In this document: piece by piece, positions 1 through 64,000 of the stretch
Numbering within the stretch: the stretch's first letter is position 1
Layout of the letters: every line of letters begins with the position of its first letter
Source of the DNA: Escherichia phage OSYSP
Length of the DNA: 64,000 bases
Reading direction: 5' to 3' (one strand)
Sequence record: MF402939
Position numbers and translations under genes: made by a program
The notes under the pieces: generated by a model
What the model saw: only the letters and a program-made list of their open reading frames with translations
The model's database searches: none
Told to the model about the DNA's origin: nothing

Positions 1-1
1 T

Positions 2-865
2 ATTGATCCACCAATTGTAGTCAGTAATATTCAAACAGTGAATAAACACGCGAATAATCTTTCTAAAGTATTCGGTACTGTTATAGTTGATGAAGTTCAC
101 CATTGTGTGGCTACAACTTTCACTAACTTCCTAGAAATATCATGTGCTCGCTATAAAATTGGACTATCCGGTACACTAAAACGAAAAGATGGTTTACAAG
201 TTATGTTCAAAGATTTCTTTGGATATAAGATATTTAGCCCGCCGGTTAATAATACTGTTGCACCTACAATCCATAGGTACTCCGTGCCTGTTGAGCTATC
301 AGGAAACCAAAACGTGCCGTGGGCATTACGTGCTAACGATGTGTATAATCATCCTGAATATCGAGAGACTATTATAAACCTAGCACATTTATATGTGAAT
401 ATGGGACATAAAGTACTCATTGTAAGTGATAGAACAGAGTTAATCCAAACAGTACTAGAAGCACTATCTCAGAGAGGAGTCACAACCTATGAGATTATTG
501 GCGCAACTCACTTAGATGACCGATTAAAAATTCAGGAAGATATAGCAAAAGGTGGGCCTTGTGTGCTTGCAGCAGCTCAAAGTATCTTCTCTGAGGGTAT
601 TTCCCTTAATGAGCTATCTTGTTTAATAATGGGAAGCCTTATTAATAATGAATCTCTCATTGAACAGCTTGCAGGCCGTGTTCAACGTATTGTCGATGGT
701 AAACTCGACCCTATTGTTGTAGATCTAATTATGAAAGGTGGCACTGGACTAAGACAGGCTTCTGGACGTATGGCAGTATATCGTAACAACGGGTGGAAAA
801 CTATTACTATGACTCCGGAGAAAGCAGTTCAATTAGCTAAAATTGCATTTGGCAACAGCTCATAA
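2..865 (+). CDS. SF2 DExH-box DNA helicase, C-terminal portion (5' end outside window)
   Basis: Frame is open from base 2 with no upstream stop; motif II VIVDEVHH, motif III SGT and motif VI QLAGRVQR; sits upstream of SbcCD-like genes as in the T5 replication module. Confidence 0.8.
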   Translation: MDPPIVVSNIQTVNKHANNLSKVFGTVIVDEVHHCVATTFTNFLEISCARYKIGLSGTLKRKDGLQVMFKDFFGYKIFSPPVNNTVAPTIHRYSVPVELSGNQNVPWALRANDVYNHPEYRETIINLAHLYVNMGHKVLIVSDRTELIQTVLEALSQRGVTTYEIIGATHLDDRLKIQEDIAKGGPCVLAAAQSIFSEGISLNELSCLIMGSLINNESLIEQLAGRVQRIVDGKLDPIVVDLIMKGGTGLRQASGRMAVYRNNGWKTITMTPEKAVQLAKIAFGNSS

Positions 866-877
866 ATGATGTATAAT
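849..877 (+). promoter_or_regulatory. Sigma70-type early promoter (TTGGCA, 17 bp spacer, TATAAT) with CATAAATTTGAGAGAG start region
   Basis: -35/-10 hexamers read directly; downstream sequence closely resembles the start region of the T5 PN25 promoter as remembered. Confidence 0.6.
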
Positions 878-950
878 ATATACATAAATTTGAGAGAGAG
901 AAAGTTTCGGATTGATAAGAAAGTCCGAAGCAGAAAAATAAAAATTTTAG

Positions 951-980
951 TTGCTAAATTCTCTCGAAATCTAGTATAAT
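951..980 (+). promoter_or_regulatory. Second copy of early promoter (TTGCTA, 18 bp spacer, TATAAT) with A-rich upstream element
   Basis: Near-duplicate of the 849-877 promoter about 100 bp downstream; GTATAATATATACATAAATT shared by both. Confidence 0.6.
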
Positions 981-1087
981 ATATACATAAATTCGAGGAG
1001 AAAACAAAAATTAAATTCTTCGATTATGAAAAGCTATACTTACTAGCTAGAGGAAATTCCGACCTAATTATTAAGCTATTCAAAAGA

Positions 1088-1372
1088 ATGCTTACGGAGC
1101 CTGATGCTCACCAATTATTGGTCGGTTCCTCATTCATTTTGAATGAATCAACAATAGTTGATAATCCAAATAAATTGTCTAATAGACAACTGGCAGAATA
1201 TCTAGGAATTTTAAGTCTACGAAATTATGCCGAATACAAGTTTACAAACGATCCTAGTTTGGACATACAATATGTTCCAGTATGGATACCACGTTTAGTA
1301 ATCGACACTAACCCACTAATCGCAATTAACAAATCGAAATTAATCTTTAAAGAGGAAATAAAATATGGCTAA
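1088..1372 (+). CDS. Hypothetical small protein (94 aa)
   Basis: ORF between the tandem promoters and the next gene; no clear Shine-Dalgarno; no recognisable motif. Confidence 0.3.
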   Translation: MLTEPDAHQLLVGSSFILNESTIVDNPNKLSNRQLAEYLGILSLRNYAEYKFTNDPSLDIQYVPVWIPRLVIDTNPLIAINKSKLIFKEEIKYG

Positions 1373-2138
1373 GTCTTGGGGCGAAACTACTGGCGGTTCT
1401 AACGATAAAATCGAATTCCTGAAGTTCAACAACGGTATCACTCGTGTTCGTATCGTTTCTGGTGTTCTTCCACGTTATGTCTATTGGCTGACTAATAAAG
1501 AGGGTAGCGTAGCTCCTTTCGAATGTCTCCGTTTTAACCGTGACAAAGAGAGTTTTGTTCGTGGTAAAGCTGATCCGGTTCATGAGATGGGCTTCTTTGA
1601 GAAAGAGCTGGATAAAGATGGTAATCGCGTTCCGCTGAAACCGAAGAAAAACTATATCGCTTTTGTTATCGACCGTTCTGATAACAAACTGAAAGTAATG
1701 GAAGTCAAAGCTACTATTCTGAAAGGCATCCAGTCTATCATGAAGCAGTTGAATCTGGCAACTCCGTTTGATATTGATATTTCTATCGAGAAAAAAGGTA
1801 AAGGTTTCGATACTGAGTATGATGTACAGCAGATTGCTGCTATGCAGTTCCAGATTAAGCTGCAAGATCCTAACAGTGCAGAATCTAAGCAATATGCTGC
1901 GGATGTAGATCTGATTGGTGAAGCTATGTGTGACGAAGATGGCGACATCATTAAGTTCGAAAAAGTTCCTTCTCTGGAACAAACTTATCCGGTTCCTACC
2001 TATGAAGAGCAGAAAGAAGCAATTCAAGCCTTCATGGAAGGTCGTGAGAATAAAGATGATGATGCCAAGTCTGGTAACAGCACTGCTGGTTCCCAGAAAG
2101 GTATTGATCACGAAGCTGCAAGCGATCTGGATGACTAA
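1365..2138 (+). CDS. Replication-module protein of uncertain function with acidic C-terminal tail (possibly DNA-binding)
   Basis: Strong RBS AAAGAGGAAAT; driven by tandem strong promoters and followed by an intrinsic terminator; ends in DLDD; position corresponds to T5 D11 region. Confidence 0.6.
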   Translation: MAKSWGETTGGSNDKIEFLKFNNGITRVRIVSGVLPRYVYWLTNKEGSVAPFECLRFNRDKESFVRGKADPVHEMGFFEKELDKDGNRVPLKPKKNYIAFVIDRSDNKLKVMEVKATILKGIQSIMKQLNLATPFDIDISIEKKGKGFDTEYDVQQIAAMQFQIKLQDPNSAESKQYAADVDLIGEAMCDEDGDIIKFEKVPSLEQTYPVPTYEEQKEAIQAFMEGRENKDDDAKSGNSTAGSQKGIDHEAASDLDD

Positions 2139-2143
2139 TAAAT

Positions 2144-2169
2144 AGAGGGGCTTCGGCCCCTTTCTTTTT
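2144..2169 (+). terminator. Rho-independent terminator
   Basis: GC hairpin GAGGGGC-TTCG-GCCCCT followed by TTTCTTTTT. Confidence 0.7.
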
Positions 2170-2174
2170 AACCA

Positions 2175-3152
2175 ATGAGAATATTATTTAGTGCTGATCA
2201 TCATATCAAACTAGGACAGGATAAAGTTCCAAAGGAATGGCAGAAGCGTCGCTTCCTGATGCTAGGAGAACGGTTAAATGATATATTCCATAATCATAAC
2301 TGTGATCTTCATATTGCTGGTGGTGATATACTTGATGTTGCCGACCCGTCGTCAGAAGAAATAGAACTGCTTGAACAGTTCATGTCAAGACTTGACCATC
2401 CAGGCAAAATCTTTACTGGAAATCATGAAATGTTAACTAAAACCATTTCGTGTCTATATCATTATGCGGGGGTTATTAATAAAGTAACTAGTGGGAAGTG
2501 GGAAGTAATTACCAAACCATATCGTTCCCCTGAATTTGATATTGTTCCGTATGATGAAATCCATAAGTCTAAGTGGAAACCATCTGAATCAAAACTATGT
2601 TTCACGCATGTTCGTGGTGAAATCCCTCCACATGTAAAACCAGAAATTGATCTAACTAAGTACAACTGTTATGATACTGTAATTGCTGGCGATTTACATT
2701 CTTATACTAATAGCCAGACTATCGGATCTACTAGACTCCTCTACCCAGGGTCTCCATTAACTACATCGTTCCATAGAGAACGCACAAAAGGTACAAATGG
2801 TTGCTTTATCATTGATACCGACACATTAAAAGTAGAATGGATTGAACTAGGTGATTTACCACAACTGATCCGTAAAACAATCGGAGCAGGTGAAGAGATG
2901 GAACCTAGTGATTATGATCGTGTAGTCTACGAAGTTACTGGTGACGTTGTTCAATTAAAGTCTATCAAAGACTCTGATTTATTAGATAAGAAGATTAACC
3001 ATCGAGTTACTAAAGATGCTAAGTTAAATCTTGTTGATCTTGATATGTTGGGCGAACTTGAACTTTACTTCCGTGAAGTCGAGAAGCTATCTCAAGGCGA
3101 CATTGATAGAATCTTGGCTAGAGCTGCGAAATATGTCAAAGATTACAATTAA
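2175..3152 (+). CDS. SbcD/Mre11-like metallophosphoesterase nuclease
   Basis: Calcineurin-like motifs ADHH, GGDILD, GNHE, GDLHS; overlaps and precedes a Rad50-like ATPase. Confidence 0.85.
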   Translation: MRILFSADHHIKLGQDKVPKEWQKRRFLMLGERLNDIFHNHNCDLHIAGGDILDVADPSSEEIELLEQFMSRLDHPGKIFTGNHEMLTKTISCLYHYAGVINKVTSGKWEVITKPYRSPEFDIVPYDEIHKSKWKPSESKLCFTHVRGEIPPHVKPEIDLTKYNCYDTVIAGDLHSYTNSQTIGSTRLLYPGSPLTTSFHRERTKGTNGCFIIDTDTLKVEWIELGDLPQLIRKTIGAGEEMEPSDYDRVVYEVTGDVVQLKSIKDSDLLDKKINHRVTKDAKLNLVDLDMLGELELYFREVEKLSQGDIDRILARAAKYVKDYN

Positions 3153-4971
3153 GACACTAAAATTTAGTAACGTTATGTCTTACGGTAAGGACATCGTAAT
3201 TCATTTCGATAAGAATCCAGTTACTCAACTAATCGGTGGCAATGGGCTAGGGAAATCTACTATCGCCACGGTTATAGAAGAGCTGTTCTATAATAAGAAC
3301 TCACGTGGTATTAAGAAAGATGCTCTGTTCTCTTGGTCTTCTCCGAAAAAAGAGTATGATATGCACGCTTACTTCTCAAAAGATGAAGATGAGTATGAAT
3401 TGCATAAAGTAGTTAAATCAACTGCTAAGGTTACACTCATTAAGAATGGAGAAGATATTAGTGGGCATACGGCAACCCAAACATATAAGATGATTGAAGA
3501 AATTATGGGGGGTGACTTTCAAACATTCACCAAACTGATTTATCAATCAGTGGGTTCTAATCTAGACTTCCTAAAAGCAACAGATGCAACACGTAAGGCT
3601 TTTCTTGTTAACTTGTTCAATCAAGAGCAATACAAAGAAATGTCAGAAACTATTAAGGCTGACCGTAAAGAAATAGCAAATACCTTAAATAATTTGCAGG
3701 GCCAGATGGCTGTAATTACGAAAATCCTTAATGGAAAAAATAATCTAGGAACTTTGCAGGAACCTGTAGAGGTGCCGGAGTTTGATGAAGAGCCATTAGC
3801 ACAAGAACTTACTGAATCGAAAATTAAGGCGGCATTAGCCAAGTCTCAAGAGGCTAATATTACTAAGTTGCGTAATTTGGACAAAGCTGTACAAGTTGCC
3901 GAACAATCTTTCGAACCTTTCAAAAATTTGCCCGCGCCCACCGACCAAAGTGAAGAGATCTCGAGTGTTACGCGTGACCTAACGATTGTGACCTCACGTG
4001 CGAGCGAAGTTAAGAAACGTTATCAGAAGTTCAAGCAAGAGGCTTCAAATACTGAATGCCCTACTTGCGGTACTCATCTGGATACAACTGCTGCCCAAAA
4101 AGCAATGGATATGGCTAGAACAGAATATGATCCTCTGTTCAAAGAGAAGCAATCTCTTGAAGCTAAGCTAGAACAGTTGAAGAAAGAACAACTTGAGTAC
4201 GTTGCGTATACTAGAGCAAAGGATGCTTTGGATAAAGCGGTGGTAGCTAGAGACGAGTTCAAAAATTCAATGAGTGATGCTTCTTTTGAAGAACTCAATG
4301 TGCAAATCCTACAGGTGCAAATCCGACAATTAGAACAGGAAATCGCTGATGGCCGCTCTAAGGTTGCAATTGCCAAAGAGCATAATGCAAATGTCGAATT
4401 AGCCAACGCAAAATATAAAGCGAAACTAGAACAGATTGAGAAAGCTGAAGCAGAAATGTCTGAGATTACTTCCAAACTTGATGGAGTAGCCGAAGCTGTA
4501 GCTGATCTTGATATTCTAATTGCTGCTTTGAAAAATCTGGTGGGATATAAACTAGAGCATAGTGTGAAAGTATTCGAAGAATTAATTAATAAATACCTTT
4601 CTATTATGACTGGAGGTAAATTCGCACTTGGATTTGAACTTGATGAAACGAAGTTACAAGTAGTAATCTTCAATGATGGAAATCGTACCAGTATGGAGAA
4701 CTGCTCTACTGGTCAGCAAAGTAGAATTAATCTAGCAACCCTGTTAGCTATTCGTATGCTGTTAACATCTATTAGTAAAGTTAATATTAATCTTCTATTC
4801 CTTGATGAAGTAATTAGCTTTATTGATACGAAAGGACTTGATACTCTCGTTGAACTATTAAATGAGGAAGAAAGTCTAAATTCTATCATTGTTTCTCATG
4901 GGCATACGCATCCATTAGCTCATAAGATTACTGTCAAAAAAGATGCAGAAGGATTTTCCTACTTAGAATAA
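3133..4971 (+). CDS. SbcC/Rad50-like ATPase with coiled coil and zinc hook
   Basis: Start taken at MSKITIK (ATG 3133) rather than the track ATG at 3031; Walker A GGNGLGKST, CPTC hook motif in a long coiled-coil region, signature-like STGQQS, Walker B LLFLDEV. Confidence 0.85.
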   Translation: MSKITIKTLKFSNVMSYGKDIVIHFDKNPVTQLIGGNGLGKSTIATVIEELFYNKNSRGIKKDALFSWSSPKKEYDMHAYFSKDEDEYELHKVVKSTAKVTLIKNGEDISGHTATQTYKMIEEIMGGDFQTFTKLIYQSVGSNLDFLKATDATRKAFLVNLFNQEQYKEMSETIKADRKEIANTLNNLQGQMAVITKILNGKNNLGTLQEPVEVPEFDEEPLAQELTESKIKAALAKSQEANITKLRNLDKAVQVAEQSFEPFKNLPAPTDQSEEISSVTRDLTIVTSRASEVKKRYQKFKQEASNTECPTCGTHLDTTAAQKAMDMARTEYDPLFKEKQSLEAKLEQLKKEQLEYVAYTRAKDALDKAVVARDEFKNSMSDASFEELNVQILQVQIRQLEQEIADGRSKVAIAKEHNANVELANAKYKAKLEQIEKAEAEMSEITSKLDGVAEAVADLDILIAALKNLVGYKLEHSVKVFEELINKYLSIMTGGKFALGFELDETKLQVVIFNDGNRTSMENCSTGQQSRINLATLLAIRMLLTSISKVNINLLFLDEVISFIDTKGLDTLVELLNEEESLNSIIVSHGHTHPLAHKITVKKDAEGFSYLE

Positions 4972-4974
4972 AAC

Positions 4975-5457
4975 ATGGCTGTAGATAGTAGAGAGAAAGG
5001 TAAACGTGGTGAATATCAGGTAAGGGATATTCTACGTGAGCGTACAGGTCTTGAGTGGGAACGTGTTCCTGGCTCTGGTGCTTTTGGCCAGAGCCACGGA
5101 CTGAAGGGTGACATCTACCTTCCACCACAAAGCGGACACATTAGTAAATACTGCTTCGAAGTTAAGTGGTATAAAGATGATAATATATCAAGTAATTTAT
5201 TTAATGTTGGTGAATCCACTCTAGAGAAGTGGTGGCAGCAGTGCTCACGTGAAGGTGAGCAGATGAACTCCAAACCTGCATTAATATTCAAAAAAGACAG
5301 AGGACAGTGGTTAATAGCTTTGGATAGCTCAGACCCGATGGTTGACAACTTAATGAGTCGTACCCATATGGTGTTAAATAAGAAAGGCATGGAAATCGTA
5401 ATCGGTTTATTTGAGCCGTGGCTACATAATGCATCTGTTGAGGACTTAATTAAATAA
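4975..5457 (+). CDS. Putative PD-(D/E)XK nuclease (possible junction resolvase)
   Basis: GD...FEVK arrangement typical of PD-(D/E)XK cores; location between SbcC-like and flap endonuclease genes. Confidence 0.55.
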   Translation: MAVDSREKGKRGEYQVRDILRERTGLEWERVPGSGAFGQSHGLKGDIYLPPQSGHISKYCFEVKWYKDDNISSNLFNVGESTLEKWWQQCSREGEQMNSKPALIFKKDRGQWLIALDSSDPMVDNLMSRTHMVLNKKGMEIVIGLFEPWLHNASVEDLIK

Positions 5458-6332
5458 TGAGTAAATCCTGGGGAAAATTTATTGAAGAAGAGGAAGCTGA
5501 AATGGCTTCCCGTCGTAACCTAATGATTGTCGATGGAACTAACTTAGGCTTTCGCTTCAAACATAACAACAGTAAAAAACCATTTGCCTCAAGTTATGTT
5601 TCCACTATTCAATCTTTAGCAAAATCCTACTCCGCAAGAACTACGATTGTTCTAGGTGATAAGGGGAAATCTGTATTTCGTCTAGAACATCTACCAGAGT
5701 ATAAAGGTAATCGTGATGAAAAGTATGCACAACGTACAGAAGAAGAGAAAGCACTGGATGAACAGTTCTTTGAGTATTTGAAAGATGCTTTCGAGTTGTG
5801 TGAAACTACATTCCCAACTTTTACCATTCGTGGTGTAGAAGCAGATGATATGGCAGCTTATATTGTTAAACTCATCGGGCATCTTTATGATCACGTTTGG
5901 TTGATTTCTACCGATGGTGACTGGGATACGTTATTAACGGATAAAGTTTCTCGATTTTCTTTTACTACACGTCGTGAGTATCATCTTCGTGATATGTATG
6001 AACATCATAATGTTGATGATGTTGAGCAGTTTATCTCCCTGAAAGCAATTATGGGTGATCTAGGGGATAATATTCGCGGCGTTGAAGGTATTGGGGCAAA
6101 ACGCGGATATAATATTATTCGTGAGTTTGGTAACGTACTAGATATTATTGATCAGCTTCCACTGCCTGGAAAACAGAAATATATACAGAATCTGAATGCA
6201 TCGGAAGAACTGCTTTTCCGAAACTTGATTCTGGTTGATTTACCGACGTATTGTGTAGATGCTATTGCTGCCGCAGGGCAAGATGTATTAGATAAATTTA
6301 CAAAAGATATTTTGGAGATTGCAGGACAATGA
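5457..6332 (+). CDS. Flap endonuclease / 5'-3' exonuclease
   Basis: 291 aa as for T5 5'-exonuclease; N-terminal MIVDGTNLGFR; H3TH-like GDLGDNIRGVEGIGAKRG. Confidence 0.9.
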   Translation: MSKSWGKFIEEEEAEMASRRNLMIVDGTNLGFRFKHNNSKKPFASSYVSTIQSLAKSYSARTTIVLGDKGKSVFRLEHLPEYKGNRDEKYAQRTEEEKALDEQFFEYLKDAFELCETTFPTFTIRGVEADDMAAYIVKLIGHLYDHVWLISTDGDWDTLLTDKVSRFSFTTRREYHLRDMYEHHNVDDVEQFISLKAIMGDLGDNIRGVEGIGAKRGYNIIREFGNVLDIIDQLPLPGKQKYIQNLNASEELLFRNLILVDLPTYCVDAIAAAGQDVLDKFTKDILEIAGQ

Positions 6333-6775
6333 TTAAAATTAAATTAACTCACCCAGATTGTATGCCTAAGATTGGTTCCGAAGATGCCGCAGGTATGGAT
6401 CTGCGAGCATTCTTTGGTACTAACCCTGCCGCAGATTTACGTGCTATTGCACCAGGCAAATCCTTAATGATTGACACCGGTGTCGCGGTGTCAATTCCGC
6501 GAGGCTGGTTCGGTTTGGTGGTTCCTCGTAGCTCTTTAGGTAAGCGCCATTTGATGATTGCAAACACCGCAGGGGTGATCGACTCAGACTATCGTGGTAC
6601 TATTAAGATGAACCTCTATAATTACGGTTCTGAAATGCAAACTCTGGAGAATTTCGAGAGACTTTGTCAGCTAGTAGTGCTACCACACTATTCAACTCGT
6701 AATTTTGAAATAGTTGACGAACTAGAGGAGACTATTCGTGGAGAAGGTGGATTTGGAAGCTCAGGAAGCAAATAA
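6329..6775 (+). CDS. dut: dUTP diphosphatase
   Basis: dUTPase motifs AAGMDLRA, PRSSLGKRH, GVIDSDYRGTI and C-terminal RGEGGFGSSG. Confidence 0.9.
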   Translation: MIKIKLTHPDCMPKIGSEDAAGMDLRAFFGTNPAADLRAIAPGKSLMIDTGVAVSIPRGWFGLVVPRSSLGKRHLMIANTAGVIDSDYRGTIKMNLYNYGSEMQTLENFERLCQLVVLPHYSTRNFEIVDELEETIRGEGGFGSSGSK

Positions 6776-6995
6776 TTTTACTGATCCTAATATGGTAGGT
6801 ATTGATACTAATATGTCGGCTTATCAGATTAAAACTGAACCAGAAAAGTATGTACTGAAAACAGACAAAGAAGGTAATGTTACTTTCTGGGATCCTGAAG
6901 GTTTTGTGGAGCTTTGTACTAATAGTGACAACGAGCATTTAAAAATACTATTAACCATTTATAATCTTGGTATTATAGAAGGTTGTAGAAGCTAG
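6738..6995 (+). CDS. Hypothetical small protein (GTG start, overlaps dut 3' end)
   Basis: ORF with GAGGAG 8 nt upstream of GTG; no motif recognised. Confidence 0.3.
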   Translation: MEKVDLEAQEANNFTDPNMVGIDTNMSAYQIKTEPEKYVLKTDKEGNVTFWDPEGFVELCTNSDNEHLKILLTIYNLGIIEGCRS

Positions 6996-7001
6996 TTATA
7001 G

Positions 7002-7040
7002 AAAAACCCCAGCGGATTTTGTCCGCTGGGGTTTCTTTTT
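7002..7040. terminator. Bidirectional rho-independent terminator between convergent dut region and tail-fibre gene
   Basis: AAAAACCCCAGCGG-loop-CCGCTGGGGTTTCTTTTT, A-run and T-run on either side. Confidence 0.8.
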
Positions 7041-7052
7041 ACTATGTATACA

Positions 7053-9962
7053 TTATGAGTTATCTGGCTTAATGAGCTCACTCACAAGTTTTTTCAGTTC
7101 GGTTAATTCTTGCTCAAGTTTGTTAACTTTATCAGCTTGATAACGAAATGCACAAGCTAAATCCGCCATAATTACGTTATTATCAAGAGCTAATGTATCG
7201 TCCGCTTTATCAACAACAATTTGACGGTCTACATATTCTTCACCTTCTTCATTAACACCTATAACATCTGCAAAAATATCCCCGCCAGGAATTAATTTTA
7301 CATATTCCGGGTCTATTTTTAGTAGGTCTTGGGCTATTAAACCAAATCGCTGGATGTTGCTTCCATTGTATTTAAACATTGTAGGCAGCCACTGCATAAC
7401 GCGATCATAGCTTTCTTTTCCATCTGTATAAATTATATCATGCTTTAAATCTCTGTCAGAGTTGGCGGCCTTTTGAAAAATGAAATTTCCACTTGATGAC
7501 CATGTAGTTATATCGTTTGATGCTGGCTGAAACTGGAAGTTACAGAAAAAATTGCCATCACCACGAAGCCTTAACGAGCAAAAAGGCCAAGCATTATTTC
7601 CCTGTGGGATAAGACCCCAAGTTGCACGAATTGGATAACCACCAGTTGATTGTGTACCCCATGAAAGTCCAGGCGCCCATCCACCATCATTGTTAGGAAT
7701 AATCTCGCCCCAAACAAGAGCATTACCCCAATAGTTAGGATCATCCCAGCCCATTTGTTGGGTTTTGCCAGTGTATTGGGCGGAATGAGTTCTGCCGTCA
7801 GGGTAAAACTTGTGCATATAGGCCTGTATCCCTGCTTGATACAATTCTATTCCAAAAGATTCAATGTGTGTGTCGCCTCTTCTGATTAAACCAGCGATAG
7901 CGTAATCGTCATACCAATTGTAACGACTTACACCAGTCCATGTGTTTATGGGTGGATTCATGGTTGAAAATAGTTGTGACGCATTGCGTTCATTCCCGTC
8001 TGCATAAATACCAGCCCCCGGAGCTAATGAGATTGATTTTGCTCCTGAAAAAGTACCATTTTCATTAAATTGATAATAGTGAAACAAGTTATTATGAAAC
8101 ACACCTATTGTATGTTTTCCTACGCCTACTTGAGTTTCGAAATAAGACTGAGAAGAACCAATATCCTCGCCTTGTGTGTTCTTTAATTTTGAATGGTATA
8201 TACCTGCGTTTGCAGTATTTGCATTTTCCGTTTCATTTTCAACATTAAGGCTTAGAAATTTTGGTGCATGTTTTTCGCCAAGTCCTATATTGTTTCTAAT
8301 ACCATTCGCATCCTTAGCACCCGTACCACCAAATTGAATACCTAGTGGTAGCCATTGATTGGTTGTAGCATCATAAACGCCCCAATGATCCCCACCATCT
8401 GGAATGGTTAGATACTTGTTTTTATTTGGGGAATATAAAACTGTTTCACCAGAAGTCTGAAACAGCCTATCAACTCCTAAATTATATCTAGCACCTTCAA
8501 GTGTATCCGCTCCAGTACCACCAGCAATAATTGATAATGGAAGAGATTCCCATGAGATACCATCACCATTTATGTTTTTCTGGAGTACAATAAGCCCATC
8601 ATCTCGCATAACAAATCTATATAATCTATTATGCGAGTATAAAAAAGTATGAACCCCATCCTGCACAAGTGAGTCTATAAGGAGCGTCTGACGAGAAGCA
8701 TTAATATCCGACAGATCTGAAAGATTATTTTCTTTTAGTAACGATTTACCAATAATACCTTCAGCTTTTCCAGCAGCCACTTCTGCACGTCCAGCGTCGG
8801 TAGATGCGCTTTGTGCGCTACTAGCAGCATTACTAGCTTGTTGCCCGGCCTCAACAGCACTGTTACCCGCTTGTGTAGCGGAAATAGCAGCGGCGTCTTT
8901 TAGCACGGTAGTTTCGGACACAGCGGCATCCTTAATTGCTTGCGTCTCGCTTACTGCACTATCCTTAATAGTCTGTGTGTCAGACTTTAATTTTTCAACA
9001 TCTGCTTTTAAAGCTGTTGTTTCACCTACAGCGGCATCCTTAATTGCTTGCGTCTCGCTTACTGCACTATCCTTAATAGTCTGTGTGTCAGACTTTAATT
9101 TTTCAACATCTGCTTTTAAAGCTGTTGTTTCACCTACAGCGCTATCTTTAATTAGTTGAGTATCTGATTTTAGTTGCTCAACATCTGATTTTAAGCCTTG
9201 AATAGTGGTTACTGACTGACTAGCTGAGGTTGCAGAACTAGCTGCGTTAGTCTCACTATCTTTGGCTTTAGTCTCACTAGTTTTAGCATTTGTTTCACTA
9301 GTTTTAGCATTTGTTTCAGAGGTTTTTGCAGCAGACGCTGATGTAGCAGCTTGTGTAGAGAATGTTTCCGCCTCATTCCTAAAACCACTGGAATCCGCAG
9401 CGGAAGCGGCAGCATTAGTCTCACTGATTTTTGCTTTATCTTCACTAATTTTTGCAACAGCAGCAGATGCAGCAGCATTAGTCTCACTGATTTTTGCTTT
9501 ATCTTCACTAGCCTTTGCATTAATTTCGCTAGTTTTAGCTTTATCTTCACTAGCCTTTGCATTAATTTCGCTAGTTTTAGCTTTATCTTCACTAGTCTTT
9601 GCATTAGTTTCGGATATTTTAGCTGCTGCAGCGGATTCTGCAGACTTATTGGCTGACGTTGCGGACTGAGTAGCAGAAGTAGCTGATTGGGTAGCCGATG
9701 CTTCAGAAGCTTCCGCGGAAATCGCAGCTTCCTGTTCAGAATTCTTAGCATTAAGCTCTGAAGTCTTAGCAGCTATTTCAGAATCTTTTGCAGCCGCAGC
9801 AGATTTAGCAGTGGCCTCTATAGAAGATACTAACTCATTAGCAGTAATAGAGCTAATAGAATTTCCAAGAGTTACTGTGTATCTAGGAAATTTACTAGCA
9901 GTAGCTTTAGTATCATCAATATTTAATATTTGTTGTACAATAATCTTAGTAGTTATTGCCAT
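7053..9962 (-). CDS. L-shaped tail fibre protein (pb1-like) with C-terminal intramolecular chaperone domain
   Basis: 969 aa; Ala/Ser/Thr/Lys-rich repeat region encoded by tandem DNA repeats; C-terminal segment resembles autocleaving chaperone domains of fibre proteins; first gene of late module as in T5. Confidence 0.75.
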   Translation of the reverse strand: MAITTKIIVQQILNIDDTKATASKFPRYTVTLGNSISSITANELVSSIEATAKSAAAAKDSEIAAKTSELNAKNSEQEAAISAEASEASATQSATSATQSATSANKSAESAAAAKISETNAKTSEDKAKTSEINAKASEDKAKTSEINAKASEDKAKISETNAAASAAVAKISEDKAKISETNAAASAADSSGFRNEAETFSTQAATSASAAKTSETNAKTSETNAKTSETKAKDSETNAASSATSASQSVTTIQGLKSDVEQLKSDTQLIKDSAVGETTALKADVEKLKSDTQTIKDSAVSETQAIKDAAVGETTALKADVEKLKSDTQTIKDSAVSETQAIKDAAVSETTVLKDAAAISATQAGNSAVEAGQQASNAASSAQSASTDAGRAEVAAGKAEGIIGKSLLKENNLSDLSDINASRQTLLIDSLVQDGVHTFLYSHNRLYRFVMRDDGLIVLQKNINGDGISWESLPLSIIAGGTGADTLEGARYNLGVDRLFQTSGETVLYSPNKNKYLTIPDGGDHWGVYDATTNQWLPLGIQFGGTGAKDANGIRNNIGLGEKHAPKFLSLNVENETENANTANAGIYHSKLKNTQGEDIGSSQSYFETQVGVGKHTIGVFHNNLFHYYQFNENGTFSGAKSISLAPGAGIYADGNERNASQLFSTMNPPINTWTGVSRYNWYDDYAIAGLIRRGDTHIESFGIELYQAGIQAYMHKFYPDGRTHSAQYTGKTQQMGWDDPNYWGNALVWGEIIPNNDGGWAPGLSWGTQSTGGYPIRATWGLIPQGNNAWPFCSLRLRGDGNFFCNFQFQPASNDITTWSSSGNFIFQKAANSDRDLKHDIIYTDGKESYDRVMQWLPTMFKYNGSNIQRFGLIAQDLLKIDPEYVKLIPGGDIFADVIGVNEEGEEYVDRQIVVDKADDTLALDNNVIMADLACAFRYQADKVNKLEQELTELKKLVSELIKPDNS

Positions 9963-10384
9963 TATCTAGTTACCCCATCACTGATAAATACTTTACCCTC
10001 CATTATACGAAAAGAACTAATAGCTGATCCTATGACGTCTCGTGTCATAATTATATCATAGTATCCTGCAAAACGTTGGCGAGGGTTATACTTATCTCTC
10101 TCTTTGGTAGCTTTTTCGCCAATATTATCTACTGCCTCTACAGGTAAACTTATAGCTATAGCACCTTGAGCAGCATCAGTAATTTTAGTAGTAAAAGATG
10201 CCAAAGTTTCCGCATTCTCATCAAGCCCGGCCTTTATAGTACCCCTTAGGGAATACCCTGTTAAGTTAACAGGGGTATTTGTAGGTGGATAAGTACTATC
10301 ATCAACATCTAAGAATTGCATCATTAGACCATAAGGTACTTTCTCATCTATCACTAAGTCTATAACTCTATTTTCAGTACTCAT
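9962..10384 (-). CDS. Tail collar-like protein (T5 p132-like)
   Basis: 140 aa, same length and position as T5 p132. Confidence 0.55.
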
Positions 10385-10390
10385 TATTTA

Positions 10391-12463
10391 TTACCTTATA
10401 TGGATATACCCACTATTTAGGTCTATCTTCATCTTGTAGTATGCCTCAGGATTTCCTGATAACGCAGCGTTCCTATCATAAATGATGTTAACACCGATCT
10501 GAGATAAGAAAGCATTTCCTGCTACAATTTTATCTGCCGTCACCGTCCCGTTAACAATCATGTTTCCGTGGAGAACCATTGCAGGGTTAACCCAACCAGA
10601 CCCGTTCCATTGCCTTGTAAATGCTGATTGTGGGGCATTACTGTTAAATTCAGTTAATACATCATATTTAACTGGAGGAGAACCGAAGTTACTTTGAAAG
10701 AAGGAATTAGCTTGTCCATCATCCCAACCACCTAAACCTGCTATACCTACAGAGTACATCCCAGGACCACGTTGTCCATCATGCCCTATAGTACCTTCAG
10801 TACCACTCCACTGAACCACATCTGACCAGCTAGTACCCTCTAATAACCTATTAGTAACTGGATCAAGTGTACCCGTAGTCGCATAGATATTTTGTGTCAT
10901 ATCTGTACGGTTAGGTGGAGTTTTTGACCAACCAGGAGGTGGATAATCTTGTTCTAGTGGTTTAGCAGGTAGAGATGTTGCTAACTTATAAACAAATACT
11001 GTCTGTTTACCTTGTAAACCAGTTTCAATATCTACGTCACCATTTGGTGTCCCAATTACTACACCACTAGAGATACGCAAGGTAGTACCATCATAACGTA
11101 TCCATTGTGTAGCGTTACCAATGTCTAATTTAGCTTTGGCAGAGGTATTATCCATACCCATCCAAATACCGGAGTTATTATCCCCCCAAGATTTACCTTG
11201 AGTGTAAATTGCTGGGTTATCCTTACCAGATAAGTTAGTCATAATAAAGTTCGCAGCATTAATATCTCTAGTAATTACTTTACCATCAACGTTAACAACA
11301 CGGTTTATAGGGTCGAAAGAAATAGGTGCTTTTCCTTCTTCATCCAGTAGACCAATGTTAATAGCACCAGTAGCTGCGTCGATTAAGAATGTCTGTCTCC
11401 AGATTTCTCCATCTTTCATGCTACCCTTAATAAAGGCATAATTAACGTCAATACCTGTCTCATTGACAAAGCTATTGTCTAGAGGAGTATCTTCATTCAA
11501 TATAAATGTTACAGGAGCTGATTCTGTTATATCTTGCTTATTTGGTCCCCAGGCAATTGATGATACCTTAAAAGTATGCTCAACTTTCCATGGGAATGAT
11601 ATAATCGTTGCAGCTCTAGCAGCCCCAACGTTTATCTTTTGAGCTTTATCCCAGCCAGTCTTAGCGTATTCTTCAGAGTTTATATAAGTAACCAGAAATT
11701 CACGGACATTAGCACCCGCACCACGTTCCCAGTCCCACTCTATTCTGACATCATATCGTTCCTTACCATCTGCAATTCGTGCAGCTTTAAAGGCAATGTT
11801 AGTAGGTGCAGTAGGTGGTACAAAATTATAAGCTACAGTGAAAACGCTAGGATATTCATAATAACCAGATGAGTCAACTGTAACACCATCTGGCATCGTA
11901 ACTTGACCAGATATTCTGATCTTATAGTCGCCAACGGGAACACCACCAAATTTGATAGTAGGTCCCAGCGCGCCTATATAGTATTTAACCCATTCACTAT
12001 CTTCTGATGCAGTACTTTTTAATTCAATAGTGCAGTAACTAGCTTCACCAGTAGTCTCTACAACAACTATTGGAGCACCAACACCAACGTCAACGGGTTC
12101 TGATTCAGATCTTGCTGCAGTAATTATTGGCTTTTCCTTTGTTCTAAAGTTAGTTTCATTAGAGAGGTTTATACCAATTTTTGCATTTAAAAGTTCTGAG
12201 TCGATAATTGAATCATAGAAAGCCCCCTGAACCTGGTAGGTGGTTGAGGGGGTTAAATTATTAATCATTACGAAGAAAGTATCTATACCGGTATAATCAC
12301 GTCTATCTATACTTTCTCCTATTTTTAACCAAAAAGATCTACCAATAACATCATAATCAGTATAAATGGAGTGCTGGACATAAGCCAAAGTATATCCAGT
12401 CATTATACTATTTAAGACCATTTTGGCTGGTGCATTATTTGAAATCATTAAATGGATGCCCAC
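10391..12463 (-). CDS. Baseplate/tail tip protein (T5 pb4-like)
   Basis: 690 aa; position and size match T5 pb4; overlaps upstream gene by 16 nt. Confidence 0.65.
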   Translation of the reverse strand: MGIHLMISNNAPAKMVLNSIMTGYTLAYVQHSIYTDYDVIGRSFWLKIGESIDRRDYTGIDTFFVMINNLTPSTTYQVQGAFYDSIIDSELLNAKIGINLSNETNFRTKEKPIITAARSESEPVDVGVGAPIVVVETTGEASYCTIELKSTASEDSEWVKYYIGALGPTIKFGGVPVGDYKIRISGQVTMPDGVTVDSSGYYEYPSVFTVAYNFVPPTAPTNIAFKAARIADGKERYDVRIEWDWERGAGANVREFLVTYINSEEYAKTGWDKAQKINVGAARAATIISFPWKVEHTFKVSSIAWGPNKQDITESAPVTFILNEDTPLDNSFVNETGIDVNYAFIKGSMKDGEIWRQTFLIDAATGAINIGLLDEEGKAPISFDPINRVVNVDGKVITRDINAANFIMTNLSGKDNPAIYTQGKSWGDNNSGIWMGMDNTSAKAKLDIGNATQWIRYDGTTLRISSGVVIGTPNGDVDIETGLQGKQTVFVYKLATSLPAKPLEQDYPPPGWSKTPPNRTDMTQNIYATTGTLDPVTNRLLEGTSWSDVVQWSGTEGTIGHDGQRGPGMYSVGIAGLGGWDDGQANSFFQSNFGSPPVKYDVLTEFNSNAPQSAFTRQWNGSGWVNPAMVLHGNMIVNGTVTADKIVAGNAFLSQIGVNIIYDRNAALSGNPEAYYKMKIDLNSGYIHIR

Positions 12464-15297
12464 TCCACAGACTGTTCTCCATCATCCCCTTCTGCCCTAA
12501 TACGAAAATACAATTTTCTATTTATACCTAGAGCACCGCTGTTCTGGAGAGCAAAGTCTGCCTTATTATATGTTAATAAATAGTCATAAGTATACTGATT
12601 TTCAATACGTACACTTCTTAACATCCTATTTTGTGAATCGTGTATTTCAAGGGTATAAAATATACTCTCTATTATATCTTCTTCAGGTATTCTATCCCAG
12701 GCTAGTTTCACATCTGGGCCAACAAACTCAGTTACATCTCCAGAAGCAGTATTAGTTACCCTAAAATTAGATACTACACTAAGGTTTTTAGCAGAGTTAA
12801 GTTCTATAGACAGAGTCACCGGGGAACTTCTTCTACCATTAATATCTACTGCCCTTATCTCAAATATAGCCAGACCTGCTGGTTCCCCAATTATTTCTTG
12901 GACCATACGTTCGTTAGGATTGGTCTCTAACTGTTGTATTATGTAAGGTTCGGCATGGCCTGAGTGCACAATAGAGTAGTAAACTACATTATTGGTTAGA
13001 CTCGGAAGCCAGGATAACTCACCATTTTTACCTATAGAGCCTACTAAACCGCCAGGAGTAGGAGTATATTTAAAGTCTCTAGGAGGAAGGACATTGTTAC
13101 TAATATCAGGAATATCATTACCGCTATTATCAACCTGCTCAGAGTTGATGAATACATCCTCTCCATACTCCTGTAAGGTAACATTTATCTTACCCTCTCT
13201 AGAGTTTTCAACCTCATCAACTAGGAAATACTTTTTGTTCCACCCGTAACGGTCATACGTGAATGCAATAGCATCATTGGGTTCAATCCCTATGAACTGG
13301 TATGGTAATGAGAAAGAAAGTGTTCTTGAGTATCTGGATTTCTTAAGTTCTCTATCCGCAAAACTTCTTGCAGTATAGTAGTTAGTAATATTAGCAAAAG
13401 ATAGTTGTAATTTTTTATCTAGGTTCTTGTCCTGTTCCTTATACTTGGAATTATAGAATGTAATAGAATTAGTTTTCCAGCTAAGGGCGGGATCTACGAT
13501 AGATGCTTGAACTGAGTTGAATTTATTTCTACCAGTAGTATCTGATAGCTCCAAATCACCGTAAGTATCTAGAAAATTAATCTCTAAGGGAGTATTAGAG
13601 TATTTTTCTACAGTAACCCTATACTGACCAGATAAATTGTTAATAGCCCCACCATAGGACTCTAACAAACCTTGCACATTTTTAAATACTGATTCAGATG
13701 TATCCAAAATAGTATTCATTTGTACTATTTGTCTATTTTCTGCTAGTGGATCAGTCCACCCAACGTATCTCCAATATGGCTGCCAAGATACCTGATAGGA
13801 TTCATCTATAATATCTAAAATAGCTGCCTCCTGTATTAATTGCTGAAGAGGGAACTGATCAATGGTAATATTAGCGCCATATCTATCAGAGGTTAAGTAA
13901 TCAAGTGTTTGCCAAATACCATTTAAACTAGTACTATTAGCAGTTACTCTACCATCAGAATGATAGACTTTTACTTTTTTACCTTGAATTTCAGCACTAA
14001 CTTCTGGAATCTCAGTCCTATTTTCATTAATAGTGAAGCGCACCACTGCGTATGCAGTATCTAGTAGCTTATATCTAGCATCCCAGTACTCCGGCCCATT
14101 GCCATTCATATTCTGAAGGTAGAATCCACGTTCTTTAGCTATATCTACTAGTACTTCAGAGGCTGTTTGATCAGATTTTCCGTGATAAGTCCAAATCCTT
14201 ATGTCACCATTTCCATCATTATACTTATACTCTTGACCATGGACGGATGGACTACTAGAAGAGGTTCCAGATGCTATCCTCTGCATTGTATCTCCTGCTA
14301 TTTTTTTAGTACCAAAGCAGGTTCTAGCGGAGCTATCATTAGCATCTACGCAGATCATAGGATTATCACCGAAGGAGAAATCAAGAAAACCATCAATCTC
14401 CCCCTCAGCAAAGGCGTATACGACATAAACTATGTTGGGATTGTGTAGTTCTGTATCAGCAAAAATAGGTATTCCAGGAATTTTTTGAACCCCATAAACC
14501 ACCGGTATGTATTTAGCAGCAAGGTTAAAATCTATATCCACTTCCTTAGTGACAGTTTCATAGTATTTTTTAAGGCTGTAGCTTCTAGATAAACCAAATA
14601 ATTTTTTCTTTGATTTTAGCTTGTATCTTTCTTCTTGAACCTGATATTTTGCTAGGATAGAGATACTTTTATTAGAGTGGAAGAAGCCGTAGTCTTCTTG
14701 ATACTCTGGTCTTTTAGCACCATTAGATGGTACTAACTGTCCAGCTACAACTTCAAGCCCCCTATGGGAAGCGTCATCAGTATATCTACCATTAACTCTA
14801 TCAAAGTCATAGAATTGGTTAGAACAATTCCAGGTAATTGTAGAGGTTCCTACTCCAGAGGTACTAATGTTATCTTTAATACCCCCTCCAGTAATCCTCC
14901 CCCTAAAATATAGTAAAGGACCATTTGTATCTGGGTCTACTGGCAGAATAGAACCATCTTCAGTAATAATTGCTTGATGAATTGATACGGTTCTATCTAA
15001 GAAGGATACACCATTTTGTACTAGTTTTAGTACTTCATCCTGAGCTGTACCAGTAATAGTAAAAGATAGACTACCAATAGATAAATCTCTATTTTGTTTA
15101 TGTGAGCTAATAGACTTAACTTTACCCGCCTGGTATAAGATGCCATTATATAGTACATCCCTAAAATAATCAGTTAAATAAATAAAAGCAGTACTAGTAC
15201 CAGTAGAGCCAGGTAACTCTAGAGAAATTAGACTAGCAGTTTTTATTCTGCTATTATTTTTTAAGTAGTTTCTAGCACTATCTAGTATTTTTTTCAT
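12448..15297 (-). CDS. Baseplate hub protein (T5 pb3-like)
   Basis: 949 aa, matching T5 pb3 length and position. Confidence 0.7.
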   Translation of the reverse strand: MKKILDSARNYLKNNSRIKTASLISLELPGSTGTSTAFIYLTDYFRDVLYNGILYQAGKVKSISSHKQNRDLSIGSLSFTITGTAQDEVLKLVQNGVSFLDRTVSIHQAIITEDGSILPVDPDTNGPLLYFRGRITGGGIKDNISTSGVGTSTITWNCSNQFYDFDRVNGRYTDDASHRGLEVVAGQLVPSNGAKRPEYQEDYGFFHSNKSISILAKYQVQEERYKLKSKKKLFGLSRSYSLKKYYETVTKEVDIDFNLAAKYIPVVYGVQKIPGIPIFADTELHNPNIVYVVYAFAEGEIDGFLDFSFGDNPMICVDANDSSARTCFGTKKIAGDTMQRIASGTSSSSPSVHGQEYKYNDGNGDIRIWTYHGKSDQTASEVLVDIAKERGFYLQNMNGNGPEYWDARYKLLDTAYAVVRFTINENRTEIPEVSAEIQGKKVKVYHSDGRVTANSTSLNGIWQTLDYLTSDRYGANITIDQFPLQQLIQEAAILDIIDESYQVSWQPYWRYVGWTDPLAENRQIVQMNTILDTSESVFKNVQGLLESYGGAINNLSGQYRVTVEKYSNTPLEINFLDTYGDLELSDTTGRNKFNSVQASIVDPALSWKTNSITFYNSKYKEQDKNLDKKLQLSFANITNYYTARSFADRELKKSRYSRTLSFSLPYQFIGIEPNDAIAFTYDRYGWNKKYFLVDEVENSREGKINVTLQEYGEDVFINSEQVDNSGNDIPDISNNVLPPRDFKYTPTPGGLVGSIGKNGELSWLPSLTNNVVYYSIVHSGHAEPYIIQQLETNPNERMVQEIIGEPAGLAIFEIRAVDINGRRSSPVTLSIELNSAKNLSVVSNFRVTNTASGDVTEFVGPDVKLAWDRIPEEDIIESIFYTLEIHDSQNRMLRSVRIENQYTYDYLLTYNKADFALQNSGALGINRKLYFRIRAEGDDGEQSVEWASI

Positions 15298-15908
15298 AAA
15301 CTTTCCCGTAAATTTAATGAGATGCCGGAATATGTTCCGTTATTATTTAATGTAGATCCGAAAGCATCACCATTCATGAGTTTTGTTCTAAACAGTATCC
15401 CATTAAATACTGGTTTTTCAGCTCCAGTAGTCGTTACAAATAAATCAGGGTATACGTTAATAGACCATGAATTACCAGATCTATTAAATGATGTTATTTT
15501 ATAAACTTTTGGGTGATTGGATAATTTAAATAAATCACCTGGTTTAGGGATGCCGGTAAGAACACCTTTTGTATCCATAGTAATATTGGAACCTTTTTGT
15601 CCTGCTGGTATATTTACTAAGTTAGTATTGCCCCTAACCCTAAAAGCCTCATACTGAGGTAATATAACATCAATGTAGCCTCCTGTCCTCTTATACTCTA
15701 GAATAAAGGAATCTAGAACACTATATTCATCAGGAAACAATTCTGGGTAAGAAATATTTATACCCCAGTACTGAGCAGATACCTTAACTTCGTTAACTTT
15801 ACCATTAGGTAACTCATCACGAATTACTGGGTCATTATCAATCAGGTTAACACTTTCGAATCCTAATCCTGAAAGTTCTGGATTCGTGTATGGGTCTGGT
15901 AATCTCAT
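15294..15908 (-). CDS. Distal tail protein (T5 pb9-like)
   Basis: 204 aa, matching T5 pb9 length and position. Confidence 0.7.
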   Translation of the reverse strand: MRLPDPYTNPELSGLGFESVNLIDNDPVIRDELPNGKVNEVKVSAQYWGINISYPELFPDEYSVLDSFILEYKRTGGYIDVILPQYEAFRVRGNTNLVNIPAGQKGSNITMDTKGVLTGIPKPGDLFKLSNHPKVYKITSFNRSGNSWSINVYPDLFVTTTGAEKPVFNGILFRTKLMNGDAFGSTLNNNGTYSGISLNLRESL

Positions 15909-16017
15909 AGTTAATTTCTCCTCTTAGATACAATTATTATAATAGTATTAGAAAATTTTATCAAGAAATTTTTATTTTTCCATATAGAAAAGGAGGACTC
16001 AAAGTCCTCCTCCAGTT

Positions 16018-19000
16018 TTAAGAATTTCCTAGTGTTTTTAGGCTAGCACCATTCTCATTCAGAGCTAGTTCTACTGCATCCCTCAGAGCACCGCTATTAC
16101 TAGAGGCGAACTCTCTAAAACTAGCAGCATCCATAGCACTAATATTCAGGATGATAGGTCTTCCTGAGATTGAATTAGAGGAATTTTTTAACTCATCATT
16201 AGGTGTAGCTTTCATAGGAATCATAGGTGTAATTACTTCTGTACCATGTTCTCCCATCTGGTAGCTAACCCCTGGGTACATATTACCACCTTCGGCACGA
16301 GGCACAAATGAATTAGCATTACCAATACCTTGATCACCACGTATATAGGATAGTTCCCCAGCGTTAGCAGACATAGATACATCAATGTTCTTCTGACGCT
16401 CTCCAAGAGTTAAATAACTAGTAGTATCCGCTCCAGAATCTGCAATACTTGACATACTAGAGGCAGAGGATGCCTGCGCTAATGCCAGAGCACCTGCTAA
16501 TCCTGCCGCTACCATCAGAGGGATAGAGAACGGGTATGGTACAGCTGTTGCTGCCTGCATAACTGCTACTGCAGTTTGGATGATAATCTGCTTCTTAGCT
16601 GCATCTTGTTGAATCTTCAGCTTTTCAGCTTCTAGCTTCTTCAATTTAGCTTTAGATGCTTCTGATTTACCATCACGTTTCTGCTCCGCTGCGATAGCTG
16701 CATCAATAGCACTAACCTGCTGACTAGTACTGTATTGAATCATAGAAGCCACAGTTTGCATACCAGAAGCAATCAAGGAAGTAGTATCTAGAGATCCCTG
16801 AGAGAACTGAATCATAGCATTAGTTAAGTTACCCATACTTTGTGCTACTGCAGTTGCTTCAGAATTTAGCTCAGATAGCTTAGAGATTGCTTGGTCATAA
16901 GAAGCCATTCTATTTTGCATATCAGCAAAATCTTTATCTTCTCCAGATAATCCCGTTGTAGGAGTGTACACAGCACCTACAGAGGATCCTACCTGTTGTT
17001 GCATTTGAGCATTACGTTGCGCCGTTAAAGCAGACATTTGAGCCCTTGTCTTAGCTATTTCAGCATTCCAGCGCATTTGCTCGTTAGCATTACCTTTGGT
17101 AAGTTCTTTCATCTGAGTATAAAAATCTAACTGCATTTCCATTTTTTGCATTTCCCCTGCCAGAGGGAACATGGAAGTTAGAGTATTTTCAAAGGCTTCT
17201 TGCCTTTTACTGGTCATTTCAGCTTGCTGATCCTGACGGAATTTCCATATTTCACGTTCAATTTGAGCTTGAGAACGTCTAGACTGTTCAGCCTCTTTCT
17301 GTTTATCAGCCTGTTTTGTATACCATTCGTACTTCTCTTTTTCAATGGTCAATTCAAGATTTAACTGTGCTAGACGATACTGAGTATCTGTCATAGTACG
17401 GTTATTTAAGAGAGCTATCTCACGATCTACACCAAGAATTTTATCTGTGTAATCCTTGACCTTCTTCTGAGCTTCCATACCCTGATTAGTAAGTTTAAGT
17501 TTCTCCAGCTGAATTTTTTCAATTTCTTTCTCAACAGCTTTATTTCCCTGGTTTGTTTGAAGAACACGGCGTAAAGCAGCTTCTTGCTCTTCTAACTGTT
17601 GGAGTTCTAAACGTCTACCAGCTTCCTGAGCCTTTTCCTTATCCTTAGTTTGATTATACACATCAGCTATTTTCTGTTGAACTGCTAACTGATTTTTAGT
17701 TTCATTACCAGTTAGTTTAACATACTCAGATAGAGCCTGAGATGCAGTTTTCATTTCAGACAGGGTGTTATAACCCAGGTTAAGGTTTTTAACATATTCA
17801 TCGGCACTCTTACCGGTACCTAAGGATAGAGATTCTATATTTTTTATAGCATCTGCCAAAGTAGCACTAGTTTTAGCAGCAGTATCTGTATTATGAGCAA
17901 CGTTCTGTATATCATTAGCTAAGTCACTAGCCGTTTTCTTAGTCTGATTGTACGCTTTCTGCTGCTCAGTTAGTCCTTTTAATACAGTAGAGTTAAAATC
18001 GTATACAGCATCAGGATCAGTAGTATCTCTCTGTAGATTAATTTGCTTCTGAAACTCTGGACTAGCCTTTGCAGCAGCGGCACCAGCAGCTTGATACGCT
18101 GATTTCCAAGCATTGAGATTCTCTGTAGAATCCTCTACTTCCTTACCAAGTCTAGTTACTTGTAGACCCATAGCTGCAGTTTCTGCTACAAATTGCTTAT
18201 TGGCCTCCGAAGCACCTGCTGCTGCAAGACCAACAGGAATACCTTCACCAACTTGACGTATAGCTAATTTTGTATAGAAATCTGCTTGTTCCATTCGTTT
18301 ATCAAACTCAGATTTTAGCTTATTACGCTTATCAAGAGATTCCTTATACATATCTAGAGCTTTATTATAGCCTTCTTCAGAAGCAGCTAAACTTAAAGCA
18401 ACAGCACCAACGTTGGTAGGGTCTATCTGTCTATTAGTTTTTTCTTGGGCCCTAGCTGCTTCAGCAGATATAGAAGCCTGAGATGTATAAAATACTGTGT
18501 TGATAGCATCAATTACTGGCCCTAAATACTTAGCAGCAGCTTGTTGTATTTTTCTTAGTGCAGCATCTGCATTAGCAGCAAATTGCTCCCACGGAGTTGC
18601 ACGTAGTACTTCATCTAGGTAGCCAAAACGCTTAGTAGATTCAGCAATTACCGCGTTAGCGTATGCTTGTTGCTTCTGGAAAGTGGTAAGACTATTAACA
18701 TTATATGTTATACCTGTGTTTGCAGCATTTAACTGTTTAACATAATCAGCGTATGCATCATTAAGACGGATGGTGACACCCAGCTCATCCAGAAGTTCGA
18801 TTTCTTGTTTAGATACGCCCTTAATTACACGGTTAAGTGCATCAGTCATATCAACGCCAAGAACAGCAGCCGCACGACGAGCTACTAAACCAAATTTATT
18901 AAGTTGTTCGGCATCAAATCCATAAGCAGATGCTGAAGATGCCTGTCTCATTGCTTCCTCAAAAGAAATAGCATATCCAGCAGCTTCTTGTAGTGATCTA

Positions 19001-19701
19001 GCAAGGGTCTGAACAGGAGTACCTGTCTGAGTACCTACTATAACACCAAATTTTTCTAGACGATTTAGCTGATCACCTAGTTTAAGTTGTTCAAATGCTG
19101 ATTGCAAAACGAAGATGTTGGAAGCAAGAGCTGCGTACATAATAGGTAGACTACCACCGATCTTAGCCATTGCCGCAAAATCACGAGTTGCACCACGTGC
19201 TGAACCAGAAGTATTACCAATAGCTCTAGAAGCTCTACCAGCGGCACCAGCAGTATCATTAAAACCCCTAGCTGTGCCACCTAATGCTCTATTAGTATCA
19301 TATAATCTATCCTGGACTTTTTCTGTTGCAGCTGCAACATCATTACCCATTGTTTTAACAGATCTAGAAACTCCATCGAATCCAATTTCTAGTTTATCTG
19401 TTACTTCAATAAGCTGGATAGCTAGGTAATCTAGTTTATCACCAATATCATTAATAGATTTGGTGATACCAGCCATACCCCTACTAGCTTGCATTTTAGT
19501 AAGACTTTTTGCTGCTCTGTCTGCTGCCCTCTCAATGGAATAAAGAGTTTTGGGCATTTTACCTAACTGCTCATTTGTTAGTTCGGAAGCAGCAGCAGCA
19601 TTTTCCAACGCATCAGATACGTTTTCAATAGACTTTGCAGTACGAGTTGCCCCCTTCTGTTTAACGTCTATTAGTAATTCTCGTATTAGCTTATCAGTCA
19701 T
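16018..19701 (-). CDS. Tail tape measure protein (T5 pb2-like)
   Basis: 1227 aa, long coiled-coil and Ala/Gln-rich regions, largest gene in the tail block. Confidence 0.85.
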   Translation of the reverse strand: MTDKLIRELLIDVKQKGATRTAKSIENVSDALENAAAASELTNEQLGKMPKTLYSIERAADRAAKSLTKMQASRGMAGITKSINDIGDKLDYLAIQLIEVTDKLEIGFDGVSRSVKTMGNDVAAATEKVQDRLYDTNRALGGTARGFNDTAGAAGRASRAIGNTSGSARGATRDFAAMAKIGGSLPIMYAALASNIFVLQSAFEQLKLGDQLNRLEKFGVIVGTQTGTPVQTLARSLQEAAGYAISFEEAMRQASSASAYGFDAEQLNKFGLVARRAAAVLGVDMTDALNRVIKGVSKQEIELLDELGVTIRLNDAYADYVKQLNAANTGITYNVNSLTTFQKQQAYANAVIAESTKRFGYLDEVLRATPWEQFAANADAALRKIQQAAAKYLGPVIDAINTVFYTSQASISAEAARAQEKTNRQIDPTNVGAVALSLAASEEGYNKALDMYKESLDKRNKLKSEFDKRMEQADFYTKLAIRQVGEGIPVGLAAAGASEANKQFVAETAAMGLQVTRLGKEVEDSTENLNAWKSAYQAAGAAAAKASPEFQKQINLQRDTTDPDAVYDFNSTVLKGLTEQQKAYNQTKKTASDLANDIQNVAHNTDTAAKTSATLADAIKNIESLSLGTGKSADEYVKNLNLGYNTLSEMKTASQALSEYVKLTGNETKNQLAVQQKIADVYNQTKDKEKAQEAGRRLELQQLEEQEAALRRVLQTNQGNKAVEKEIEKIQLEKLKLTNQGMEAQKKVKDYTDKILGVDREIALLNNRTMTDTQYRLAQLNLELTIEKEKYEWYTKQADKQKEAEQSRRSQAQIEREIWKFRQDQQAEMTSKRQEAFENTLTSMFPLAGEMQKMEMQLDFYTQMKELTKGNANEQMRWNAEIAKTRAQMSALTAQRNAQMQQQVGSSVGAVYTPTTGLSGEDKDFADMQNRMASYDQAISKLSELNSEATAVAQSMGNLTNAMIQFSQGSLDTTSLIASGMQTVASMIQYSTSQQVSAIDAAIAAEQKRDGKSEASKAKLKKLEAEKLKIQQDAAKKQIIIQTAVAVMQAATAVPYPFSIPLMVAAGLAGALALAQASSASSMSSIADSGADTTSYLTLGERQKNIDVSMSANAGELSYIRGDQGIGNANSFVPRAEGGNMYPGVSYQMGEHGTEVITPMIPMKATPNDELKNSSNSISGRPIILNISAMDAASFREFASSNSGALRDAVELALNENGASLKTLGNS

Positions 19702-19711
19702 GTTTTATTTT

Positions 19712-19749
19712 TCCCAATAAAAAAGGCTCTGGGCAAATCACCCAGAGCC
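19712..19749 (-). terminator. Rho-independent terminator immediately upstream of tape-measure start
   Basis: Hairpin GGCTCTGGG-loop-CCCAGAGCC followed on the - strand by TTTTTTATTGGG. Confidence 0.6.
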
Positions 19750-19784
19750 AAGCCTCATCGTGGAACGCCCATTGGAGGAAACTT

Positions 19785-20153
19785 TTACCGTGCACGAGAT
19801 CTAGCATGTGGCTTAACGTTAGGAATCCTTCCGTTTTGCGGTTTATGCTTCTCAGCACGCTTACGTGCAGCATCTACAGCTTTAGCATCAAATATATTGA
19901 TAATGTGTAGAACAAATTCTTTTTCTATAGGATCAGTAATCCCATAAATATCAAATAAAACACCTAATGCAGCCTTATCCTTACCTATAAAAATAGGAAA
20001 GTCACCCGGTATGAAACAGTCAATCAGACTGTTATAAATATTCATACTAATAGATACAATAGGTGGAAAATCTTCGAGTTCAACAGGCATAGCCTTTGGA
20101 TCAGGTTCTATACCCATTGACTCGCAAAGTATTAAATATTGTTGTTTAGTCAT
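19785..20153 (-). CDS. Putative tail assembly chaperone
   Basis: 122 aa ORF between tail tube-associated genes and tape measure. Confidence 0.5.
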   Translation of the reverse strand: MTKQQYLILCESMGIEPDPKAMPVELEDFPPIVSISMNIYNSLIDCFIPGDFPIFIGKDKAALGVLFDIYGITDPIEKEFVLHIINIFDAKAVDAARKRAEKHKPQNGRIPNVKPHARSRAR

Positions 20154-20214
20154 TTTAGATGCTGAGCTTTTAATACATTTGTCTGCAAAATCAGCAACAG
20201 CATCTAGGAGTTCT

Positions 20215-20619
20215 TTACGCTTTTGGGCTACGAAAAGTGTCTAAGTGGAACACTGTCTGGTTGATCCAAGAATCAAACGCAGCAGAGTTCTGCATGAGCA
20301 TTACAGCGTTATCGCGGCTAAAAGGAACTTCAGTAGCAGGATCAGCATCTGTTTCAATCAGCATCAGTTTTTCAACGTCACCAACAGTTAAGCCAGTCCA
20401 GCCTTTAATAGCTGCGTCAACAAAGGCTTCAATGAACTTATCGTCATCCTGTACCTGAATCAAAGTACCGTTAACCCATTCATCGCGTTTAGCAGAGGAA
20501 ATAACACGTTTAGAAGTAGCACGAGACATGTAGTTAAGTTCTAATTTAAAGTTCGGCATACCTGGGTAGGAAAGAGTAATAGTACGAGTATCAAGAGTAA
20601 TATCTTTTAAATTAATCAT
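20215..20619 (-). CDS. Putative tail assembly protein
   Basis: 134 aa; start overlaps stop of upstream gene. Confidence 0.5.
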   Translation of the reverse strand: MINLKDITLDTRTITLSYPGMPNFKLELNYMSRATSKRVISSAKRDEWVNGTLIQVQDDDKFIEAFVDAAIKGWTGLTVGDVEKLMLIETDADPATEVPFSRDNAVMLMQNSAAFDSWINQTVFHLDTFRSPKA

Positions 20620-21515
20620 TTTTTAATTTCTCCAAAGAAATCTATTCTCACTGGGTCTGAAGAAGCAGTAGGTATAATATCCCACTCAACTCTATACACA
20701 TCTGAGAACTCTAGGCGTTTTGTAATACGTGCTGAAGGAAAATCTATAGAAATATTATTATTTCTTATCGTTAAAGGTACATCTATCTCCGGTTCTATAT
20801 TATAAACCATATCTCCTGCAAAACGTTTTAAGTAGTACAGAGAAATGGTTGCCGAAGCATTCATTTCAGTTACATAGGCTCTTTTATTATTATAAATTTT
20901 ATTTATATCAAAAACACTCTTATCCTCTCTCCAGGAGCACTGCTGCTGGAAAGATAAAGAGGCAGAAATAAGACCGGGTAAGATGCTGCCATTAGTAGAA
21001 GCTATTACTGGGCTGTAAGACATTACTTCACCCTGTATAATAGAAGCTGCTTCTCTATACGTAGATACTTCTGAGAATTTCCCAGACTCAATACCAACAT
21101 TAAGAATTGGTATGTTCTTATCTAAAGAAAAATCTACCGTAGATACATAACAGTTTTCAAAATATACACAGTTATTATCTTTGTTTACTATATAGATATT
21201 GAACATAATAGGTTCAATATTACTACTATATAGTGGGAGTAAGAAAGTATTACCTTTTCTATCAAAACCTAACCATTCAAAGAAGTTAGCTTCAGTAAGA
21301 GTATTACTAAAATTTACTGCTAGAGAGATAGAAGAGGGGGTTTGAGCATTTATAATAGAGTCTGCATAGTTAGTTCTACGATGAACAGTCCTACGAAGAG
21401 TCTTGAATTCCTCGTAGGAAGTCTGTATATCATAGTTTGATAGGGCATCAAAATGAAATGCCCTACCATCATACTCAACTATAACTTTTGACTCTCTCAT
21501 TAGAGAGTAGTACAT
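20616..21515 (-). CDS. Tail protein (T5 p140-like)
   Basis: 299 aa immediately downstream of tail tube gene. Confidence 0.55.
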   Translation of the reverse strand: MYYSLMRESKVIVEYDGRAFHFDALSNYDIQTSYEEFKTLRRTVHRRTNYADSIINAQTPSSISLAVNFSNTLTEANFFEWLGFDRKGNTFLLPLYSSNIEPIMFNIYIVNKDNNCVYFENCYVSTVDFSLDKNIPILNVGIESGKFSEVSTYREAASIIQGEVMSYSPVIASTNGSILPGLISASLSFQQQCSWREDKSVFDINKIYNNKRAYVTEMNASATISLYYLKRFAGDMVYNIEPEIDVPLTIRNNNISIDFPSARITKRLEFSDVYRVEWDIIPTASSDPVRIDFFGEIKK

Positions 21516-21519
21516 TTAA

Positions 21520-22917
21520 TTAGCCACCTGCTGTTACAGTAATCTGTTTAGTACCTTTAACTCCAGAACCATCTTTAGCAGTAGCTTCTACAGTTACTTC
21601 ACCAGTTTTAGTGGTGTCCGCAGTTAATAGGCCAGATTCTGGATCAATTGTAGCTGCATCACCGGCAGTGATAGCCCAAGTAACTTCCTTATTCTTTGCG
21701 GAAGAAGGAGTAACTTCAACACTCATTTGAAGAGTAGCCGAGTTATTTACTGTAGTAGCATCACCAGCAGATTTAACAGTAATTGCGGTTACAGCATTAG
21801 TAGCACCATCACCATTAACAATCAAGTTATTAATAGTTGTTTTGGTATATTTACTAGAGAAGCCTAAGTAACCTTCGTCACCAGCATCCAGATCAGATGG
21901 AATAGCTTTAAACTCTACTGAAGTACCAAGTACATCATCAGTTTCAATAGTAGGAATATTAACGTGTGCTTGTTTAGCTACCAGAATAGCCGCAGGACGT
22001 TCTTCATCGTATTCACCACCAAGTACTAGAGCAATTTCGAAGCGGTTAACTACCTTCAGAGTTTTGATAAGATCTTTATACAGCTCCATAGAACCAAGAG
22101 ACTTATCATTCAGATAAGCAGTTAATGAACCAGTTAATTCAAAAGCACCAGTAAATGAACCAATTGGAATATTAACACGAGACATAATATTCGGGGTTAG
22201 GTACGTGATGTTGTTATTAATAGTGAAAGTACCACCAGTAATAGGAATATCATAAGACTTATTGGTATCCATGTCTTTGATCTTCAAGATCGTTAGTTTG
22301 TTCTTAATATAAGAACCCTGGATAGTCATATAAGTTTCATCATCAATACCTAACTCATCTGGGTCAAATGGTTGCGCATCCAGAGGAATGAGCTGATTAC
22401 CATTACCAGACCAAGTTACACGGCCAATATCTTCGATATCAACGTTAACTTCTGCCTGATTAATCTGACAGGAATCGATATAACTCCATGCTTTATCAGT
22501 CAGAATATAAATATGTAACATTGCTAACTCATGGTAGGAGTTATCTTTGAAGTTAACCATGAAGTTAGCTTCGTTATTGTGTGCCCCTGTATTACCTTCT
22601 AAGTTAATAGCTTTACCACTAGAAAGTGCATGCCATAACATATAGTCAGGAACGATTTGCTTCTGATCATCTTTATTGATATAGGGCAGGATGTAAGTAG
22701 AGAAACTCCACTCAGCCGCGTTTAAAGAGTCATTAAAACGTTTAGAACCACGAGTTGGACGCGGACCAGCTTCATTAACAGTAATATCTGTTGAGTTACT
22801 GTCCTGACCCCAAGAAATATCATCCTGAACTAGAATCTCTTGCGTGTTGGTCTTATTATGACCAGTCTTAACCGTAGACACGAAGATTCGAGTATTACGT
22901 AATAGTTGTAAAGACAT
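21520..22917 (-). CDS. Major tail tube protein (T5 pb6-like) with C-terminal Ig-like domain
   Basis: 465 aa (T5 pb6 about 464); C-terminal Thr/Ala/Gly-rich beta-type segment typical of Ig-like decorations. Confidence 0.8.
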   Translation of the reverse strand: MSLQLLRNTRIFVSTVKTGHNKTNTQEILVQDDISWGQDSNSTDITVNEAGPRPTRGSKRFNDSLNAAEWSFSTYILPYINKDDQKQIVPDYMLWHALSSGKAINLEGNTGAHNNEANFMVNFKDNSYHELAMLHIYILTDKAWSYIDSCQINQAEVNVDIEDIGRVTWSGNGNQLIPLDAQPFDPDELGIDDETYMTIQGSYIKNKLTILKIKDMDTNKSYDIPITGGTFTINNNITYLTPNIMSRVNIPIGSFTGAFELTGSLTAYLNDKSLGSMELYKDLIKTLKVVNRFEIALVLGGEYDEERPAAILVAKQAHVNIPTIETDDVLGTSVEFKAIPSDLDAGDEGYLGFSSKYTKTTINNLIVNGDGATNAVTAITVKSAGDATTVNNSATLQMSVEVTPSSAKNKEVTWAITAGDAATIDPESGLLTADTTKTGEVTVEATAKDGSGVKGTKQITVTAGG

Positions 22918-22943
22918 TTAATTATTTTCTCCTAATCTGTAAC

Positions 22944-23429
22944 TTATCTGCGAAGTGACCTACGTGGAGGCTGATACCTCACTGTTACATTTATTTCTGC
23001 TAAACCATATGGGGCCAGTAGACCCTCATCTGTACTAACTGATGTAATGCTCATATCAGTCGCCTCACATGGGAAGGTCGATCCATTAGGTTTACTAACA
23101 GTATATTCTAAATTTCCACCTGTGTCAATAACGGTTTTTATATCCGCTACGAGTTTTTCAAGTTGCTCTTGAATGTCTGTTTTCTCTTTATCATACACCA
23201 GGATAGGAAGTTCTAAAAACATCCATTGTTGACCTGAGGGAAGATACTGCCCAGTTTCAGTTCCGATATGAACTGCAACATAAGGAAACTCTCGTATCTC
23301 CTCAAACTTATAAGTTTGACGTGAGACGTTTCCATACAAGTTATTAAAATATTCATCTGGTTGAGAGCCATCCATTTGTTTGGCTATTCGGTCAACCAGA
23401 GCTTGTGCTATACTTGTTCTGTGATCCAT
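22944..23429 (-). CDS. Tail completion protein (T5 p142-like)
   Basis: 161 aa; position between connector genes and tail tube. Confidence 0.55.
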   Translation of the reverse strand: MDHRTSIAQALVDRIAKQMDGSQPDEYFNNLYGNVSRQTYKFEEIREFPYVAVHIGTETGQYLPSGQQWMFLELPILVYDKEKTDIQEQLEKLVADIKTVIDTGGNLEYTVSKPNGSTFPCEATDMSITSVSTDEGLLAPYGLAEINVTVRYQPPRRSLRR

Positions 23430-23432
23430 TTA

Positions 23433-24200
23433 TTAGGTTCCTTGATTAACCTTAATTTTGTACCTGGAGTGAATTAAGTCTCTTGCAGCTTTAGCTATCG
23501 CCTCTCCAATTAGTCTTTGGGGGTTTCTAGCACCTGGGTAGGGTCGTAATGACAATCTTCGATATGTAGATACTGCAGGATTAAATACTGAATATGGACG
23601 TACCATATAATTATATGTAACATTTAATTCAGGAGAACCTTTGCTAGTTCCAGCATCTCTAAGCATAACATCTTTAACTTTTAGAGAATTTGCAAAACGA
23701 CCTGTTCTAAATTTAAGTGGAGCTCCTGCTTTTTTCATATCCTTTATTAAGTATTCTTTAGCAACCAACTCCAGAATAACCTTCATATTACTATTTGATA
23801 CAAAACGACCAGAGGCACCTGTTACTGCACCAGAATATCCATCTTCTACGTCTCTAGGATCCCCAAAGTTTACTTGAACTCTACCAGTAGAACGTTTTTT
23901 ACCTACAGAGGATTTTTTACCAGCGGTTGCTTGAATAAGACTTTCTAAAGCACCTAAGTCTCCTGTTAGATCTAAGCTAGAAGAAACTGCTTTTAGAATA
24001 GAAGCGGTCCTAACATTAAGGAGATCTTGGGATACAGGTTTTGAGAACTTAAAAGATACCTGAGCAACAGTACCATCCCTAGTAGGATCTTTTAGTCCTG
24101 TTTCAACAGAGTATACAACAGTATTCTTATTGTTCTCGGAACGCCCAACATTATCTAGCTGCTCCTTAATAATTTGTGTAGCTAAATCAGAAAGAGACAT
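23433..24200 (-). CDS. Head-tail connector protein
   Basis: 255 aa; synteny. Confidence 0.5.
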   Translation of the reverse strand: MSLSDLATQIIKEQLDNVGRSENNKNTVVYSVETGLKDPTRDGTVAQVSFKFSKPVSQDLLNVRTASILKAVSSSLDLTGDLGALESLIQATAGKKSSVGKKRSTGRVQVNFGDPRDVEDGYSGAVTGASGRFVSNSNMKVILELVAKEYLIKDMKKAGAPLKFRTGRFANSLKVKDVMLRDAGTSKGSPELNVTYNYMVRPYSVFNPAVSTYRRLSLRPYPGARNPQRLIGEAIAKAARDLIHSRYKIKVNQGT

Positions 24201-24712
24201 TATACTCTCCTGTAAACTTCAATAATAGTACGAATATGCTCTGGAATACCAGATTTAGTATTATTAAATGTAACCGTTTCCCCACCAATTGTTTTAGCTT
24301 GACGGTAATCCTGTTTATGCCAATGATCTACTAGCATACATGCTGCAAGTTTGAGATCCTCAGGAATTGGGTTAAATCCACCTTGTGTGTACTCTACATC
24401 CATATAACCTTCTGGAGGACTAAATTTAAGAAGTATAACCCCATCAGAGTACAGCCTATATTGCTCAGGGTCTATCTCCTTATCATTAATAGTCATTTTG
24501 GTCACTGAAGTAGCCGAGGGAGAGCTTAAAAAGTATTTTTTACGAGTAGGTTTTGTATTGATTAACTGGTCTACCGCATCAGCATCATCCATACCTAAAA
24601 GGCTAGTAATCAGCGCATTGGCAGCAGTAATCATCATTTCTACTCCAGACTCTAGTTCAGGTCGTTTTAACCCGCCGTATAATCTATAGTCTTCAGCTGT
24701 GATTATTTGCAT
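24200..24712 (-). CDS. Head completion / adaptor protein
   Basis: 170 aa directly downstream of major capsid gene. Confidence 0.5.
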   Translation of the reverse strand: MQIITAEDYRLYGGLKRPELESGVEMMITAANALITSLLGMDDADAVDQLINTKPTRKKYFLSSPSATSVTKMTINDKEIDPEQYRLYSDGVILLKFSPPEGYMDVEYTQGGFNPIPEDLKLAACMLVDHWHKQDYRQAKTIGGETVTFNNTKSGIPEHIRTIIEVYRRV

Positions 24713-24770
24713 TTATTTTTCCCAATAAAAAAGAGAGCCGAAGCTCTCCTTATCGGCTGAAAAGCCTGTA

Positions 24771-26147
24771 TTAAGATGCAGCGTAAGCACCAGATACAAC
24801 GCCATTTGCAAAGTAACGTTGCAGGTTAACACGCTGAGTAACGTAGTATGCGTCACGCTGTTTACCAGCTTGGCGCTCACGTTCAACAGTAACAGCACGC
24901 TGGCGTGGCATTACGAAGTTATCTTTATAAACAATAACTGCGAACTCTGCGGAAGTAGCTTTAGCTGGGAAGTATTCTGAAACTACAACCGGCAGACCAT
25001 AAATACGACCAACCTGACCCTGCAGTTTAACAGCATCATTACCAACTTGGGCAACATCCTGCCATTCTTCATCTTCCAGCAGATCGTAGTAAGCATCCAT
25101 AGATACAATCAGTACCAGTTTGGACAGTTTCAGACCATGGCGGCCCAGTTTACGACGCAGTTTAGAGATAGTTTTAGCAGTTACCAGTACGGAACCATCA
25201 GCTTTAGCTTCAGTAATAACTTTAGCACTATCTTCACTAGCAAGAGTCAGCAGACCTTTCGGCTTACCGGAACCATCACCAGTCATGAAGGCTTCTTCAA
25301 TAGAAACAGCGTGTGCTTCAATCAGACGCTTACGAAGCAGTGGCAGCAGGGAGAAGATTGCATCTTCTTCAGTTTCATCAGTAATGAAGGATTTAGCAGC
25401 CAGTTTGTAAGTACTGAAGTGGATCTCTTTAAGAGCTCCTTTAACTTCCTCACCAGTAGTTGTATCGGTACCATAAGTAGAAGCAGCAACCCAAGTAGCT
25501 TTACCAGCATCCGGTTCAACCAGCATAGTAAGAATCTTACTGGACATCGGCAGTTCTTCGAACAGTGCGCCAACTACCAGCTCTTTCTGCAGGTCACGGA
25601 TAATACGCTGAGAGAAAATAGTTTCATAGCTTTCACTAGAAACTTCTACAGAAGAAGACTGATTCACTGCTTTCAGGTGTCTCTGACCATGCTCGGTCTC
25701 GAATACGCCTTTTTCCATTACATAAGATAACAGAACCAGTTTTTCAACTTCATCTTCAAAGTTTTCCTGAGTACCGTACAGTGCTTTAGCAACACTATCA
25801 CCAACGAAGGAACGACCTTCACGAGCTGTTAGCAGAGATTTGATTTCGTCTTGAAGACCGACAATAGTTTCCTGTTGTTTTTCTACAGTTTGTGCAAACA
25901 GTTCTGCGCTCTTCTTAGATTTCTCATCCAGAGACTTAACCAGATCCAGAGCCTCTTCCAGACGCTTACGGTCTTCACCAACAGCTTTAGAAACCAGGTC
26001 ATTCATACGAGCCAGTTCTTTTTCTTCCTGCTCTTTACGCATACGTTCAGCTTCCTGAGCTTTCTGAGCAGCGGTCAGACCTTCCAGAGATTTAGCCAGA
26101 TCACCCAGACCAAGTTCTTCTTTCAGCTTATTAATATCAATAGTCAT
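24771..26147 (-). CDS. Major capsid protein precursor (T5 pb8-like) with N-terminal scaffolding delta domain
   Basis: 458 aa as in T5 pb8; N-terminal 150 aa is a charged coiled coil; followed by HK97-fold-like body. Confidence 0.85.
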   Translation of the reverse strand: MTIDINKLKEELGLGDLAKSLEGLTAAQKAQEAERMRKEQEEKELARMNDLVSKAVGEDRKRLEEALDLVKSLDEKSKKSAELFAQTVEKQQETIVGLQDEIKSLLTAREGRSFVGDSVAKALYGTQENFEDEVEKLVLLSYVMEKGVFETEHGQRHLKAVNQSSSVEVSSESYETIFSQRIIRDLQKELVVGALFEELPMSSKILTMLVEPDAGKATWVAASTYGTDTTTGEEVKGALKEIHFSTYKLAAKSFITDETEEDAIFSLLPLLRKRLIEAHAVSIEEAFMTGDGSGKPKGLLTLASEDSAKVITEAKADGSVLVTAKTISKLRRKLGRHGLKLSKLVLIVSMDAYYDLLEDEEWQDVAQVGNDAVKLQGQVGRIYGLPVVVSEYFPAKATSAEFAVIVYKDNFVMPRQRAVTVERERQAGKQRDAYYVTQRVNLQRYFANGVVSGAYAAS

Positions 26148-26164
26148 TTTTAAATAATTCTCCG

Positions 26165-26797
26165 TTATTCTTTAACGTAGCCTAAAGCTATCGCAAGTTT
26201 TTCTAGTTCAGAAAGATTACGTTCTTGAGCTGGGACAGCTTTAGAACTTATTGCAGTAAAAGATTTACGCCATTCAGTATAATCATGACCATTCATGCTC
26301 TTAGCGAGATTGAATGTTGAGTCCTGATTACAAGGTACAGAAACTACCGAAACTTCGTATAGTTCTAAATCTTTAATAATAAATATATCAGTAGCTTCAT
26401 CCCACTCTGCATCTAGGCAGCGGAATCCGATACTAAAAGTTTTCAGTACACCGTTTTTAATTAGTGAAAAGATAGCCGGGTCAGAACTTTCATAGATCTC
26501 GCATTCGATTTCGAGACCCATTTCAGTAGGGTTAAGATCAATACACTTACCGATTGGACGACGATGATCGTGTCCGAAAAGAATAATCGGGTTTTTCATA
26601 TAGTTAGTAAGTGCATTAGATGTTTTCCACGCAGAAGCAGGAATTACATCACCAGCGCGATCTTTACTAATTGTATTAGCGAATCCACGGATTTTTACAA
26701 CGCCCTCTTTGGATTCGCTATCAATAGATTTAATATAAGCATCTAAATGAACGGGTGCTGATTTTAACTTGTTATAGTCAATAGCAGCTTGTGTCAT
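26165..26797 (-). CDS. Prohead protease (T5 pb11-like)
   Basis: 210 aa, located between decoration protein and capsid genes. Confidence 0.75.
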   Translation of the reverse strand: MTQAAIDYNKLKSAPVHLDAYIKSIDSESKEGVVKIRGFANTISKDRAGDVIPASAWKTSNALTNYMKNPIILFGHDHRRPIGKCIDLNPTEMGLEIECEIYESSDPAIFSLIKNGVLKTFSIGFRCLDAEWDEATDIFIIKDLELYEVSVVSVPCNQDSTFNLAKSMNGHDYTEWRKSFTAISSKAVPAQERNLSELEKLAIALGYVKE

Positions 26798-26800
26798 TTA

Positions 26801-27295
26801 TTAGCCTCCAGGAACAGTAGGATTAACTGTCACAGCACATGCAGTAGAATCCTTACTTACTTGCTTACTATCTGTTACAGTTACTTTATAAGAACCGGCA
26901 TCCCCAGCTGCTGCTGTAGGCTTAGTATAGGTAGCTCCTGAAGCATCCGGAATAGGAGAACCATCTTTAGTCCATGCATAAGTATATGGACCAGTACCAC
27001 CAGTTGCAGTAACAGAAAGTGTTAATGCTGCTCCCTCTTCAACTGACATGCTAGCAGTTAAATCTTTAGAAAGAGTTAACGGTGGGGCCGGTGGAGTAGG
27101 AGGAACTGCTTTACCATAAGCCTCTACAAATTTCTTCCATACTTTACGGTTAGTATGCGCAGATGAAAGCCCTAGTTCTCTACGCAGAAAAGCATAGCTA
27201 GGAACATATTTATGCGCAGCAACCGTAGCAAAGAAGATATGAGATTCTGGCAGTTTTTCACCAAAAATGGTCTTTAGACCATTATAATCAATCAT
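26801..27295 (-). CDS. Capsid decoration protein (T5 pb10-like) with Ig-like domain
   Basis: 164 aa; Pro-rich linker PPTPPAPP followed by Thr-rich beta domain. Confidence 0.7.
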   Translation of the reverse strand: MIDYNGLKTIFGEKLPESHIFFATVAAHKYVPSYAFLRRELGLSSAHTNRKVWKKFVEAYGKAVPPTPPAPPLTLSKDLTASMSVEEGAALTLSVTATGGTGPYTYAWTKDGSPIPDASGATYTKPTAAAGDAGSYKVTVTDSKQVSKDSTACAVTVNPTVPGG

Positions 27296-28509
27296 TCTTT
27301 ATCTCCCTCGGTGGAACCTTGAGGTCTACCACCTTCTTGACCAGATACACCTGTTGCAGAACCAGCAACGTTAGCAGGAATACGAATCCTATCCATCTGC
27401 TCATCATCTAAAGGTTCCAGGTTCAGCTCTAAACGAGCTTCGTTACCAGTCATAATACCATTATTAACCAATGAGGTTAAATGTTTAGCCTCAGCTTCTT
27501 TATCTGGTGTTAATGCAGCTACCTCCTTAGTATTAGGGGTAATCTTATAACCAAAAAAGAAAGTAAGAGAACTAGTCAGTTTGTTCAGCATAGGAATGAT
27601 AGTCATATAATAGAACAATTCGATGTTTGGTCGAATATTCGCATTATTACCACCATCAAGCAGTACTTGCGGAACTCCAAAGGCTAGACAAATAGATTTA
27701 TTAAATCCTTCGATGTCTTCCTTAAAGTCTAGATCTTTAAAAGAGGATATTTGGGAGTACGGTTTAGCTTTCATACCACCATCTAGAATCAGGACAGAAG
27801 ACTGACCAGTACTAGGATTATAATCGAGTTGTAATTCTTCTTGTTTACGCTCACGCAATTTCTTGTTCAGGATTTCATCCGTCTCAAGAATAAGACCAAT
27901 CACGGTTCCATTATCTAGGAATTTCTCTTTAAAGTTAAGCATCTTGGAACGCTTCTCAAGAGAATCAATAACAGTAGCAACACGAGATTGTCCAGAAATT
28001 TGAGAATTTGTGCCGCACACGTAACTGTTATCCTTTATAAAGATAATCTCATCTACGCGATAGTCTATCTGATTATTAAATATAAATTTTTTGATAAACT
28101 TATTGGCATCTGCCTCGACCTGCATAAGAGCAGCCGGGACATGGTAAAGCGATGTGCCATCCCAATAGATGTATGCACAACCTTCAAAAAGTAGGTCAGT
28201 GACTACAAGTCTACGGAATGTGCTTATATCCATGAATGGATTAGGTCGTACATTTAAGAGAGTGTCTAGAGTCTTTGTTTTGACGCCATTAGCGTACGTA
28301 ACAATATTATATTTATCTCCGACAGTATAAGAACACTCCGCCGCACTATCTATAACCATATTGGCAGTTCGATTGAGAATCTCAATCTTGCTATAGGCTT
28401 GTCCAGTGGTAAAAGGCTTACGGTTAGTGCGATGACTAACTGGTTCCATGTCTCTTATAATACGTTGACCCGGATTTAACTTTTCAGTAATCCAGCTTTT
28501 TAAACCCAT
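27292..28509 (-). CDS. Portal protein (T5 pb7-like)
   Basis: 405 aa; position between terminase and protease. Confidence 0.8.
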   Translation of the reverse strand: MGLKSWITEKLNPGQRIIRDMEPVSHRTNRKPFTTGQAYSKIEILNRTANMVIDSAAECSYTVGDKYNIVTYANGVKTKTLDTLLNVRPNPFMDISTFRRLVVTDLLFEGCAYIYWDGTSLYHVPAALMQVEADANKFIKKFIFNNQIDYRVDEIIFIKDNSYVCGTNSQISGQSRVATVIDSLEKRSKMLNFKEKFLDNGTVIGLILETDEILNKKLRERKQEELQLDYNPSTGQSSVLILDGGMKAKPYSQISSFKDLDFKEDIEGFNKSICLAFGVPQVLLDGGNNANIRPNIELFYYMTIIPMLNKLTSSLTFFFGYKITPNTKEVAALTPDKEAEAKHLTSLVNNGIMTGNEARLELNLEPLDDEQMDRIRIPANVAGSATGVSGQEGGRPQGSTEGDKE

Positions 28510-29033
28510 TATAAGAACCTTGCGAATCCTGATTTTATTTCAGTCTTGACTTGTGTCTTTTCTTGAGGATTCTGTAATTTGTCTTTCTGCTTTTGAACCC
28601 ATGCTTTCTGTTTATTAGCAGAAAATAATGGAGGTTCTTTCGTGTAAACCTTATGTAATAGTTGGTGATGGTGTACACAAAGGGTAACAGTGTCTTCTAC
28701 TAGCTCATGCCTATATCGATCATAGAATGCCGTCCTATTTGAAAGGACTGTTTCTTCGTCAGTGAAATCCAATTGGAGTTCTTTAGCAAATTTTTTAACT
28801 AGTAGAGACACCGTATGGTAATGATGAAGCTCTAATTCTTCAGCACAACCGCAGATAGCACATTGAGAGTCTTTTTTATATTGACTTTTTATTCCGTCTC
28901 TCATAAGGGATATAGCATCGCGTTTATATTTTATATTGCTTGCCATAGTGTTCTCCTCAACTGTATGAATATAGTATACATAATCGTATCGAATTTGTAA
29001 AGGGGATTTTAAAATACAGGAATGGGATACCAA
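28509..29033 (-). CDS. HNH-type endonuclease (true start probably MASNIKY near 28946)
   Basis: CAICGC...ELHHYH...LCVHHHQLLH His/Cys motifs typical of HNH; lies between portal and large terminase. Confidence 0.55.
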   Translation of the reverse strand: MVSHSCILKSPLQIRYDYVYYIHTVEENTMASNIKYKRDAISLMRDGIKSQYKKDSQCAICGCAEELELHHYHTVSLLVKKFAKELQLDFTDEETVLSNRTAFYDRYRHELVEDTVTLCVHHHQLLHKVYTKEPPLFSANKQKAWVQKQKDKLQNPQEKTQVKTEIKSGFARFL

Positions 29034-29060
29034 CTGAGTAGTATCCCATCCTATACTTAT

Positions 29061-30377
29061 TTATTTACCACGGGAAATAGAGTAAATTCCATAGCGGAGC
29101 GCATCACAAAGGTGAGAGTTAGCATCATGACGTGGTTTTTCACGTGATAATTTCTCTTCACCTTCTTGGAAGTCCCACTTATAGTTCTGCAATGCATGAA
29201 TTAGGGAGGAACATGAGGCATCTACAATAATCTTGCCCTGCTGAAATAACGCTTGCAAACATGCTAGGCCATCTAGAACAGATTTTTTAGCTGGAGCTGA
29301 TGCAATTTCATGCTCATAAGCTAAGTCCTGGCGGAACTGAGCAGCGGCAGAGTCAACAAAAATACGATCAACTTTATAACGATCTATACAGTGCTGAATA
29401 TAAGCAGCATGCTGAGCTGTAGTTTTCTCCACCTGCTGGTACTCTTCTAATACATAGTAAGTATCCGTATCGTAATGATATTTAATAGTAAGAACTGCTG
29501 TAGGATCACGATAACCAACGTCAATACCAAGCAACGTTTCGAATGCTTCATCATCTTTAAAGAAGTGGCGCATACCTTTGAGGTCTTTAACATGATCGAT
29601 AGCATTAAAAGTATCAAAGATCTGGCCTTCAAATACAGAGAAGTCAGCCTCGTATTCCTGGCGGAAGTAGTTTTTACTAACTGTACGACGTGCTTCCTCA
29701 ATGTCATTCAAATCAGCACGTGGGTTATCACGATATGTACCATGAATAGATACCCAGTTAGGCAACGTATCATCAAATCCGTAGGCGTAAAACTCTTTAA
29801 ACCAGTTACCCCCACGAGGGGTGGAAATAAATAGAGCCTTAGAATTAGGTTTATCTAGAGTAGGACGCAGCTGAACCCTGAAGGCATCACCACCCACATC
29901 GGAAATTGCCGCCTCGTCAAAGATGATAAAATCATATGAACGTCCAACTGCGGAGTCAGCCTGAGCCGCGGAAGCTAGTTTAAATAGGGAACCATTTGCC
30001 AGTTCAATCTCTTTATCTTTAGCGTTTTCACGTTCGGTTTGTAGGCCGTACTTCTTAATAAGACCACGAATCTGAGACCACCCGATATTGGCCAGTGAGT
30101 AGTTAGGGGCAACTACTAGTACCTTCACATTAGGTTCCAGCAATTTTAGGAACCCAAGAGTATATGCGATGAAGGATTTACCTACACGGCGTGATACACA
30201 CGCCGTTACAAAACGATGTCTAGGGTCCTCTAGAGCATTAATAATCGCTATTTGAGGGCCATTAGGTGTAATACCCTCTTGTGCTAGTATTCCCGAAACA
30301 GGTAGACGGAAGAAACGTTTGTCTATTCCGAAATCAATAACATCTACTGTGTTAACGTAGGGTCTTGATACTTCCAT
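29061..30377 (-). CDS. Terminase large subunit
   Basis: 438 aa; Walker A-like RRVGKSF, Walker B-like DFIIFDEAA, C-terminal nuclease-like region. Confidence 0.85.
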   Translation of the reverse strand: MEVSRPYVNTVDVIDFGIDKRFFRLPVSGILAQEGITPNGPQIAIINALEDPRHRFVTACVSRRVGKSFIAYTLGFLKLLEPNVKVLVVAPNYSLANIGWSQIRGLIKKYGLQTERENAKDKEIELANGSLFKLASAAQADSAVGRSYDFIIFDEAAISDVGGDAFRVQLRPTLDKPNSKALFISTPRGGNWFKEFYAYGFDDTLPNWVSIHGTYRDNPRADLNDIEEARRTVSKNYFRQEYEADFSVFEGQIFDTFNAIDHVKDLKGMRHFFKDDEAFETLLGIDVGYRDPTAVLTIKYHYDTDTYYVLEEYQQVEKTTAQHAAYIQHCIDRYKVDRIFVDSAAAQFRQDLAYEHEIASAPAKKSVLDGLACLQALFQQGKIIVDASCSSLIHALQNYKWDFQEGEEKLSREKPRHDANSHLCDALRYGIYSISRGK

Positions 30378-30859
30378 TACTTCTTACCTCCAGTAGCTAG
30401 GGAAGTAATTAAGTCCATGTAGTTTTGATCCCCAGCTCCAGCAATAATATTATTCTGGATGTTGGTCTGATTGGCTGGAGTACGGGCTGCTGCCTTCACT
30501 TTCTCCAGTTCTACCATCATTTTCATTTCTTCCATCTTCATCTTGTGTGCCTTCCAGAGAATGTTCATAATATCCTGGTCAGAACCCATGCCGGTTTCTT
30601 CTAGTTCCTCCAGCTTACGCTTGATAACTTCATCCAGAACACCAAATAAACGATCCCTATTACGGAAACCACTCTCCATAAAAATATCATTTAAGTAGTT
30701 CTTAACTTCACTACGATTCATAATATCTCGGAAAGCAATTTCTGACATTCCAAGACTACGTGCGGCAGAAGGCACATCGCTGCCACACTGTAAATAAGCT
30801 TCAATCACATCCATCCCCTCAGGGGACATAAGATCTGGTACTAATACATCATTTGCCAT
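30377..30859 (-). CDS. Terminase small subunit (putative)
   Basis: 160 aa directly upstream of TerL; N-terminal HTH-like [15 protein letters not shown]; Met/Glu-rich coiled coil. Confidence 0.6.
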
Positions 30860-30869
30860 ATTTCCTCCT

Positions 30870-32657
30870 TTAGGTAAGGCGTTGAACTGTTACTCTTAAT
30901 CTCGGTAGGAAAATAGCTGCAGCCTCATCAGCGTGAATAATTACGCCCAATTCAGCATTACCATTTCCTAGATTTTTAATAGTATAAATATATCCGTTTC
31001 TTCTAAATGTTAACTCATCAGGTCTACTTGCCCAAGTTTGAGTATAGCTGTATGCAGTAGTGGAGTGATAAGGGACTAAGTATCCAGGAGGTAAGGTTAA
31101 TATTTGATGGAATATTCCATCACCTTCCGTGTAACTATGCTGTCTTCTTCCTTGTACTTGCCAAGCAACACCACCATATGTGCGTATAGCTCCTCCTGCG
31201 GTATTAATATTCCCCATGATAACTTCAGTAGTTAATATTACTGTTGCGTTAGCGTTAGGCAATCCTAATCCTATGGTGGCCAAAGCTCTATAGTAGTTAC
31301 CTGCTCCAGGATATGTTGGAGTTATATCATCGCCAACGTAAGTGCTAGCAACATTATTAGGAAATAGTCTTAAGGGTACAGTACTAGGACTCCACACAGC
31401 TCCATGCTCATTACCTATAGTGTTATTACTTGAGTTTACGTACCATTGCTTACCCGCTCCGAATTTGTAAATACTAATTTGAGACTTAGCCCCTCCATAA
31501 TCTACGGGAGACCATAAAGATCCATTACTAGATCCTACAATTTCACAGCGCGCAGTAGTATCCCCGAAGGCTCCAGTGTACGCTGCGTTATTTCCAATGT
31601 ACTCCATATCTGGCCTATAGCCTAAGTTACCAAAAGCATTTTGGTTGATAAACTTATATCCAGTATTTGGTAAACTAACCCCTTTTATAGTAAAATTAGA
31701 TGGAGTTATAAGTATATCTGACCCAGTAAATGGATTACCGGATACGCCCATATTACCATTAGAGTACCTTAGATTAAGTACATACCAAATAACTTTGGTA
31801 GGTGTAATATTATAACCATCCTGCACATATACTTTCTTAGCGGCCTGTGCTGCTAGATTAGATGTTGAACCTTTACATATATAAACCTTATCAGGGTAAG
31901 TAGGAGATTGGTACAATAAGTTAACATTATCGGGTACTGTGCCTTTTTTACCTACGTAACTTCGTATATTAGAGTTACAAACGTAAAAACAATTATGCCC
32001 TCTATGGGCGGCCCCTATAGGAGCTTGCCAGTTAGGATGCCAGTAGTCAGCATTACCACCGTCTATAGGTACTGTAGACGCTCCCGCTGGAAATCCTGCT
32101 AAAGTCCATGCCCTACCTATAGCCTCACCAGCATATGCTCCTCCCGGCCTATATAAATTAAACCCGGAGGCTTGAGATATAGTACCTCCTGTACCTTGCC
32201 TAGCAATTGATTCTTCATGGCCTAAACCAGAGTTATAAATATAGGTGCCATGTGCTAAACTATTACCTGATGCAAAAGCTGACGTAAGACCTACTTCTGC
32301 ACCTGCCCTACCAATAGGCGGATCTTCAAAAAATGTAGTAAATTGACCAACTTGAGATTGAGTACCATTAAGAAAAGCCCTATGAGTACCATTAATCTCA
32401 ATAGCAGTTAGTATAACTCTACCTGGGTCATTGGATTTAATATTTATTATGTCAGAAGGCATCTGACATACAAAAAACCCATTTCCGGCATTACCTAGCC
32501 CAGCCTCGTAAGTACCATCAACTAGGACAAATGGCATATCACTATGAAAAATACTATTGGCATTTGGACTATAGTGACGATTAATGTCACCCCCAGATTC
32601 AGTATTTAAAGATAGTACGGTCTTACCATCGCTATACTTTCCAGCGAAAAAACCCAT
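30870..32657 (-). CDS. Receptor-binding tail protein (T5 pb5-like)
   Basis: 595 aa; Gly/Asn/Tyr-rich; divergent from and adjacent to a lipoprotein gene exactly as the T5 oad-llp pair. Confidence 0.7.
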
Positions 32658-32682
32658 ATAATCTCCTATTATAAAAATGTAT

Positions 32683-32711
32683 TTGCTTTTATCCCTCTAT
32701 TTTGCTATAAT
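32683..32711 (+). promoter_or_regulatory. Strong early promoter for llp (TTGCTT, 17 bp spacer, TATAAT, then AGACTCATAAATTAGA)
   Basis: Hexamers and start region read directly; strong resemblance to T5 PN25 architecture as remembered. Confidence 0.65.
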
Positions 32712-32742
32712 AGACTCATAAATTAGAAATGGAGAGATAAAT

Positions 32743-33009
32743 ATGAAAAAGTTTGTGATTGCACTAGTTGCCGCAGTTATGTTGTCTGGTTGTGCACCTG
32801 CCCCCAAACCATTTTGTACGGGATTTGTAAAATCTTTTGGCGGTGCGGGAGAGGAGCATTACGGCCTCAAGGTTCAAAAAGTTCGTATTAAGGGAGATCG
32901 CTTTCCAGTAGTACAGCTCCGTACTAAGTTTGGGTGGTGGGATCTCAGTCAGTTTGACCTTAAATACGGTGATTGTAAATTTAAACTAGAGCAATCTAAC
33001 TACCTGTAA
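32743..33009 (+). CDS. llp: Lytic-conversion lipoprotein Llp-like (receptor-blocking, superinfection exclusion)
   Basis: Signal peptide plus lipobox LSGC; 88 aa; divergent neighbour of the receptor-binding protein gene. Confidence 0.75.
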   Translation: MKKFVIALVAAVMLSGCAPAPKPFCTGFVKSFGGAGEEHYGLKVQKVRIKGDRFPVVQLRTKFGWWDLSQFDLKYGDCKFKLEQSNYL

Positions 33010-33122
33010 TTAGTATAAAGCAAAAAGACATCCAAGTAAACTAAATTTTTTATTTCTTGGACGGTATACTGGCAGAAACCACTATATAAGAAAAGTAGAA
33101 GTCCTTCTAGGAAGTCGCAAGC

Positions 33123-33314
33123 ATGGTTGGTTATGCACAAACTATAAAATATTTTAAATACCACACTTATAGGAGCATGAAAGATATGTCAAACAAAAGA
33201 AAGAGTAGGCGCGGAGAAGTGTACGATAGTTGGATTAATAGTTTTGGATTCGGAACTATCCTATTCTTTATTTTCGTAGGTTTTTGGTTAGCAGCTATGG
33301 CGGGGTGGATTTAA
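33123..33314 (+). CDS. Small membrane protein (63 aa)
   Basis: C-terminal hydrophobic helix ILFFIFVGFWLAAMAGWI; AGGAAG RBS; first gene of a four-gene overlapping operon. Confidence 0.5.
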   Translation: MVGYAQTIKYFKYHTYRSMKDMSNKRKSRRGEVYDSWINSFGFGTILFFIFVGFWLAAMAGWI

Positions 33315-33421
33315 TGGAATGGGTAATTATTGCGTTGCTAGGGATTGTGATTATTGGGCAATGTATTTTAGATAATCACTTAGCTAGAATTGAAACTTTA
33401 CTAACGGAGAAACGTAAATGA
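33314..33421 (+). CDS. Small membrane protein (35 aa)
   Basis: ATG overlaps previous stop (TAATG); hydrophobic N-terminus WVIIALLGIVIIG; not in the ORF track because under 60 aa. Confidence 0.4.
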   Translation: MEWVIIALLGIVIIGQCILDNHLARIETLLTEKRK

Positions 33422-33612
33422 TGGAAGTAGTAGCTACACTAATAGTAATACTAGTCTGGGCAACTTTCATTGTTTCTTATAACGCGTATGTTCGCCTAAA
33501 AACTCTAGAGGCCCAGGTAAAGCAGCAACAATTTGCACTAGAAAAATTAGTAGAGCTTCAACGCTGTGATAGTACCCGTATTCTGCAAATTGAGAGGGAA
33601 TTAGATGTTTAG
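33418..33612 (+). CDS. Small membrane protein (64 aa)
   Basis: ATG overlaps previous stop (ATGA); N-terminal TM helix followed by coiled-coil segment. Confidence 0.5.
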   Translation: MMEVVATLIVILVWATFIVSYNAYVRLKTLEAQVKQQQFALEKLVELQRCDSTRILQIERELDV

Positions 33613-33850
33613 TATTATAATTGCTTTTATTATCGGGATACTCACGGGAGTTTTCGGAATGACTGCGGCAATCAACAAGCATCGTAAATATATTGCGGAA
33701 GTATCGCGGGAGATTGCGGAAAGGGAGCGGAAGTTTGATGAGAAACGTGCGGAGTTCGAACGAGAGTGGTCGGACGGTTCTCGGGCGTCGCGGAAGAGAT
33801 TCCGTGAGTTCAGACCAGAATACAGGTTTGATGACCCTTCTATGCGCTAA
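33605..33850 (+). CDS. Small membrane protein with charged C-terminal tail (81 aa)
   Basis: GAGAGGG RBS; N-terminal TM helix IIIAFIIGILTGVFGM; Arg/Glu-rich C-terminus. Confidence 0.5.
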   Translation: MFSIIIAFIIGILTGVFGMTAAINKHRKYIAEVSREIAERERKFDEKRAEFEREWSDGSRASRKRFREFRPEYRFDDPSMR

Positions 33851-34002
33851 TTTGACTTTTGCCAATTTCTTTGGATTACGTACGCGTGGGTGTGTCCAGT
33901 GGCCCCCCAGATGAGAATGAGTCTCATTACCGCCTGGTACTTAGCAGGCTAATAGTCCCGGCATGTTATCATTACACACCGGGACTATTTCAACTTTAAT
34001 TA

Positions 34003-34737
34003 CTACGCAACTTTTAATTTCTCAATATATTGTTGCGGGCTGCAACTATATTCTGCGCGTTCTTCTTCGGTCATACCTTCCCAACATAATTGCAGGCGGT
34101 CGGCTAGGAACTGATAATCATTATCATCCTCAAGAGATTCATCGATAAAGGTTTCACCTATCAATGTAACCCCAATCGATAGAATATCGTTAACGGCTTG
34201 TGCGTCCAGCGTTTTAAATCCGTATGATGCCGCCGCTGATAGCACGCCTTTATGATCATCAATCATCGTGAAATCAGCGTTCGGATATAATTGTTTAAAT
34301 AACTCAAAGTAATGGCTTTTATAAATAGCGTCTTTGCTGTGGTATATTTCGCTAACTTTATCAGCCTCAAAATATTTGTGTAGTGTATCGCGGGAAAATA
34401 CACGGATATTACTATCCCCACGCCCTCGCAATCCTTGTTTACGCAAATAATAATAATCCGACTTGCTCATCAGTCGAGCGGTGCAAATAATGTTTAATGT
34501 ATTTGCGTCATTCATGCACTGGCGCATATATGTAACAAGGGGCAATAAAGTATCTTGCATTATTAAATCATGTTTGCAGGCTTCATTTTTATACTTATTT
34601 AAATCTAAATTGCCCTCGCTATCAAAGCAAGGCGCTACACGATGGAAAGAATTAATGATAGTGCCGTCCAGATCCCAAATCATGACGCGGGAAATATGCG
34701 GGAAATTACGGGTAATATTCATTTTAACTTGATTCAT
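34003..34737 (-). CDS. dmp: HAD-family 5'-deoxynucleotidase (T5 Dmp-like)
   Basis: HAD motif I IWDLDGTI near N-terminus; start chosen at MNQVK (GGAGAA RBS 9 nt upstream) giving 244 aa; the track ORF extends to 34779. Confidence 0.65.
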   Translation of the reverse strand: MNQVKMNITRNFPHISRVMIWDLDGTIINSFHRVAPCFDSEGNLDLNKYKNEACKHDLIMQDTLLPLVTYMRQCMNDANTLNIICTARLMSKSDYYYLRKQGLRGRGDSNIRVFSRDTLHKYFEADKVSEIYHSKDAIYKSHYFELFKQLYPNADFTMIDDHKGVLSAAASYGFKTLDAQAVNDILSIGVTLIGETFIDESLEDDNDYQFLADRLQLCWEGMTEEERAEYSCSPQQYIEKLKVA

Positions 34738-34817
34738 TTTGTTACGTTCTCCATTAAAGGGATTTAGTTTATCCAGCATTGCCCGCTATTTATCAGCGGG
34801 CAATAATAAATCAACTA

Positions 34818-35210
34818 TTAAAGACCATAAGCCAACGCATCAGCGATAAAACTAATATCTTCACCTGATACGCTGGAACGAATCCCCGCACAAGTATATA
34901 CTTTTGCGCTGATCAATTGATCATCGAGGCAAGCGGGGCAAGGCGCGACAACTGCAAAGGCTAGGCCGGATTTTACGGCGTCGATGATAATCGTTTCTTG
35001 TTTCACAGTATCAACATAAACACCTTTTGCTTTAATATGGCTGGTTAGTTTACCTTGCATATATGCAAAGGTAGTAACCTGCAAAGCGTCATTAAAATCT
35101 AATAGGTCATCAATAACGTGCCCCGCCTCGACGTGGTAACGTTCACCATTAGAATAAACCAGAACAATTGAGGACTGAGCGCGATCGAATGGAATATTTT
35201 GCTTTTTCAT
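34818..35210 (-). CDS. Hypothetical pre-early protein (130 aa)
   Basis: GGAG RBS; CPAC motif; no family recognised. Confidence 0.5.
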   Translation of the reverse strand: MKKQNIPFDRAQSSIVLVYSNGERYHVEAGHVIDDLLDFNDALQVTTFAYMQGKLTSHIKAKGVYVDTVKQETIIIDAVKSGLAFAVVAPCPACLDDQLISAKVYTCAGIRSSVSGEDISFIADALAYGL

Positions 35211-35248
35211 ATTTATAAAACTCCAATTAGTTTAATAATGGATTTAAT

Positions 35249-35506
35249 TTATTTGATAATAATCTGCATCTGGTACGGCGTTAATTCACCGTTTACGGGT
35301 AAATTATTATCGCTCAGCCACTCATAAAAAGCGTCATCGTCATCAAAAGGAACAATATCGTTATCACGGGAATCGACGGAAATAATACCATCCGTATTAG
35401 TTTTGGCGGCTAGGATAGGCCCGAAGCTGTAAACTTTATCAGATTCCATTTCATCCGGTGAAATGAATACTTTTTCGTCTAATGTTTTGGGAAGAGTAAC
35501 TTTCAT
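35249..35506 (-). CDS. Small acidic protein (85 aa), candidate DNA mimic
   Basis: AGGAG RBS; about 19 Asp/Glu versus 8 Lys/Arg including a DDDD run. Confidence 0.5.
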   Translation of the reverse strand: MKVTLPKTLDEKVFISPDEMESDKVYSFGPILAAKTNTDGIISVDSRDNDIVPFDDDDAFYEWLSDNNLPVNGELTPYQMQIIIK

Positions 35507-35561
35507 TTAATTTAGCTCCTATAATAGCGGCTATATTTCAAGCCGCTAGGGTATTAATTAT

Positions 35562-37226
35562 TTACGCGAAAAATTTACCGTTTTTAAAGTCGATCAAAGT
35601 GCGCTGACCGTTTGCATAGGTAATAACATGCGTTTGCGTCCAGCTTGACGCGCCAACGTTGTAACCCATGTCCAGACTACCAGCTACGCCAGCGGTATAT
35701 ACCCCGCCGTAAATGCTTGCCGTATGAGTATGCCCCGTGTTTAATTTGCCCAATTTCTTAAACTGTTTAGGATTGCCACGGCTGCCGTTAATGCCATTGT
35801 GACCGTGTACGCCGCACTCGATGCCTGCAATTTTAAATGATTGGTCAGTTGTTAGGAAAATGGCGTTAAATTCACAACCTGCAACCTTACGCAGCGCATA
35901 ATCAAGCACGTTGAAAGTATCGTCATGATCACCGATTGCCGCGTAAATTGCAGCATTTAGGCGGTGATATAGTTCCGCGTTTGCGGGATCGTCTTTAATG
36001 TTAGCATTACGATCATCAAGCCAACGGGATAGCGCTAAATCGTGGTTTGATTCCACGATGATTGTTTGAGAAAAATCGCGCTCCATTGACTCCAGCACGC
36101 GCCCCGTATCGATGAGATCATCCAGAACCTTATCACGTCCGGCGGCGTATTGTTTTGCTAGGAATACACCCGAAGCGCGGTTGTGATGGTTGCGGGATGT
36201 AAAATCATGCACGTCATGAATAAACTGATATTTAGGCTTGAGAATATCAAGCAAGCTATTTTCGCCAGCCCATGACGCAACGGCGCAATCGTCATCTAAT
36301 TTTTCGGCGTGAATATCGCCATATTGCAAGCCTAAAACATGCCCCGATGTTTCATAACATCCGGCGGGAGTGGCGCAAATATTCAAATCGTAAAACACGC
36401 CGCTTTCGTCCATCGTTTCAAGCTGGCGAACAAAAAATTCTCCGTCTTCGTCAAACTCAACAACAAGCGCACCGAAATTATGCAGCGCCTCGGCCTTTTG
36501 TCCTGCTTTCTGCTGGATGTAATTTTTTAGGGTTGCCGTTCCAGTTGAATACATACGACGCACTACTTCACCTTTTAAAGCTGGCACGCTTTCGGCGGTA
36601 ATTTTAGCGTGACCAATTGCCAGACCTTCCAGATTAAGCGCCGTTGCAGTTTCAGCGAATCCAGAAAGCGGATAATCTGCGGTTGGCAAAACGTTAATTT
36701 CAGCCATGAAAGCAAAACGGCGGTTATTTAAAAACACGTTTTTATTGCAGATATATTTGTCAAATGCGGAATCATATTTTATTCCTTCTGCACCCTCGCC
36801 ATTTTGAAAACCGTTTTTGTTATAAATAAACTTGCTAACCAGCAAATCAGCGCCGATATATTTAGCAAATTGCTCCAGTGAGGCTAAAAAGTTTTTATGC
36901 GGGAAAGTATTATTCTGAATCGACGTAATAATAAAGCGTTTACCCTGCTTTACTTCCCATTGCTCAACCGTGCTAGAAACAATCCCCGCCGCTTCTGGAC
37001 GCTCATCGTTTTTAATGGCTTTTGCTACTTTCGCCGCTTTCGGTTTAGCTGGTTTATTTGCTTCCAACCAGTCGCAGATAGCGGTCGAGTGTTTTGTTGT
37101 ATCGTAGACCGCTTTTGATATATCGTCGCAGACCTCCAGTTTAGTAGCGCGCAGACGTTTACCATAGAAATTAAAGTCAGCGGCCATTTTCAGGATAACG
37201 GTTTGTTTTTCTGCGGAAATAATCAT
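35562..37226 (-). CDS. A1: A1-like pre-early protein with metallophosphoesterase motifs
   Basis: 554 aa (T5 A1 about 556); calcineurin-like motifs GDIH, HDVHD, ESNHD, GHTH; sits beside an A2-like gene. Confidence 0.75.
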   Translation of the reverse strand: MIISAEKQTVILKMAADFNFYGKRLRATKLEVCDDISKAVYDTTKHSTAICDWLEANKPAKPKAAKVAKAIKNDERPEAAGIVSSTVEQWEVKQGKRFIITSIQNNTFPHKNFLASLEQFAKYIGADLLVSKFIYNKNGFQNGEGAEGIKYDSAFDKYICNKNVFLNNRRFAFMAEINVLPTADYPLSGFAETATALNLEGLAIGHAKITAESVPALKGEVVRRMYSTGTATLKNYIQQKAGQKAEALHNFGALVVEFDEDGEFFVRQLETMDESGVFYDLNICATPAGCYETSGHVLGLQYGDIHAEKLDDDCAVASWAGENSLLDILKPKYQFIHDVHDFTSRNHHNRASGVFLAKQYAAGRDKVLDDLIDTGRVLESMERDFSQTIIVESNHDLALSRWLDDRNANIKDDPANAELYHRLNAAIYAAIGDHDDTFNVLDYALRKVAGCEFNAIFLTTDQSFKIAGIECGVHGHNGINGSRGNPKQFKKLGKLNTGHTHTASIYGGVYTAGVAGSLDMGYNVGASSWTQTHVITYANGQRTLIDFKNGKFFA

Positions 37227-37322
37227 ATTAATAAAACTCCATTAAAGGGATTAAAAACGTTTGTTATTGGCAAATATTGCCAAATATAACGCCTTGAATA
37301 ATAGGCGTTATAATTTGCAACA

Positions 37323-37520
37323 TTAATTTAAAGGCATAAGGCTAGAACTAACACCACAAGCAACGGCGGCAATAAAACAAATCAGACCTAAACGCTTTGC
37401 CAATTTAGACTTACGTTTAAAATAATATGAGTCTAAATCATTTTGAAAATAAGCGAATAATAACGAGGCCGCCATAATAAATAAGCCTAGAATGAGGGAT
37501 TCAGTAGGGTAAAAGATCAT
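37323..37520 (-). CDS. Small membrane protein (65 aa)
   Basis: GGAG RBS; two hydrophobic helices. Confidence 0.45.
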   Translation of the reverse strand: MIFYPTESLILGLFIMAASLLFAYFQNDLDSYYFKRKSKLAKRLGLICFIAAVACGVSSSLMPLN

Positions 37521-37576
37521 TTTAAAACTCCAGTCAAAGGGAAATTATAGTGGGGAATATTCCCCACTAATTAAAT

Positions 37577-37984
37577 TTATTCGCCTGCGGCTTGTTTTAC
37601 TTCATCGGCAACGCCTAACAGTTGCGCCACGGCGTCCAGTGTTTCAAGTTTTGCACTTTCCAGACTTGCCAGATCATCGGCGTCTTTGATAATGCCGGAA
37701 TCAATAGCATGTTTAGCGATAACGCGTACATAGTGAGCTTTGCGGATTGAGCTACCGCCGCCAACTTTGCGCGGCTTATCGCTTTTCTGATACGCTTTCG
37801 CGCTGGTCAATTTTGACCGAACGGATACGGGAGAAGCCGCGCCCACTGCTTTTGCAATCTCTTTTAAACCGTAGCTATTTGCGAAATCTAAACCGTTTTC
37901 ATTGATTAACTGCTGATACATGGAAACGGCTTTTTGGGTGTTTTCTTCATTCCAAGCAAATTTTGCGGTTTTAACGTTAGTCAT
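37577..37984 (-). CDS. A2: A2-like pre-early DNA-binding protein
   Basis: 135 aa; GGAG RBS; basic central region; immediately upstream of the A1-like gene. Confidence 0.6.
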   Translation of the reverse strand: MTNVKTAKFAWNEENTQKAVSMYQQLINENGLDFANSYGLKEIAKAVGAASPVSVRSKLTSAKAYQKSDKPRKVGGGSSIRKAHYVRVIAKHAIDSGIIKDADDLASLESAKLETLDAVAQLLGVADEVKQAAGE

Positions 37985-38082
37985 GGTAAAAACTCCTATT
38001 AGTTTAATTTAAGGGATAAGATTAACATAGTGTTAATCATTATATTCCCCATATTTCAGAGGAATATAAAGTTAACACTAAA

Positions 38083-38334
38083 TTATAACACAGCTTCCCA
38101 TTTTTCGTTACGCTGTACAACCTTTACAACGTCGCCGGATTTAACGCGAACGCTAAAAACGGTTTTGCCGTTGTTACTACGTTCATTTTCAGCGTATACC
38201 GCGTCGATTGTATCAAACGGCATAAGCGCCGCACCTTTAATACGTTCGGCTTTTCCGGTTAGTTCATCCGTTTTAGTAACGAAAGGAATAAAAACGGATT
38301 GACCAATTTTAGGCGCGGTAATAACGTTTTTCAT
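38083..38334 (-). CDS. Hypothetical pre-early protein (83 aa)
   Basis: AGGAG RBS 10 nt upstream; first gene downstream of the divergent control region. Confidence 0.5.
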   Translation of the reverse strand: MKNVITAPKIGQSVFIPFVTKTDELTGKAERIKGAALMPFDTIDAVYAENERSNNGKTVFSVRVKSGDVVKVVQRNEKWEAVL

Positions 38335-38370
38335 AATATAAACTCCTAGTTATTTGGGGATTGTTCCGCA

Positions 38371-38395
38371 TTACCTGCTAGAAAGTAGCAGGTAA
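38371..38395. repeat. Perfect 10-bp-stem inverted repeat TTACCTGCTA-GAAAG-TAGCAGGTAA
   Basis: Read directly; lies 37 bp upstream of the 38083..38334 gene start; no flanking T-run. Confidence 0.6.
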
Positions 38396-39223
38396 TAAGC
38401 AACAATCCGCTCACCGCTATAATCAATTTAAAGAACTCCATGCAGGCCGCTATATCCCAGTTAGGGGGCGGGACACATTATGGTAAGTGCCGACCGTCAG
38501 ATTTTATCAAGTTATCGCTCTTATCGAACTGAGTACATCTTAAAGCCTATCGGCTAGGTTGTCAAACAATTTTTTGCAGTTTTTTATAATTCTCTTTCAA
38601 GTCAATCATAATATTTCGCCAGATCATTTCTAAACCTTGCTGGCGGCCTTTCTTGTACTGCGTGAATCGGTATTTTACCGATCTTTGCGCTACTGTCAAC
38701 AAATTTTTTGTTTTGCTGTCCAGTGCCTTGCTAGGTTTACCAGTGATCAATAAAGTTTGTTTCATATCTGCGATTCCTTATAATGTATAAGTTTACCGCC
38801 GATAGACTTTAAGATGTACCCAATTTTTAAAGAGCGCGGCGGTAAACTTCCCGCCGTGTAGTTCGTCATTGCCGCCCTACGAGATAAATAATAAGGGATT
38901 CACAAAAATGGCGCAACCTTATTTTTGTAAAGAAACGTAAAGACAAATGCCACCGGACACCGTGCGGCGACCTGGGCGCGACGCACTAAAATTAAAAGAA
39001 ACGGGCGCGCGAATACCACAAAACATAGCAGATAGGCAAGTAATTTTTTCATTTATATTTGCTTTGCCCTACTTGACAAAATCTAAAAAACTCGTGGTAG
39101 CGATAAACGAGGGTAGGCAATGCAATGGCATGGCTAAAAACTTCATCGCGTTCTAGGGCGTTTTAGGCGCATTCTAGCCTTGTTGATAACTTATCCCCAG
39201 AAGCAAAAATGAAATTTTCCTAG

Positions 39224-39633
39224 TTATCCACTTGACTTTTATTTTCCAGTGGATAACTACTTATTTTATAAAATAAATTAATTGACTTTTATTTGTTAGT
39301 ATGCGTCGGAAAGATAGCAGACTAATAATTGCTAGGATGATAATCATGCTGGTGGATTGTAACGGCTTAAATTATTAGCAGACTATTAATCACGGAAAAT
39401 CTCATTAGCCAACTAACTATTTCATGATATATAATATACTTATAAATTAAGGAGAAATAATAATTATAAGAAATAATAGCTACAGTAAATATTAACTATA
39501 AGAAACTATCGGCCTAAGTGAGAACCACTATCATTTAAGTTATCCACAACGTTATCCACAGCACAAAATGATTTGACATAATAGGCGGTGATATAAGGAC
39601 TTTTACACAGACTTATCCACAGCTTATCCTACT
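39224..39633. promoter_or_regulatory. Divergent control region with DnaA boxes: inverted pair TTATCCACT/AGTGGATAA (39224-39256), palindrome TTATTTTATAAAATAA, perfect TTATCCACA boxes at 39540, 39552 and 39613
   Basis: Exact matches to the E. coli DnaA box consensus TTATCCACA read directly; duplicated TTGACTTTTATTT on both sides of the palindrome. Confidence 0.6.
39405..39435 (+). promoter_or_regulatory. Candidate promoter for the rightward pre-early operon
   Basis: TATAAT at 39430-39435 followed by ACTTATAAATTAAGGAGA, resembling the other early promoters; -35 is weak. Confidence 0.35.
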
Positions 39634-39914
39634 GTATAAATATACAAGGTAAAAAGGTAGTGTTAACAACTGCAATCAATTTTAAGCGGCCTAAAACGCT
39701 TTCTAACGAGCTAAATGCGGTGGGGTAATATTAAAGTAAAGTCTTCACCCGTCGCCCTGGTGGCTTCACTGTGTTTTGCTCTTTATTGCACCGCTGCGCG
39801 GTTAGCATAAAACTAGGCGCTAGGCAAGGAAAATAAAAAGGTAAAATAATATTTGCCCCTAGAAAGAAAATACCTTTATCATTCACTCACCGATTAACGA
39901 GGGAGGCCGAACAA

Positions 39915-40907
39915 ATGAGGCTTTATAAACCAGATAACGCAACCGTCTTAAAAGGTGCATTGCGCAACCTGCTGGATGGTAGCAGAACAACCAGCATTAA
40001 ACATTTTGTTTTCAATATTGAAACACTTCATCGTAATTTTCTTGATGATTACGATGCTTATAATATGAATAGTTTTCTACCGTTATATAATCAAGGGGCA
40101 ACGCTTGTTTTATATAATCAGGAATCTCACTTGCTTACTAGTCGAGGGCCAGATACTGATTTTATTATAGTGAAAGGCAGTACAGTAAAAGCCTATGATG
40201 CGGGGGCGGGCTTAGAAGTTTTCACGATAGAAAATTATGAGCCTTATGATAAGGATCTTTATGACGTAGAAAATTTTCTCGATTCATTTTGGCGTTATTT
40301 ATCAATTGGGTGGAATCGATCAGATTATCACGGGTATCGTTTTGCGGCTATAATGGCTTTTGATGATAACGGTAATTTTTTGCTACCGTCGGAATTATAC
40401 CCGTATGTATATAATGATTTAATAGAGGAGGCTGGTTTTACTTTCTGGAAAGATGAAGATCAGCCTATTGACAACACGGAAAAACATGCTGTAAATTCTA
40501 ACACTCAAAGCGTTAACACTCAAACTACTGAAAATAAAGGGAAAAATACTATGACCAAGATCGCTAACATCGTTGCCGCTAATAAATCCGCTGTTGTAAA
40601 CGCTGCAAAACTGGAAGCGGGTAAAATTGCACTGACTCAAATCACGAAAGTAGCGGCTAAAAAACCGCCGTTTATTATCAAGGGTTATATTGATACGCCG
40701 ATTGGTCGGGTAGTGATTGCCAACCTGCTGAGTGTAGCGGTTGACCAGTACGCCCCGAGTAACCAGAAAGCGAAAGCGGTAGCAGGAGCGGCTATGGAAG
40801 CGGCAATGCTAGAAATGGTGCAAAGTTTTAACATCGCTGAAATGATCGATGAAATGGTAAAAGGTATCGATATTTCTACTTTCACCGTTAACAACGAAAG
40901 CGAGTAA
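39915..40907 (+). CDS. Hypothetical pre-early protein (330 aa), two-domain
   Basis: Strong RBS GAGGGAGG; N-terminal domain, Asn/Thr/Gln-rich linker, Ala/Lys-rich C-terminal domain; no family recognised. Confidence 0.6.
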   Translation: MRLYKPDNATVLKGALRNLLDGSRTTSIKHFVFNIETLHRNFLDDYDAYNMNSFLPLYNQGATLVLYNQESHLLTSRGPDTDFIIVKGSTVKAYDAGAGLEVFTIENYEPYDKDLYDVENFLDSFWRYLSIGWNRSDYHGYRFAAIMAFDDNGNFLLPSELYPYVYNDLIEEAGFTFWKDEDQPIDNTEKHAVNSNTQSVNTQTTENKGKNTMTKIANIVAANKSAVVNAAKLEAGKIALTQITKVAAKKPPFIIKGYIDTPIGRVVIANLLSVAVDQYAPSNQKAKAVAGAAMEAAMLEMVQSFNIAEMIDEMVKGIDISTFTVNNESE

Positions 40908-40971
40908 TAATATTAAGCGGGGATTGTTACCCCGCTTTAATGTTCCCTTGTTAATTAATAGGAGGCTAATT

Positions 40972-41466
40972 ATGTCAGAAGAAAAATATGGCTTCTCACT
41001 GGGAGAAGTGAGCACGGCTAAACACGATATGATCATTTTGGTCGATTGTCATACTGGCTATTGCGGAGAAGGCTGGACGGAGGAACATTTTGTTCCAGCT
41101 GGCTGTAATCTGGACGCTTTCGCTCAGGAAATGGCTGTTGATAATGCTTCTCGTTTCGGTAGCGATGGCTATGAAGACGAGGAAACTGGCGAATGGTATG
41201 AAAATGAAAACGTATACGCTAGTCTTTATCATTATCAATTAAGTAAATCCGGCGCATATGTAAACGGCGGCGATCCTATTAATTCCATCATGAGATTAAT
41301 TATTAAACATGGTGGCGTCGAGATAATTGATAACAAAGCGGTAATATACGCAAACCGATTAAAACAGCTTGTTTATATTCCTGATAATACCCGATGGGAT
41401 GAATATGCTGTTTTGCATGACGAATTGAAACGATGTTTCAATATTGAATCCTTACAAGTAGTCTAA
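40972..41466 (+). CDS. Hypothetical pre-early protein (164 aa)
   Basis: Start at MSEEKYG with RBS AGGAGG (the track ORF begins at 40924); acidic, Cys-containing. Confidence 0.55.
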   Translation: MSEEKYGFSLGEVSTAKHDMIILVDCHTGYCGEGWTEEHFVPAGCNLDAFAQEMAVDNASRFGSDGYEDEETGEWYENENVYASLYHYQLSKSGAYVNGGDPINSIMRLIIKHGGVEIIDNKAVIYANRLKQLVYIPDNTRWDEYAVLHDELKRCFNIESLQVV

Positions 41467-41571
41467 TGTAAAGTTTTGTAAAGGTCGCCTTTTATGGTGG
41501 CCTTTTTTGTTATAATGCTTTTACACCAAAACGGTGGATTGAAAATTTTCCCAAAAATTTGGAGGCTTAAA

Positions 41572-41802
41572 ATGGTTGCATACTCTTCTGCTAGTCATCT
41601 GTTTACCGCGCAAGGCTGGGTATCTAATCGCGTCATCATTCATGAAATGGTGCAGGAGTTCGGCATTGCTAAAACTTACACTACCATTCAGGAACTATAC
41701 AACGCCGATAAAATCGATCAGCAAACGGCTGGCTTTTTGCTGGATACCCTGAAGGCGGAACATTGCACCAAAAAACAAGCCGCTAAAATTGTTTTAATGT
41801 AA
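41572..41802 (+). CDS. Hypothetical pre-early protein (76 aa)
   Basis: Start at MVAYSSA with GGAGG RBS (the track ORF begins at 41494). Confidence 0.5.
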   Translation: MVAYSSASHLFTAQGWVSNRVIIHEMVQEFGIAKTYTTIQELYNADKIDQQTAGFLLDTLKAEHCTKKQAAKIVLM

Positions 41803-41848
41803 TTAATAACGGGGCGTTATTTTCGCCCCGCTAACTAGGAGAATGAAA

Positions 41849-41998
41849 ATGGTTATTTTTCGAGCTATTCTGGCAGGTATCTTGGGCGCTATTTTATCGT
41901 TGTTTGCAATAGCTTTCGGTGTTCACGCCGTTATTGTCGGCGCGGGTATCGCCGTTTTTTCTTATCTGCTGGGCTGCATGATTAGTAAAGGAGAATAA
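41849..41998 (+). CDS. Small membrane protein (49 aa)
   Basis: AGGAG RBS; two hydrophobic stretches; below the ORF-track length cutoff. Confidence 0.45.
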   Translation: MVIFRAILAGILGAILSLFAIAFGVHAVIVGAGIAVFSYLLGCMISKGE

Positions 41999-42000
41999 AA

Positions 42001-42213
42001 ATGATCCGCAACGTTTCTCTTGCTCGTTCGAAAGGCTTTAAGCTGGTGGACGTTAACACGTTCGAGCGTGAAGATTGTAAAATCGAATATGTAGCGCGGA
42101 ATAAAAACGCCTTTCGTGTTACCGAGAAAAAATTCGATAAGCGCGGCAACGTGGTCGCTGAAACGGTTAAACATTTTGCCACCTTTTACGCTGCGTTTCG
42201 TGGGGTACTATGA
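42001..42213 (+). CDS. Hypothetical pre-early protein (70 aa)
   Basis: AGGAG RBS; basic; ATG 3 nt after the previous stop. Confidence 0.5.
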   Translation: MIRNVSLARSKGFKLVDVNTFEREDCKIEYVARNKNAFRVTEKKFDKRGNVVAETVKHFATFYAAFRGVL

Positions 42214-42335
42214 AAAGCGTTATCATTATTAGCCTTGCAATGGTTGGCGGTTTTACCGCCACCTTATTTAAAAATGATCCCCTTTTACTGGGGATTTTTA
42301 TGCTTTTATCTGGCTATCTGATTGGGAGGTTATAA
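42210..42335 (+). CDS. Small membrane protein (41 aa)
   Basis: ATG overlaps previous stop (ATGA); hydrophobic throughout. Confidence 0.4.
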   Translation: MKSVIIISLAMVGGFTATLFKNDPLLLGIFMLLSGYLIGRL

Positions 42336-42336
42336 A

Positions 42337-42681
42337 ATGGTAATTTATGAAGGCAATCGTTTTGTTGCTAATTGCCGTCCTGCATTGCTAGCAAATTACT
42401 TAAATCAGCTTTCACCAGCTTATAAGGGCGTTATTAATATTTATGAGGGCAAAGTGCATTATAAGGTTAATGCGGTCGTTGCCCGTGAACTAGCGTTTCA
42501 ATTTTTGACCTTTGCATCTTGTGACGTTCAGGTTATGGGTGAGGCGTTAATTGCAGAAAATGAAGATGATTTTATTAACATTTTTCGCAAGATATGCACC
42601 GAGCGCCTGATCATGAAAGGCGCTTATATTCAATCCACTGCGGATAGTATTGAAACAGCGTTTCGAAAGGTGGCGCAATGA
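42337..42681 (+). CDS. Hypothetical pre-early protein (114 aa)
   Basis: Start at MVIYEGN with GGGAGG RBS (the track ORF begins at 42322). Confidence 0.5.
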   Translation: MVIYEGNRFVANCRPALLANYLNQLSPAYKGVINIYEGKVHYKVNAVVARELAFQFLTFASCDVQVMGEALIAENEDDFINIFRKICTERLIMKGAYIQSTADSIETAFRKVAQ

Positions 42682-42836
42682 AAAAGTTTTTAATAGCTGG
42701 CATGTTTCCGTTGTTGCCTTATGTAATTTGCTGGGCTTTATATGCTCATGGTGCTAGTGTTCCCGGTGTGGCTTCATTTGGTGTATCGGCGGGCTTTCTA
42801 GCTGGACTATTGGCAAGCGTATATTTACGCAAATAA
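42678..42836 (+). CDS. Small membrane protein (52 aa)
   Basis: ATG overlaps previous stop (ATGA); two hydrophobic helices. Confidence 0.4.
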   Translation: MKKFLIAGMFPLLPYVICWALYAHGASVPGVASFGVSAGFLAGLLASVYLRK

Positions 42837-42855
42837 TTAATAACGGAGCGTTATT

Positions 42856-43050
42856 ATGAGCAATAAAATTGTTGTAACCAAAATCAGTACAATGGTTGAT
42901 GTTTTTTACGTGCCCGATACGCCGGAGAATCGGCGAGCGGTCGAGCGTGGCGAGTATGATAAAGTGATTTATGATCACGATGGTTACTATCAACATTTGG
43001 TGGATTCCTACGGGGAGGAGGAAAAAATCACGCATCGACTACCAGACTAA
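42856..43050 (+). CDS. Hypothetical pre-early protein (64 aa)
   Basis: Last gene of the rightward operon; preceded by palindrome AATAACGGAGCGTTATT; acidic. Confidence 0.5.
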   Translation: MSNKIVVTKISTMVDVFYVPDTPENRRAVERGEYDKVIYDHDGYYQHLVDSYGEEEKITHRLPD

Positions 43051-43090
43051 TAATCACGGGGCGCAACTACCAGGGAGTGCCCCCAATTCT

Positions 43091-43113
43091 CAAATGAGAA
43101 TCATTCTCATTTG
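43091..43113. repeat. Perfect 23-bp palindrome CAAATGAGAATCATTCTCATTTG
   Basis: Read directly; same core as the 43447-43608 repeat family. Confidence 0.7.
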
Positions 43114-43128
43114 ACTGCGCCCGCGATG

Positions 43129-43187
43129 GTTAGCCTGCTAATGATTAGGGTGTTACGTGTCGCCTTGTGTGATCGTTAGCAGGCTAA
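43129..43187. repeat. 13-bp inverted repeat GTTAGCCTGCTAA / TTAGCAGGCTAAC with 33-bp spacer
   Basis: Read directly; could form a large hairpin. Confidence 0.6.
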
Positions 43188-43334
43188 CTAATTTTTAAGC
43201 CTCCTCCAATTTTGCCCTTGTTTTAGTACCCCCACCAAAATTAAACGCGTTAGAATGCGATCTAGGACGTTTTAGCGGTATACTAGAATTATTCACTACA
43301 TAGGAATACTGTATATTTATACAGTAGGATATCC

Positions 43335-43416
43335 TGTGGATAAGTCTGTTAATAACGCCTCAAAATGGCTAGGATTCTGTCAAATCAAATCGTGCTGTTA
43401 ATAAGTCTGTGGATAA
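43335..43416. promoter_or_regulatory. Two consensus DnaA boxes (TGTGGATAA) in repeated context CTGTTAATAAGTCTG
   Basis: Exact reverse-complement matches to TTATCCACA at 43335-43343 and 43408-43416. Confidence 0.55.
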
Positions 43417-43446
43417 CTTAAATAACAGTGTTTCTCACTTCCATTC

Positions 43447-43608
43447 TTAAATGAGAATCATTATCATTCGCAGTCCACTGTCTAACCGATAATCATTTCC
43501 TTTCTTAAATGAGAATCATTTCACTTTTTGAATAGTTCTCATTTCCTTTCTTAAATGAGAATAATTATCATTCGCATTCCACTTCTTAAATGATAATGAT
43601 TCTCATTC
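43447..43608. repeat. Five copies of 24-bp motif CTTAAATGAGAATCATTATCATTCG (one inverted), Fur-box-like
   Basis: Copies at 43447, 43504, 43550 and inverted at 43584, plus palindrome at 43091; core matches 15 of 19 positions of the E. coli Fur box GATAATGATAATCATTATC. Confidence 0.6.
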
Positions 43609-43637
43609 AAAGTCGCAGGGCAATTGCCCTGCGCTTT

Positions 43638-44239
43638 TGTGCAAATCCGACATTGCTCCACGGGTGTTACGTGCGGGCATGTATGTGCGAATCCGACAAT
43701 TTTTGGTAGTGTGCGAATCCGACCCTAAAAACTTTTGTGATGTGCGAATCCAACAATGAATTTTCCCAAAAACTCCAGCAATCACGAACTGCGTTCGAAT
43801 CCTGTGGGATATGTGCAAATCCGACACGGTTTTTCTAGGATTAAGATGTGCAAATCCGACAAGATTTTTGTGACTTCGATGAGAGGGTGTGTGATTGTAT
43901 AGGTTTGAGGAGAAGATGAGAGAGCGAGAAAAGTTTGGGAGGCTAGAAGGATGCGGGCGCAGGATTGGTGCGGAGCACCTGATTTGCGGGGATTTTGGGG
44001 AAGAGTTGAGATAATTTGGGAAGATTTGAGATAGGTGCAGAAAAAGTAAAATTTTATTAGCAAAATGGGGCAAAATAGCTTGACAAGTGAAAATTTCTGT
44101 GGCTCTAAAAACTCAGGCAATCATGGGCCTTCGGCCCGAAATAATGCTGCCATTTTCAAGAGATTATATGTTCCTAAAAACTTAGGCGTTTGTGCAAATC
44201 CGACCATAAATTTCTAGGAACACAATGTACAAATCCGAC
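43638..44239. repeat. Nine direct copies of 15-bp motif TGTGCRAATCCGACA
   Basis: Copies starting near 43638, 43684, 43711, 43741, 43812, 43847, 44190, 44225 and a degenerate one at 43785; motif has partial dyad symmetry. Confidence 0.65.
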
Positions 44240-44280
44240 AGTAATTTCTGGAAATGTGTTTTCAAAAAATGTCTCCTAGA

Positions 44281-44340
44281 AATAACCGCCCTCCCTATAA
44301 CCGCCCTGTATTAACCGCCCTGTATTAACCGCCTATTGCT
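44281..44340. repeat. Four tandem copies of about 14 bp AACCGCCCTNTATT
   Basis: ATAACCGCCCTCCCTATAACCGCCCTGTATTAACCGCCCTGTATTAACCGCCTATT read directly. Confidence 0.6.
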
Positions 44341-44761
44341 AGAGTTTCTAGGAATATGAAAACCGCCTGAGTTGACTAGAGAAACAGATTTAAAGTTTAA
44401 TGTAAACTCTAGAGTTAGTGCTCAACTATTCCTAGAAACTTAGGAGTCTAGAAGAAAGTGTTGTGCCATCCTAGCAGATGAGCGGCAACAGGTGTATCAT
44501 CTTGAACACAAATATTGCCTTTAAATATTTTTAGTTATTTAAAAGTAAATATACCCCCATTTCATGAGAGCTTACTCGTGGGGCGCGTGAGTATTACGGA
44601 AGACTTAGTAATTAGATCTATACTCGTGCTGTCGCAACGTATAGACGTAATACTAAGTGTAATAATCATCGCCCCTAGAGTTCAAAACAAGAGTTGTTTT
44701 TAATCTATGAGATTATTATAACATGTGCCGCAATGAGTTGTCAAGAAGATTTTGTTAATGT

Positions 44762-45118
44762 TTATACATCTCCTTCGAAATTGGTATTGGGATCGTAAAT
44801 CTTTTTGGCTCCTGTATTTAATAGGAATCGTTCTGCAAGTTGTGGGTGAATATCAAAGAACTCTGTACATCCTTCGAATCCCTTTAAATTACAGCGGTAT
44901 TTCTTAAAGTAGATATGAGCAGCGGCTTCTAGATCTCTAGGGTTATGGGTTTCATAGATTCCATACACATATAAATCGTCAAAACCTCGATAGACTATCT
45001 TATCTAAGTTTAGAGTTTGAATCCTATTATGTGGATTCATGCTAATACCGATCTTTGTTCTCTTAGGGATCTTTGTCAGATCCCTGTTCGCAAGAATATA
45101 TACTTTATATAGTGACAT
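44762..45118 (-). CDS. Possible GIY-YIG-like (T5orf172-type) domain protein
   Basis: 118 aa; N-terminal YKVYIL...KIGIS pattern reminiscent of GIY-YIG-like folds; weak assignment. Confidence 0.4.
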   Translation of the reverse strand: MSLYKVYILANRDLTKIPKRTKIGISMNPHNRIQTLNLDKIVYRGFDDLYVYGIYETHNPRDLEAAAHIYFKKYRCNLKGFEGCTEFFDIHPQLAERFLLNTGAKKIYDPNTNFEGDV

Positions 45119-45836
45119 TCTTTCTAGCCTTTAGATAGATTCCTTTAGATGCTAAATAAATATATGTAGCAAGGAATGAAGATGTAGATCCTGTTTCTTC
45201 AAGAGTAATAGATCCCTTTGCATAACGCTTGGTTCTAGGAGCCTGGTTAAGCACAAGCGCAGTGAGACTACCTAATCCTAGAGCATCCATTAGACGTTTG
45301 AAGGAGTCCTTTTCATCATGGATAGCGTATAGGATATAATCTTCCGCTGTAGTAAGTTCTATGTCACGATGATGTGCCACTGCAATCCGTGCTACTACAG
45401 CTCCAATCGTTCTATAAATATCTTCAAACGTGATACTAGTTTCAAATGCTAACGCTGGAAGATGATCGAACTTACATTTCTTAGGCGGAATGTATAATTG
45501 TTCTGGATATGCTTCTAATGCTTCTCTAGCGGATGTTTCTCTATAAGCCGGGAGAGGTTCATCAATGATAACATGGATATAGTTTCCCATGTGACCTTTA
45601 GCAGTGGGGTCTAAAGACTTGAGGAGTTTATTCATATCAACGTAAGAATAAGCAAGGTCGGCTTTTGCTGCTTTGTTATCATACTTAATCTTACCACCCT
45701 CCCATCTAGCTGGGAACATTTCGCAAACAAACATTACTGCATGTTTCTCTTCAGTGGTTAAATCAGAGAAACAGCGATGATCAGCCCCCTTAGCGAGGGC
45801 TAGAATATTCTTAAACTTTACAGCCAAATCTTTCAT
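45105..45836 (-). CDS. Hypothetical early protein (243 aa)
   Basis: Co-directional, overlapping early gene array; no motif recognised. Confidence 0.5.
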   Translation of the reverse strand: MKDLAVKFKNILALAKGADHRCFSDLTTEEKHAVMFVCEMFPARWEGGKIKYDNKAAKADLAYSYVDMNKLLKSLDPTAKGHMGNYIHVIIDEPLPAYRETSAREALEAYPEQLYIPPKKCKFDHLPALAFETSITFEDIYRTIGAVVARIAVAHHRDIELTTAEDYILYAIHDEKDSFKRLMDALGLGSLTALVLNQAPRTKRYAKGSITLEETGSTSSFLATYIYLASKGIYLKARKNVTI

Positions 45837-46456
45837 TAATTACCTCTCTTATCTTCATTAATGACAGCTCCCAACGCTTCCATAATTGCATCTTCTAAAC
45901 TTCCATGTTTACTAGGATTATTAAAATGAATAGTACAAACAGAACCCCTAGAAACTCCAGCATCCGCAGGTGCTACGCTTCGCATATCAGATTCAAAAGC
46001 TTCTTGGGTATGTTGCAACTGTACAGAAGGGCCGTAATCTTCACCAAACTTATATGACTTCGTACTACTTACCACACCCCCACAAGGAACATTGTGCATA
46101 TCCGACATTAATCTTTTATCGGAGTTATTCAGCATTGAGATTGTCCCTGACTGCCATGGATCTCTAATAGTCACTGGAGTACTAGGGCGGTTCACCTCAG
46201 TCTTCACAAGTTTGTACCCTGCATCGATTAGTGCATTAATCAGGTTATCCGCCGGGATGCGAGCCGTACCAAAAATCTTACGAGCGTTGTTGAGCCTACC
46301 TTCAAAATCTTTACATGCTTTAATATTAGTGTGTGCAAAGGTTAGCTTCATAGATTTGAACTGTACAGTGGCAGTTAAATCTTTAAAGCTATAATCCCAC
46401 GTATTCAGTTCATGATCTGGTACTACTTGAATAGATTGTTGTGCATATAAAGTCAT
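45836..46456 (-). CDS. Hypothetical early protein (206 aa)
   Basis: Co-directional early gene array; no motif recognised. Confidence 0.5.
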   Translation of the reverse strand: MTLYAQQSIQVVPDHELNTWDYSFKDLTATVQFKSMKLTFAHTNIKACKDFEGRLNNARKIFGTARIPADNLINALIDAGYKLVKTEVNRPSTPVTIRDPWQSGTISMLNNSDKRLMSDMHNVPCGGVVSSTKSYKFGEDYGPSVQLQHTQEAFESDMRSVAPADAGVSRGSVCTIHFNNPSKHGSLEDAIMEALGAVINEDKRGN

Positions 46457-46641
46457 TATTTATTCCCCAGTTTGTCTAACAGCTTATGAGCTGCTAGATT
46501 ATATTGTTTAAGTTCACGATTAAGAATTTGGTTCTCACACTTTAACTCTAAATTCTTATTATTAAGAATATTGCAGATTAGTAGAAGTGCTAGTATAACT
46601 AGCAGAGAACCTACGAGCATTAAAAGAAAAAGAGTTTCCAT
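46456..46641 (-). CDS. Small membrane protein (61 aa)
   Basis: N-terminal TM helix then coiled coil. Confidence 0.45.
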   Translation of the reverse strand: METLFLLMLVGSLLVILALLLICNILNNKNLELKCENQILNRELKQYNLAAHKLLDKLGNK

Positions 46642-46874
46642 TATTTAACTCCCATGTAACGTTTGAGATATATGATGAAGTCTTCTGCTGTATGCTCTAC
46701 GCTACCTTGAGCTACAAATAGCTTGAGGGCTTCACGTTGTAGTTTAAGAGCAGCCAACTCACCACGTAATTTTATTAGATCTTCTGCTAGTTCTCTAGCT
46801 CTACGCATAATAGCAAAAGATACAAGTACTACGATGAATAACATAACTACTAAAATAATTGCTATGATTTCCAT
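46641..46874 (-). CDS. Small membrane protein (77 aa)
   Basis: N-terminal TM helix IIAIILVVMLFIVVLVSFAI then coiled coil. Confidence 0.45.
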   Translation of the reverse strand: MEIIAIILVVMLFIVVLVSFAIMRRARELAEDLIKLRGELAALKLQREALKLFVAQGSVEHTAEDFIIYLKRYMGVK

Positions 46875-47152
46875 ATTAACATCCAGCTTTTATCACACAT
46901 TTGGGCATGATCTATCAGTTCATTCATTGATGTATTGTTATCATAAATGCACTCTAGTATATACCTTCTGTCAAATTCGTCAACCAAATATTCTACATTA
47001 TTTATTACTACTTTATACAGATCTGGGACTAGAGAGCATGTATTTGGTATGGGGCGACTGCTTAAGTCTATTTCATTATAGCCCCATGTTGTTTTAAATA
47101 GTTTGTTACTAAGTGCTGCTAATGGATTTGACCATATAATATAGCTACTCAC
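46862..47152 (-). CDS. Hypothetical early protein (96 aa)
   Basis: Overlapping gene array. Confidence 0.45.
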   Translation of the reverse strand: MSSYIIWSNPLAALSNKLFKTTWGYNEIDLSSRPIPNTCSLVPDLYKVVINNVEYLVDEFDRRYILECIYDNNTSMNELIDHAQMCDKSWMLIWKS

Positions 47153-47591
47153 TATTTATCTCCATTCTTAACTTTGAAAACTTATTATACCAAACTATAT
47201 GATTATCGTCAATTACAAATTTATGATAACATGCTGGTACGGTATAAGTTCCATAATCCGTGACACGCTGCACAACCTTGTGTACACACAGTCGACAACC
47301 ATGCCCTTCTAAATGAGATCTAGCAGTCTGCCAGTAATAACCATCATGATCTGGACAATAAATCTCGACTTGTTGCTGCATTGTTTTATAATTTACACGC
47401 TCATACCCAAAGAAAGCTCCATGAGCTGCAACGGCTTTCTTGATAAATATAAGGTTTAGTGCTTCTTGTTGAAAGTCGGGGTGTAGCTGCTTAATCTTAG
47501 TTCTATTAATAGACCCATCCGATTTTACGAATCTATTTATAGGGAAGTTGTTAGCTTCCTCGATTAATAATTCATTTACTTTTTCTCTCAT
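47145..47591 (-). CDS. Cys/His-rich hypothetical protein, possible zinc-binding nuclease
   Basis: Start moved to MREKVNE (1 nt after upstream stop); CPDHDGYY...HLEGHGCRLCVH. Confidence 0.45.
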   Translation of the reverse strand: MREKVNELLIEEANNFPINRFVKSDGSINRTKIKQLHPDFQQEALNLIFIKKAVAAHGAFFGYERVNYKTMQQQVEIYCPDHDGYYWQTARSHLEGHGCRLCVHKVVQRVTDYGTYTVPACYHKFVIDDNHIVWYNKFSKLRMEINSE

Positions 47592-47592
47592 A

Positions 47593-47796
47593 CTAAATAG
47601 TCTCACAGCTAAGGTGGAAACATTCGTAAGCATCTCCAGTAAACTCTTTATCTTGTAGTATACACTTAGCCTGGTCTTCCGGTACTCCAACATCTAATAA
47701 TTGTTGTTTACTTGGCTTTTCAGCGAATACTTTTACAAAATACTCACCATCCTGATTATACTCATTTATATCTCTAGTAAGGACATACACTTGCAT
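47593..47796 (-). CDS. Hypothetical early protein (67 aa)
   Basis: ORF followed by downstream gene start 1 nt after its stop. Confidence 0.45.
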   Translation of the reverse strand: MQVYVLTRDINEYNQDGEYFVKVFAEKPSKQQLLDVGVPEDQAKCILQDKEFTGDAYECFHLSCETI

Positions 47797-47812
47797 TTGA
47801 AGTTCCTTGAAA

Positions 47813-47844
47813 ACACAAAAGGCCAGAACAATTAAGTCCTGGCC
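47813..47844 (-). terminator. Rho-independent terminator
   Basis: Hairpin GGCCAG-loop-CTGGCC followed on the - strand by TTTTGTGTTTT. Confidence 0.6.
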
Positions 47845-47852
47845 TCCTAAAA

Positions 47853-48224
47853 TTAATGAAGTTGTTTACCACTTCTTAACATAGTGGCCGTTTCCATAAG
47901 ACCTAGCGTAGCATCACGCTTATTGATCTGTTTACCAAGTTCATCAGTACGTTTACTGATGTAAGCATTAATAGCCATATTCATAGCTGTAGCGAGATCT
48001 TCTTTGGTTATCTCTTCATCGTCTAAAGCTAATTTAGCCAAAGAATCAAATGTGCTAGAGAGTCCTATAAGATCTGAGGTTTCTCCCGCCAAAATAGGAT
48101 TAATATTATCTACTGTTACTTCTAGCATGGAGTTGACAATATCTTCACCGTCTATTAGACCAGTTTCAATATTACTCTCCCACTCCTTCATCTGCTCCAA
48201 TAATGGATTTTTCTTTTCTGTCAT
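47853..48224 (-). CDS. Hypothetical early protein (about 123 aa)
   Basis: Start placed at MTEKKNP with AGGAAA RBS; the track ORF extends to 48290. Confidence 0.45.
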   Translation of the reverse strand: MTEKKNPLLEQMKEWESNIETGLIDGEDIVNSMLEVTVDNINPILAGETSDLIGLSSTFDSLAKLALDDEEITKEDLATAMNMAINAYISKRTDELGKQINKRDATLGLMETATMLRSGKQLH

Positions 48225-48633
48225 GGTAGAGGTTTCCTGTGTCAGTCGGTAAGAAGGATGATTGCGTTTTAGGTGGATGTTGCTTAGCAATCCAGTTAAG
48301 AATCAGCACGCGACTAGGAACAATATCGGTGTTATACCAAAAATCGTGAACCCATTGACGAGCATCTTCAAACTTACCAAATTTATATGCTTTCTTAAAC
48401 AATTCAAATCCAAAACAATCTGGTGTAAAGTCTACTTCGCGATATTGAATTACTTTAGAACCAGTTAGGTCTTGGATCGCTGCATTAATTTCTGTATGCG
48501 AGAATTTTGTTTCATGAAACTTATTAAAGAATCGGTAGTTGAAGCGTCCGTTCGTTTCGACAAACAACTGGATGAAGAGATCGTTAAATTGGTTATCAAA
48601 CCAGTAATTCTGTAGTTGTTGTAGTGCTGTCAT
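48172..48633 (-). CDS. Hypothetical early protein (153 aa)
   Basis: ORF in early array; 3' end overlaps next gene. Confidence 0.45.
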   Translation of the reverse strand: MTALQQLQNYWFDNQFNDLFIQLFVETNGRFNYRFFNKFHETKFSHTEINAAIQDLTGSKVIQYREVDFTPDCFGFELFKKAYKFGKFEDARQWVHDFWYNTDIVPSRVLILNWIAKQHPPKTQSSFLPTDTGNLYHDRKEKSIIGADEGVGE

Positions 48634-48830
48634 TTACGAACTCCGTTAATTTCCACGATGATGCCTTCGTACATAAAAGGAAGTAGTTCAGAAGTGTAGA
48701 AGATATTTTCCGTTATTCCTAGATGTCGAAAAAGTATATTAAATAATGCTGTTAGAAATACAATCTGAGGCAGTAATACAAAATACTCAGTTATAATCTT
48801 TGGTGCCTGATAAACAAGACGTTTTACCAT
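48630..48830 (-). CDS. Small membrane protein (66 aa)
   Basis: Hydrophobic helix; ATGA overlap with downstream gene. Confidence 0.4.
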   Translation of the reverse strand: MVKRLVYQAPKIITEYFVLLPQIVFLTALFNILFRHLGITENIFYTSELLPFMYEGIIVEINGVRK

Positions 48831-48929
48831 TGTTTTTAAGTCTCCTTATTACTTTGGCCTGCTCCACAATAATGAAAACTGCGAGCACTAATAGTGCTAT
48901 TAGTCCCGCAGTAATTGGTACTAAATCAA

Positions 48930-49256
48930 TCATGGTAGACGCCATACGTAATTAGCTGTCTGTAGGATCTTAGGTGTGTCATTATGATACATTACTACAG
49001 ACTTTGGTGAGTAGCTATCAGCTAGTTCTTTACGAATCATTTCACACTCTTCACCAGTATCAATATTTTTAACTATCACTTTCATATTAAGTGGTGTTAA
49101 TACAGAAAGTGGTTTCCAGGAATCCTCAATTTCAATCCCTACCTTTTTCTCGATTAACATGAGAACTTCTAATGTATCATCCGGAATACTTATATTATTA
49201 TTCACAAACTGTAATATCTCATGTAAGGTATTTAATTCATTAAAATTAAGCTTCAT
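48930..49256 (-). CDS. Hypothetical early protein (108 aa)
   Basis: ORF in early array. Confidence 0.45.
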   Translation of the reverse strand: MKLNFNELNTLHEILQFVNNNISIPDDTLEVLMLIEKKVGIEIEDSWKPLSVLTPLNMKVIVKNIDTGEECEMIRKELADSYSPKSVVMYHNDTPKILQTANYVWRLP

Positions 49257-49491
49257 CTTTAAGAATGTCCTCTACCATTTCACAAGACTGTTGCAATTCA
49301 TCAGCAATACGTTTAATATCGGTTTTTGTTACTTTACCAACTAACATCACCAGTAGCATAGAAAAGATAATAAGTGGAACTGGAATAACAAATAAAGCTA
49401 CCTTAACAACATTCTTTGGTGCCCATGTGTGGTACTTGGTAACCAGTACACCAACCACAATCAAATAAAACGCTAGAATAAACATCATCAT
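49246..49491 (-). CDS. Small membrane protein (81 aa)
   Basis: Two TM helices. Confidence 0.45.
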   Translation of the reverse strand: MMMFILAFYLIVVGVLVTKYHTWAPKNVVKVALFVIPVPLIIFSMLLVMLVGKVTKTDIKRIADELQQSCEMVEDILKDEA

Positions 49492-49769
49492 TTTTTAATC
49501 TCCGTAATTATCTGAGCACGCATCACTTTATTAGGTAATTTTGTATTCCCAGCTATTGCTTCAATATTGTTTAGTTTTTCTTTTAGAATATCTGAGCGTC
49601 TCTGTGCTAGTTCAATATCTTGTTCTTGTTCTATTAAGCGGCAGTGAAGTCCACTATTAGTAGTAAGCATACTCTCTATATTTTTTCGCATGCTTACAAT
49701 ACCAATAACCCCACCAATCGCTACTAGTGTCATAAGCACTAGCAATCCAATGAGAATTTCAGTTAACAT
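49488..49769 (-). CDS. Small membrane protein (93 aa)
   Basis: N-terminal TM helix LIGLLVLMTLVAIGGVIGIV then coiled coil. Confidence 0.45.
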   Translation of the reverse strand: MLTEILIGLLVLMTLVAIGGVIGIVSMRKNIESMLTTNSGLHCRLIEQEQDIELAQRRSDILKEKLNNIEAIAGNTKLPNKVMRAQIITEIKK

Positions 49770-49932
49770 TAAATGCCCCTACATTTTTCGTTATTTGGCG
49801 TTACTTTGCAAATCTCTACGTTTAGCTCATGAAGAGACTTGTCTACTTCAGTTAAGCGTATGTTAAGAGAAACCATATTATATATTAGTATTCCTATAAG
49901 GAATGACAGTATTGAAATTGATACTCTTTCCA

Positions 49933-50202
49933 TTATTTCTTACCTTTCAGTTGCTTAACTTCACGCTCAAAAGATGCTGCACGACGTTCGGCAGTCGCTT
50001 GATGCTCTTTAGCAAAACGTGCTTCCTGTTTTGCAAGGTTGAATGTCATAGCATTCTTATTCAGAGAATCATACATCTTTTTCATTGCCGGAATAGACAT
50101 CTTCATGAGCTGACCCTCAAAACCCTGCATGTCGAGGAGAATTGCCAGAACGTTAGCCATTTCGTTTTTAGTCATGTTTTCCATTAGAATTTCCTCTCTC
50201 AT
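49933..50202 (-). CDS. Hypothetical early protein (89 aa)
   Basis: ORF in early array; helical. Confidence 0.45.
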   Translation of the reverse strand: MREEILMENMTKNEMANVLAILLDMQGFEGQLMKMSIPAMKKMYDSLNKNAMTFNLAKQEARFAKEHQATAERRAASFEREVKQLKGKK

Positions 50203-50262
50203 TAATTTATGAACTTATTATACGGAATTTTAAGGCTTAAAGCAACTGAATTTTTTAATTAC

Positions 50263-50694
50263 TTACCAATCGTTAACAACGCCGGAGAACTCAGAAGCAA
50301 AAACTTTTTCAAATTTCTCTGCAATTTCAGGATGATCTTTGCAGATCAGCTCAATACAGGCTTCTGGAGCCATTCCTTCATCTTCAGGATCACCATAGTA
50401 TTTATCCCAAAGATCATCAGGAATGATATGCTCCGCCAAATCTTGGAAAGATATTAACTGATAACGTTCTGCTTCCTCGGGGATAAGGATTTCACAAAGA
50501 TCTTTATCTATATCGCTACGATAATCCGCAATTAATAAGGCATTGCAAGCATGACATTCCCAGACCATCAAACGTTCAGAGATAGGATTAGACTTATCCT
50601 GAACGTAAGACTGGAACAAGGTTCGGAAAGTTGCCTTAACTTGTTCAAACTTATCTGCTGCTGCGAAAACTAGAGCTTTATCAACTTTGTTCAT
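50263..50694 (-). CDS. Hypothetical early protein (143 aa), acidic
   Basis: ORF in early array. Confidence 0.45.
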   Translation of the reverse strand: MNKVDKALVFAAADKFEQVKATFRTLFQSYVQDKSNPISERLMVWECHACNALLIADYRSDIDKDLCEILIPEEAERYQLISFQDLAEHIIPDDLWDKYYGDPEDEGMAPEACIELICKDHPEIAEKFEKVFASEFSGVVNDW

Positions 50695-50861
50695 TTTGAT
50701 TCCTTCTCATCAATTTATAAAGTAATTATACAGAAACTTAAGCATTTTAGCAAATAAAACTTTCAATTAAAATGCCTAATCCTGTGCCAATAGCAATACA
50801 AATGATTATAAGTATTGCTATCGCCTGTATGATTCGTTTAATAATAACCTCAGCTATATAC

Positions 50862-51455
50862 TTAGACATTTATATCGCCACGCAATACAGCAGCTACGTC
50901 TTCTCCTATTTGTAATACCTCGCCGGTAGTACAATTAACCACTCTATCGTAACTAGTAAACTTACCAGACACAATATCCTCTAGTGGAATTGGAGTTCTA
51001 CTCATTTCAAATGAGACATTAATATAACGTGGATCACGTAAAGAAGTAGTATGTACATGTCCGTGAATATTTAGTTTGCCACGAAGTTCATTAGGGTGCA
51101 AAGGGCAGTGAGATAGCCAAAACTTTTTGCCACCTCCAGTCTGTTTGCCTAGAGCTTGAATATCGTCATAAACTTCCGCTAAGTCCCTAATACTCAGTCC
51201 TTGACGCTCCGCATCATGATTACCCATAATGAGTTGATTAGGGACATTGTGGATAACCGACTTTAATTTGGCCAGACCTTCACGACCTACTGCAATATCT
51301 CCTAGCAAAATAAGTTTTGTTCGTTTACCAATATGCTTGGATAAAGTATTTAGAATATACTCATCGTGCTCTTTCATGTTCTTAAACCACGGACGGAAAC
51401 GTAGTGCTCCAGGGTGGTCTAAGTGCAAGTCTGACCAGAATTTAACCTTCATCAC
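50862..51455 (-). CDS. Calcineurin-like metallophosphoesterase
   Basis: Motifs SDLHLD, GDIAVGREG, GNHD, GHVH. Confidence 0.65.
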   Translation of the reverse strand: MMKVKFWSDLHLDHPGALRFRPWFKNMKEHDEYILNTLSKHIGKRTKLILLGDIAVGREGLAKLKSVIHNVPNQLIMGNHDAERQGLSIRDLAEVYDDIQALGKQTGGGKKFWLSHCPLHPNELRGKLNIHGHVHTTSLRDPRYINVSFEMSRTPIPLEDIVSGKFTSYDRVVNCTTGEVLQIGEDVAAVLRGDINV

Positions 51456-51739
51456 TTACTCCTTTTTTGTATTAAATTATCAATCCAGGTAGTTAATACT
51501 CTAGTTTTAAACTCCTCGGGAGTCTCTCCTTCCTTAAGGTCTACCTCATTAAGGTAGGTAGTAAGCCTTGTTTCTATCTCTATTTCAGCAGGAGAATTAA
51601 AACAAAAATTGACTGCTATTCCAGAATATATTACTCCGGTATCTCCTTTGACGAAAGCATTAACTAATGCTCTCCAACGAAGGGCATCAATACGCATTGC
51701 TCGTAATTCTTCTTGTACTTCTTTCATTCTATCATTCAT
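51452..51739 (-). CDS. Hypothetical early protein (95 aa)
   Basis: ATGA overlap with the downstream gene. Confidence 0.45.
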   Translation of the reverse strand: MNDRMKEVQEELRAMRIDALRWRALVNAFVKGDTGVIYSGIAVNFCFNSPAEIEIETRLTTYLNEVDLKEGETPEEFKTRVLTTWIDNLIQKRSK

Positions 51740-52614
51740 TAAAGAATCCTCTGTACACCACAGCTATCTTCTCGAAGCGTGGTAAATGTTGTGATTTTCC
51801 CAGTTTCATCATTAACTTGCGCAACCGTCAACTGCCCGTTGAAAACACCGCCAGTATCAAGATAAACACGGTTCTGGTATAAAATCGGGTAAGGAACCCC
51901 AGTGTGTCCGTGGAACACAAAGTCTATCCCTTTAACTTCGGGCACTTCTACCATGTATTTTTCTTTAAATCCTGCATAACGCTGGAAATACGGATGTTCC
52001 TCACCGTTTTTGGACAAGTATAAACCTATTTCTTGGATTACATCTCGATCCCATAAGTATGGCTCAACATGGTATCCAGGATGGTCATGTGGGTCTTCCT
52101 TAGCTGCTTCTACTTGTGCAATAAGGCTATCCCATACTGGGGTTTCTACTTCGTTACCGCAGTCTTTGTATGTAAAAGGTACACCACCATGAACAACACC
52201 AAACTTCTTACCACGATGTCTAACAGTTAGGAATACTGGCATTTTTTCAGCCATATCTTCGGCAATATTTTTAATGGTGTCTGCATCTAGTTCATTCATG
52301 GCCCACATACCACCATTATACATCCAATTAGCCCAATCTCCAACAATCATAAATTGATCATGATTACCACGGACACTGATAAAACGTGGATTATATAGGA
52401 ATTTGGCTAAAACTTGTAAATTTTGTGTGCCTCGGTCAATTAAGTCACCAACACATACTACACAATCTTTTTTGCTATTATATCCAGCTAATTTCAGCGC
52501 ATCTTCTAGCAAATCGTTGCATCCATGAATATCCCCAACGAAAAACAAGTTGGCCTCATCCGGCACTACTATTGTTTTATGCACATTAAATTCTTTTTTC
52601 ATAATTATTCCCAA
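51739..52614 (-). CDS. Ser/Thr protein phosphatase-like metallophosphoesterase
   Basis: Motifs GDIHGC, GDLIDRG, GNHD, HGG, GH arranged as in PPP-family phosphatases. Confidence 0.7.
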   Translation of the reverse strand: MGIIMKKEFNVHKTIVVPDEANLFFVGDIHGCNDLLEDALKLAGYNSKKDCVVCVGDLIDRGTQNLQVLAKFLYNPRFISVRGNHDQFMIVGDWANWMYNGGMWAMNELDADTIKNIAEDMAEKMPVFLTVRHRGKKFGVVHGGVPFTYKDCGNEVETPVWDSLIAQVEAAKEDPHDHPGYHVEPYLWDRDVIQEIGLYLSKNGEEHPYFQRYAGFKEKYMVEVPEVKGIDFVFHGHTGVPYPILYQNRVYLDTGGVFNGQLTVAQVNDETGKITTFTTLREDSCGVQRIL

Positions 52615-52850
52615 ATAACAGTTAAAATAGTTGTGCCATACTCATTAGATAATTGGAGAGTATAACCCTCTTTATTGAGGGCTTTTATAGCTTCATAACT
52701 AATTTCGTCACGATTAAGCTGTACAAAAGAACCTCCAATCTCTACAGAAGATACTATCCTCCGCTTAACCCATCTATACGTTTTCTTTCGGCTCTTAAGG
52801 GACGCGGCTCTATTTATCCTAGCTAAACGTTTTGCTTGCTCTGCTAACAT
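52605..52850 (-). CDS. Hypothetical early protein (81 aa)
   Basis: ORF in early array. Confidence 0.4.
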   Translation of the reverse strand: MLAEQAKRLARINRAASLKSRKKTYRWVKRRIVSSVEIGGSFVQLNRDEISYEAIKALNKEGYTLQLSNEYGTTILTVIWE

Positions 52851-52908
52851 TTAATCCTCCTATCAATCTATACAAATATTATACCAAAATTTTTAGCAAA
52901 AAGCAAGT

Positions 52909-52946
52909 AAAATAAAAGCCTGATCAGCTAAGATCAGGCTTTGTTT
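52909..52946. terminator. Bidirectional rho-independent terminator
   Basis: AGCCTGATC-loop-GATCAGGCT with A-run upstream and T-run downstream. Confidence 0.6.
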
Positions 52947-52947
52947 A

Positions 52948-53238
52948 TTAGTCTTCTGGATTATCATCCAGGAAATTTTTAATAGCTTCGTGCATAGTTT
53001 CTTTACGAAGCTGACGTCCAATCAAAATATGGTTAGCTTCTACTCGACCATTAGGTAAGCGATCTGCCAGAACTACTACAGGAACTTGGCGCACACCAAA
53101 TTTCTGCATTAATTCTGTATTATCAGTCTCTTTGTGGACTTCCAAATTATAGTCATTGACTACTTTATCAAATACTGGCTCAAACATTTTGCAAGGATTG
53201 CAAGTGGAACCTTTCAATAGATATACTAACTTACTCAT
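52948..53238 (-). CDS. Thioredoxin/glutaredoxin-fold protein
   Basis: 96 aa with CNPC (CxxC) motif near N-terminus and cis-Pro-like VPVV downstream. Confidence 0.6.
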   Translation of the reverse strand: MSKLVYLLKGSTCNPCKMFEPVFDKVVNDYNLEVHKETDNTELMQKFGVRQVPVVVLADRLPNGRVEANHILIGRQLRKETMHEAIKNFLDDNPED

Positions 53239-53662
53239 AGTTATTAATGGCCTCTAAGAAGTTTTTCATAGTTTTTACGGTTGCGGTGCTCAGATCAAGA
53301 TTTACACCCAAACACTCGGTTAATGCTTCCTGATAAGGAGCCTTTAATCTGCCTTCTGGGACTTCTACCTTCTTATATTCTTTATTTTTGACCTTTTTAA
53401 TCATAGTCTCTAGTACAAGAAGCGGTAATTTAACACCTTCAATATCAGTACCCAAAAGTTCAGTTAAAATTTTATTAAGATCAAGACGAGTTAACTTTTT
53501 GCCCTTAGACATAGATGCACCTACCTTTGTATCAATAGATTTTTCCGCTTTCTTTTCGAGCTTTTTGTACTCAGGAGAGTCATGATCACGGAGTGCAATG
53601 TTTAGCTCGTAATGTGGTATACGAAAATGTTCCGCCATTTGAGTATAGAAACGATCAGACAT
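53231..53662 (-). CDS. Hypothetical early protein (143 aa)
   Basis: ORF in early array. Confidence 0.45.
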   Translation of the reverse strand: MSDRFYTQMAEHFRIPHYELNIALRDHDSPEYKKLEKKAEKSIDTKVGASMSKGKKLTRLDLNKILTELLGTDIEGVKLPLLVLETMIKKVKNKEYKKVEVPEGRLKAPYQEALTECLGVNLDLSTATVKTMKNFLEAINNYE

Positions 53663-53737
53663 AATATATACCTCTCTTAACTAATTTATGTATATATTAT
53701 ATAATAACTAGGGCTAAAAGTCAACTACTTTTTTATC

Positions 53738-54154
53738 TTAATCTACTGCATGGATAAATCTTTTCCTAACTAGATACATAGTTATTGGGTAAATTGAGTA
53801 CATAAGTATCGGGGAGAAAAGGGTGAAATATGCTGTAACTCCCCCAGCTAACATCAAAGGTATTAATGCTAGAGTAAGGGCCATAAGAATCATGCCGAAT
53901 GAAACAGCCAAAGCTATGGATATAGGATTCTCTAGTTCCATCCATAACCAACAATATTTCGTATCTCTATGGCAATTGCATTTACAAACGCCGAATGAAC
54001 CCATAATTATATACTCTAGTCCGTGAATAACCTTTATTAATAAGCTATTTCGGGTAGTTAATGCAAGGATAGTAAAGACTATCATTAAAACGAATACTAC
54101 TAGACTTATTTTCCAGATACCTAGCAGCATCATAGTGAATAGTTCTGCAAACAT
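53738..54154 (-). CDS. Integral membrane protein (138 aa)
   Basis: Four hydrophobic helices. Confidence 0.5.
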   Translation of the reverse strand: MFAELFTMMLLGIWKISLVVFVLMIVFTILALTTRNSLLIKVIHGLEYIIMGSFGVCKCNCHRDTKYCWLWMELENPISIALAVSFGMILMALTLALIPLMLAGGVTAYFTLFSPILMYSIYPITMYLVRKRFIHAVD

Positions 54155-54195
54155 GGCTTTCTCCTATCTTCAAAAATTATTAAAGCCCCCTTTGC

Positions 54196-54220
54196 CTAAA
54201 AAGGCGGGAATATTCCCGCC
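54196..54220 (-). terminator. Rho-independent terminator after endolysin gene
   Basis: GGCGGGAAT-ATTCCCGCC hairpin followed on the - strand by TTTTTT. Confidence 0.6.
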
Positions 54221-54231
54221 TCAGTTATTAA

Positions 54232-54645
54232 TTAAACTAGTTCGACATGACCGCCATCATAGGTACCACGTTTTATTTCATCGTGATAATCTCCCGAAGC
54301 ATTCCAATCAGCACCAAAGCGAAGTTTAATGCCTAGTTCTTTACCCGCTTGTTCAAAAGCCTTTTTAACTGCCCAAAATGCTTCTAAATCATTCCAATCA
54401 ATTTTGCCATTAATGTATGGAGCAAAATCAAGGGCATCCCCAGTAATATGCTTGCTTTTACTAGGATCTTTTAAAAATGAAGTACCATTAGCAATATTCT
54501 GGGCACTTTGTGCTACTGTACGAATACCCTGTACGATCGTGAAATCATAAGGAGATAGTTCTAAAGCCCTACGAGCTACTTTTTGTAGTTCGGGCTTAAC
54601 GGTAGCTAATTGTTTTTCACTATTTTTACCAAATTTAAAACTCAT
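54232..54645 (-). CDS. Endolysin, L-alanyl-D-glutamate peptidase type
   Basis: 137 aa as for T5 endolysin; zinc-peptidase-like H...D...H residues (HITGDALDF, HVE); directly downstream of holin. Confidence 0.75.
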   Translation of the reverse strand: MSFKFGKNSEKQLATVKPELQKVARRALELSPYDFTIVQGIRTVAQSAQNIANGTSFLKDPSKSKHITGDALDFAPYINGKIDWNDLEAFWAVKKAFEQAGKELGIKLRFGADWNASGDYHDEIKRGTYDGGHVELV

Positions 54646-55325
54646 ATTGATCTACCTAAAGATCTCTGTTGTGGAGAACAGAGCTTTGCTAAATATTCCT
54701 TGAACTGTTCAGAATCAGCTGTATCTACCGGATTATCTTTCCAAGCAATACCAATGTACCCAGCATAGATATTTTTTAGATTGAAGTATGGACAAGTGTA
54801 TATGTAATTAAAAGTAACGTTTTTAAACGCAGGTATATTTAACCCCATATATTTATTTACTCTTACACTTAAATCCGATGCGTAGTTAAAGCCCTCTAAA
54901 TGACGTCTGTATAATTCAGACGTTTTATTTACCGCTTTATCGGCCAAGTCAGCCCTATCTAATTGCGCATTACTTTCCCATGCAATAATATTGGAATAAT
55001 CATTGATAGCATCTGGTTTATACTTGACTACAAAAACAGCATCTGCACCCGTCTGAGAGAAGAGAACCATGCTCTTTTCCCCCGCCACATTAGGGAAGTT
55101 ATCTATCCTCTGGGTTTGTAAATCCTGTAAAACTGCAGACGTGGAAAAGGTTTTTAAGAATGACATCACTTCACTAGTATTACTAACAAATAAGAAAATA
55201 ATGACAGCAACTAAGATAGTTAGCAGACGTTTAAGAAGCGATGCTGGGTCTTTCGCTTCTTGGAGCAGTACTGTTAATAATTGTAAGAACTTTTCCAATT
55301 TGTAACCTCCTCTAACCAGTACCAT
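54642..55325 (-). CDS. Holin (putative)
   Basis: 227 aa with one strong TM helix LLTILVAVIIFLFV; ATGA overlap with the endolysin gene. Confidence 0.6.
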   Translation of the reverse strand: MVLVRGGYKLEKFLQLLTVLLQEAKDPASLLKRLLTILVAVIIFLFVSNTSEVMSFLKTFSTSAVLQDLQTQRIDNFPNVAGEKSMVLFSQTGADAVFVVKYKPDAINDYSNIIAWESNAQLDRADLADKAVNKTSELYRRHLEGFNYASDLSVRVNKYMGLNIPAFKNVTFNYIYTCPYFNLKNIYAGYIGIAWKDNPVDTADSEQFKEYLAKLCSPQQRSLGRSI

Positions 55326-55555
55326 TATACTAATTTTGGAGGAAAATTACAATGTGTTTTTAAAGATCACTTCTGGAGCATAAAATTTTGTCGTTGTCAA
55401 GAAGAATTTTAGATAAAAGAAAAGCCAGGGTCGTTAAACCCTGGCTTAAAATTACTTACTCTTCGTTGTGCTCCTCGGATTGAGGTAACTGGGCTTTATT
55501 ATATTGCTCAGATCGATATTTTGCCAAGATTTCAATACGCTTATGGATTTCTTTG

Positions 55556-56056
55556 CTATCTAGATAGATATTTTTTGTTGTCTTTTACCATTTCGTCGAT
55601 TTCGTCTATAGAGAAGAACGGATAGTAGACATCTAGCATCATATCTTCTACGAACTTGTTGTAAGATTCATAGGCTTTCTTGATTTCTTGACCCTTCTCA
55701 CAGAATCCGCCAGAGAACGTGTGTCCCATTAGCGTAGCATGTGGATGTACTACCCATCCATGACAGGATAGGAAAATTGTGCAGTAAGCAGAAGCACTAG
55801 GACCGAGCAGGTGTCCAATAACCGTTCCACGACAGTTAGCGATTAAGTTAGATAGTTGTGCAGCAGTATCAACGTAACCACCAGGCCCATTAATCATCAG
55901 ATTAATTTCATCATCTTCACCAGCCTGCATCAGTATCATGGATAGGTCACGATACTCATCCGGTGAGCCTAATTCTTCATCAAAGAAAAAGGTATATTCG
56001 TTAGATTGGCGAACAGTGTGAAACAGGTTAGTCTTTTCTTCTTTCTTATTAGTCAT
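55556..56056 (-). CDS. ClpP-like serine protease (S14 family-like)
   Basis: INGPGG (cf. ClpP INSPGG), GPSASAY (catalytic Ser context), VVHPH (His context). Confidence 0.6.
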   Translation of the reverse strand: MTNKKEEKTNLFHTVRQSNEYTFFFDEELGSPDEYRDLSMILMQAGEDDEINLMINGPGGYVDTAAQLSNLIANCRGTVIGHLLGPSASAYCTIFLSCHGWVVHPHATLMGHTFSGGFCEKGQEIKKAYESYNKFVEDMMLDVYYPFFSIDEIDEMVKDNKKYLSR

Positions 56057-56068
56057 AGTGATCCTTAA

Positions 56069-56821
56069 TTATCCAACTAGTGGTTCTAGCTCTAAGTCAC
56101 AGAAGTGGTACACATCGGTACGAAGTGCATCAAGTCCGTTGAAGGTATTCTCAAATTTATGAGAAATGTATTTTTCAGGAATACCGCTTTCAGACGGATG
56201 ATCTGTCTCGATGCGATACTTATTAGTAATACCAGATTCAACCTTAATAAGCATGGAATCCATATCTAGAGTATTGGTTTCCATGATTAGCTCTCCCTCA
56301 TTGGGGAAACGCACATCGGTAACGATTGCGACGTCTGGGTCGTCTTTATCGATGGATTGCTCCAGAATTATGAGCCAAATGCGTTCATGCACCAGCTGCC
56401 TTCCTAACTCAGTACCTACAAGCTGTAGCATTTTTCTTGGGGAGATAAACACGCTATACAGCGCATCATCAGCTTGCCCAATTAACTGCTGAGGATCAAG
56501 GTATTTTCCTTCAAAAATCGGCCAAACGTACGAGAAGTCCTCAAACTTATCGATACCATACTTAAACCATACGTCTCTAGCTCGCTCCAATTGAGATTGT
56601 GTGACCGTAAACCATTGGTCAATCTCTTTTCCCCTGCGCTCTCCCAGAAACTCTGGAGTTACCCCGAGGATTACGGATGCAAGTTCGTAAACGGGTTTAG
56701 CAAAACTGTAACGACGGGATAAACACGTTGGGAACGTGTCATTACACCAGTCAATCATTAATTCTGCAACGGTATCTTTTCCCGCACCAGCCTCACCATG
56801 TAAACCGACTAATACTGACAT
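56069..56821 (-). CDS. Deoxynucleoside monophosphate kinase
   Basis: 250 aa; P-loop GLHGEAGAGKDT at N-terminus; same size as T5 dNMP kinase. Confidence 0.7.
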   Translation of the reverse strand: MSVLVGLHGEAGAGKDTVAELMIDWCNDTFPTCLSRRYSFAKPVYELASVILGVTPEFLGERRGKEIDQWFTVTQSQLERARDVWFKYGIDKFEDFSYVWPIFEGKYLDPQQLIGQADDALYSVFISPRKMLQLVGTELGRQLVHERIWLIILEQSIDKDDPDVAIVTDVRFPNEGELIMETNTLDMDSMLIKVESGITNKYRIETDHPSESGIPEKYISHKFENTFNGLDALRTDVYHFCDLELEPLVG

Positions 56822-57174
56822 TAATCTTTCCTATTTGTAATGGGTGGATAGTAAACTAAGCAACGTTTTTCTTGTAAATCTTGACGATAGAAGCAAACCA
56901 TACCAGTCAGTCGTGAAATGTAAGAGTAAACTGCTTCCTCGCATTTTGCTTTTGCATTCCAATCTTTGTAAGGTACAACAACTACTACGCCATCTTCGCC
57001 ATTTGTAGCTAATTTCTTTTCGAATTTGAAATCAAAGCTACACGGCTGAAGTCCTTTAGGCCAGTCAACATGGGCTTGCTTTAACTCATGTGAAGGCTCT
57101 GGTTTTATTTCTTCTGCACAGCCTGTGATTGTGATTGCGGCTGCGAGCAGTACTCCAAGTTTCCAGTTAAACAT
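56821..57174 (-). CDS. Outer-membrane lipoprotein, candidate o-spanin
   Basis: Signal peptide with lipobox ITGC; 117 aa; 5' end overlaps a TM/coiled-coil protein gene. Confidence 0.5.
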   Translation of the reverse strand: MFNWKLGVLLAAAITITGCAEEIKPEPSHELKQAHVDWPKGLQPCSFDFKFEKKLATNGEDGVVVVVPYKDWNAKAKCEEAVYSYISRLTGMVCFYRQDLQEKRCLVYYPPITNRKD

Positions 57175-57548
57175 GCTAATCTTTCCTCGAACTCCTTACT
57201 CTGCTTTTTAGCAATTAATGTAACCAATCCAGGCTTTGCAGCTATAATGTCTTGACGACTAAGTGCTTTATCAAGCTGACTAATTTTCTTGTCTAGATCT
57301 GCTTGGGAAACATTATTCATTGTGAAATACTGATTCATACGAGTTTCACGAAGTTCACTCTCAGCTTTCACATTATTAAGGGAAGTCTCTAGGGACGTAA
57401 TCTTTTTAGTAGCTACTGCAAGATCACCTGCTAGAGTCTCAACCTTATTTACTAAGTGATAAGCACCGAATCCGATACCTATCGCAAGACCAGCTCCCAG
57501 GATATACATCTTATTATCCCAAACTAAGTCTACAAACCATTTCCACAT
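57105..57548 (-). CDS. TM plus coiled-coil protein, candidate i-spanin
   Basis: N-terminal TM helix YILGAGLAIGIGFGAY then long coiled coil. Confidence 0.5.
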   Translation of the reverse strand: MWKWFVDLVWDNKMYILGAGLAIGIGFGAYHLVNKVETLAGDLAVATKKITSLETSLNNVKAESELRETRMNQYFTMNNVSQADLDKKISQLDKALSRQDIIAAKPGLVTLIAKKQSKEFEERLACLTGNLEYCSQPQSQSQAVQKK

Positions 57549-58045
57549 CAGCCTGTACTCGCAAACTCACCGTGGAGTTCTTTGAGTTTGGTATCTCGCC
57601 ATTCTATGGCCTCTTCCAAACTCTTAAGTGTTTTCGAAACTTGCTTACCATGTTTAGTGATTCTTACTTGGTAAGTCCCATTTGTTTTTCTATGAATATT
57701 TTTAACGCCTAAATGGTTATCGCTTCTTACTTTTTGATTACAAGCGTTATCAGATCTTGTAGCAGGTCTTAGATTCTCAAACCTATCATTAGTTGAGTCT
57801 TTATCCTTATGATCAACTATTTCTGGCCATTCTCCAGTATGCCATGCATAGATTAATCTATGTGTACCTATAGCTAGAGAACCATTATATAGCTCAACTA
57901 CTCTATGTCCTGTACTTTGTCTAGATCCTGCTACTGTTCCGGCGAATATCTTATTAAAGTGTTCGTCCCCTTCCCTGGGTTTCCAGATAAGATTACCATC
58001 ATCTCGGTAATCGAACATTCTTCTTAGCTCTTCCTTACTGATCAT
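57548..58045 (-). CDS. HNH homing endonuclease with AP2-like DNA-binding domain
   Basis: HRLIYAWHTGEWPEIVDHKD...NLRPATRSDN (HNH core) followed by NGTYQVRITKHGKQV (AP2-like). Confidence 0.65.
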   Translation of the reverse strand: MISKEELRRMFDYRDDGNLIWKPREGDEHFNKIFAGTVAGSRQSTGHRVVELYNGSLAIGTHRLIYAWHTGEWPEIVDHKDKDSTNDRFENLRPATRSDNACNQKVRSDNHLGVKNIHRKTNGTYQVRITKHGKQVSKTLKSLEEAIEWRDTKLKELHGEFASTG

Positions 58046-58740
58046 CTTTTCATATTCCTAAAAGAAGTAACAGTATCAAATCCATGTGCGGCTAAGCGAT
58101 CCTTATCGGAAGTGGTAATAGTATCTGGTTCACCAGTTCCTAATACGCCCCAGATATATTGCTCGATCATCTGGTGTAAACGGTATAAGTTACTTTCAAT
58201 TTCCTGCCACGGAATACCTGACTGATGGAAACGAATGTTAGTCTGAATCACGAAGTTACGAACATCATCGTTATCGTTCTTTTTAATACCTTTCACATAT
58301 GCAATCGGTACACGCAGTTCGGATAAGATACGTTCTGCTTTAGGTTTTGCTTCAGCGAGCAAATCACGCATTGTTTCACGAACATCTCCGCGACTCTTAT
58401 CCATTAAGTAAGAGCGAGCATGCAATCCCATCTCTTCCATTTTATCGAACATAGTGTCGAGGTTGAACGTTTTGAAGCTAAATGCTGGATGCCAGCAGTA
58501 CAGCTCGTGTAACCAGTAAACTTCACCTGCAACAAATAGTGGGTTTACAAAATATTCGAAATCACCACGGAAAGATAGCGAACCATCACGAAATACCTGA
58601 CGACTATGCACGATGTTCTTTTCTGCATCATCAGTTACTTTAACCAGTAGCTCTTCAGTTTTACGCTCCCAAACACGATCTGCATCAAATAAACTGTTCT
58701 GCAAATCATATACATCGGCGAATTTAGAAATGATCCTCAT
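58042..58740 (-). CDS. Hypothetical early protein (232 aa)
   Basis: ORF in early array. Confidence 0.5.
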   Translation of the reverse strand: MRIISKFADVYDLQNSLFDADRVWERKTEELLVKVTDDAEKNIVHSRQVFRDGSLSFRGDFEYFVNPLFVAGEVYWLHELYCWHPAFSFKTFNLDTMFDKMEEMGLHARSYLMDKSRGDVRETMRDLLAEAKPKAERILSELRVPIAYVKGIKKNDNDDVRNFVIQTNIRFHQSGIPWQEIESNLYRLHQMIEQYIWGVLGTGEPDTITTSDKDRLAAHGFDTVTSFRNMKR

Positions 58741-58894
58741 ATTTAATCCTCTTGCCTCAATCTATAAACATATTATACAAAAGTTTGGGCATCTAAGCAA
58801 CTAAAATTTTATTATAAAAATAGCCCAGTCGCAAAAGTGCAGGCTGGGCTTTGTCATTATTTGCTTTTGCTAGTAAGCTGACTTAGTGTCAATC

Positions 58895-59275
58895 TTATGT
58901 AATATTAGTTTCTCTAGCTTTGCGTAGTACCCCTGCATTTCTCCACAATTTGATGTCAGCAACTGTTTCTTTATACGGAGCAATGGTAGAACCAATTGGG
59001 CCAGCAACTAATAGTCCAAAGAACCCTACAATACGCATGTAGAACAAGCATTCTTTGGCTGTCATATTATTTACTGCTTTTTTCTGCTTTTCATCTTTAA
59101 ACTTCTGTTCTTGATCATCAATACGTAGATATTTAACAAACCATTCAGCAGAATGTTCGTCCAAATGTCTAATAATAGCTATCGCATATCCAGCACCGAT
59201 TAAAAACCAAGTTGCAACAAGAATTAGTAATATAGTCATATTATCTCCAGTTAGGGCTAGCAGCCACCTCACCAC
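58895..59275 (-). CDS. Membrane protein (126 aa)
   Basis: Two TM helices. Confidence 0.5.
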   Translation of the reverse strand: MVRWLLALTGDNMTILLILVATWFLIGAGYAIAIIRHLDEHSAEWFVKYLRIDDQEQKFKDEKQKKAVNNMTAKECLFYMRIVGFFGLLVAGPIGSTIAPYKETVADIKLWRNAGVLRKARETNIT

Positions 59276-59349
59276 TTACCGCACTAAGGGGCACGACTCC
59301 CTTATCCGTAACAGTTGCAGGTGACGCAACTCGGTCCTACGCGAGTTCT

Positions 59350-59634
59350 TTAAGTATTCTGCATTTCAGCTTTAAATTTTTTCATATTACGAGTTTTTCT
59401 ATAAAAGAAAAACACAGATGTTGGGCCTAGAAGAATATCCACAATAAATATCACAGATCTAGCACATCTGAGTAATGTTTTATCATCAAGAGGTGGCAGA
59501 TCTAACGGTCGAGTTTTATGTATAACGTATAATATTACATCTTTATTCTTAGAAATATAAAGATCATCAACCAAGCTGTAAATAGCAACCACAGATCCAA
59601 TGACAAACCAAAGAGCAAATGGAGAGATAATCAT
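59350..59634 (-). CDS. Small membrane protein (94 aa)
   Basis: N-terminal TM helix. Confidence 0.45.
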   Translation of the reverse strand: MIISPFALWFVIGSVVAIYSLVDDLYISKNKDVILYVIHKTRPLDLPPLDDKTLLRCARSVIFIVDILLGPTSVFFFYRKTRNMKKFKAEMQNT

Positions 59635-59927
59635 TTCAGATCCTTTTCATTAATTAGAATATTAGTAAACAGTGGAGTAACTCCTAGACTCATAGTAGGT
59701 CCAAACGTATTCATGGCTACCCATAGCTGCATAGTGATCATCCCATCTTTAATCTCTGGATCTTTATATTCTTCGATACGTTTCTTGGCAAAAGCAACTA
59801 TATCTGGATTATTTTTATTTTCCTGAATATAGTCATGCCAAAACTGAGTATTCTCACTACGTAGGAATGTTAAAACATCCTTAGTTGCTGGAATCTGCAC
59901 TGTGCTGTTGATGTTTAGTCTTTTCAC
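59631..59927 (-). CDS. Hypothetical early protein (98 aa)
   Basis: ATGA overlap with the downstream gene. Confidence 0.45.
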   Translation of the reverse strand: MKRLNINSTVQIPATKDVLTFLRSENTQFWHDYIQENKNNPDIVAFAKKRIEEYKDPEIKDGMITMQLWVAMNTFGPTMSLGVTPLFTNILINEKDLK

Positions 59928-60300
59928 GTTCTTCTCTCCGACGTTTGCGTTCTTTTATCATATGAGCTGCTACAACTTCATGGTAGTAGTCATTAATGTT
60001 ATCTTCTGGCAAGAAATGCTTAATAGTCTCTAGCTGACAAATAACTCGATGAAGATGGTTATTTGGTAGACACAATTTTATACCTGCAACAAATCCAGAG
60101 AAGCCTGGAACACTGAACATGGGTTGGGCTTCTACTCTACCTTCAGAGTTGATATTAAGCTCAATTGAGATACCCATTTTCACGCTATAAAGCTGGCAAT
60201 ATTCTCCGTTACCAGACCTTGACCAAACAGTGAAGTCCTCATCAATTTGATCTTGAATTTCTGTAATAGCAAATTTAATTCTAGGATCTAAATTATTCAT
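59881..60300 (-). CDS. Hypothetical early protein (about 139 aa)
   Basis: Start placed at MNNLDPR to remove overlap; basic C-terminus. Confidence 0.45.
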   Translation of the reverse strand: MNNLDPRIKFAITEIQDQIDEDFTVWSRSGNGEYCQLYSVKMGISIELNINSEGRVEAQPMFSVPGFSGFVAGIKLCLPNNHLHRVICQLETIKHFLPEDNINDYYHEVVAAHMIKERKRRREEREKTKHQQHSADSSN

Positions 60301-60592
60301 CTTCACCTTCAAAGTCGCAATCATAACGACAAGTAAAAGAATCAGAACTATTAGTACGTTGAGTGGTTATTTCACCGCGTTTGCTAATAGTAACGGCTGG
60401 AGTAGAGAAGTTTTTATTAGTATATATTTCTACTTTACCATTACGTTCCTTAACATCACGCACTTTACCATATTCAGTAATGATGCCGTTCTGTTGTACC
60501 CTAACATTCCCATTTTTCATAGAAACTTTGGTAGATGCCAGAGAACCGAAACTAACTGCGGAGATCATCAGTGCAATAATAAACTTATTCAT
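60293..60592 (-). CDS. Secreted small protein with C-terminal Cys pair and acidic tail
   Basis: Start at MNKFIIALMISAVSFGSLA (signal peptide); ends CRYDCDFEGEDE. Confidence 0.45.
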   Translation of the reverse strand: MNKFIIALMISAVSFGSLASTKVSMKNGNVRVQQNGIITEYGKVRDVKERNGKVEIYTNKNFSTPAVTISKRGEITTQRTNSSDSFTCRYDCDFEGEDE

Positions 60593-60866
60593 CTTCGTCC
60601 TCCCCACTACAATCACGACATACATCATAATCGTTGAGAGAACGTTCGTGAGCTTCACACCACCAAGAACAAGAATCGCAGAGGAACATTTCGGTTTTCT
60701 CCAGTGCTTGACCTAAAAGATCATCAGATTCCTCAGCAGTAATCTTCAATCCGCACACATCTGCCACACGTTCTTTAATTAAACGACCTGCTTCGTGGTA
60801 AGACATACAGGTTCCCGTAACATCATGTTCAAGAACATGAACAGCACAGTCTAGACGAGTTTTCAT
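60585..60866 (-). CDS. Cys-rich small protein with acidic tail
   Basis: CDSCSWWC ... CRDCSGEDEDE. Confidence 0.45.
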   Translation of the reverse strand: MKTRLDCAVHVLEHDVTGTCMSYHEAGRLIKERVADVCGLKITAEESDDLLGQALEKTEMFLCDSCSWWCEAHERSLNDYDVCRDCSGEDEDE

Positions 60867-60942
60867 TTCAAACCTCTCTCATCAATTTATAGATATATTA
60901 TAGCAAGAAAAGAGAGGTTTAGCAAATGAATTATTTCAGAAT

Positions 60943-61290
60943 TTAGTCATAGCACCACCATAATCCACGCTTACGCATGTCATGATCGCGATTATAGTCG
61001 TAATTTTCTGGATCTTTCATCACGCGGTGGAGTTCTTGACGATTCCCTTGACGAACCATTTTATTAGAATGCCACTTAACATTCTTACTAATAGAATTCC
61101 AGTTATAACCATCCTTTTTCTCATTACGAATGGTTGCTTCCTTCATTTCTTTTTTGATGTCGTCCCAAGATTTGGCATAAATAACACGAATCCAGTAGCC
61201 ATTTTCTTTGATGAAAGAATATTCTTGAGAGAATTGTTCTTTAGACTTCCACCACTGATCACCAGATTGTTTACGATAAGTACGGCTCAT
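60943..61290 (-). CDS. Hypothetical early protein (115 aa)
   Basis: Trp/Lys-rich ORF. Confidence 0.45.
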   Translation of the reverse strand: MSRTYRKQSGDQWWKSKEQFSQEYSFIKENGYWIRVIYAKSWDDIKKEMKEATIRNEKKDGYNWNSISKNVKWHSNKMVRQGNRQELHRVMKDPENYDYNRDHDMRKRGLWWCYD

Positions 61291-61367
61291 ATTACCTCCA
61301 TTAAGTCTTTTGAATTAACCTAATGTGGGTGAATTTTATTATACATAAATTATTTACCTGTATATAG

Positions 61368-61404
61368 AAAAACCCCAGACTACTTATTCAATAGCTGGGG
61401 TTTG
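61368..61404. terminator. Bidirectional rho-independent terminator
   Basis: AAAAACCCCAG-loop-CTGGGGTTTGTT. Confidence 0.6.
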
Positions 61405-61411
61405 TTATTAA

Positions 61412-61726
61412 TCACAGATCGGGGCGTTCATCTTCGAAACAGCCTGAGCTAATTCCTTCTCCGAATCCTACAAAGCCATCAAATTCATCATTTGAAATAT
61501 CCGTAATCATTGCTTCCATTTTCCTAATTTCCGAGGTTTTCATACCTGCTTTACTATTCTTAAAGTGTTTGCGAGGGTTCCCACACATCCAACAAGAACA
61601 GATGCAAGGAGTAGTAGTGATAATACCTAACCGTTTAGGGCTTTCTTCATGTGGGAAGACTGTCCAATACTTCTTGCGGTTGTTCTTCACACGTTGCCGA
61701 TGGTGACGTCTTAATGCTCGATCCAC
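61412..61726 (-). CDS. Cys-rich hypothetical protein (104 aa)
   Basis: PCICSCWMCGNPRKH motif; basic N-terminus. Confidence 0.45.
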   Translation of the reverse strand: MDRALRRHHRQRVKNNRKKYWTVFPHEESPKRLGIITTTPCICSCWMCGNPRKHFKNSKAGMKTSEIRKMEAMITDISNDEFDGFVGFGEGISSGCFEDERPDL

Positions 61727-61807
61727 ACATTTCTCCTAAAACTTGAGAGATAAATGGAGTTTGCTCGACTACCTTACGTAGTTCGTAGAAACCGTACCCA
61801 AACCCCA

Positions 61808-62176
61808 TTACATCGCCTGAGTAAATGTACGACTAATAACATCGTTCTGCTGTTCACGCGTCAGTGCGTTAAAACGTACAGCATACCCTGAAACACGGAT
61901 AGTTAATTGAGGGTATTTTTCAGGATGTTTCTGTGCATCCAAAAGCTGATCACGACTTAACACATTGACATTTAGGTGTTGACCCCCTTCAATTTGAGGG
62001 GCGACTTCCATCTTGACTTCACGGAAGGATTCGGGGTCAAAATGGGGTGTGATACCTTCTAGATCCTCAACCAGAACTTTCTGTTTAAGTTCGCCATTTT
62101 TAGAGTACAGTTGAATAATCTGATTATCATGAACAAGATTAATTACGCCAGACTTAAGATTTTGATATGCTTTCAT
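61808..62176 (-). CDS. Autonomous glycyl radical cofactor (GrcA/YfiD-like)
   Basis: C-terminal [11 protein letters not shown]...[24 protein letters not shown] closely matches the glycyl-radical motif region of E. coli GrcA (RVSGYAVRF). Confidence 0.8.
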
Positions 62177-62225
62177 TAGCTCTCCCCGATGTTAGAAATT
62201 GGCTCAGCTCTTTATTCTTTATAGT

Positions 62226-62420
62226 TTATAGTTTACCACGATATACAGAAACTGTCTTACCAGTTTGGTTCATAACGTATGCTACTTCATCTTCTTTTAA
62301 GAAGATTGCTTGATCTATTCCAGAAATAGCTATGCTTTTATTTCTGGGATTAAACCCTACGCTTTTACCAACATGAATCTGCTCACCACCATCAGTGGAT
62401 ATTATTTTAACGGTTAACAT
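62226..62420 (-). CDS. Hypothetical small protein (64 aa)
   Basis: ORF in early array. Confidence 0.4.
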   Translation of the reverse strand: MLTVKIISTDGGEQIHVGKSVGFNPRNKSIAISGIDQAIFLKEDEVAYVMNQTGKTVSVYRGKL

Positions 62421-62457
62421 AATTGCTCCTATATTTAGCTATCTCTAGCTCTTTTAA

Positions 62458-62534
62458 TGGTAGTTAGTAGTGGATTTGAACCACTGTAGTCGCTCCGTAT
62501 GAAGGAGGTGCATAACCACTCTGCCAACTAACTA
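62458..62534 (-). tRNA. tRNA, anticodon CAU (Met or Ile2)
   Basis: 7-bp acceptor stem TAGTTAG/CTAACTA, T-loop GGTTCAAATCC, anticodon loop TTCATAC, encoded CCA. Confidence 0.75.
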
Positions 62535-62629
62535 TTATGTTTTACTAAGCTAAGTAAGTATTCTTTATACTCTTTAGACCAATTAGCTTTTTTAAACTTT
62601 CCTGGACGCATAGTCTTAATTCCTAGATT

Positions 62630-62707
62630 TGGTACTCCGGGAGGGATTTAAACCCCCGATCTCTCGGTTATCAGCCGAGTGCTTTAGATCGCTAAGCTAC
62701 CGAAGCA
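62630..62707 (-). tRNA. tRNA-Ile (anticodon GAU)
   Basis: Anticodon stem-loop CTCGG-CTGATAA-CCGAG, T-loop GGGTTTAAATCCC, 3' CCA. Confidence 0.7.
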
Positions 62708-62914
62708 TTAACATTTTACAGCAGAACGTTTGCCATTTCTAGGTGCACCTGGAAGTCGTGCACGTTCTGCCATTCTTCGCTTAATCTTTGAAATATTTTC
62801 TAGTGTTTGTTCTTCAGGCTTAATACCTGAAACACTACACCACTGATTACCATCCCATGCGGTAATGATCATAACACCATTACTCATGATCTTTTCTGTG
62901 AAAGTAATCCTCAT
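62708..62914 (-). CDS. Hypothetical small protein between tRNA genes
   Basis: Start moved to MRITFTE to abut the upstream stop; the track ORF extends to 62935. Confidence 0.35.
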   Translation of the reverse strand: MRITFTEKIMSNGVMIITAWDGNQWCSVSGIKPEEQTLENISKIKRRMAERARLPGAPRNGKRSAVKC

Positions 62915-63207
62915 TATAGCAACTCGTCTAAGCAAGAGGTATATTTAAGTTTACCATCTTTATCTACTTTAATTTCAACTTCCGCTCGTGGTACTTGACG
63001 AACTACACCATGAATCATCTTATAGTTAATAGACTTAGACGGTTCATAATCTTTTGGGAAGACTTGCTTAACCGTTACTACCTTGTACCCATCACGCGGT
63101 GTTAACACAACAACTTGATCACCTTCTTTGATTTTCCAAGAGTTAGGAAATTCATAGGTATAGCGTTGACCACCCGTTTGGAATATAACAGAAAGATAAC
63201 GTTTCAT
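62914..63207 (-). CDS. Hypothetical small protein between tRNA genes (97 aa)
   Basis: ORF in tRNA cluster. Confidence 0.4.
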   Translation of the reverse strand: MKRYLSVIFQTGGQRYTYEFPNSWKIKEGDQVVVLTPRDGYKVVTVKQVFPKDYEPSKSINYKMIHGVVRQVPRAEVEIKVDKDGKLKYTSCLDELL

Positions 63208-63280
63208 TTGGTTTCCCTCTCATTAATTTATATAAATATTATAGCAATAAATAAGAGAGAAAGCAAATGAATTTTTAAAT

Positions 63281-63355
63281 TTGGTGCTCCCACCAGGAAT
63301 CGAACCCGGTTCAGATGCTTACAAGGCAACTGCATCGCCAGCAATGCTTTAGGAG
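63281..63355 (-). tRNA. tRNA, probably Thr (anticodon UGU, tentative)
   Basis: Acceptor stem GCTCCTA/TGGGAGC, T-arm CCGGG-TTCGATT-CCTGG, anticodon loop CTTGTAA, 3' CCA. Confidence 0.65.
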
Positions 63356-63523
63356 CGATAATCCCGTTATTTCAACGGGATTTCTTTTTCAAATACAGGG
63401 GATTTATCTGACATTACTGTCATTGCCAACTGCTGAAGAAACTCGAAAGTAAAGGCAACACGTTCTTCACCAATCTCTACTTCTACACGTTTCTTTTGTT
63501 TATCAATCTTTACTTTTAGGTTG

Positions 63524-63775
63524 TCAGCCATTAGAGGGTACAGTACTGGTAGTTGGCAATACTACAGATGGAGCAACAGTGTTTAAATGCTTTCTCCAGT
63601 CTAGGTTAAATTGTTTTCGAAACTCTTCATAAGGTTCTTCTGGATAAAAGCTAAAACCTCCTTTCTCATCATTCAAGATAACAGAGCCGTCAGTTTGTTC
63701 ATATGCTCGATATGTTTCTCCAATAATGATAACTCGCTTATCAGTACTTTTATTACGAAACTCAAAAACGTGCAT
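63524..63775 (-). CDS. Hypothetical small protein between tRNA genes (83 aa)
   Basis: ORF in tRNA cluster. Confidence 0.4.
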   Translation of the reverse strand: MHVFEFRNKSTDKRVIIIGETYRAYEQTDGSVILNDEKGGFSFYPEEPYEEFRKQFNLDWRKHLNTVAPSVVLPTTSTVPSNG

Positions 63776-63791
63776 AGTGTTTCCTTAAAGT

Positions 63792-63867
63792 TGGAGCGGC
63801 TAGAGGGAATCGAACCCTACTCAGCGAGGCTTGGAAGGCCTGCGACACAACCCGTGTGCTTAACCGC
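63792..63867 (-). tRNA. tRNA, probably Gly (anticodon UCC, tentative)
   Basis: Acceptor stem GCGGTTA/TAGCCGC, T-loop GGTTCGATTCC, anticodon loop CTTCCAA. Confidence 0.6.
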
Positions 63868-63874
63868 GATTATT

Positions 63875-63950
63875 TGGCTGGAGAAGGAGGAATCGAACCT
63901 ACCATTAACGGAGTCAAAGGCCGTTGTGCTAACCATTACACTACTCTCCA
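63875..63950 (-). tRNA. tRNA, probably Gln (anticodon UUG, tentative)
   Basis: Acceptor stem TGGAGAG/TTCTCCA, T-loop GGTTCGATTCC, anticodon loop CTTTGAC, 3' CCA. Confidence 0.6.
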
Positions 63951-63956
63951 AGTATT

Positions 63957-64000
63957 TGGCTGGGATGCCACGGATCGAACGTGGGACCTTCGGAGTCAGA
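63957..64000 (-). tRNA. tRNA, 3' portion only (truncated by window end)
   Basis: TGG (CCA complement) followed by acceptor and T-arm complement CGGATCGAACGTGGGACC. Confidence 0.5.

Follow-up and report, generated by a model that had tools for sequence, protein, structure and literature searches.

The window analysed here, a 64,000-nucleotide stretch from Escherichia phage OSYSP (MF402939), belongs to a T5-like phage (Tequintavirus) with a BF23-type receptor module. The gene llp, which encodes a receptor-blocking lipoprotein of the BF23/BtuB type, occupies positions 32743-33009 on the + strand, and its 88 aa product has a lipobox (LSGC) at residues 14-17, shows 100% amino-acid identity to BF23 Llp, matches PHROG 1119 ('Cor superinfection exclusion protein', E 1.8e-26), and scores above the cut-off for Pfam LPAM_1. 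Directly 3' of llp on the same strand are four overlapping genes, as a sequence-only reading of this DNA had proposed: ORF1 (33186-33314), ORF2 (33314-33421), ORF3 (33418-33612), and ORF4 (33605-33850), with products of 42, 35, 64, and 81 aa, respectively. Over the full length of the profiles, ORF1 matches PHROG 8596 (E 3e-32), ORF2 PHROG 6369 (E 2.8e-26), ORF3 PHROG 5851 (E 2.8e-35), and ORF4 PHROG 6447 'membrane protein' (E 2.7e-47). The genes are orthologues of T5.159-T5.162 of phage T5 (AY543070) and Orf1-4 of BF23 (DQ097178), and amino-acid identity of the products to their T5 and BF23 counterparts is 83-100%. Order, position, lengths, and overlaps are all shared, and there is no essential difference between the sets. 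What distinguishes this window is the BF23-type (BtuB) cassette of receptor-binding protein (RBP) and llp upstream, and an ORF4 tail of the 'EFRPEYRFDDPSMR' variant. Orthologues are already annotated in T5, BF23, DT571/2, Baret, and Bas32, and the arrangement, in which ORF1-4 share the strand of llp and are flanked by the llp/RBP module on one side and the terminal repeat (dmp) on the other, is identical in these phages and in chee24. Annotations of T5 and BF23 dating from the mid-2000s, ~20 years ago, already list the gene set as hypothetical single-transmembrane (TM) proteins, and T5 describes each of T5.159-T5.162 as 'contains single transmembrane domain'.

The gene model for ORF1 required correction. 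Lengths of 63, 35, 64, and 81 aa had been proposed for the four products, of which the last three stand and the first becomes 42 aa when the conserved start is used. The 63-aa reading (33123-33314) is a mechanical open reading frame only. We judged the start in an alignment of 29 distinct relatives, in many of which the ATG at 33123 is replaced by ACG and among which the stretch 33123-33185 contains frame-breaking indels of 1 nt and 10 nt. Because this ATG is not conserved and the indels break the frame, we rejected the 63-aa start, which the BF23 annotation gives to Orf1 without support. The conserved start is the ATG at 33186, with a conserved AGGAG ahead of it at 33171-33175, and similarity to T5 begins only at ~33150, just upstream of this ribosome-binding site. 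A product of 42 aa agrees with the annotations of T5 (T5.159), DT571/2, and Baret, and PHROG 8596 is of this length too. For ORF3, some relatives have ATA as first codon, and a second ATG at 33421 may serve as the start in place of 33418.

The junctions between the genes had all been described as ATGA or TAATG, which holds for ORF1/ORF2 (TAATG, 33312-33316, a 1-nt overlap) and ORF2/ORF3 (ATGA, 33418-33421, a 4-nt overlap) and fails for ORF3/ORF4, where the overlap is 8 nt (ATGTTTAG, 33605-33612). The 1-, 4-, and 8-nt overlaps are retained in 31/34, 22/25, and 25/25 loci, respectively, and in loci that lack ORF3 a 1-nt overlap joins ORF2 to ORF4 in all nine cases (9/9). The four genes are putatively translationally coupled. 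Pooled pN/pS is 0.20 for ORF1, 0.27 for ORF2, 0.46 for ORF3, and 0.42 for ORF4, compared with 0.25 for llp, with variation concentrated at third codon positions, and the four genes are under purifying selection. A lack of conservation in related phages had been named as evidence that would speak against the genes; they are conserved, with ORF1 present in 446 phage records. ORF1-4 are thus almost certainly real protein-coding genes. Their very short length (35-81 aa) and the absence of annotation for some of them in several GenBank records might suggest frames left open by chance in A+T-rich spacer DNA, but this reading is refuted by purifying selection, by starts, stops, Shine-Dalgarno sequences, and overlaps that are conserved across Tequintavirus and Epseptimavirus, and by a dedicated PHROG family for each ORF. 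We rejected a 132-aa antisense ORF (33467-33865, - strand) as an alternative gene; of 35 relatives, 33 have it in broken or truncated form.

Upstream of llp, a probable early promoter on the + strand (32683-32711) can be read from the sequence: TTGCTT (32683-32688), a 17-nt spacer, and TGcTATAAT, with the -10 element at 32706-32711. The BF23 record (DQ097178) places the -35/-10 signals of llp at the corresponding position, and the sequence matches the T5 promoter consensus TTGCTT-N17-18-TATAATA as quoted in the AKFV33 record; a generic sigma-70 scan did not return it. In the interval between llp and ORF1, a sequence scan found neither a terminator-like site nor an independent promoter, and RNA folding showed no significant structure (z = +0.6). 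Because no terminator is detectable between them, ORF1-4 probably share one transcription unit with llp. Between ORF4 and the convergent dmp gene (34003-34779, - strand), where the terminal repeat begins or just within it, lies a strong hairpin (33951-33989; MFE -24.7 kcal/mol, z = -5.8) that none of 200 shuffled sequences matched in folding. One compensatory change, C:G to A:T, occurs in this hairpin in chee24 and Stitch, and in T5 and DT571/2 the same place is occupied by a hairpin whose sequence differs. The hairpin is likely the end of the llp-ORF4 transcription unit. RNA-seq of the Tequintavirus Bas33 at 20 min post infection (PMC13250531 Dataset S1) covers counterparts with the same lengths and overlaps, and puts an extra 156-bp ORF and the ORF3 homologue in the TPM range of the llp homologue (~130-460 for the three), whereas late structural genes reach thousands. 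In these data, which are not strand-specific, the 108- and 129-bp genes are near zero and the ORF4 homologue is low. These low counts could be a counting artefact or could reflect real heterogeneity.

A hydrophobic helix had been proposed for each protein, with coiled-coil or charged tails added to the last two, and both proposals were borne out. The best 19-aa Kyte-Doolittle windows score 2.1-2.45 across the four proteins, and among relatives 18-aa windows reach at least 2.0 in every homologue scored. ORF1 is predicted to be a tail-anchored, N-in protein in which a basic cytoplasmic N-terminal tail (MSNKRKSRRGEVYDSW) precedes a C-terminal TM helix, with five K/R ahead of the helix and none behind it. 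ORF2 has an N-terminal TM helix and a 15-aa charged tail, and ORF3 an N-terminal TM helix followed by a heptad-repeat coiled-coil tail in which 73% of a/d positions are L/I/V/M. A comparison of ORF2 with ORF3 for paralogy gave a probability of 37%, and phage NBSal005 carries a 51-aa tandem paralogue of ORF2. In ORF4, the N-terminal TM helix is continuous with a long helix that is rich in charge (18 K/R and 14 D/E; net charge +4). AlphaFold2 models this protein as one continuous helix from residue 2 to 69 (mean pLDDT 74), and its conserved core comprises residues 1-67, past which the tail is variable and disordered, with at least four variants. When an HMM profile of ORF4 was run against 1.84 billion representative proteins, it matched T5-like phages only; no distant relatives outside T5-like phages came from a search of 5.8 billion proteins, and comparison of the profile with PDB sequences gave no match above threshold.

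ORF1-4 are very probably single-pass inner-membrane proteins. Positively charged residues lie on the N side only of the ORF1 helix and on the C side only of the ORF2-4 helices, and by the positive-inside rule alone it is likely that all the soluble parts of the four proteins face the cytoplasm. ORF2-4 would then be N-out/C-in, with almost nothing left in the periplasm. This predicted topology would make direct action in the periplasm or at the outer membrane unlikely.

Within the T5 lineage, ORF1 and ORF4 are near-universal, while ORF3, found in 311 phage records, is missing from ~30% of records, and ORF3 and ORF4 are now and then truncated among relatives. Because single genes can be lost, the module is probably accessory, and the evidence is for a near-universal set of individually dispensable genes confined to Markadamsvirinae. 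Klebsiella T5-like phages have, at the same position, two non-homologous ORFs with an N-terminal TM helix and a coiled coil; homology of ORF3 or ORF4 to these positional analogues was considered and rejected, at probabilities of 14% and 1%. In Proteus T5-like phages, non-membrane ORFs occupy the position. The cluster is also kept alongside different receptor modules. The Llp of T5 is not homologous to the Llp of this window, yet T5 keeps ORF1-4, and Shivani, in which T5-like llp is absent according to its authors (PMC4342426), carries all four ORFs. Therefore, the cluster is not receptor-specific. To the existing annotations, the present analysis adds the 42-aa gene model for ORF1, evidence for a near-universal Markadamsvirinae module of individually dispensable genes that is decoupled from the receptor/Llp cassette, and a predicted cytoplasmic orientation for all four proteins.

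The sequence-only reading had suggested membrane remodelling, superinfection exclusion, or DNA-entry control as possible roles. The explanation that we favour, with low confidence, is an inner-membrane complex of accessory proteins that acts independently of the receptor. In this model, transcription would start at the T5-type early promoter (32683-32711), run through llp and ORF1-4, and end at the hairpin (33951-33989), and the products of ORF1-4 would insert in the inner membrane with soluble parts in the cytoplasm. There they might assemble, by weak inference, as a small hetero-oligomeric complex on the cytoplasmic face of the membrane, which would work as an accessory regardless of the outer-membrane receptor used. 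The complex would condition the inner membrane during infection so that it resists damage or the secondary entry of phage DNA, and would in this way complement the block that Llp imposes at the outer membrane. A function in exclusion or protection is, taken separately, possible rather than probable. More speculative is the specific proposal that an undescribed mini-protein complex closes or guards the inner-membrane DNA-entry route, as a second layer of superinfection control or membrane resealing beside Llp, with the non-homologous TM and coiled-coil proteins of the Klebsiella phages filling the same slot.

T4 Imm, HK97 gp15, and P22 SieA are small phage inner-membrane exclusion proteins that are accessory rather than essential, and some of them are early. 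Their likeness to ORF1-4 is a functional analogy only, with no sequence similarity detected. To our knowledge, inner-membrane exclusion proteins such as T4 Imm and HK97 gp15 are single proteins and not four-gene sets, whereas ORF1-4 are four coupled genes, joined in some relatives by a fifth, and the helical tails of their products are predicted to be cytoplasmic. It is not obvious that a block to entry would need coiled coils on that side of the membrane, a point against the exclusion reading. Searches of PHROG, Pfam, NCBIfam, and PADLOC, and of PDB with the ORF4 profile, revealed no homology of ORF1-4 to characterised exclusion, lysis, or defence-related proteins, and nothing in PADLOC-DB matched at E <= 1. 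Although T5 is a classical model phage, our full-text literature search found no mention of T5.159-T5.162 or T5p157/158 and no functional experiment on them; neither the paper on the BF23 genome nor that on the Llp structure takes up the ORFs 3' of llp, and the HIDEN-SEQ preprint, where T5 is a challenge phage in plaque assays only, contains no essentiality data for T5-like phages. At ~670 bp, the module is a compact and tractable target for studying inner-membrane events in T5 infection. If ORF1-4 do control DNA entry or membrane integrity, they would fill a gap in the model of T5 infection; otherwise, they are an ordinary accessory gene cluster.

The most probable of the alternatives, although we consider it unlikely, is that ORF1-4 act on a machine of the host inner membrane, modulating it by mimicry of, or intercalation into, complexes of bitopic proteins with a TM helix and a coiled coil. 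Candidates for such a machine are FtsQLB of the divisome, ZapG/YhcB, and LapA/B of envelope biogenesis. Like ORF3 and ORF4, the proteins FtsB/DivIC, FtsL, ZapG/YhcB, and LapA have an N-terminal TM helix followed by a long helix, and matches at this level of architecture recur for both ORFs: ORF3 to FtsB/DivIC (PF04977; E 0.07, 13.4 bits with a cut-off of 28.9), and ORF4 to LapA_dom (PF06305; 22.4 bits, cut-off 28), ZapG-like (PF06295; 15.0 bits, cut-off 33.5), and FtsL (NF049847; 15.4 bits, cut-off 50). However, every one of these matches is below the curated cut-off, and no named family in Pfam or NCBIfam was matched above threshold by any of the four proteins. The coiled coils of FtsB and FtsL are periplasmic, whereas the tails of the ORFs are predicted to be cytoplasmic, so that the predicted orientation of ORF3 and ORF4 is opposite to that of FtsB and FtsL. 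Direct homology of ORF3 to FtsB/DivIC was rejected, with an hhalign probability of 1.8% against E. coli FtsB.

It is also unlikely, and somewhat more so, that ORF1-4 serve as inner-membrane tethers for phage DNA or for the machinery of replication or packaging. A precedent is p16.7 of phi29, an early protein with an N-terminal TM helix, a coiled coil, and a DNA-binding tail. The tails of ORF1-4 are all predicted to be cytoplasmic, the tail of ORF1 is strongly basic (KRKSRR), and the excess of K/R in the ORF4 tail points in the same direction. Membrane association reported for T5 first-step-transfer DNA and protein A1 (bioRxiv 10.1101/866236) also favours a tether. In contrast, ORF1-4 contain no recognisable DNA-binding domain, PHROG and Pfam searches showed no similarity to p16.7-like families, and the loss of ORF3 from ~30% of relatives and the occasional truncation of ORF4 count against this role.

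A role in lysis, with ORF1-4 as accessories of lysis timing (antiholins or holin modulators) or as an unconventional spanin-like set, is improbable. A small size, a single TM helix, and a charged tail are typical features of holins and antiholins, and tight gene overlaps occur in many lysis cassettes; spanins and holins resemble ORF1-4 as small membrane proteins from overlapping phage genes. However, T5-like phages have been described with a complete lysis cassette (PMC4342426, PMC6658699), and in this window the endolysin (54235-54645) and the annotated holin homologue (54645-55298) are ~21 kb from ORF1-4 and not adjacent to them, with an Rz-like spanin homologue, 93.5% identical to that of chee24, at ~57108-57554 on the - strand. 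Because holin, endolysin, and spanin are located elsewhere, we rejected the idea of a lysis cassette. PHROG and Pfam gave no holin family matches for ORF1-4, which have no predicted periplasmic domain, are too short, and include no lipoprotein partner. In spanins, the coiled coil is periplasmic and its membrane anchor is N-in/C-out. ORF3 does combine a TM helix with a coiled coil, but its charge predicts a C-in orientation and its tail is only ~40 aa.

A receptor-specific partnership with Llp, in which ORF1-4 would help its export or its action on BtuB/FhuA, is disfavoured and very improbable. The four genes are directly 3' of llp with no terminator detected between, and Llp/Cor lipoproteins and ORF1-4 are small envelope proteins of one phage from a probable shared transcription unit. 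Llp/Cor proteins have a lipobox and a signal-peptidase II site, whereas ORF1-4 have neither and are not homologous to them: a lipobox signal peptide and similarity to PHROG 1119/T5 Llp were found for llp only, and the motif [LVI][ASTVI][GAS]C is absent from ORF1-4. Expressed alone, Llp blocks FhuA (PMC9586334), which counts against a need for helpers. Unlike Llp, the four proteins are predicted to be in the inner membrane facing the cytoplasm, with no periplasmic parts, and do not co-vary with receptor type. The boundary of receptor-module recombination lies upstream of ORF1, Shivani retains the cluster, and the T5 counterparts are 83-97% identical to ORF1-4 despite a non-homologous Llp and receptor-binding protein.

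The four overlapping plus-strand mini-genes downstream of llp, the gene for the receptor-blocking lipoprotein, are, judged by sequence, orthologues of T5.159, T5.160, T5.161, and T5.162 and of BF23 Orf1-4 (DQ097178). In the T5 record (AY543070), these genes encode proteins of 42, 35, 64, and 81 aa, each annotated 'contains single transmembrane domain', and DT571/2, Baret, and Bas32/IrisVonRoten carry matching annotation. All four ORFs match PHROG families over their full length, with E-values of 3e-26 to 3e-47: ORF1 matches 8596 (42 positions), ORF2 6369 (35), ORF3 5851 (64), and ORF4 6447 (81), the last labelled 'membrane protein'. The sequence-only reading, which proposed four overlapping membrane-protein genes downstream of llp, was right at the level of the genes, and the ORFs and their overlaps are present in the window. 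Its 63-aa ORF1 (33123-33314) begins too far upstream. When 29 distinct upstream regions are aligned, many relatives have ACG in place of the ATG at 33123, frame-breaking indels of 1 nt and 10 nt interrupt 33123-33185, and T5 and Epseptimavirus are unrelated to the window here until ~33150. What relatives do conserve is the AGGAG at 33171-33175 and the start codon ATG at 33186. Therefore, ORF1 spans 33186-33314 on the plus strand and encodes 42 aa. The BF23 record also annotates ORF1 with the unconserved 63-aa start. The proposed ATGA or TAATG junctions hold for ORF1/ORF2 (TAATG, 33312-33316) and ORF2/ORF3 (ATGA, 33418-33421), but not for ORF3/ORF4, which share an 8-nt overlap, ATGTTTAG (33605-33612). 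Some relatives have ATA as the first ORF3 codon, so this gene may begin at its second ATG (33421).

ORF1-4 are conserved, coupled genes for single-TM mini-proteins. Pooled pN/pS values, from 23-31 distinct homologous sequences for each ORF, are 0.20 for ORF1, 0.27 for ORF2, 0.46 for ORF3, and 0.42 for ORF4, with 0.25 for llp, and the third codon position is the most variable. Against Epseptimavirus homologues, dS ranges from ~0.5 to >1.8, being saturated in one ORF2 comparison, and dN from 0.13 to 0.51. The overlap geometry is also kept, at 1 nt in 31 of 34 loci, 4 nt in 22 of 25, and 8 nt in 25 of 25; in the nine loci without ORF3, ORF2 abuts ORF4 with a 1-nt overlap. The 132-aa antisense ORF (33467-33865, minus strand) overlapping ORF3 and ORF4 is not a gene: in-frame stops or truncation disrupt it in 33 of 35 relatives, and the most variable codon position would be its first.

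The window derives from a T5-like siphophage genome (Demerecviridae, Markadamsvirinae, Tequintavirus). By megablast, 1.5 kb around ORF1-4 matches 295 phage records, the best at 94.8% identity in the chee24 group, under annotations of receptor-binding protein (RBP), Cor/Llp-type protein, hypothetical proteins, right terminal repeat, and deoxynucleoside-5'-monophosphatase (Dmp). Conservation in related phages had been named beforehand as a test of the operon, and tblastn against 50,697 phage records found ORF1 in 446 and ORF3 in 311. A DNA search found ORF4 in 445 records. Set against the ~439 records with Dmp at at least 80% identity, the ORF1 and ORF4 counts indicate that nearly all Escherichia and Salmonella T5-like phages (Tequintavirus, Epseptimavirus) carry these two genes. 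ORF3 is absent from ~30% and truncated to 55 aa in NBSal005, and in a few genomes ORF4 ends at a premature stop or carries an internal deletion. Between ORF1 and ORF2, NBSal005 carries a fifth gene (locus L010, 2555-2710) for a 51-aa tandem paralogue of ORF2 with the same MEWVII... start and ...RIETLLEERK end and a longer helix; Bas33 apparently has a fifth gene there too (bas33_0190). For ORF4, neither a search of 5.8 billion proteins nor a profile search against 1.84 billion cluster representatives found anything outside the T5-like lineage. The former returned 81 hits, those with a named source being phage proteins or from phage-sized contigs (the long ones 95-149 kb), and the latter five, all already in the T5-like set. 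In Klebsiella T5-like phages, the equivalent position between RBP and dmp holds two ORFs, 74 and 151 aa long and in the same relative orientation, each encoding an N-terminal transmembrane helix followed by a coiled coil. These are positional analogues of ORF2-4 with no homology to them detectable by hhalign (14%, 13%, and 1%), and one such phage, vB_Kpl_K7_rec25 (L036 4353-5036), has no llp-like lipoprotein. A Proteus relative instead has soluble-looking ORFs at this position.

As had been proposed, each of the four proteins contains one strong hydrophobic segment, with best 19-aa Kyte-Doolittle means of 2.13-2.45, and 18-aa means are at least 2.0 in all homologues scored. No lipobox occurs in any of them. 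In ORF1, a basic N-tail (5 K/R) precedes a helix that ends the protein, whereas ORF2-4 place the helix at the very start, with 0 K/R before it and 2.5-4.2 K/R within the next 15 residues. By the positive-inside rule, ORF1 would be N-in and tail-anchored and ORF2-4 N-out/C-in, so that all soluble parts would be cytoplasmic and almost none periplasmic. The ORF3 tail shows a heptad pattern. For ORF4, the prediction is a single unbroken helix spanning residues 2-69 (mean pLDDT 74), followed by a disordered end. Residues 1-67 form a conserved core, and the last ~14 residues, which occur in at least four unrelated versions, are evidently replaceable; shorter versions accompany a homing-endonuclease gene inserted just downstream. 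The 72-aa variants have a different short tail, consensus-like ...KIDGKS, with versions in Shivani and mar003J3, where an HNH homing-endonuclease gene lies right behind and overlaps the ORF4 end (L035 2388-3090 and L008 1775-2477, respectively). Several ORF4 relatives in one alignment (A1: P0020, P0069, P0073, P0072, P0074) have in-frame deletions of exactly seven residues, or one heptad, in the charged helix or the TM, and one has a 4-residue insertion.

The local order is RBP (595 aa; 30870-32657, minus), llp (32743-33009, plus), the four small ORFs, a hairpin, and dmp (34003-34779, minus), the first gene of the terminal repeat. The llp product carries the lipobox LSGC and matches the receptor-blocking lipoprotein of BF23 at 100% identity. 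The RBP-llp block (~30870-33150) is a swapped module of BF23/BtuB type, inside which similarity to T5 stops. That similarity returns at ~33150, directly before the ribosome-binding site of ORF1. T5-type phages, which use FhuA, keep ORF1-4 at 83-97% identity with an Llp that is non-homologous to the BF23 type, and Shivani, described by its authors as lacking a T5-like llp (PMC4342426), has all four ORFs, with homing endonucleases on both flanks. Together, these comparisons place the cluster in the conserved backbone, not in the swappable receptor cassette, and a receptor-specific role is unlikely.

Upstream of llp, TTGCTT-N17-TGcTATAAT at 32683-32711 matches the T5 promoter consensus and corresponds to the annotated llp promoter position in BF23. 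Neither a terminator-like site nor any unusual RNA structure (z = +0.6) occurs in the 176 nt that separate llp from ORF1. A strong hairpin (33951-33989; -24.7 kcal/mol, z = -5.8) lies between ORF4 and dmp, which converge, and is located where the terminal repeat starts or just within it; chee24 and Stitch preserve this hairpin by a compensatory C:G to A:T change, and T5 and DT571/2 replace it with one of other sequence at the equivalent place. The most economical reading is a single unit of promoter, llp, ORF1-4, and hairpin. Llp is 'expressed early during infection' according to the title of Decker et al. 1994 (cited in PMC9586334 and PMC4342426), and with a single unit ORF1-4 would be expressed early as well. 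For the Tequintavirus Bas33, RNA-seq from a library that was not strand-specific gives TPM in two replicates 20 min after infection (PMC13250531, Dataset S1), with equivalents assigned on identical gene lengths and overlaps rather than on sequence. Counts along the presumed operon are very uneven: 219/127 for the presumed llp (bas33_0192, 267 bp), 0.8/1.0 for ORF1 (bas33_0191, 129 bp), 162/137 for the extra ORF (bas33_0190, 156 bp), 0.5/1.2 for ORF2 (bas33_0189, 108 bp), 462/408 for ORF3 (bas33_0188, 195 bp), and 22/13 for ORF4 (bas33_0187, 246 bp). The presumed RBP gene (bas33_0193, 1788 bp) has 252/162, and values for late structural genes run into the thousands. The 108- and 129-bp genes, both flanked by well-covered neighbours, probably owe their near-zero counts to faulty read assignment on such short genes. 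The region's top sigma-70-like match (33590-33618, TTGAGA-17-TATTAT, 10/12), at the ORF3 end and overlapping the ORF4 start, may be due to chance, since such matches are no more numerous than in shuffled sequence.

ORF1-4 occur in a single lineage only, each is dispensable on its own, and the set does not depend on the receptor module. They would be co-transcribed early with llp, in coupled amounts, and would sit in the inner membrane with their tails in the cytoplasm; the coupling suggests that they probably act together. The favoured but tentative guess is a receptor-independent accessory complex that would shield the inner membrane of an infected cell from damage or from entry of secondary DNA. 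This guess fits co-expression with Llp, dispensability, and conservation across receptor types; the DNA-ejection machinery of these phages is conserved. Modulation of host inner-membrane machines is unlikely. Searches of Pfam, NCBIfam, PADLOC, and PDB sequences gave only sub-threshold matches, to the bitopic 'TM + coiled-coil' proteins DivIC, FtsL, ZapG-like, and LapA_dom, which reflect shared architecture, not shared ancestry, and the ORF3 profile matches E. coli FtsB with an hhalign probability of 1.8%. Tethering of phage DNA or the replisome to the membrane, by analogy with phi29 p16.7, seems distinctly unlikely. An accessory role in lysis timing is improbable. As a lysis cassette the cluster was rejected, with homologues of the endolysin, holin, and Rz-like spanin annotated in the chee24 early region sited elsewhere in the window, all on the minus strand (54235-54645, 100%; 54645-55298, 95%; ~57108-57554, 93.5%), and T5-like genome announcements describe a complete holin/endolysin/spanin set (PMC4342426, PMC6658699). 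A helper function for Llp, whose gene is adjacent and exchanged for a non-homologous one in T5-type phages, is very improbable, and the notion that ORF1-4 are not genes, set beside their third-position variability and retained overlaps, is next to impossible. The remaining probability falls to something else. ORF1-4 have stood annotated in the T5 and BF23 records for some twenty years and give no sign here of an unusual mechanism; they make up a small and clearly delimited module of a classical model phage.

The terminal repeat would start near 33893 by homology with the T5 annotation and near 33986 by that of chee24. From 34003 to 64000, the window passes from the late region through one repeat copy, with dmp, directly into the early region, which holds the lysis gene homologues and tRNAs (62458-63950). 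This arrangement indicates an assembly with a single collapsed terminal repeat, or one that is circularly permuted.

What the first reader, a model, noticed from the sequence alone, without database searches (positions are those of the whole stretch)
35249..35506. Small strongly acidic pre-early protein, candidate DNA mimic or enzyme inhibitor
The 85-aa product has about 19 Asp/Glu against 8 Lys/Arg, including a DDDD run, and is encoded among genes injected first. Small acidic proteins in this position in other phages act as DNA mimics that block restriction enzymes or inhibit uracil-DNA glycosylase. This is inference from composition only.
Basis: inference. Interest (0 to 1): 0.5.

Follow-up and report, generated by a model that had tools for sequence, protein, structure and literature searches.

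The report
Acidic accessory pre-early protein, T5-like phage
This is a real, conserved gene for a small, very acidic protein that a T5-like phage makes in the first minutes of infection; it sits in a swap-in/swap-out slot next to the host-DNA-destroying nuclease gene A1, its function is untested, and nothing found here supports the suggested DNA-mimic role.

Summary
The ORF at 35249-35506 (-) is real. It has a good RBS, lies in the leftward pre-early operon of a Tequintavirus, and shows dN/dS of 0.04-0.1 among close relatives. It has the lowest pI (4.05) of 91 ORFs in the window. The true counts are 17 Asp/Glu and 7 Lys/Arg, not 19 and 8.

Acidity is a family trait (pI 4.05-4.85). The DDDD run is not conserved.

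The protein belongs to PHROG 8297 (unknown function). This is a tiny family found only next to A1 in T5-like phages: about 15 clusters among 1.84 billion representatives. T5 lacks it and carries T5.003, a remote paralogue, at the same place.

The A1-to-002 interval is a cassette slot. It holds this gene, T5.003, other small acidic ORFs, tandem pairs, a homing endonuclease, or nothing, between conserved flanks.

A confident AF2 model (pLDDT 89) gives four strands, a helix and a strand. It has no significant match to any solved structure, and no DNA mimic appears among the listed matches.

The T5 paralogue is non-toxic and dispensable in laboratory E. coli.

Best reading: an accessory, fast-diverging pre-early protein that binds a non-essential host factor, probably defence-related. 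The target is unknown. DNA mimicry is possible but unsupported.

The parts
35249..35506 (-). CDS of the 85-aa acidic protein (stop codon included). Member of PHROG 8297, called fam85 in this report.
   Evidence: ORF and translation. PHROG 8297 E 2.4e-50. dN/dS 0.04-0.1. AF2 model pLDDT 89.
35516..35520 (-). Ribosome-binding site AGGAG, 9 nt before the ATG.
   Evidence: Read directly from the sequence. The same RBS context precedes the alternative cassette ORFs in T5 and Bas33.
35525..35548 (-). Hairpin TAGCGGC-N10-GCCGCTA between the A1 stop and the RBS. It is the conserved 5' boundary of the cassette slot.
   Evidence: RNA fold gives -14 kcal/mol with z -1.6, so it is not exceptional thermodynamically. 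It is nearly identical upstream of three dissimilar ORFs (window, T5.003, Bas33_0183) and is replaced by a different hairpin where the slot is empty. It is not followed by a T-run, and the scan called no terminator here on this strand.
35211..35248 (-). Conserved 3' boundary of the slot (AAATTAAATCC...TAATTGGAG), carrying the RBS of the 002 homologue.
   Evidence: Alignment by eye of the junctions in window, T5, Bas33, S116 and two empty-slot phages.
35562..37226 (-). A1 (554 aa), the upstream neighbour. In T5 it is an essential pre-early protein, a predicted metallophosphatase that drives host DNA degradation.
   Evidence: 94.6% identical to T5 A1. PHROG 1745. Role taken from bioRxiv 10.64898/2026.04.02.716235.
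34818..35210 (-). Homologue of T5.002 (130 aa), the downstream neighbour. Function unknown.
   Evidence: 93% identical to T5.002. PHROG 4576.
34003..34779 (-). dmp (5'-deoxyribonucleotidase), last gene of the leftward pre-early operon.
   Evidence: 98.4% identical to T5 Dmp over 244 aa, 34006-34737.
38537..38699 (-). Two strong sigma-70-like promoters (11/12 and 10/12 matches to consensus) that probably drive the leftward operon containing the gene.
   Evidence: Consensus scan. They lie at the position of T5 promoters P_H22 and P_D/E20, which overlap hdi. No minus-strand terminator-like site lies between A1 and the gene. Consensus matches only; not tested.

Best explanation
The ORF is a genuine pre-early accessory gene of a Tequintavirus. 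It is co-transcribed with A2, A1 and dmp from the strong leftward FST promoters, so the protein is made within the first minutes, while only about 8% of the genome is in the cell.

The product is a soluble 9.6-kDa protein. Its predicted fold is a four-stranded beta-meander, one amphipathic helix and a further strand. The conserved N- and C-terminal hydrophobic stretches (MKVxLP, QIIIK) are likely edge strands.

It belongs to a small superfamily of acidic proteins found only in T5-like phages. Members are exchanged as cassettes in one slot between A1 and gene 002. The superfamily includes T5.003.

Most likely mechanism (inferred, not shown): it binds stoichiometrically to a non-essential host protein, probably part of a variable defence or DNA-metabolism system, and neutralises it. 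The likely contact surface is the conserved patch formed by D45, D48 and D50 in the strand 3/4 turn and E62-W63-x-x-D66 on the helix. The DDDD run is probably not involved.

Shown here: gene reality, pre-early location, family limits, cassette behaviour, fold prediction, conserved residues.
Inferred: the protein-binding inhibitor role and its link to defence.
For: Reality and expression context:
- ORF, RBS and operon position.
- Purifying selection.
- In Bas33 the gene occupying this slot is a different ORF type, but it is transcribed along with A1.

Family:
- PHROG 8297.
- Only about 15 genuine clusters among 1.84e9 representative proteins.
- Wherever enough flanking sequence was available, the gene lies downstream of A1, directly or after one small ORF (L059). 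This includes the most distant members found.

Accessory and fast-evolving:
- Present in 181 of 462 T5-like records.
- Present in 11 of 27 distinct IMG/VR contigs. The others carry T5.003 (4), a homing endonuclease (4) or nothing (8).
- Tandem combinations occur.
- Identical flanks surround dissimilar ORFs.
- The protein is 46-56% identical between genera in which A1 is 92-93% identical.
- Patchy, rapidly diverging, cassette-like early genes are typical of counter-defence genes (established knowledge; see the abstract of bioRxiv 10.1101/2023.04.06.535777).

Non-essential target:
- The paralogue T5.003 is not toxic in E. coli (PMC8201957).
- T5 with only four pre-early genes is viable (bioRxiv 10.64898/2026.04.02.716235).

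Binding surface:
- Acidic character is conserved (pI 4.05-4.85).
- Acidic positions 19, 45, 48, 50, 62, 66 and 74 are at least 88% conserved, beside a 96%-conserved Trp63.
- The model is confident: pLDDT 89, pTM 0.75.

Unassigned pre-early functions still exist in T5-like phages: protection from restriction, CRISPR and RecBCD, and avoidance of methylation (PMC10644984; bioRxiv 10.1101/866236).
Against: - There is no direct evidence of any binding partner, and no phenotype is known for this family.
- The experimental data concern only the remote paralogue T5.003 (hhalign probability 93%, about 19% identity).
- The fold has no informative neighbour, so function cannot be transferred.
- Acidity alone is weak evidence. 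Several other T5 proteins are just as acidic, and two of them act as PARIS triggers rather than known inhibitors.
- The constant position next to A1 could instead point to a phage-internal role.
- An empty slot in about 30% of relatives is compatible with an anti-defence role, but equally with any dispensable function.
Confidence: 0.45

Rival explanations
1. DNA mimic or classical enzyme inhibitor. The acidic surface imitates the DNA backbone and blocks restriction enzymes, RecBCD or Ung early in infection.
For: - Lowest pI in the window and net charge about -10.
- The acidity is conserved across the family.
- Pre-early expression context.
- T5-like phages have unassigned pre-early protection against restriction, CRISPR and RecBCD.
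- Size and charge resemble Ugi, Arn or Im9-sized inhibitors (my own knowledge).
Against: - No sequence or profile match to whichever known mimic or inhibitor families are in Pfam, NCBIfam, PADLOC or the PDB.
- The DDDD run is not conserved.
- T5 shows all these phenotypes without this gene.
- Restriction-sensitive Epseptimavirus phages carry the gene.
- Bas26, which is restriction-sensitive, carries the T5.003 paralogue.
- A third of relatives have nothing in the slot.
- The Ung-directed pre-early protein is already present at 42001-42210.
- In PARIS escape screens of T5 the acidic triggers were ORF094 and ORF103, not the slot gene.
Confidence: 0.12
2. Phage-internal modulator of the A1 (and A2) machinery. 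A small acidic partner encoded right after the nuclease gene would temper, target or chaperone A1, in the manner of a nuclease-immunity pair. That could help spare phage DNA or time second-step transfer.
For: - The gene lies downstream of A1 in every context examined, directly or after one small ORF, including the most distant members.
- It is in the same operon as A1.
- Nuclease-immunity pairs such as colicin E9/Im9 or barnase/barstar have small acidic inhibitors encoded just downstream (my own knowledge).
- How T5 spares its own DNA is unexplained.
Against: - A1 is in all 227 Demerecviridae genomes analysed, whereas T5.003 is in fewer than 15% of them. fam85 is in about 39% of T5-like records, and the slot is empty in 8 of 27 contigs.
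- A1 varies by 3-8% across phages that carry quite different slot contents.
- T5 reduced to A1, A2, hdi and 009 still infects and degrades host DNA.
- A1 alone is toxic and sufficient for chromosome digestion, so any modulator is optional.
- The predicted fold is unlike the helical Im9 (fold from my own knowledge), and no immunity protein is among the listed structural matches.
Confidence: 0.12
3. A factor in phage-phage or phage-mobile-element competition. Examples would be exclusion of a co-infecting phage, or a decoy or trigger interacting with prophage- or satellite-encoded systems, rather than an inhibitor of chromosomal host defence.
For: - Cassette-like turnover and tandem arrays.
- Other acidic T5 proteins are sensed by the satellite-borne PARIS system.
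Against: No specific evidence. It is indistinguishable from the best explanation with the present data.
Confidence: 0.07
4. Functionless or selfish filler: a decaying ORF or the remnant of a mobile cassette.
For: - Dispensable slot, empty in many relatives.
- Homing endonucleases use the same site.
Against: - Strong purifying selection.
- Intact ORF in every carrier examined, including the duplicated NBEco002 locus.
- Confident compact fold with invariant core residues.
Confidence: 0.04

Closest known systems
T5.003 (YP_006831.1; PHROG 23906), hypothetical pre-early protein of phage T5
   Same: - Same slot between A1 and 002, with the same flanking hairpin, RBS and downstream junction.
- Small and acidic: 92 aa, pI 4.2-4.8.
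- Remote homology by hhalign: probability 93.4%, E 2.4e-7 over 73 columns.
- A bridging sequence, P0034, hits both HMMs.
- Same order of strands and helix in the AF2 models.
- Both have unknown function.
   Different: - BLASTP finds no similarity; identity in the profile alignment is about 19%.
- The two can sit in tandem in one phage, so they are not simple alleles.
- T5.003 is rarer: 33 records against 181.
- The experimental data (non-toxic, dispensable) exist only for T5.003.
- The T5.003 model has low confidence, pLDDT 61.
Phage DNA-mimic and small acidic inhibitor proteins (T7 Ocr, ArdA, T4 Arn, PBS2 Ugi, phi29 p56, lambda Gam, T7 gp5.9)
   Same: Small, strongly acidic, made at the very start of infection, non-essential in permissive laboratory hosts. 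The properties of the known proteins are from my own knowledge.
   Different: - No sequence, profile or structural similarity to any of them.
- The predicted fold is beta-rich with a single helix. Ocr and Gam are helical (my own knowledge).
- The phyletic pattern does not track restriction insensitivity.
- No target is known.
Ptr1 and Ptr2 (T5 ORF094 and ORF103), acidic T5 proteins that trigger the PARIS system
   Same: Small, highly acidic T5-family proteins of unknown primary function (PMC10802454).
   Different: They are other T5 ORFs (094 and 103), and the T5 slot gene was not among the PARIS escape loci. No sequence relation was tested or claimed. The window's other very acidic ORFs (50263-50694 and 60585-60866) may or may not be their homologues.
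Nuclease-immunity pairs (colicin E9/Im9, barnase/barstar)
   Same: An acidic protein of about 85 aa encoded immediately downstream of a toxic nuclease gene in the same operon. Properties of the pairs are from my own knowledge.
   Different: - The partner is optional, being absent from many A1-bearing phages.
- The fold is not helical like Im9.
- A1 works and is toxic without it.

Membership tests
PHROG 8297 (uncharacterised T5-like phage protein family, 'fam85') | Full-length match to the family profile | tested here: met
   E 2.4e-50, residues 1-85 against profile positions 1-85 of 85. 25 database homologues at 32-95% identity.
PHROG 8297 (uncharacterised T5-like phage protein family, 'fam85') | Genomic position downstream of A1 in the pre-early operon of Demerecviridae | tested here: met
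   Window; Eos, PRF-SP13 and S116; ENA contig; distant members P0033, P0034 and P0036. In L059 one 80-aa ORF lies between A1 and the family member.
T5.003 family (PHROG 23906) | Detectable sequence similarity to T5.003 | tested here: not met
   BLASTP gives no alignment with E <= 100. The two are separate PHROGs. Only profile-profile homology is found, probability 93.4%. The relation is at superfamily level, not family membership.
DNA-mimic proteins (functional class) | Strongly acidic protein with conserved negative charge | tested here: met
   pI 4.05, net charge -10. Family pI 4.05-4.85; seven acidic positions are at least 88% conserved.
DNA-mimic proteins (functional class) | Surface carboxylates arranged with the spacing of B-DNA phosphates | not testable with these tools
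Only secondary structure and pLDDT were returned.
DNA-mimic proteins (functional class) | Binds the DNA-binding site of a host enzyme and competes with DNA | not testable with these tools
   Requires biochemistry or complex prediction. Neither was available.
Ocr (T7 gp0.3) and ArdA anti-restriction families | Match to the family profile, and for Ocr the elongated helical dimer fold | tested here: not met
Ugi, p56 and SAUGI uracil-DNA-glycosylase inhibitors | Sequence or fold similarity to a known Ung inhibitor | tested here: not met
Nuclease immunity proteins (Im9 or barstar type) | Obligate co-occurrence with the cognate nuclease | tested here: not met
   A1 is universal, but the slot is empty in 8 of 27 contigs and holds unrelated ORFs in others.

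The most novel reading that the evidence does not exclude
The A1-to-002 interval of T5-like phages is a dedicated counter-defence cassette site. Its small acidic proteins (this family, T5.003, the Bas33_0183 type, the Eos60 type) would share a previously undescribed fold, and each would neutralise a different host immune or DNA-surveillance protein during the first-step-transfer pause. This 85-aa protein would then be the founding member of a new anti-defence family. It might be one of the long-sought pre-early factors that shield the rest of the incoming genome from nucleases.
Probability: 0.15. Interest if true: 0.7.

Novelty: new variant of a known kind. Interest (0 to 1): 0.35.

Why it matters
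T5-like phages resist most nuclease-based defences once their pre-early genes have been expressed. The genes responsible have not been identified since the 1970s (PMC10644984; bioRxiv 10.1101/866236).

This work does not identify such a gene. It does show that the flagged ORF is a selected, fast-diverging accessory gene in a well-defined exchange slot. Its predicted fold has no counterpart among solved structures.

That gives a short, concrete list of cassette proteins to test against defence-system panels in T5-like phages. It also cautions against reading 'small and acidic' as 'DNA mimic'.

Tried and rejected
1. Pfam, NCBIfam and PADLOC scans gave no family for the protein or its slot relatives.
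2. A PDB sequence profile search gave only chance-level hits, E >= 0.22.
4. An exhaustive HMM search of 1.84e9 representatives found no cellular or annotated relative. The two long hits (P0032, P0038) are repetitive proteins and look compositional.
5. I first read the NBEco002 locus as a natural disruption. That was wrong: it is a 127-bp tandem duplication of the RBS plus codons 1-33, followed by an intact copy.
6. I considered the hairpin upstream of the RBS as a terminator or attenuator. It has no T-run, was not called by the scan, and its folding z-score is only -1.6.
7. I checked whether Rad (retron anti-defence) or the PARIS triggers correspond to this gene. They do not.
8. Homology of the Bas33_0183-type ORF to this family could not be supported: hhalign probability 3-11%.
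9. The Bas33 RNA-seq table shows the slot gene is transcribed, but in Bas33 that gene is a different ORF type. It is therefore only indirect support.
10. The CRISPRi-ART paper's main text gave no gene-level data on T5 pre-early genes.

Full report
**What the window is.** The 4-kb region around the finding is 92-94% identical at the DNA level to many T5-like phages (Tequintavirus), with 462 matching records. The window contains homologues of every gene of the T5 first-step-transfer (FST) region except 003, hegG and 016. Protein identities are 67-100%. The leftward block runs from hdi (38565-38765) through 007, A2 (37577-37984), 005, A1 (35562-37226), the flagged ORF and 002 (34818-35210) to dmp (34003-34779). 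Two strong sigma-70-like promoters lie at 38537-38699 on the minus strand, where T5 has P_H22 and P_D/E20. No terminator-like site on that strand separates A1 from the flagged ORF.

**The observation.**
- The ORF at 35249-35506 (-) encodes 85 residues, with AGGAG 9 nt upstream of the ATG.
- It has 12 Asp + 5 Glu and 6 Lys + 1 Arg. That is 17 and 7, not about 19 and 8. The pI is 4.05 and the net charge about -10. A DDDD run occupies residues 55-58.
- It has the lowest pI of 91 non-overlapping ORFs in the window and the third most negative charge per residue.
- It is clearly coding. Against close relatives there are 7-19 synonymous and 2-5 non-synonymous changes, giving dN/dS of 0.04-0.1.

**The family.**
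- The protein matches PHROG 8297 (unknown function) end to end. It matches nothing in Pfam, NCBIfam or PADLOC.
- tblastn finds it in 181 phage records. These are Salmonella, Escherichia and a few other enterobacterial T5-like phages, in two identity groups: 103 records at 80-99% and 78 below 60%.
- Word-indexed searches of 5.8e9 proteins gave 25 homologues.
- An exhaustive profile search of 1.84e9 representatives gave only 17 hits. Fifteen are proteins of 67-94 aa and two are long repetitive proteins that look compositional.
- Wherever enough context exists, the gene lies downstream of A1, directly or after one small ORF. This holds in Tequintavirus, in Epseptimavirus (S116, PRF-SP13), in the unclassified Markadamsvirinae phage Eos, and for the most distant members P0033, P0034 and P0036.
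- All members are acidic, with pI 4.05-4.85 and net charge -4 to -11.
- Acidic positions 19, 45, 48, 50, 62, 66 and 74 are at least 88% conserved. V25, Y26, D48, F54, L64, G73 and T76 are invariant, and W63 is 96% conserved.
- The DDDD run is not conserved. The commonest allele is DDDG, and other members read DDYD, DSPS, NDYS or NNTA.

**A cassette slot.**
- T5 itself has no copy of this gene in its FST region. At the same place it carries T5.003, which BLASTP does not relate to the window protein.
- Profile-profile comparison does relate the two families: probability 93.4%, E 2.4e-7 over 73 columns. One distant member, P0034, hits both HMMs. AF2 models of both give the same order of four strands, a helix and a strand. 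The T5.003 model is of low confidence (pLDDT 61).
- In 27 distinct IMG/VR contigs carrying A1, the A1-to-002 interval holds this gene in 11, T5.003 in 4, a 169-aa HNH homing endonuclease in 4, and nothing in 8.
- Tandem pairs also occur:
  - this gene plus T5.003, in an ENA contig and in the record named 'Campylobacter phage C13';
  - this gene plus a probable remote paralogue in Eos;
  - a distant member plus a Bas33_0183-type ORF;
  - an unrelated 80-aa acidic ORF plus a distant member.
- The window, T5 and Bas33 carry three dissimilar ORFs between almost identical flanks. Upstream is a hairpin plus RBS (TAGCGGCTTGARATATAGCCGCTATTAYAGGAGC). Downstream is AAATAAATTAARTCC...TAATTGGAG. Empty-slot phages have a different hairpin there.
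- Every ORF seen in the slot except the endonuclease is acidic, with pI 4.05-4.85.
- The slot protein is only 46-56% identical between phages whose A1 proteins are 92-93% identical.

**Structure.** With a 26-sequence alignment, AF2 gives a confident model: mean pLDDT 89 and pTM 0.75. It has strands at 25-28, 31-35, 41-45 and 50-54, a helix at 57-66 and a strand at 73-75. The N-terminus is of low confidence.
- Foldseek against 350,542 chains gives a best E of 0.14.
- No DNA mimic, Ung inhibitor or immunity protein is among the listed matches.
- BFVD returns only uncharacterised phage proteins, the best from T5-like phages of Yersinia, Klebsiella, Pectobacterium and Escherichia.
- By helical periodicity, E62 and D66 lie on one face next to W63. 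With D45, D48 and D50 in the strand 3/4 turn they are the best candidates for a functional surface.

**What is known experimentally.** Nothing is known for this family.
[quoted passage not shown] Gene 003 is found in fewer than 15% of Demerecviridae genomes, whereas A1 is in all 227 analysed (bioRxiv 10.64898/2026.04.02.716235).
- In Bas33 the slot gene is a different ORF type. It is transcribed together with A1 and 002 (PMC13250531 supplement).
- The pre-early factors that protect T5-like phages from restriction, CRISPR and RecBCD, and that prevent Dam and Dcm methylation, remain unidentified (PMC10644984; bioRxiv 10.1101/866236).

**Interpretation.**
- Against a general anti-restriction, Ung or RecBCD role:
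  - T5 shows all these phenotypes without the gene.
  - Restriction-sensitive Epseptimavirus phages carry the gene.
  - Restriction-sensitive Bas26 carries the T5.003 paralogue.
  - A third of relatives have nothing in the slot.
  - A 98.6%-identical homologue of the T5 Ung-dependent nickase is already present at 42001-42210.
- Against an obligate partnership with A1, the optional presence of the gene counts in the same way.
- What the data do support is an accessory gene under purifying selection within lineages, diverging fast and being exchanged between them, expressed at the earliest moment. This pattern is typical of counter-defence and host-takeover genes.
- I therefore favour a stoichiometric binder of a non-essential, variably present host protein (confidence about 0.45).
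- The alternatives are DNA mimicry of a narrower target (about 0.12), modulation of A1/A2 (about 0.12), a role in inter-phage competition (about 0.07), and no function (about 0.04).

**Novelty and interest.** The ORF is already annotated as hypothetical in many genomes, and its paralogue has been handled in two T5 studies. The gene as such is not new. New here are:
- the remote link to T5.003;
- the definition of the A1-to-002 cassette slot with conserved flanks and interchangeable small acidic ORFs;
- a confident predicted fold with no counterpart among solved structures;
- the negative evidence against the DDDD run and against known mimic families.

This is a reasonable lead for anti-defence screening. 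It is not a surprising finding in itself, so I score interest at 0.35.

Noticed in passing
window 40972-41466 (+): A 164-aa acidic ORF (pI 4.55, 28 D/E against 12 K/R) lies between the homologues of T5.011 and T5.012 in the rightward pre-early block. It has no counterpart in the T5 FST region. It matches PHROG 6741 (unknown function) and no Pfam or NCBIfam family. It looks like a second accessory acidic pre-early gene.
   Followed up: partly
window 50263-50694 (-) and 60585-60866 (-): These are the two other most acidic ORFs of the window: 143 aa, pI 4.35, DUF7020/PHROG 4979; and 93 aa, net charge -14, PHROG 2855. T5 has two 'highly acidic' proteins (ORF094, ORF103) that trigger the PARIS defence system. 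I did not check whether these ORFs are their homologues.
   Followed up: no
L015 3501-3882 (= L016, L026, L027; phage NBEco002): There is a 127-bp tandem duplication of the RBS plus the first 33 codons of the gene. Its junction lies at a CTAGCCGC microhomology between the 3' arm of the upstream hairpin and codons 31-33. This leaves a 37-codon stub followed by an intact 85-codon copy.
   Followed up: yes
L025 5239-5748 (also L036, L037, L038, L044): In some T5-like phages the A1-to-002 slot is occupied by a 169-aa basic ORF with an HNH-type homing endonuclease motif instead of a small acidic gene.
   Followed up: partly
L058 4670-4960 (Bas33 HildyBeyeler, bas33_0183); L060 1238-1528: A third type of slot ORF: 96 aa, pI 4.1-4.2, starting MKINLPS and ending ELTNYSPSITVQ. 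It has no PHROG or Pfam family. Similarity to the window protein is limited to the termini and is not statistically supported. It is transcribed pre-early in published Bas33 RNA-seq data.
   Followed up: partly
window 30870-34003: The receptor-binding protein gene (pb5-like, 30870-32657), the llp lipoprotein gene (32743-33009) and some small ORFs run directly into dmp, which in T5 lies near the left genome end. The window therefore comes from an assembly in which the terminal repeat is collapsed or the genome is permuted.
   Followed up: no
window 34003-34779 (-): The dmp ORF can be read as 258 aa from an upstream ATG, but similarity to T5 Dmp (244 aa) begins at 34737. Both lengths occur in related phages, so the true start may be the internal one.
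   Followed up: no
search results: T5-like sequences carrying this locus are deposited under unlikely host names ('Campylobacter phage C13', Listeria phage records, an 'Enterococcus faecalis' protein 99% identical to T5.003, and a 'Salmonella enterica' protein on a 113-kb contig). These are probably contaminating or co-isolated T5-like phages.
   Followed up: no

Follow-up and report, generated by a model that had tools for sequence, protein, structure and literature searches.

Bacteriophage T5 needs about four minutes to destroy half of the chromosome of E. coli, and it excretes the DNA breakdown products instead of recycling them; the nuclease went unnamed for fifty years. Genetic work in the literature indicates that T5 A1 is needed for host DNA degradation and for second-step transfer, and a preprint describes T5 A1 as a 'predicted metallo-phosphatase' and shows that the loss of chromosomal DNA in vivo requires A1 and can be brought about by A1 alone (bioRxiv 10.64898/2026.04.02.716235). 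[quoted passage not shown] The analysis covers a stretch of 64,000 nucleotides from this phage (record MF402939), hereafter the window, in whose coordinates all positions are given. The metallophosphoesterase prediction for A1 already stands in the T5 literature, and what we report is a correct re-discovery, that is, a confirmation and not a discovery. The additions made here are small: a family that is invisible to Pfam, a middle domain that is equally conserved, and catalytic residues that are kept in many non-T5 phages. The superfamily assignment also yields a concrete hypothesis of catalysis and names residues for mutation.

Gene order and identity of A1

The region is an A2 / 65-aa membrane protein / A1 block in the pre-early (first-step-transfer) region of a T5-like phage of the Demerecviridae. 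Positions 35562-37984 span precisely from the stop of A1 to the start of A2, and all three genes lie on the minus strand. A1 itself (35562..37226, stop codon included; 554 aa) is the orthologue of T5 A1 (T5.004, 'DNA transfer protein') and has GGAG 10 nt upstream of its ATG. Between it and A2 sits the orthologue of T5.005 (37323..37520; 65 aa), with 100% identity to T5.005 and a match to PHROG 4820 'membrane protein'; the A2 gene (37577..37984; 135 aa) encodes a DNA-binding protein with 99% identity to T5 A2 (PHROG 1725 'DNA binding protein'). The preliminary description had placed an A2-like gene and a 65-aa membrane protein near A1 on the same strand, and this order is right, although the wording was muddled. 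Two hydrophobic segments of 17 residues, around residues 9-25 and 46-62, give the 65-aa protein its two predicted transmembrane segments, and its T5 counterpart is reported to be dispensable. A2 is required together with A1 for second-step DNA transfer.

Downstream of A1 in the shared leftward string lies dmp (34003..34779, minus strand; PHROG 415), a 5'-deoxynucleotidase gene that is collinear with T5.001 and corresponds by gene order to the annotated 5'-deoxyribonucleotide monophosphatase of Salmonella phage SIA3lw. According to the literature, Dmp converts the dNMPs from DNA breakdown to nucleosides. The string runs from the hdi/T5.008 orthologue through the T5.007 orthologue, A2, the 65-aa gene and A1 to dmp, and upstream of it are two strong sigma-70-like promoter matches on the minus strand (38537..38699), TTGACA-16-TAAAAT (11/12) at 38699-38672 and TTGACA-17-TAAGAT at 38565-38537. 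These matches overlap the hdi/T5.008 orthologue (38562-38765), and their position corresponds to that of the T5 promoters P-H22 and P-D/E20, which were defined experimentally.

A1 and bacteriophage T5 A1 (YP_006832) are 95% identical over their full length (554/556 aa), with 26 substitutions and a 2-residue deletion separating them, none inside a motif, and with all motif residues identical. A1 matches PHROG 1745 (E = 4e-244, residues 8-553), megablast returns matches to 458 T5-like phage records, and the region is collinear with 1-10 kb of T5 and with the annotated left terminal repeat of Salmonella phage SIA3lw. The gene order dmp-002-003-A1-005-A2-007, the promoter region and the terminal-repeat position are common to T5 and OSYSP, and the A1 gene thus occupies the pre-early, terminal-repeat position, with A2 and dmp in one leftward string, that marks the T5 A1 family. 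Judged by its sequence, A1 is the same protein as T5 A1, in a sister phage.

Domain layout and motifs

A1 is predicted, from alignments and models, to consist of three domains: an N-terminal helical HTH-like domain, a middle domain of ~200 aa, and a C-terminal divergent metallophosphoesterase domain. The first (residues 1-60; 37047..37226, minus strand) has three helices (5-17, 26-41 and 47-56; pLDDT 82-91) and is probably a degenerate helix-turn-helix; the equivalent region in the homologues of other phages matches Pfam HTH_23, HTH_7 and CENP-B_N, and an HHpred match to 1g2h was reported for the phiCbK homologue (PMC3556154). A Lys/Ala/Pro-rich linker, predicted to be disordered (residues 61-88; 36963..37046, minus strand; pLDDT 49-54 for 61-80) and variable in length among family members, leads to the conserved middle domain (residues 89-292; 36351..36962, minus strand; pLDDT mostly >85), which is alpha/beta and then beta-rich. 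In this domain Q104, Y135, P181, T182, P186, T228, G229, T232, G242, H249, R267, G276 and D280 are invariant down to 28% identity, and it is conserved as strongly as the phosphoesterase domain. Neither Pfam nor NCBIfam has a match in the middle domain. At the level of sequence we reject the idea that it arose as a degenerate copy of the phosphoesterase domain, since hhalign against the C-terminal half gave a probability of 0.2%.

The five ordered motifs, their strand positions and the Foldseek matches all point to a divergent calcineurin-like metallophosphoesterase domain at residues 293-554 (35565..36350, minus strand). The motifs first noticed, GDIH, HDVHD, ESNHD and GHTH, were said to lie in the C-terminal half of the 554-aa protein, and all were found there, at residues 303-306, 337-341, 392-396 and 498-501; HGH at 474-476 is an additional motif, absent from that list, which supplies motif IV. 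In motif I (GDIH, residues 303-306; 36309..36320, minus strand, as for all five), G303, D304 and H306 are invariant among 40 sequences and in the distant set. Motif II (HDVHD, 337-341; 36204..36218) has invariant H337 and D338 and a variable D341, replaced by N or H in homologues from Flavobacterium and Vibrio phages, and it is followed by a conserved RNHH (345-348) with an invariant H348. S393, N394 and H395 are invariant in motif III (SNHD, 393-396; 36039..36050), as are H474 and G475, and nearly so H476, in motif IV (HGH, 474-476; 35799..35807), and G498 and H501 in motif V (GHTH, 498-501; 35724..35735). Of the 11 aligned sequences, 10 retain H499; the exception, the Rhizobium phage homologue, has D here (GDKH), as OSYSP's own D13 does in GDLH. 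Among the 40 sequences, which extend down to 42% identity, G303, D304, H306, H337, D338, N394, H395, H474, H499 and H501 are invariant, and the same ten residues minus H499 stay invariant after the addition of homologues with 28-33% identity from Caulobacter, Flavobacterium, Vibrio and Rhizobium phages.

The motifs follow the canonical calcineurin-like order, with spacings of 34 residues from I to II, 56 from II to III, 80 from III to IV and 25 from IV to V. A1 shares with the superfamily the signature of five motifs, D-x-H / D / N-H-[DE] / H / G-H-x-H, correctly ordered and spaced, but A1 has H-D in motif II where the superfamily has G-D, and S-N-H-D in motif III where the superfamily has G-N-H-D. 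The A1 family also carries invariant extras relative to the calcineurin-like superfamily, namely the RNHH after motif II and a G-x-N-G-x-R-G after motif IV, and its phosphoesterase domain, unlike those of the superfamily (Pfam clan Calcineurin), is always fused to a conserved N-terminal accessory domain of ~200 aa.

Sequence and fold comparisons

The Pfam models PF00149 (Metallophos) and PF12850 (Metallophos_2) match none of the 40 A1 family members at E<=1, Metallophos itself scoring 0/40, and the same models do match the three other metallophosphoesterases of the window; the missing match of A1 is a limit of sequence detection and not the sign of another fold. NCBIfam searches, together with PDB sequence and profile searches, made with A1 alone and with a 40-sequence profile, gave no metallophosphoesterase match. 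The only PDB profile match, to dehydroquinate dehydratase (E = 0.002), covers a short 'SNHE..L..WL' stretch and was judged to be due to chance. With hhalign, the A1 profile gave only short meaningless matches to the three canonical metallophosphoesterases of the window as single sequences, and the profile of the A1 C-terminal domain reached a probability of 0.5% (0.4% with relaxed settings) against a 31-sequence D13/SbcD profile.

Fold comparison was based on AlphaFold models with a pLDDT of 88 for the full protein and 84 for the C-terminal domain. In these predicted, not solved, structures we observe an alpha/beta sandwich with the motifs at the C-terminal ends of strands, and DSSP places the motifs directly after strands 297-301, 333-337, 386-391, 469-473 and 495-497. 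Foldseek against BFVD returned 13 matches at E<=1e-3, of which the first three comprise two evident relatives of A1, at 42% and 23% identity, and an uncharacterised protein at 14% identity whose alignment spans both domains. Eight of the ten proteins at ranks 4-13 are named metallophosphoesterases or metallophosphatases (MPP, ApaH, LpxH type; E 9e-8 to 7e-5), the other two being unnamed; a phosphoesterase follows at rank 14 (E 1.4e-3), and DNA polymerase II small-subunit proteins at about 2e-3. Against the PDB, the domain model gave weak fold matches, with none at E<=1e-3 (best probability 0.80, best E 1.3e-2, TM-scores 0.3-0.47), and the top 16 are all superfamily members (MPPED2, Mre11, LpxH, PP1, PP2A, RDGC). 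The PDB matches of the full-length model were YydB, purple acid phosphatases, MPPED2, POLD2 and GpdQ.

Since sequence methods fail where fold comparison succeeds, A1 is, as far as alignments and models show, a divergent member of the metallophosphoesterase superfamily that is not demonstrably of the Mre11/SbcD type. The preliminary description had called the motif set calcineurin/Mre11-type: the motifs and folds bear out the calcineurin-like superfamily, but the Mre11-type label is unsupported beyond the superfamily level, because Pfam Metallophos gives no match, hhalign stays so low against D13, and A1 has no Rad50/SbcC partner beside it. The likeness to Mre11/SbcD consists of the common superfamily fold, with the Mre11 structures 3av0, 3auz, 4tug, 5dny and 1ii7 among the PDB matches of A1, and of the expected chemistry, that of a metal-dependent DNA nuclease. 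However, the Mre11 chains stand at PDB ranks 2, 5, 10, 11 and 24, mixed with MPPED2, LpxH, PP1 and PP2A at similarly weak scores and not ranked above the phosphatases or LpxH, and the PDB profile search with A1 returned neither Mre11 nor SbcD. The immediate neighbours of A1 are the small T5.003 and T5.005 orthologues, with no Rad50/SbcC-type ATPase among them. OSYSP has an SbcD-like D13 of its own (window 2175-3152), adjoined by its SbcC-like partner D12 (3031-4971), which is the sole SbcC-like gene in the window and lies about 30 kb from A1. A capping domain as in Mre11 was not identified in A1, which ends with the phosphoesterase domain and has its extra domain at the N-terminal side, and A1, unlike Mre11/SbcD with its partner, acts alone in vivo (bioRxiv 10.64898/2026.04.02.716235).

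A proposed role in the destruction of host DNA

We consider it quite probable that the C-terminal half of A1 is a highly divergent two-metal phosphoesterase and that A1 is the protein that destroys the host chromosome. The idea that the motif set is consistent with A1 itself degrading host DNA, raised when the motifs were first noticed, is supported by the invariant putative ligands, by the metallophosphoesterase fold matches, and by the published in vivo sufficiency of T5 A1. In the mechanism that we propose, D304 and H306 of motif I would be ligands of the first metal and D338 of motif II the bridging ligand, and N394 (motif III), H474 (motif IV), and H499 and H501 (motif V) would complete the two-metal centre, with metals that are probably Mn2+ or Fe/Mn. 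H395 would be the catalytic histidine and, as elsewhere in the superfamily, would stabilise the transition state. A1 would then cleave the phosphodiester bonds of host DNA to yield 5'-dNMPs, and Dmp, encoded in the same leftward pre-early string, would convert these to nucleosides for excretion. The residue roles, the metal identity, DNA as the direct substrate, and an endo- or exonucleolytic mode are all points that we infer.

In published experiments, ectopic A1 alone halved the DNA content in 40 min, and the chromosomal DNA band disappeared while rRNA was spared; E. coli F and E. coli DH5alpha both lost their chromosomal DNA to A1 alone. The same role, early breakdown of the host chromosome, belongs to EndoII/EndoIV in T4 and to gp3/gp6 in T7, but their folds are unrelated to that of A1, which shows no sequence homology to the host-DNA nucleases of other phages (bioRxiv 10.64898/2026.04.02.716235). 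The literature reports no nuclease activity of purified A1, and this counts against A1 as the nuclease. DNA hydrolysis is also no obvious explanation for other properties of A1, namely its binding to RNA polymerase, its association with the membrane, and its requirement in second-step transfer.

These observations leave room for other readings of A1. If the motifs were a chance resemblance, in a domain that is not a metallophosphoesterase, one would understand why Pfam, NCBIfam, PDB sequence searches and hhalign show no relationship and why the individual PDB fold matches are non-significant, but we regard this reading as effectively refuted. The ordered pattern D.H / D..D / NH[DE] / H / GH.H, with superfamily-like spacing, arises in only 2 of 100,000 shuffles of A1 and, among 50 long ORF segments of the window, occurs in A1 alone; the motif residues are invariant and stand at strand ends; and the named metallophosphoesterases in BFVD reach E = 9e-8, with the top 16 PDB matches drawn from one superfamily. 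Hardly more credible, and still very improbable, is a role for A1 mainly in transcription or DNA transfer, in which it would bind RNA polymerase and depend for its action on the N-terminal HTH and on its association with the membrane, the phosphoesterase-like domain being a catalytically dead scaffold, as in VPS29 and the eukaryotic polymerase B subunits. A1 does co-purify with RNA polymerase and shut off pre-early transcription, and the phiCbK (PMC3556154) and KASIA papers argue for replication-module homologues that act on RNA polymerase and not on DNA. Inactive superfamily members do exist, and POLD2 is among the fold matches of A1, but such members have lost metal ligands, whereas in A1 the catalytic histidine and all but one of the seven putative ligands show no variation among phages of Enterobacteria, Vibrio, Caulobacter, Rhizobium and Flavobacterium at 28-33% identity; the remaining ligand, H499, is missing from only one of 11 sequences. 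Invariance at such distances is a signature of selection on catalysis, and the loss of DNA caused by A1 alone also argues against a dead scaffold.

A1 might instead be an active metallophosphoesterase for which DNA is not the direct substrate, host DNA being lost indirectly through an activated or de-repressed host nuclease, with a nucleotide second messenger, NAD+, a phosphoprotein or RNA ends as candidate substrates. The superfamily contains many non-nuclease enzymes, and A1 has fold matches to phosphatases (PP1, PP2A, purple acid phosphatases), LpxH, MPPED2 and GpdQ no less than to Mre11. The authors of the preprint list an activated host nuclease as an alternative and leave it open (bioRxiv 10.64898/2026.04.02.716235), and in vitro DNase activity has not been reported. 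We think this explanation unlikely, given that A1 by itself clears the chromosome in both F and DH5alpha, and that homologues are found among nucleotide-metabolism and replication genes of unrelated phages with very different hosts, where dependence on one host nuclease is not to be expected. Moreover, Dmp, which consumes dNMPs, shares the gene string with A1 in T5-like phages.

Homologues beyond the T5-like phages

A1-type proteins occur in more than 1,100 sequenced phage genomes of unrelated lineages, including Vibrio, Flavobacterium, Caulobacter, Rhizobium and Pseudomonas phages, and some of the phages that carry A1 are reported to do so without A2, or with the gene outside the terminal repeat. 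We tentatively suggest, with slightly less than even confidence, that these proteins form a distinct, Pfam-invisible clade of metallophosphoesterases with an obligatory accessory domain of ~200 aa, and that their ancestral general function may be phosphodiester hydrolysis, because the catalytic residues are invariant everywhere, with destruction of host DNA as its probable purpose. The roles peculiar to T5, in DNA transfer and in shutting off transcription, would then be secondary, and this reading would contradict the published inferences on the phiCbK and KASIA homologues.

The DNA of the phage is unmodified yet escapes A1, an observation that counts against the explanation of A1 as a nuclease; the choice of host over phage DNA could lie with the middle domain. 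A kinase gene near the A1 homologue of a Caulobacter phage was considered as a relative of Dmp, but it has only a weak HAD-motif match (E = 0.004), which we do not take as evidence. In Vibrio phage D325, the gene adjoining A1 is 47% identical to the dmp of OSYSP.

Motifs and predicted fold of A1

The four motifs named in the preliminary description are all present in the translated A1 gene (35562-37226, minus strand; 554 aa, 95% identical to the T5 protein), as GDIH (residues 303-306), HDVHD (337-341), ESNHD (392-396) and GHTH (498-501), together with a fifth, HGH (474-476), which that description did not list and which provides the histidine of motif IV. The observation is correct, and chance is ruled out: when the A1 protein was shuffled 100,000 times, the motifs recurred in this order and with superfamily-like spacing twice, and of 50 long ORF segments of the window that of A1 alone has them so arranged. 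Across a 40-sequence alignment of the family, down to 42% identity, G303, D304, H306, H337, D338, D341, N346, H347, H348, S393, N394, H395, H474, G475, H499 and H501 are invariant. After the alignment was widened to more distant homologues (28-33% identity), which come from phages of Caulobacter, Flavobacterium, Vibrio and Rhizobium, the residues still invariant were G303, D304, H306, H337, D338, H348, S393, N394, H395, H474, G475, G498 and H501. D341, the second Asp of HDVHD, varies in this wider set, which leaves D338 as the functional residue of motif II. H499 is replaced by Asp in the protein of Rhizobium phage RHph_Y2_17_1 (L008 2536-4398), where motif V reads GDKH for GHTH and motif IV HGF for HGH, and the N-terminal region is extended; D13, the phage's own SbcD-like protein, carries the same G-D-x-H variant (GDLH).

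Sequence methods are mute on superfamily membership, for or against. Pfam Metallophos detects neither A1 nor, with the cut-off loosened to E ≤ 1, any of 40 sequences of the family, the NCBIfam search was empty, and neither phmmer nor the family profile found a relevant match among all PDB sequences. Three other proteins of the window are detected by these Pfam models and serve as positive controls, namely D13 (2175-3152, plus strand), a 197-aa metallophosphoesterase (50862-51455, minus strand) and a Ser/Thr-phosphatase-like metallophosphoesterase (51739-52614, minus strand); counting A1, the window holds four proteins of this fold. The D13 gene adjoins that of an SbcC/Rad50-like ATPase (3031-4971, plus strand), the two ORFs overlapping by about 120 nt. 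When the profile of the C-terminal domain of A1 was compared with a D13-family profile built from 31 sequences, the probability was 0.5% (0.4% under relaxed settings).

In the models of both full-length A1 (pLDDT 88.3, pTM 0.81) and residues 285-554 (pLDDT 84.3, pTM 0.84), every motif lies directly after a beta-strand, as throughout the superfamily. Against solved structures, the Foldseek scores of the domain model are weak (best E 1.3e-2, probability 0.80, TM 0.3-0.47), and the top 16 of these low-scoring PDB matches all belong to one superfamily (MPPED2, Mre11, LpxH, PP1, PP2A and RDGC); the best PDB matches of the full-length model are YydB, purple acid phosphatases, MPPED2, POLD2 and GpdQ. 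Matches to BFVD, which holds predicted viral structures, are significant, with 13 at E ≤ 1e-3. Two of the first three are clear relatives of A1 (42% and 23% identity), and the other is an uncharacterised protein of 14% identity whose alignment spans the middle and C-terminal domains of A1. Ranks 4-13 (E 9e-8 to 7e-5) comprise eight proteins named as metallophosphoesterases or metallophosphatases (MPP superfamily, ApaH type, LpxH type) and two that are nameless in the tables used; a phosphoesterase stands at rank 14 (E 1.4e-3), and 'DNA polymerase II small subunit' proteins appear at about 2e-3.

We place the C-terminal 260 residues of A1 in the calcineurin-like metallophosphoesterase superfamily as a genuine, very divergent member. 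Of the calcineurin/Mre11 type proposed from the sequence, the calcineurin-like part is upheld by motifs, models and BFVD matches, and the Mre11-specific part is not. Nothing ties the domain specifically to Mre11/SbcD: profile similarity is lacking, A1 differs from Mre11/SbcD in having no neighbouring Rad50/SbcC-type ATPase, and Mre11 shows no preference as a fold match, standing in the top 16 PDB matches among other superfamily members that score about as weakly. The metallophosphoesterase assignment itself is already known: A1 of OSYSP has 95% identity to its T5 orthologue, a classical protein that has been studied intensively, and a metallophosphatase prediction is in print. What remains of value is that the A1 family escapes Pfam, that it contains an invariant middle domain, and that its range far exceeds that of the two-step injection mechanism to which A1 is usually linked.

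N-terminal and middle domains

The model shows three helices in residues 1-60. Pfam recognises the corresponding region of homologues from other phages as a helix-turn-helix (HTH_23, HTH_7, CENP-B_N), in agreement with a published HHpred result for the phiCbK homologue (PMC3556154). A Lys/Ala/Pro-rich linker of low model confidence (residues 61-88) leads to the middle domain (residues 89-292; 36351-36962, minus strand), a well-predicted alpha/beta plus beta-rich region that matches no known family. Its conservation equals that of the catalytic domain, with at least 13 residues invariant down to 28% identity (Q104, Y135, P181, T182, P186, T228, G229, T232, G242, H249, R267, G276 and D280), and its conserved motifs include TSAQNNT, YNKNGFQN, NILPTA..PLSG and TTG.vT..NYIQ.KAGQKA. 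Comparison of the two halves detected no sign that the middle domain is a duplicate of the C-terminal phosphoesterase half.

Proposed mechanism and substrate

By analogy with established knowledge of the superfamily, we infer that D304 and H306 would bind the first metal, D338 would bridge both metals, N394, H474 and H499 would bind the second, H501 would complete the metal site and H395 would assist catalysis. A phosphoesterase domain that serves as a catalytically dead scaffold is unlikely, because the metal ligands are invariant. Host DNA is the most likely substrate, and the strongest support for it is published T5 work: host DNA degradation fails in T5 A1 mutants (T5 literature), and when A1 is expressed alone the DNA content falls by half in 40 min and the band of chromosomal DNA disappears, with rRNA left untouched (Annor et al., bioRxiv 10.64898/2026.04.02.716235). 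The Foldseek matches of A1 to Mre11 and to small-subunit proteins of DNA polymerase II agree with this account. The dNMP products would be dephosphorylated by Dmp, a 5'-deoxynucleotidase encoded in the same leftward gene string. The main rival, that A1 activates a host nuclease and the loss of host DNA is indirect, is an alternative that Annor et al. allow for (bioRxiv 10.64898/2026.04.02.716235); we consider it rather improbable. The earlier suggestion that A1 could be a nuclease is supported at the superfamily level and agrees with current T5 experiments, and cleavage of host DNA by A1 itself is probable.

Distribution outside T5-like phages

With a distant member of the family as tblastn query, A1-type genes were found in 1,132 phage records, which, besides T5-like enterobacterial phages, include those of Vibrio (368), Flavobacterium (68), Caulobacter (39) and Rhizobium (29) phages, as well as Cellulophaga phages, Pseudomonas phage pf16, Dinoroseobacter phage R5C and Sphingobium phage Lacusarx. 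Homologues in phiCbK (PMC3556154), phiJL001 and KASIA were already known, and their authors held that DNA degradation is probably not their role (for phiCbK, PMC3556154). The catalytic residues are invariant in such non-T5 homologues, which argues that catalysis would be the conserved core of the family; the point is new, if modest.

On metagenomic contigs and in annotated genomes, the homologues lie among replication and nucleotide-metabolism genes, including those for ribonucleotide reductase, topoisomerase II, dCMP deaminase, a MazG-like pyrophosphatase, NAMPT, T7-like DNA polymerase, DnaB and PhoH. Three metagenomic phage contigs of 73-88 kb encode homologues of about 45% identity (L002 6270-7889; L003 10001-11602; L004 1300-2901) with a Pfam-detectable N-terminal HTH and a ClpP protease gene adjacent or near (within a few genes in two contigs examined). 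Their surroundings hold MazG-like, ribonucleotide reductase, topoisomerase II, dCMP deaminase, NAMPT and PRPP-synthetase genes, with no T5-type pre-early region in view.

The A1 locus and the terminal repeat

The source phage is T5-like (Demerecviridae, Markadamsvirinae). At the DNA level, the stretch 35562-37984 matches Salmonella phage SPLA5b and Escherichia phage vB_Eco_mar004NP2 with 95% identity and T5 with 91.5%; in T5 its counterpart lies in the left terminal repeat, the first-step-transfer DNA, and comprises A1, A2 and, between them, the gene for the T5.005 membrane protein. All on the minus strand, A1 is accompanied by a 65-aa ORF (37323-37520; 100% identical to T5.005, with two hydrophobic segments of membrane-spanning length) and A2 (37577-37984; 135 aa, 99% identical to the T5 protein), with dmp (34003-34779) and the T5.003 and T5.002 orthologues downstream. 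Upstream of A2 lies the T5.007 orthologue, a DUF7177 protein, and beyond it two strong sigma-70-like promoter matches (38699-38672 and 38565-38537) coincide in position with the characterised T5 promoters P-H22 and P-D/E20. The genes stand in the same order in the terminal repeat annotated for Salmonella phage SIA3lw.

The repeat boundary lies at about 33.9 kb in the window, adjoining a lipoprotein gene (32743-33009, plus strand) that encodes a signal peptide followed by Cys and matches the 'receptor-blocking protein' of relatives; several small membrane-protein ORFs also abut the boundary, between this gene and 34003 (minus strand). With the late/receptor region next to the boundary, the window passes directly into the pre-early region, a junction resembling assemblies with a single terminal-repeat copy.

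Within the 56 nt that separate the A2 stop codon from the 65-aa gene lies a perfect palindrome, TAGTGGGGA-ATAT-TCCCCACTA (37548-37569), which could be an attenuator, terminator, RNA-processing or protein-binding site of the pre-early operon; the BF23 record has an annotated terminator inside the stretch matching A1-A2. Read from the first ATG, the dmp ORF encodes 258 aa, against 244 aa in the annotation of T5 dmp, and the true start is probably an internal Met (MNQVKMNI...). Public annotation near the locus is inconsistent: in the SIA3lw record (PP094244.1; L009 7763-7960 and 8521-8772) the name 'A1 protein' is given to the 65-aa membrane protein and 'baseplate wedge protein' to the T5.007 orthologue, and the PHROG label for Dmp is 'polynucleotide kinase'.
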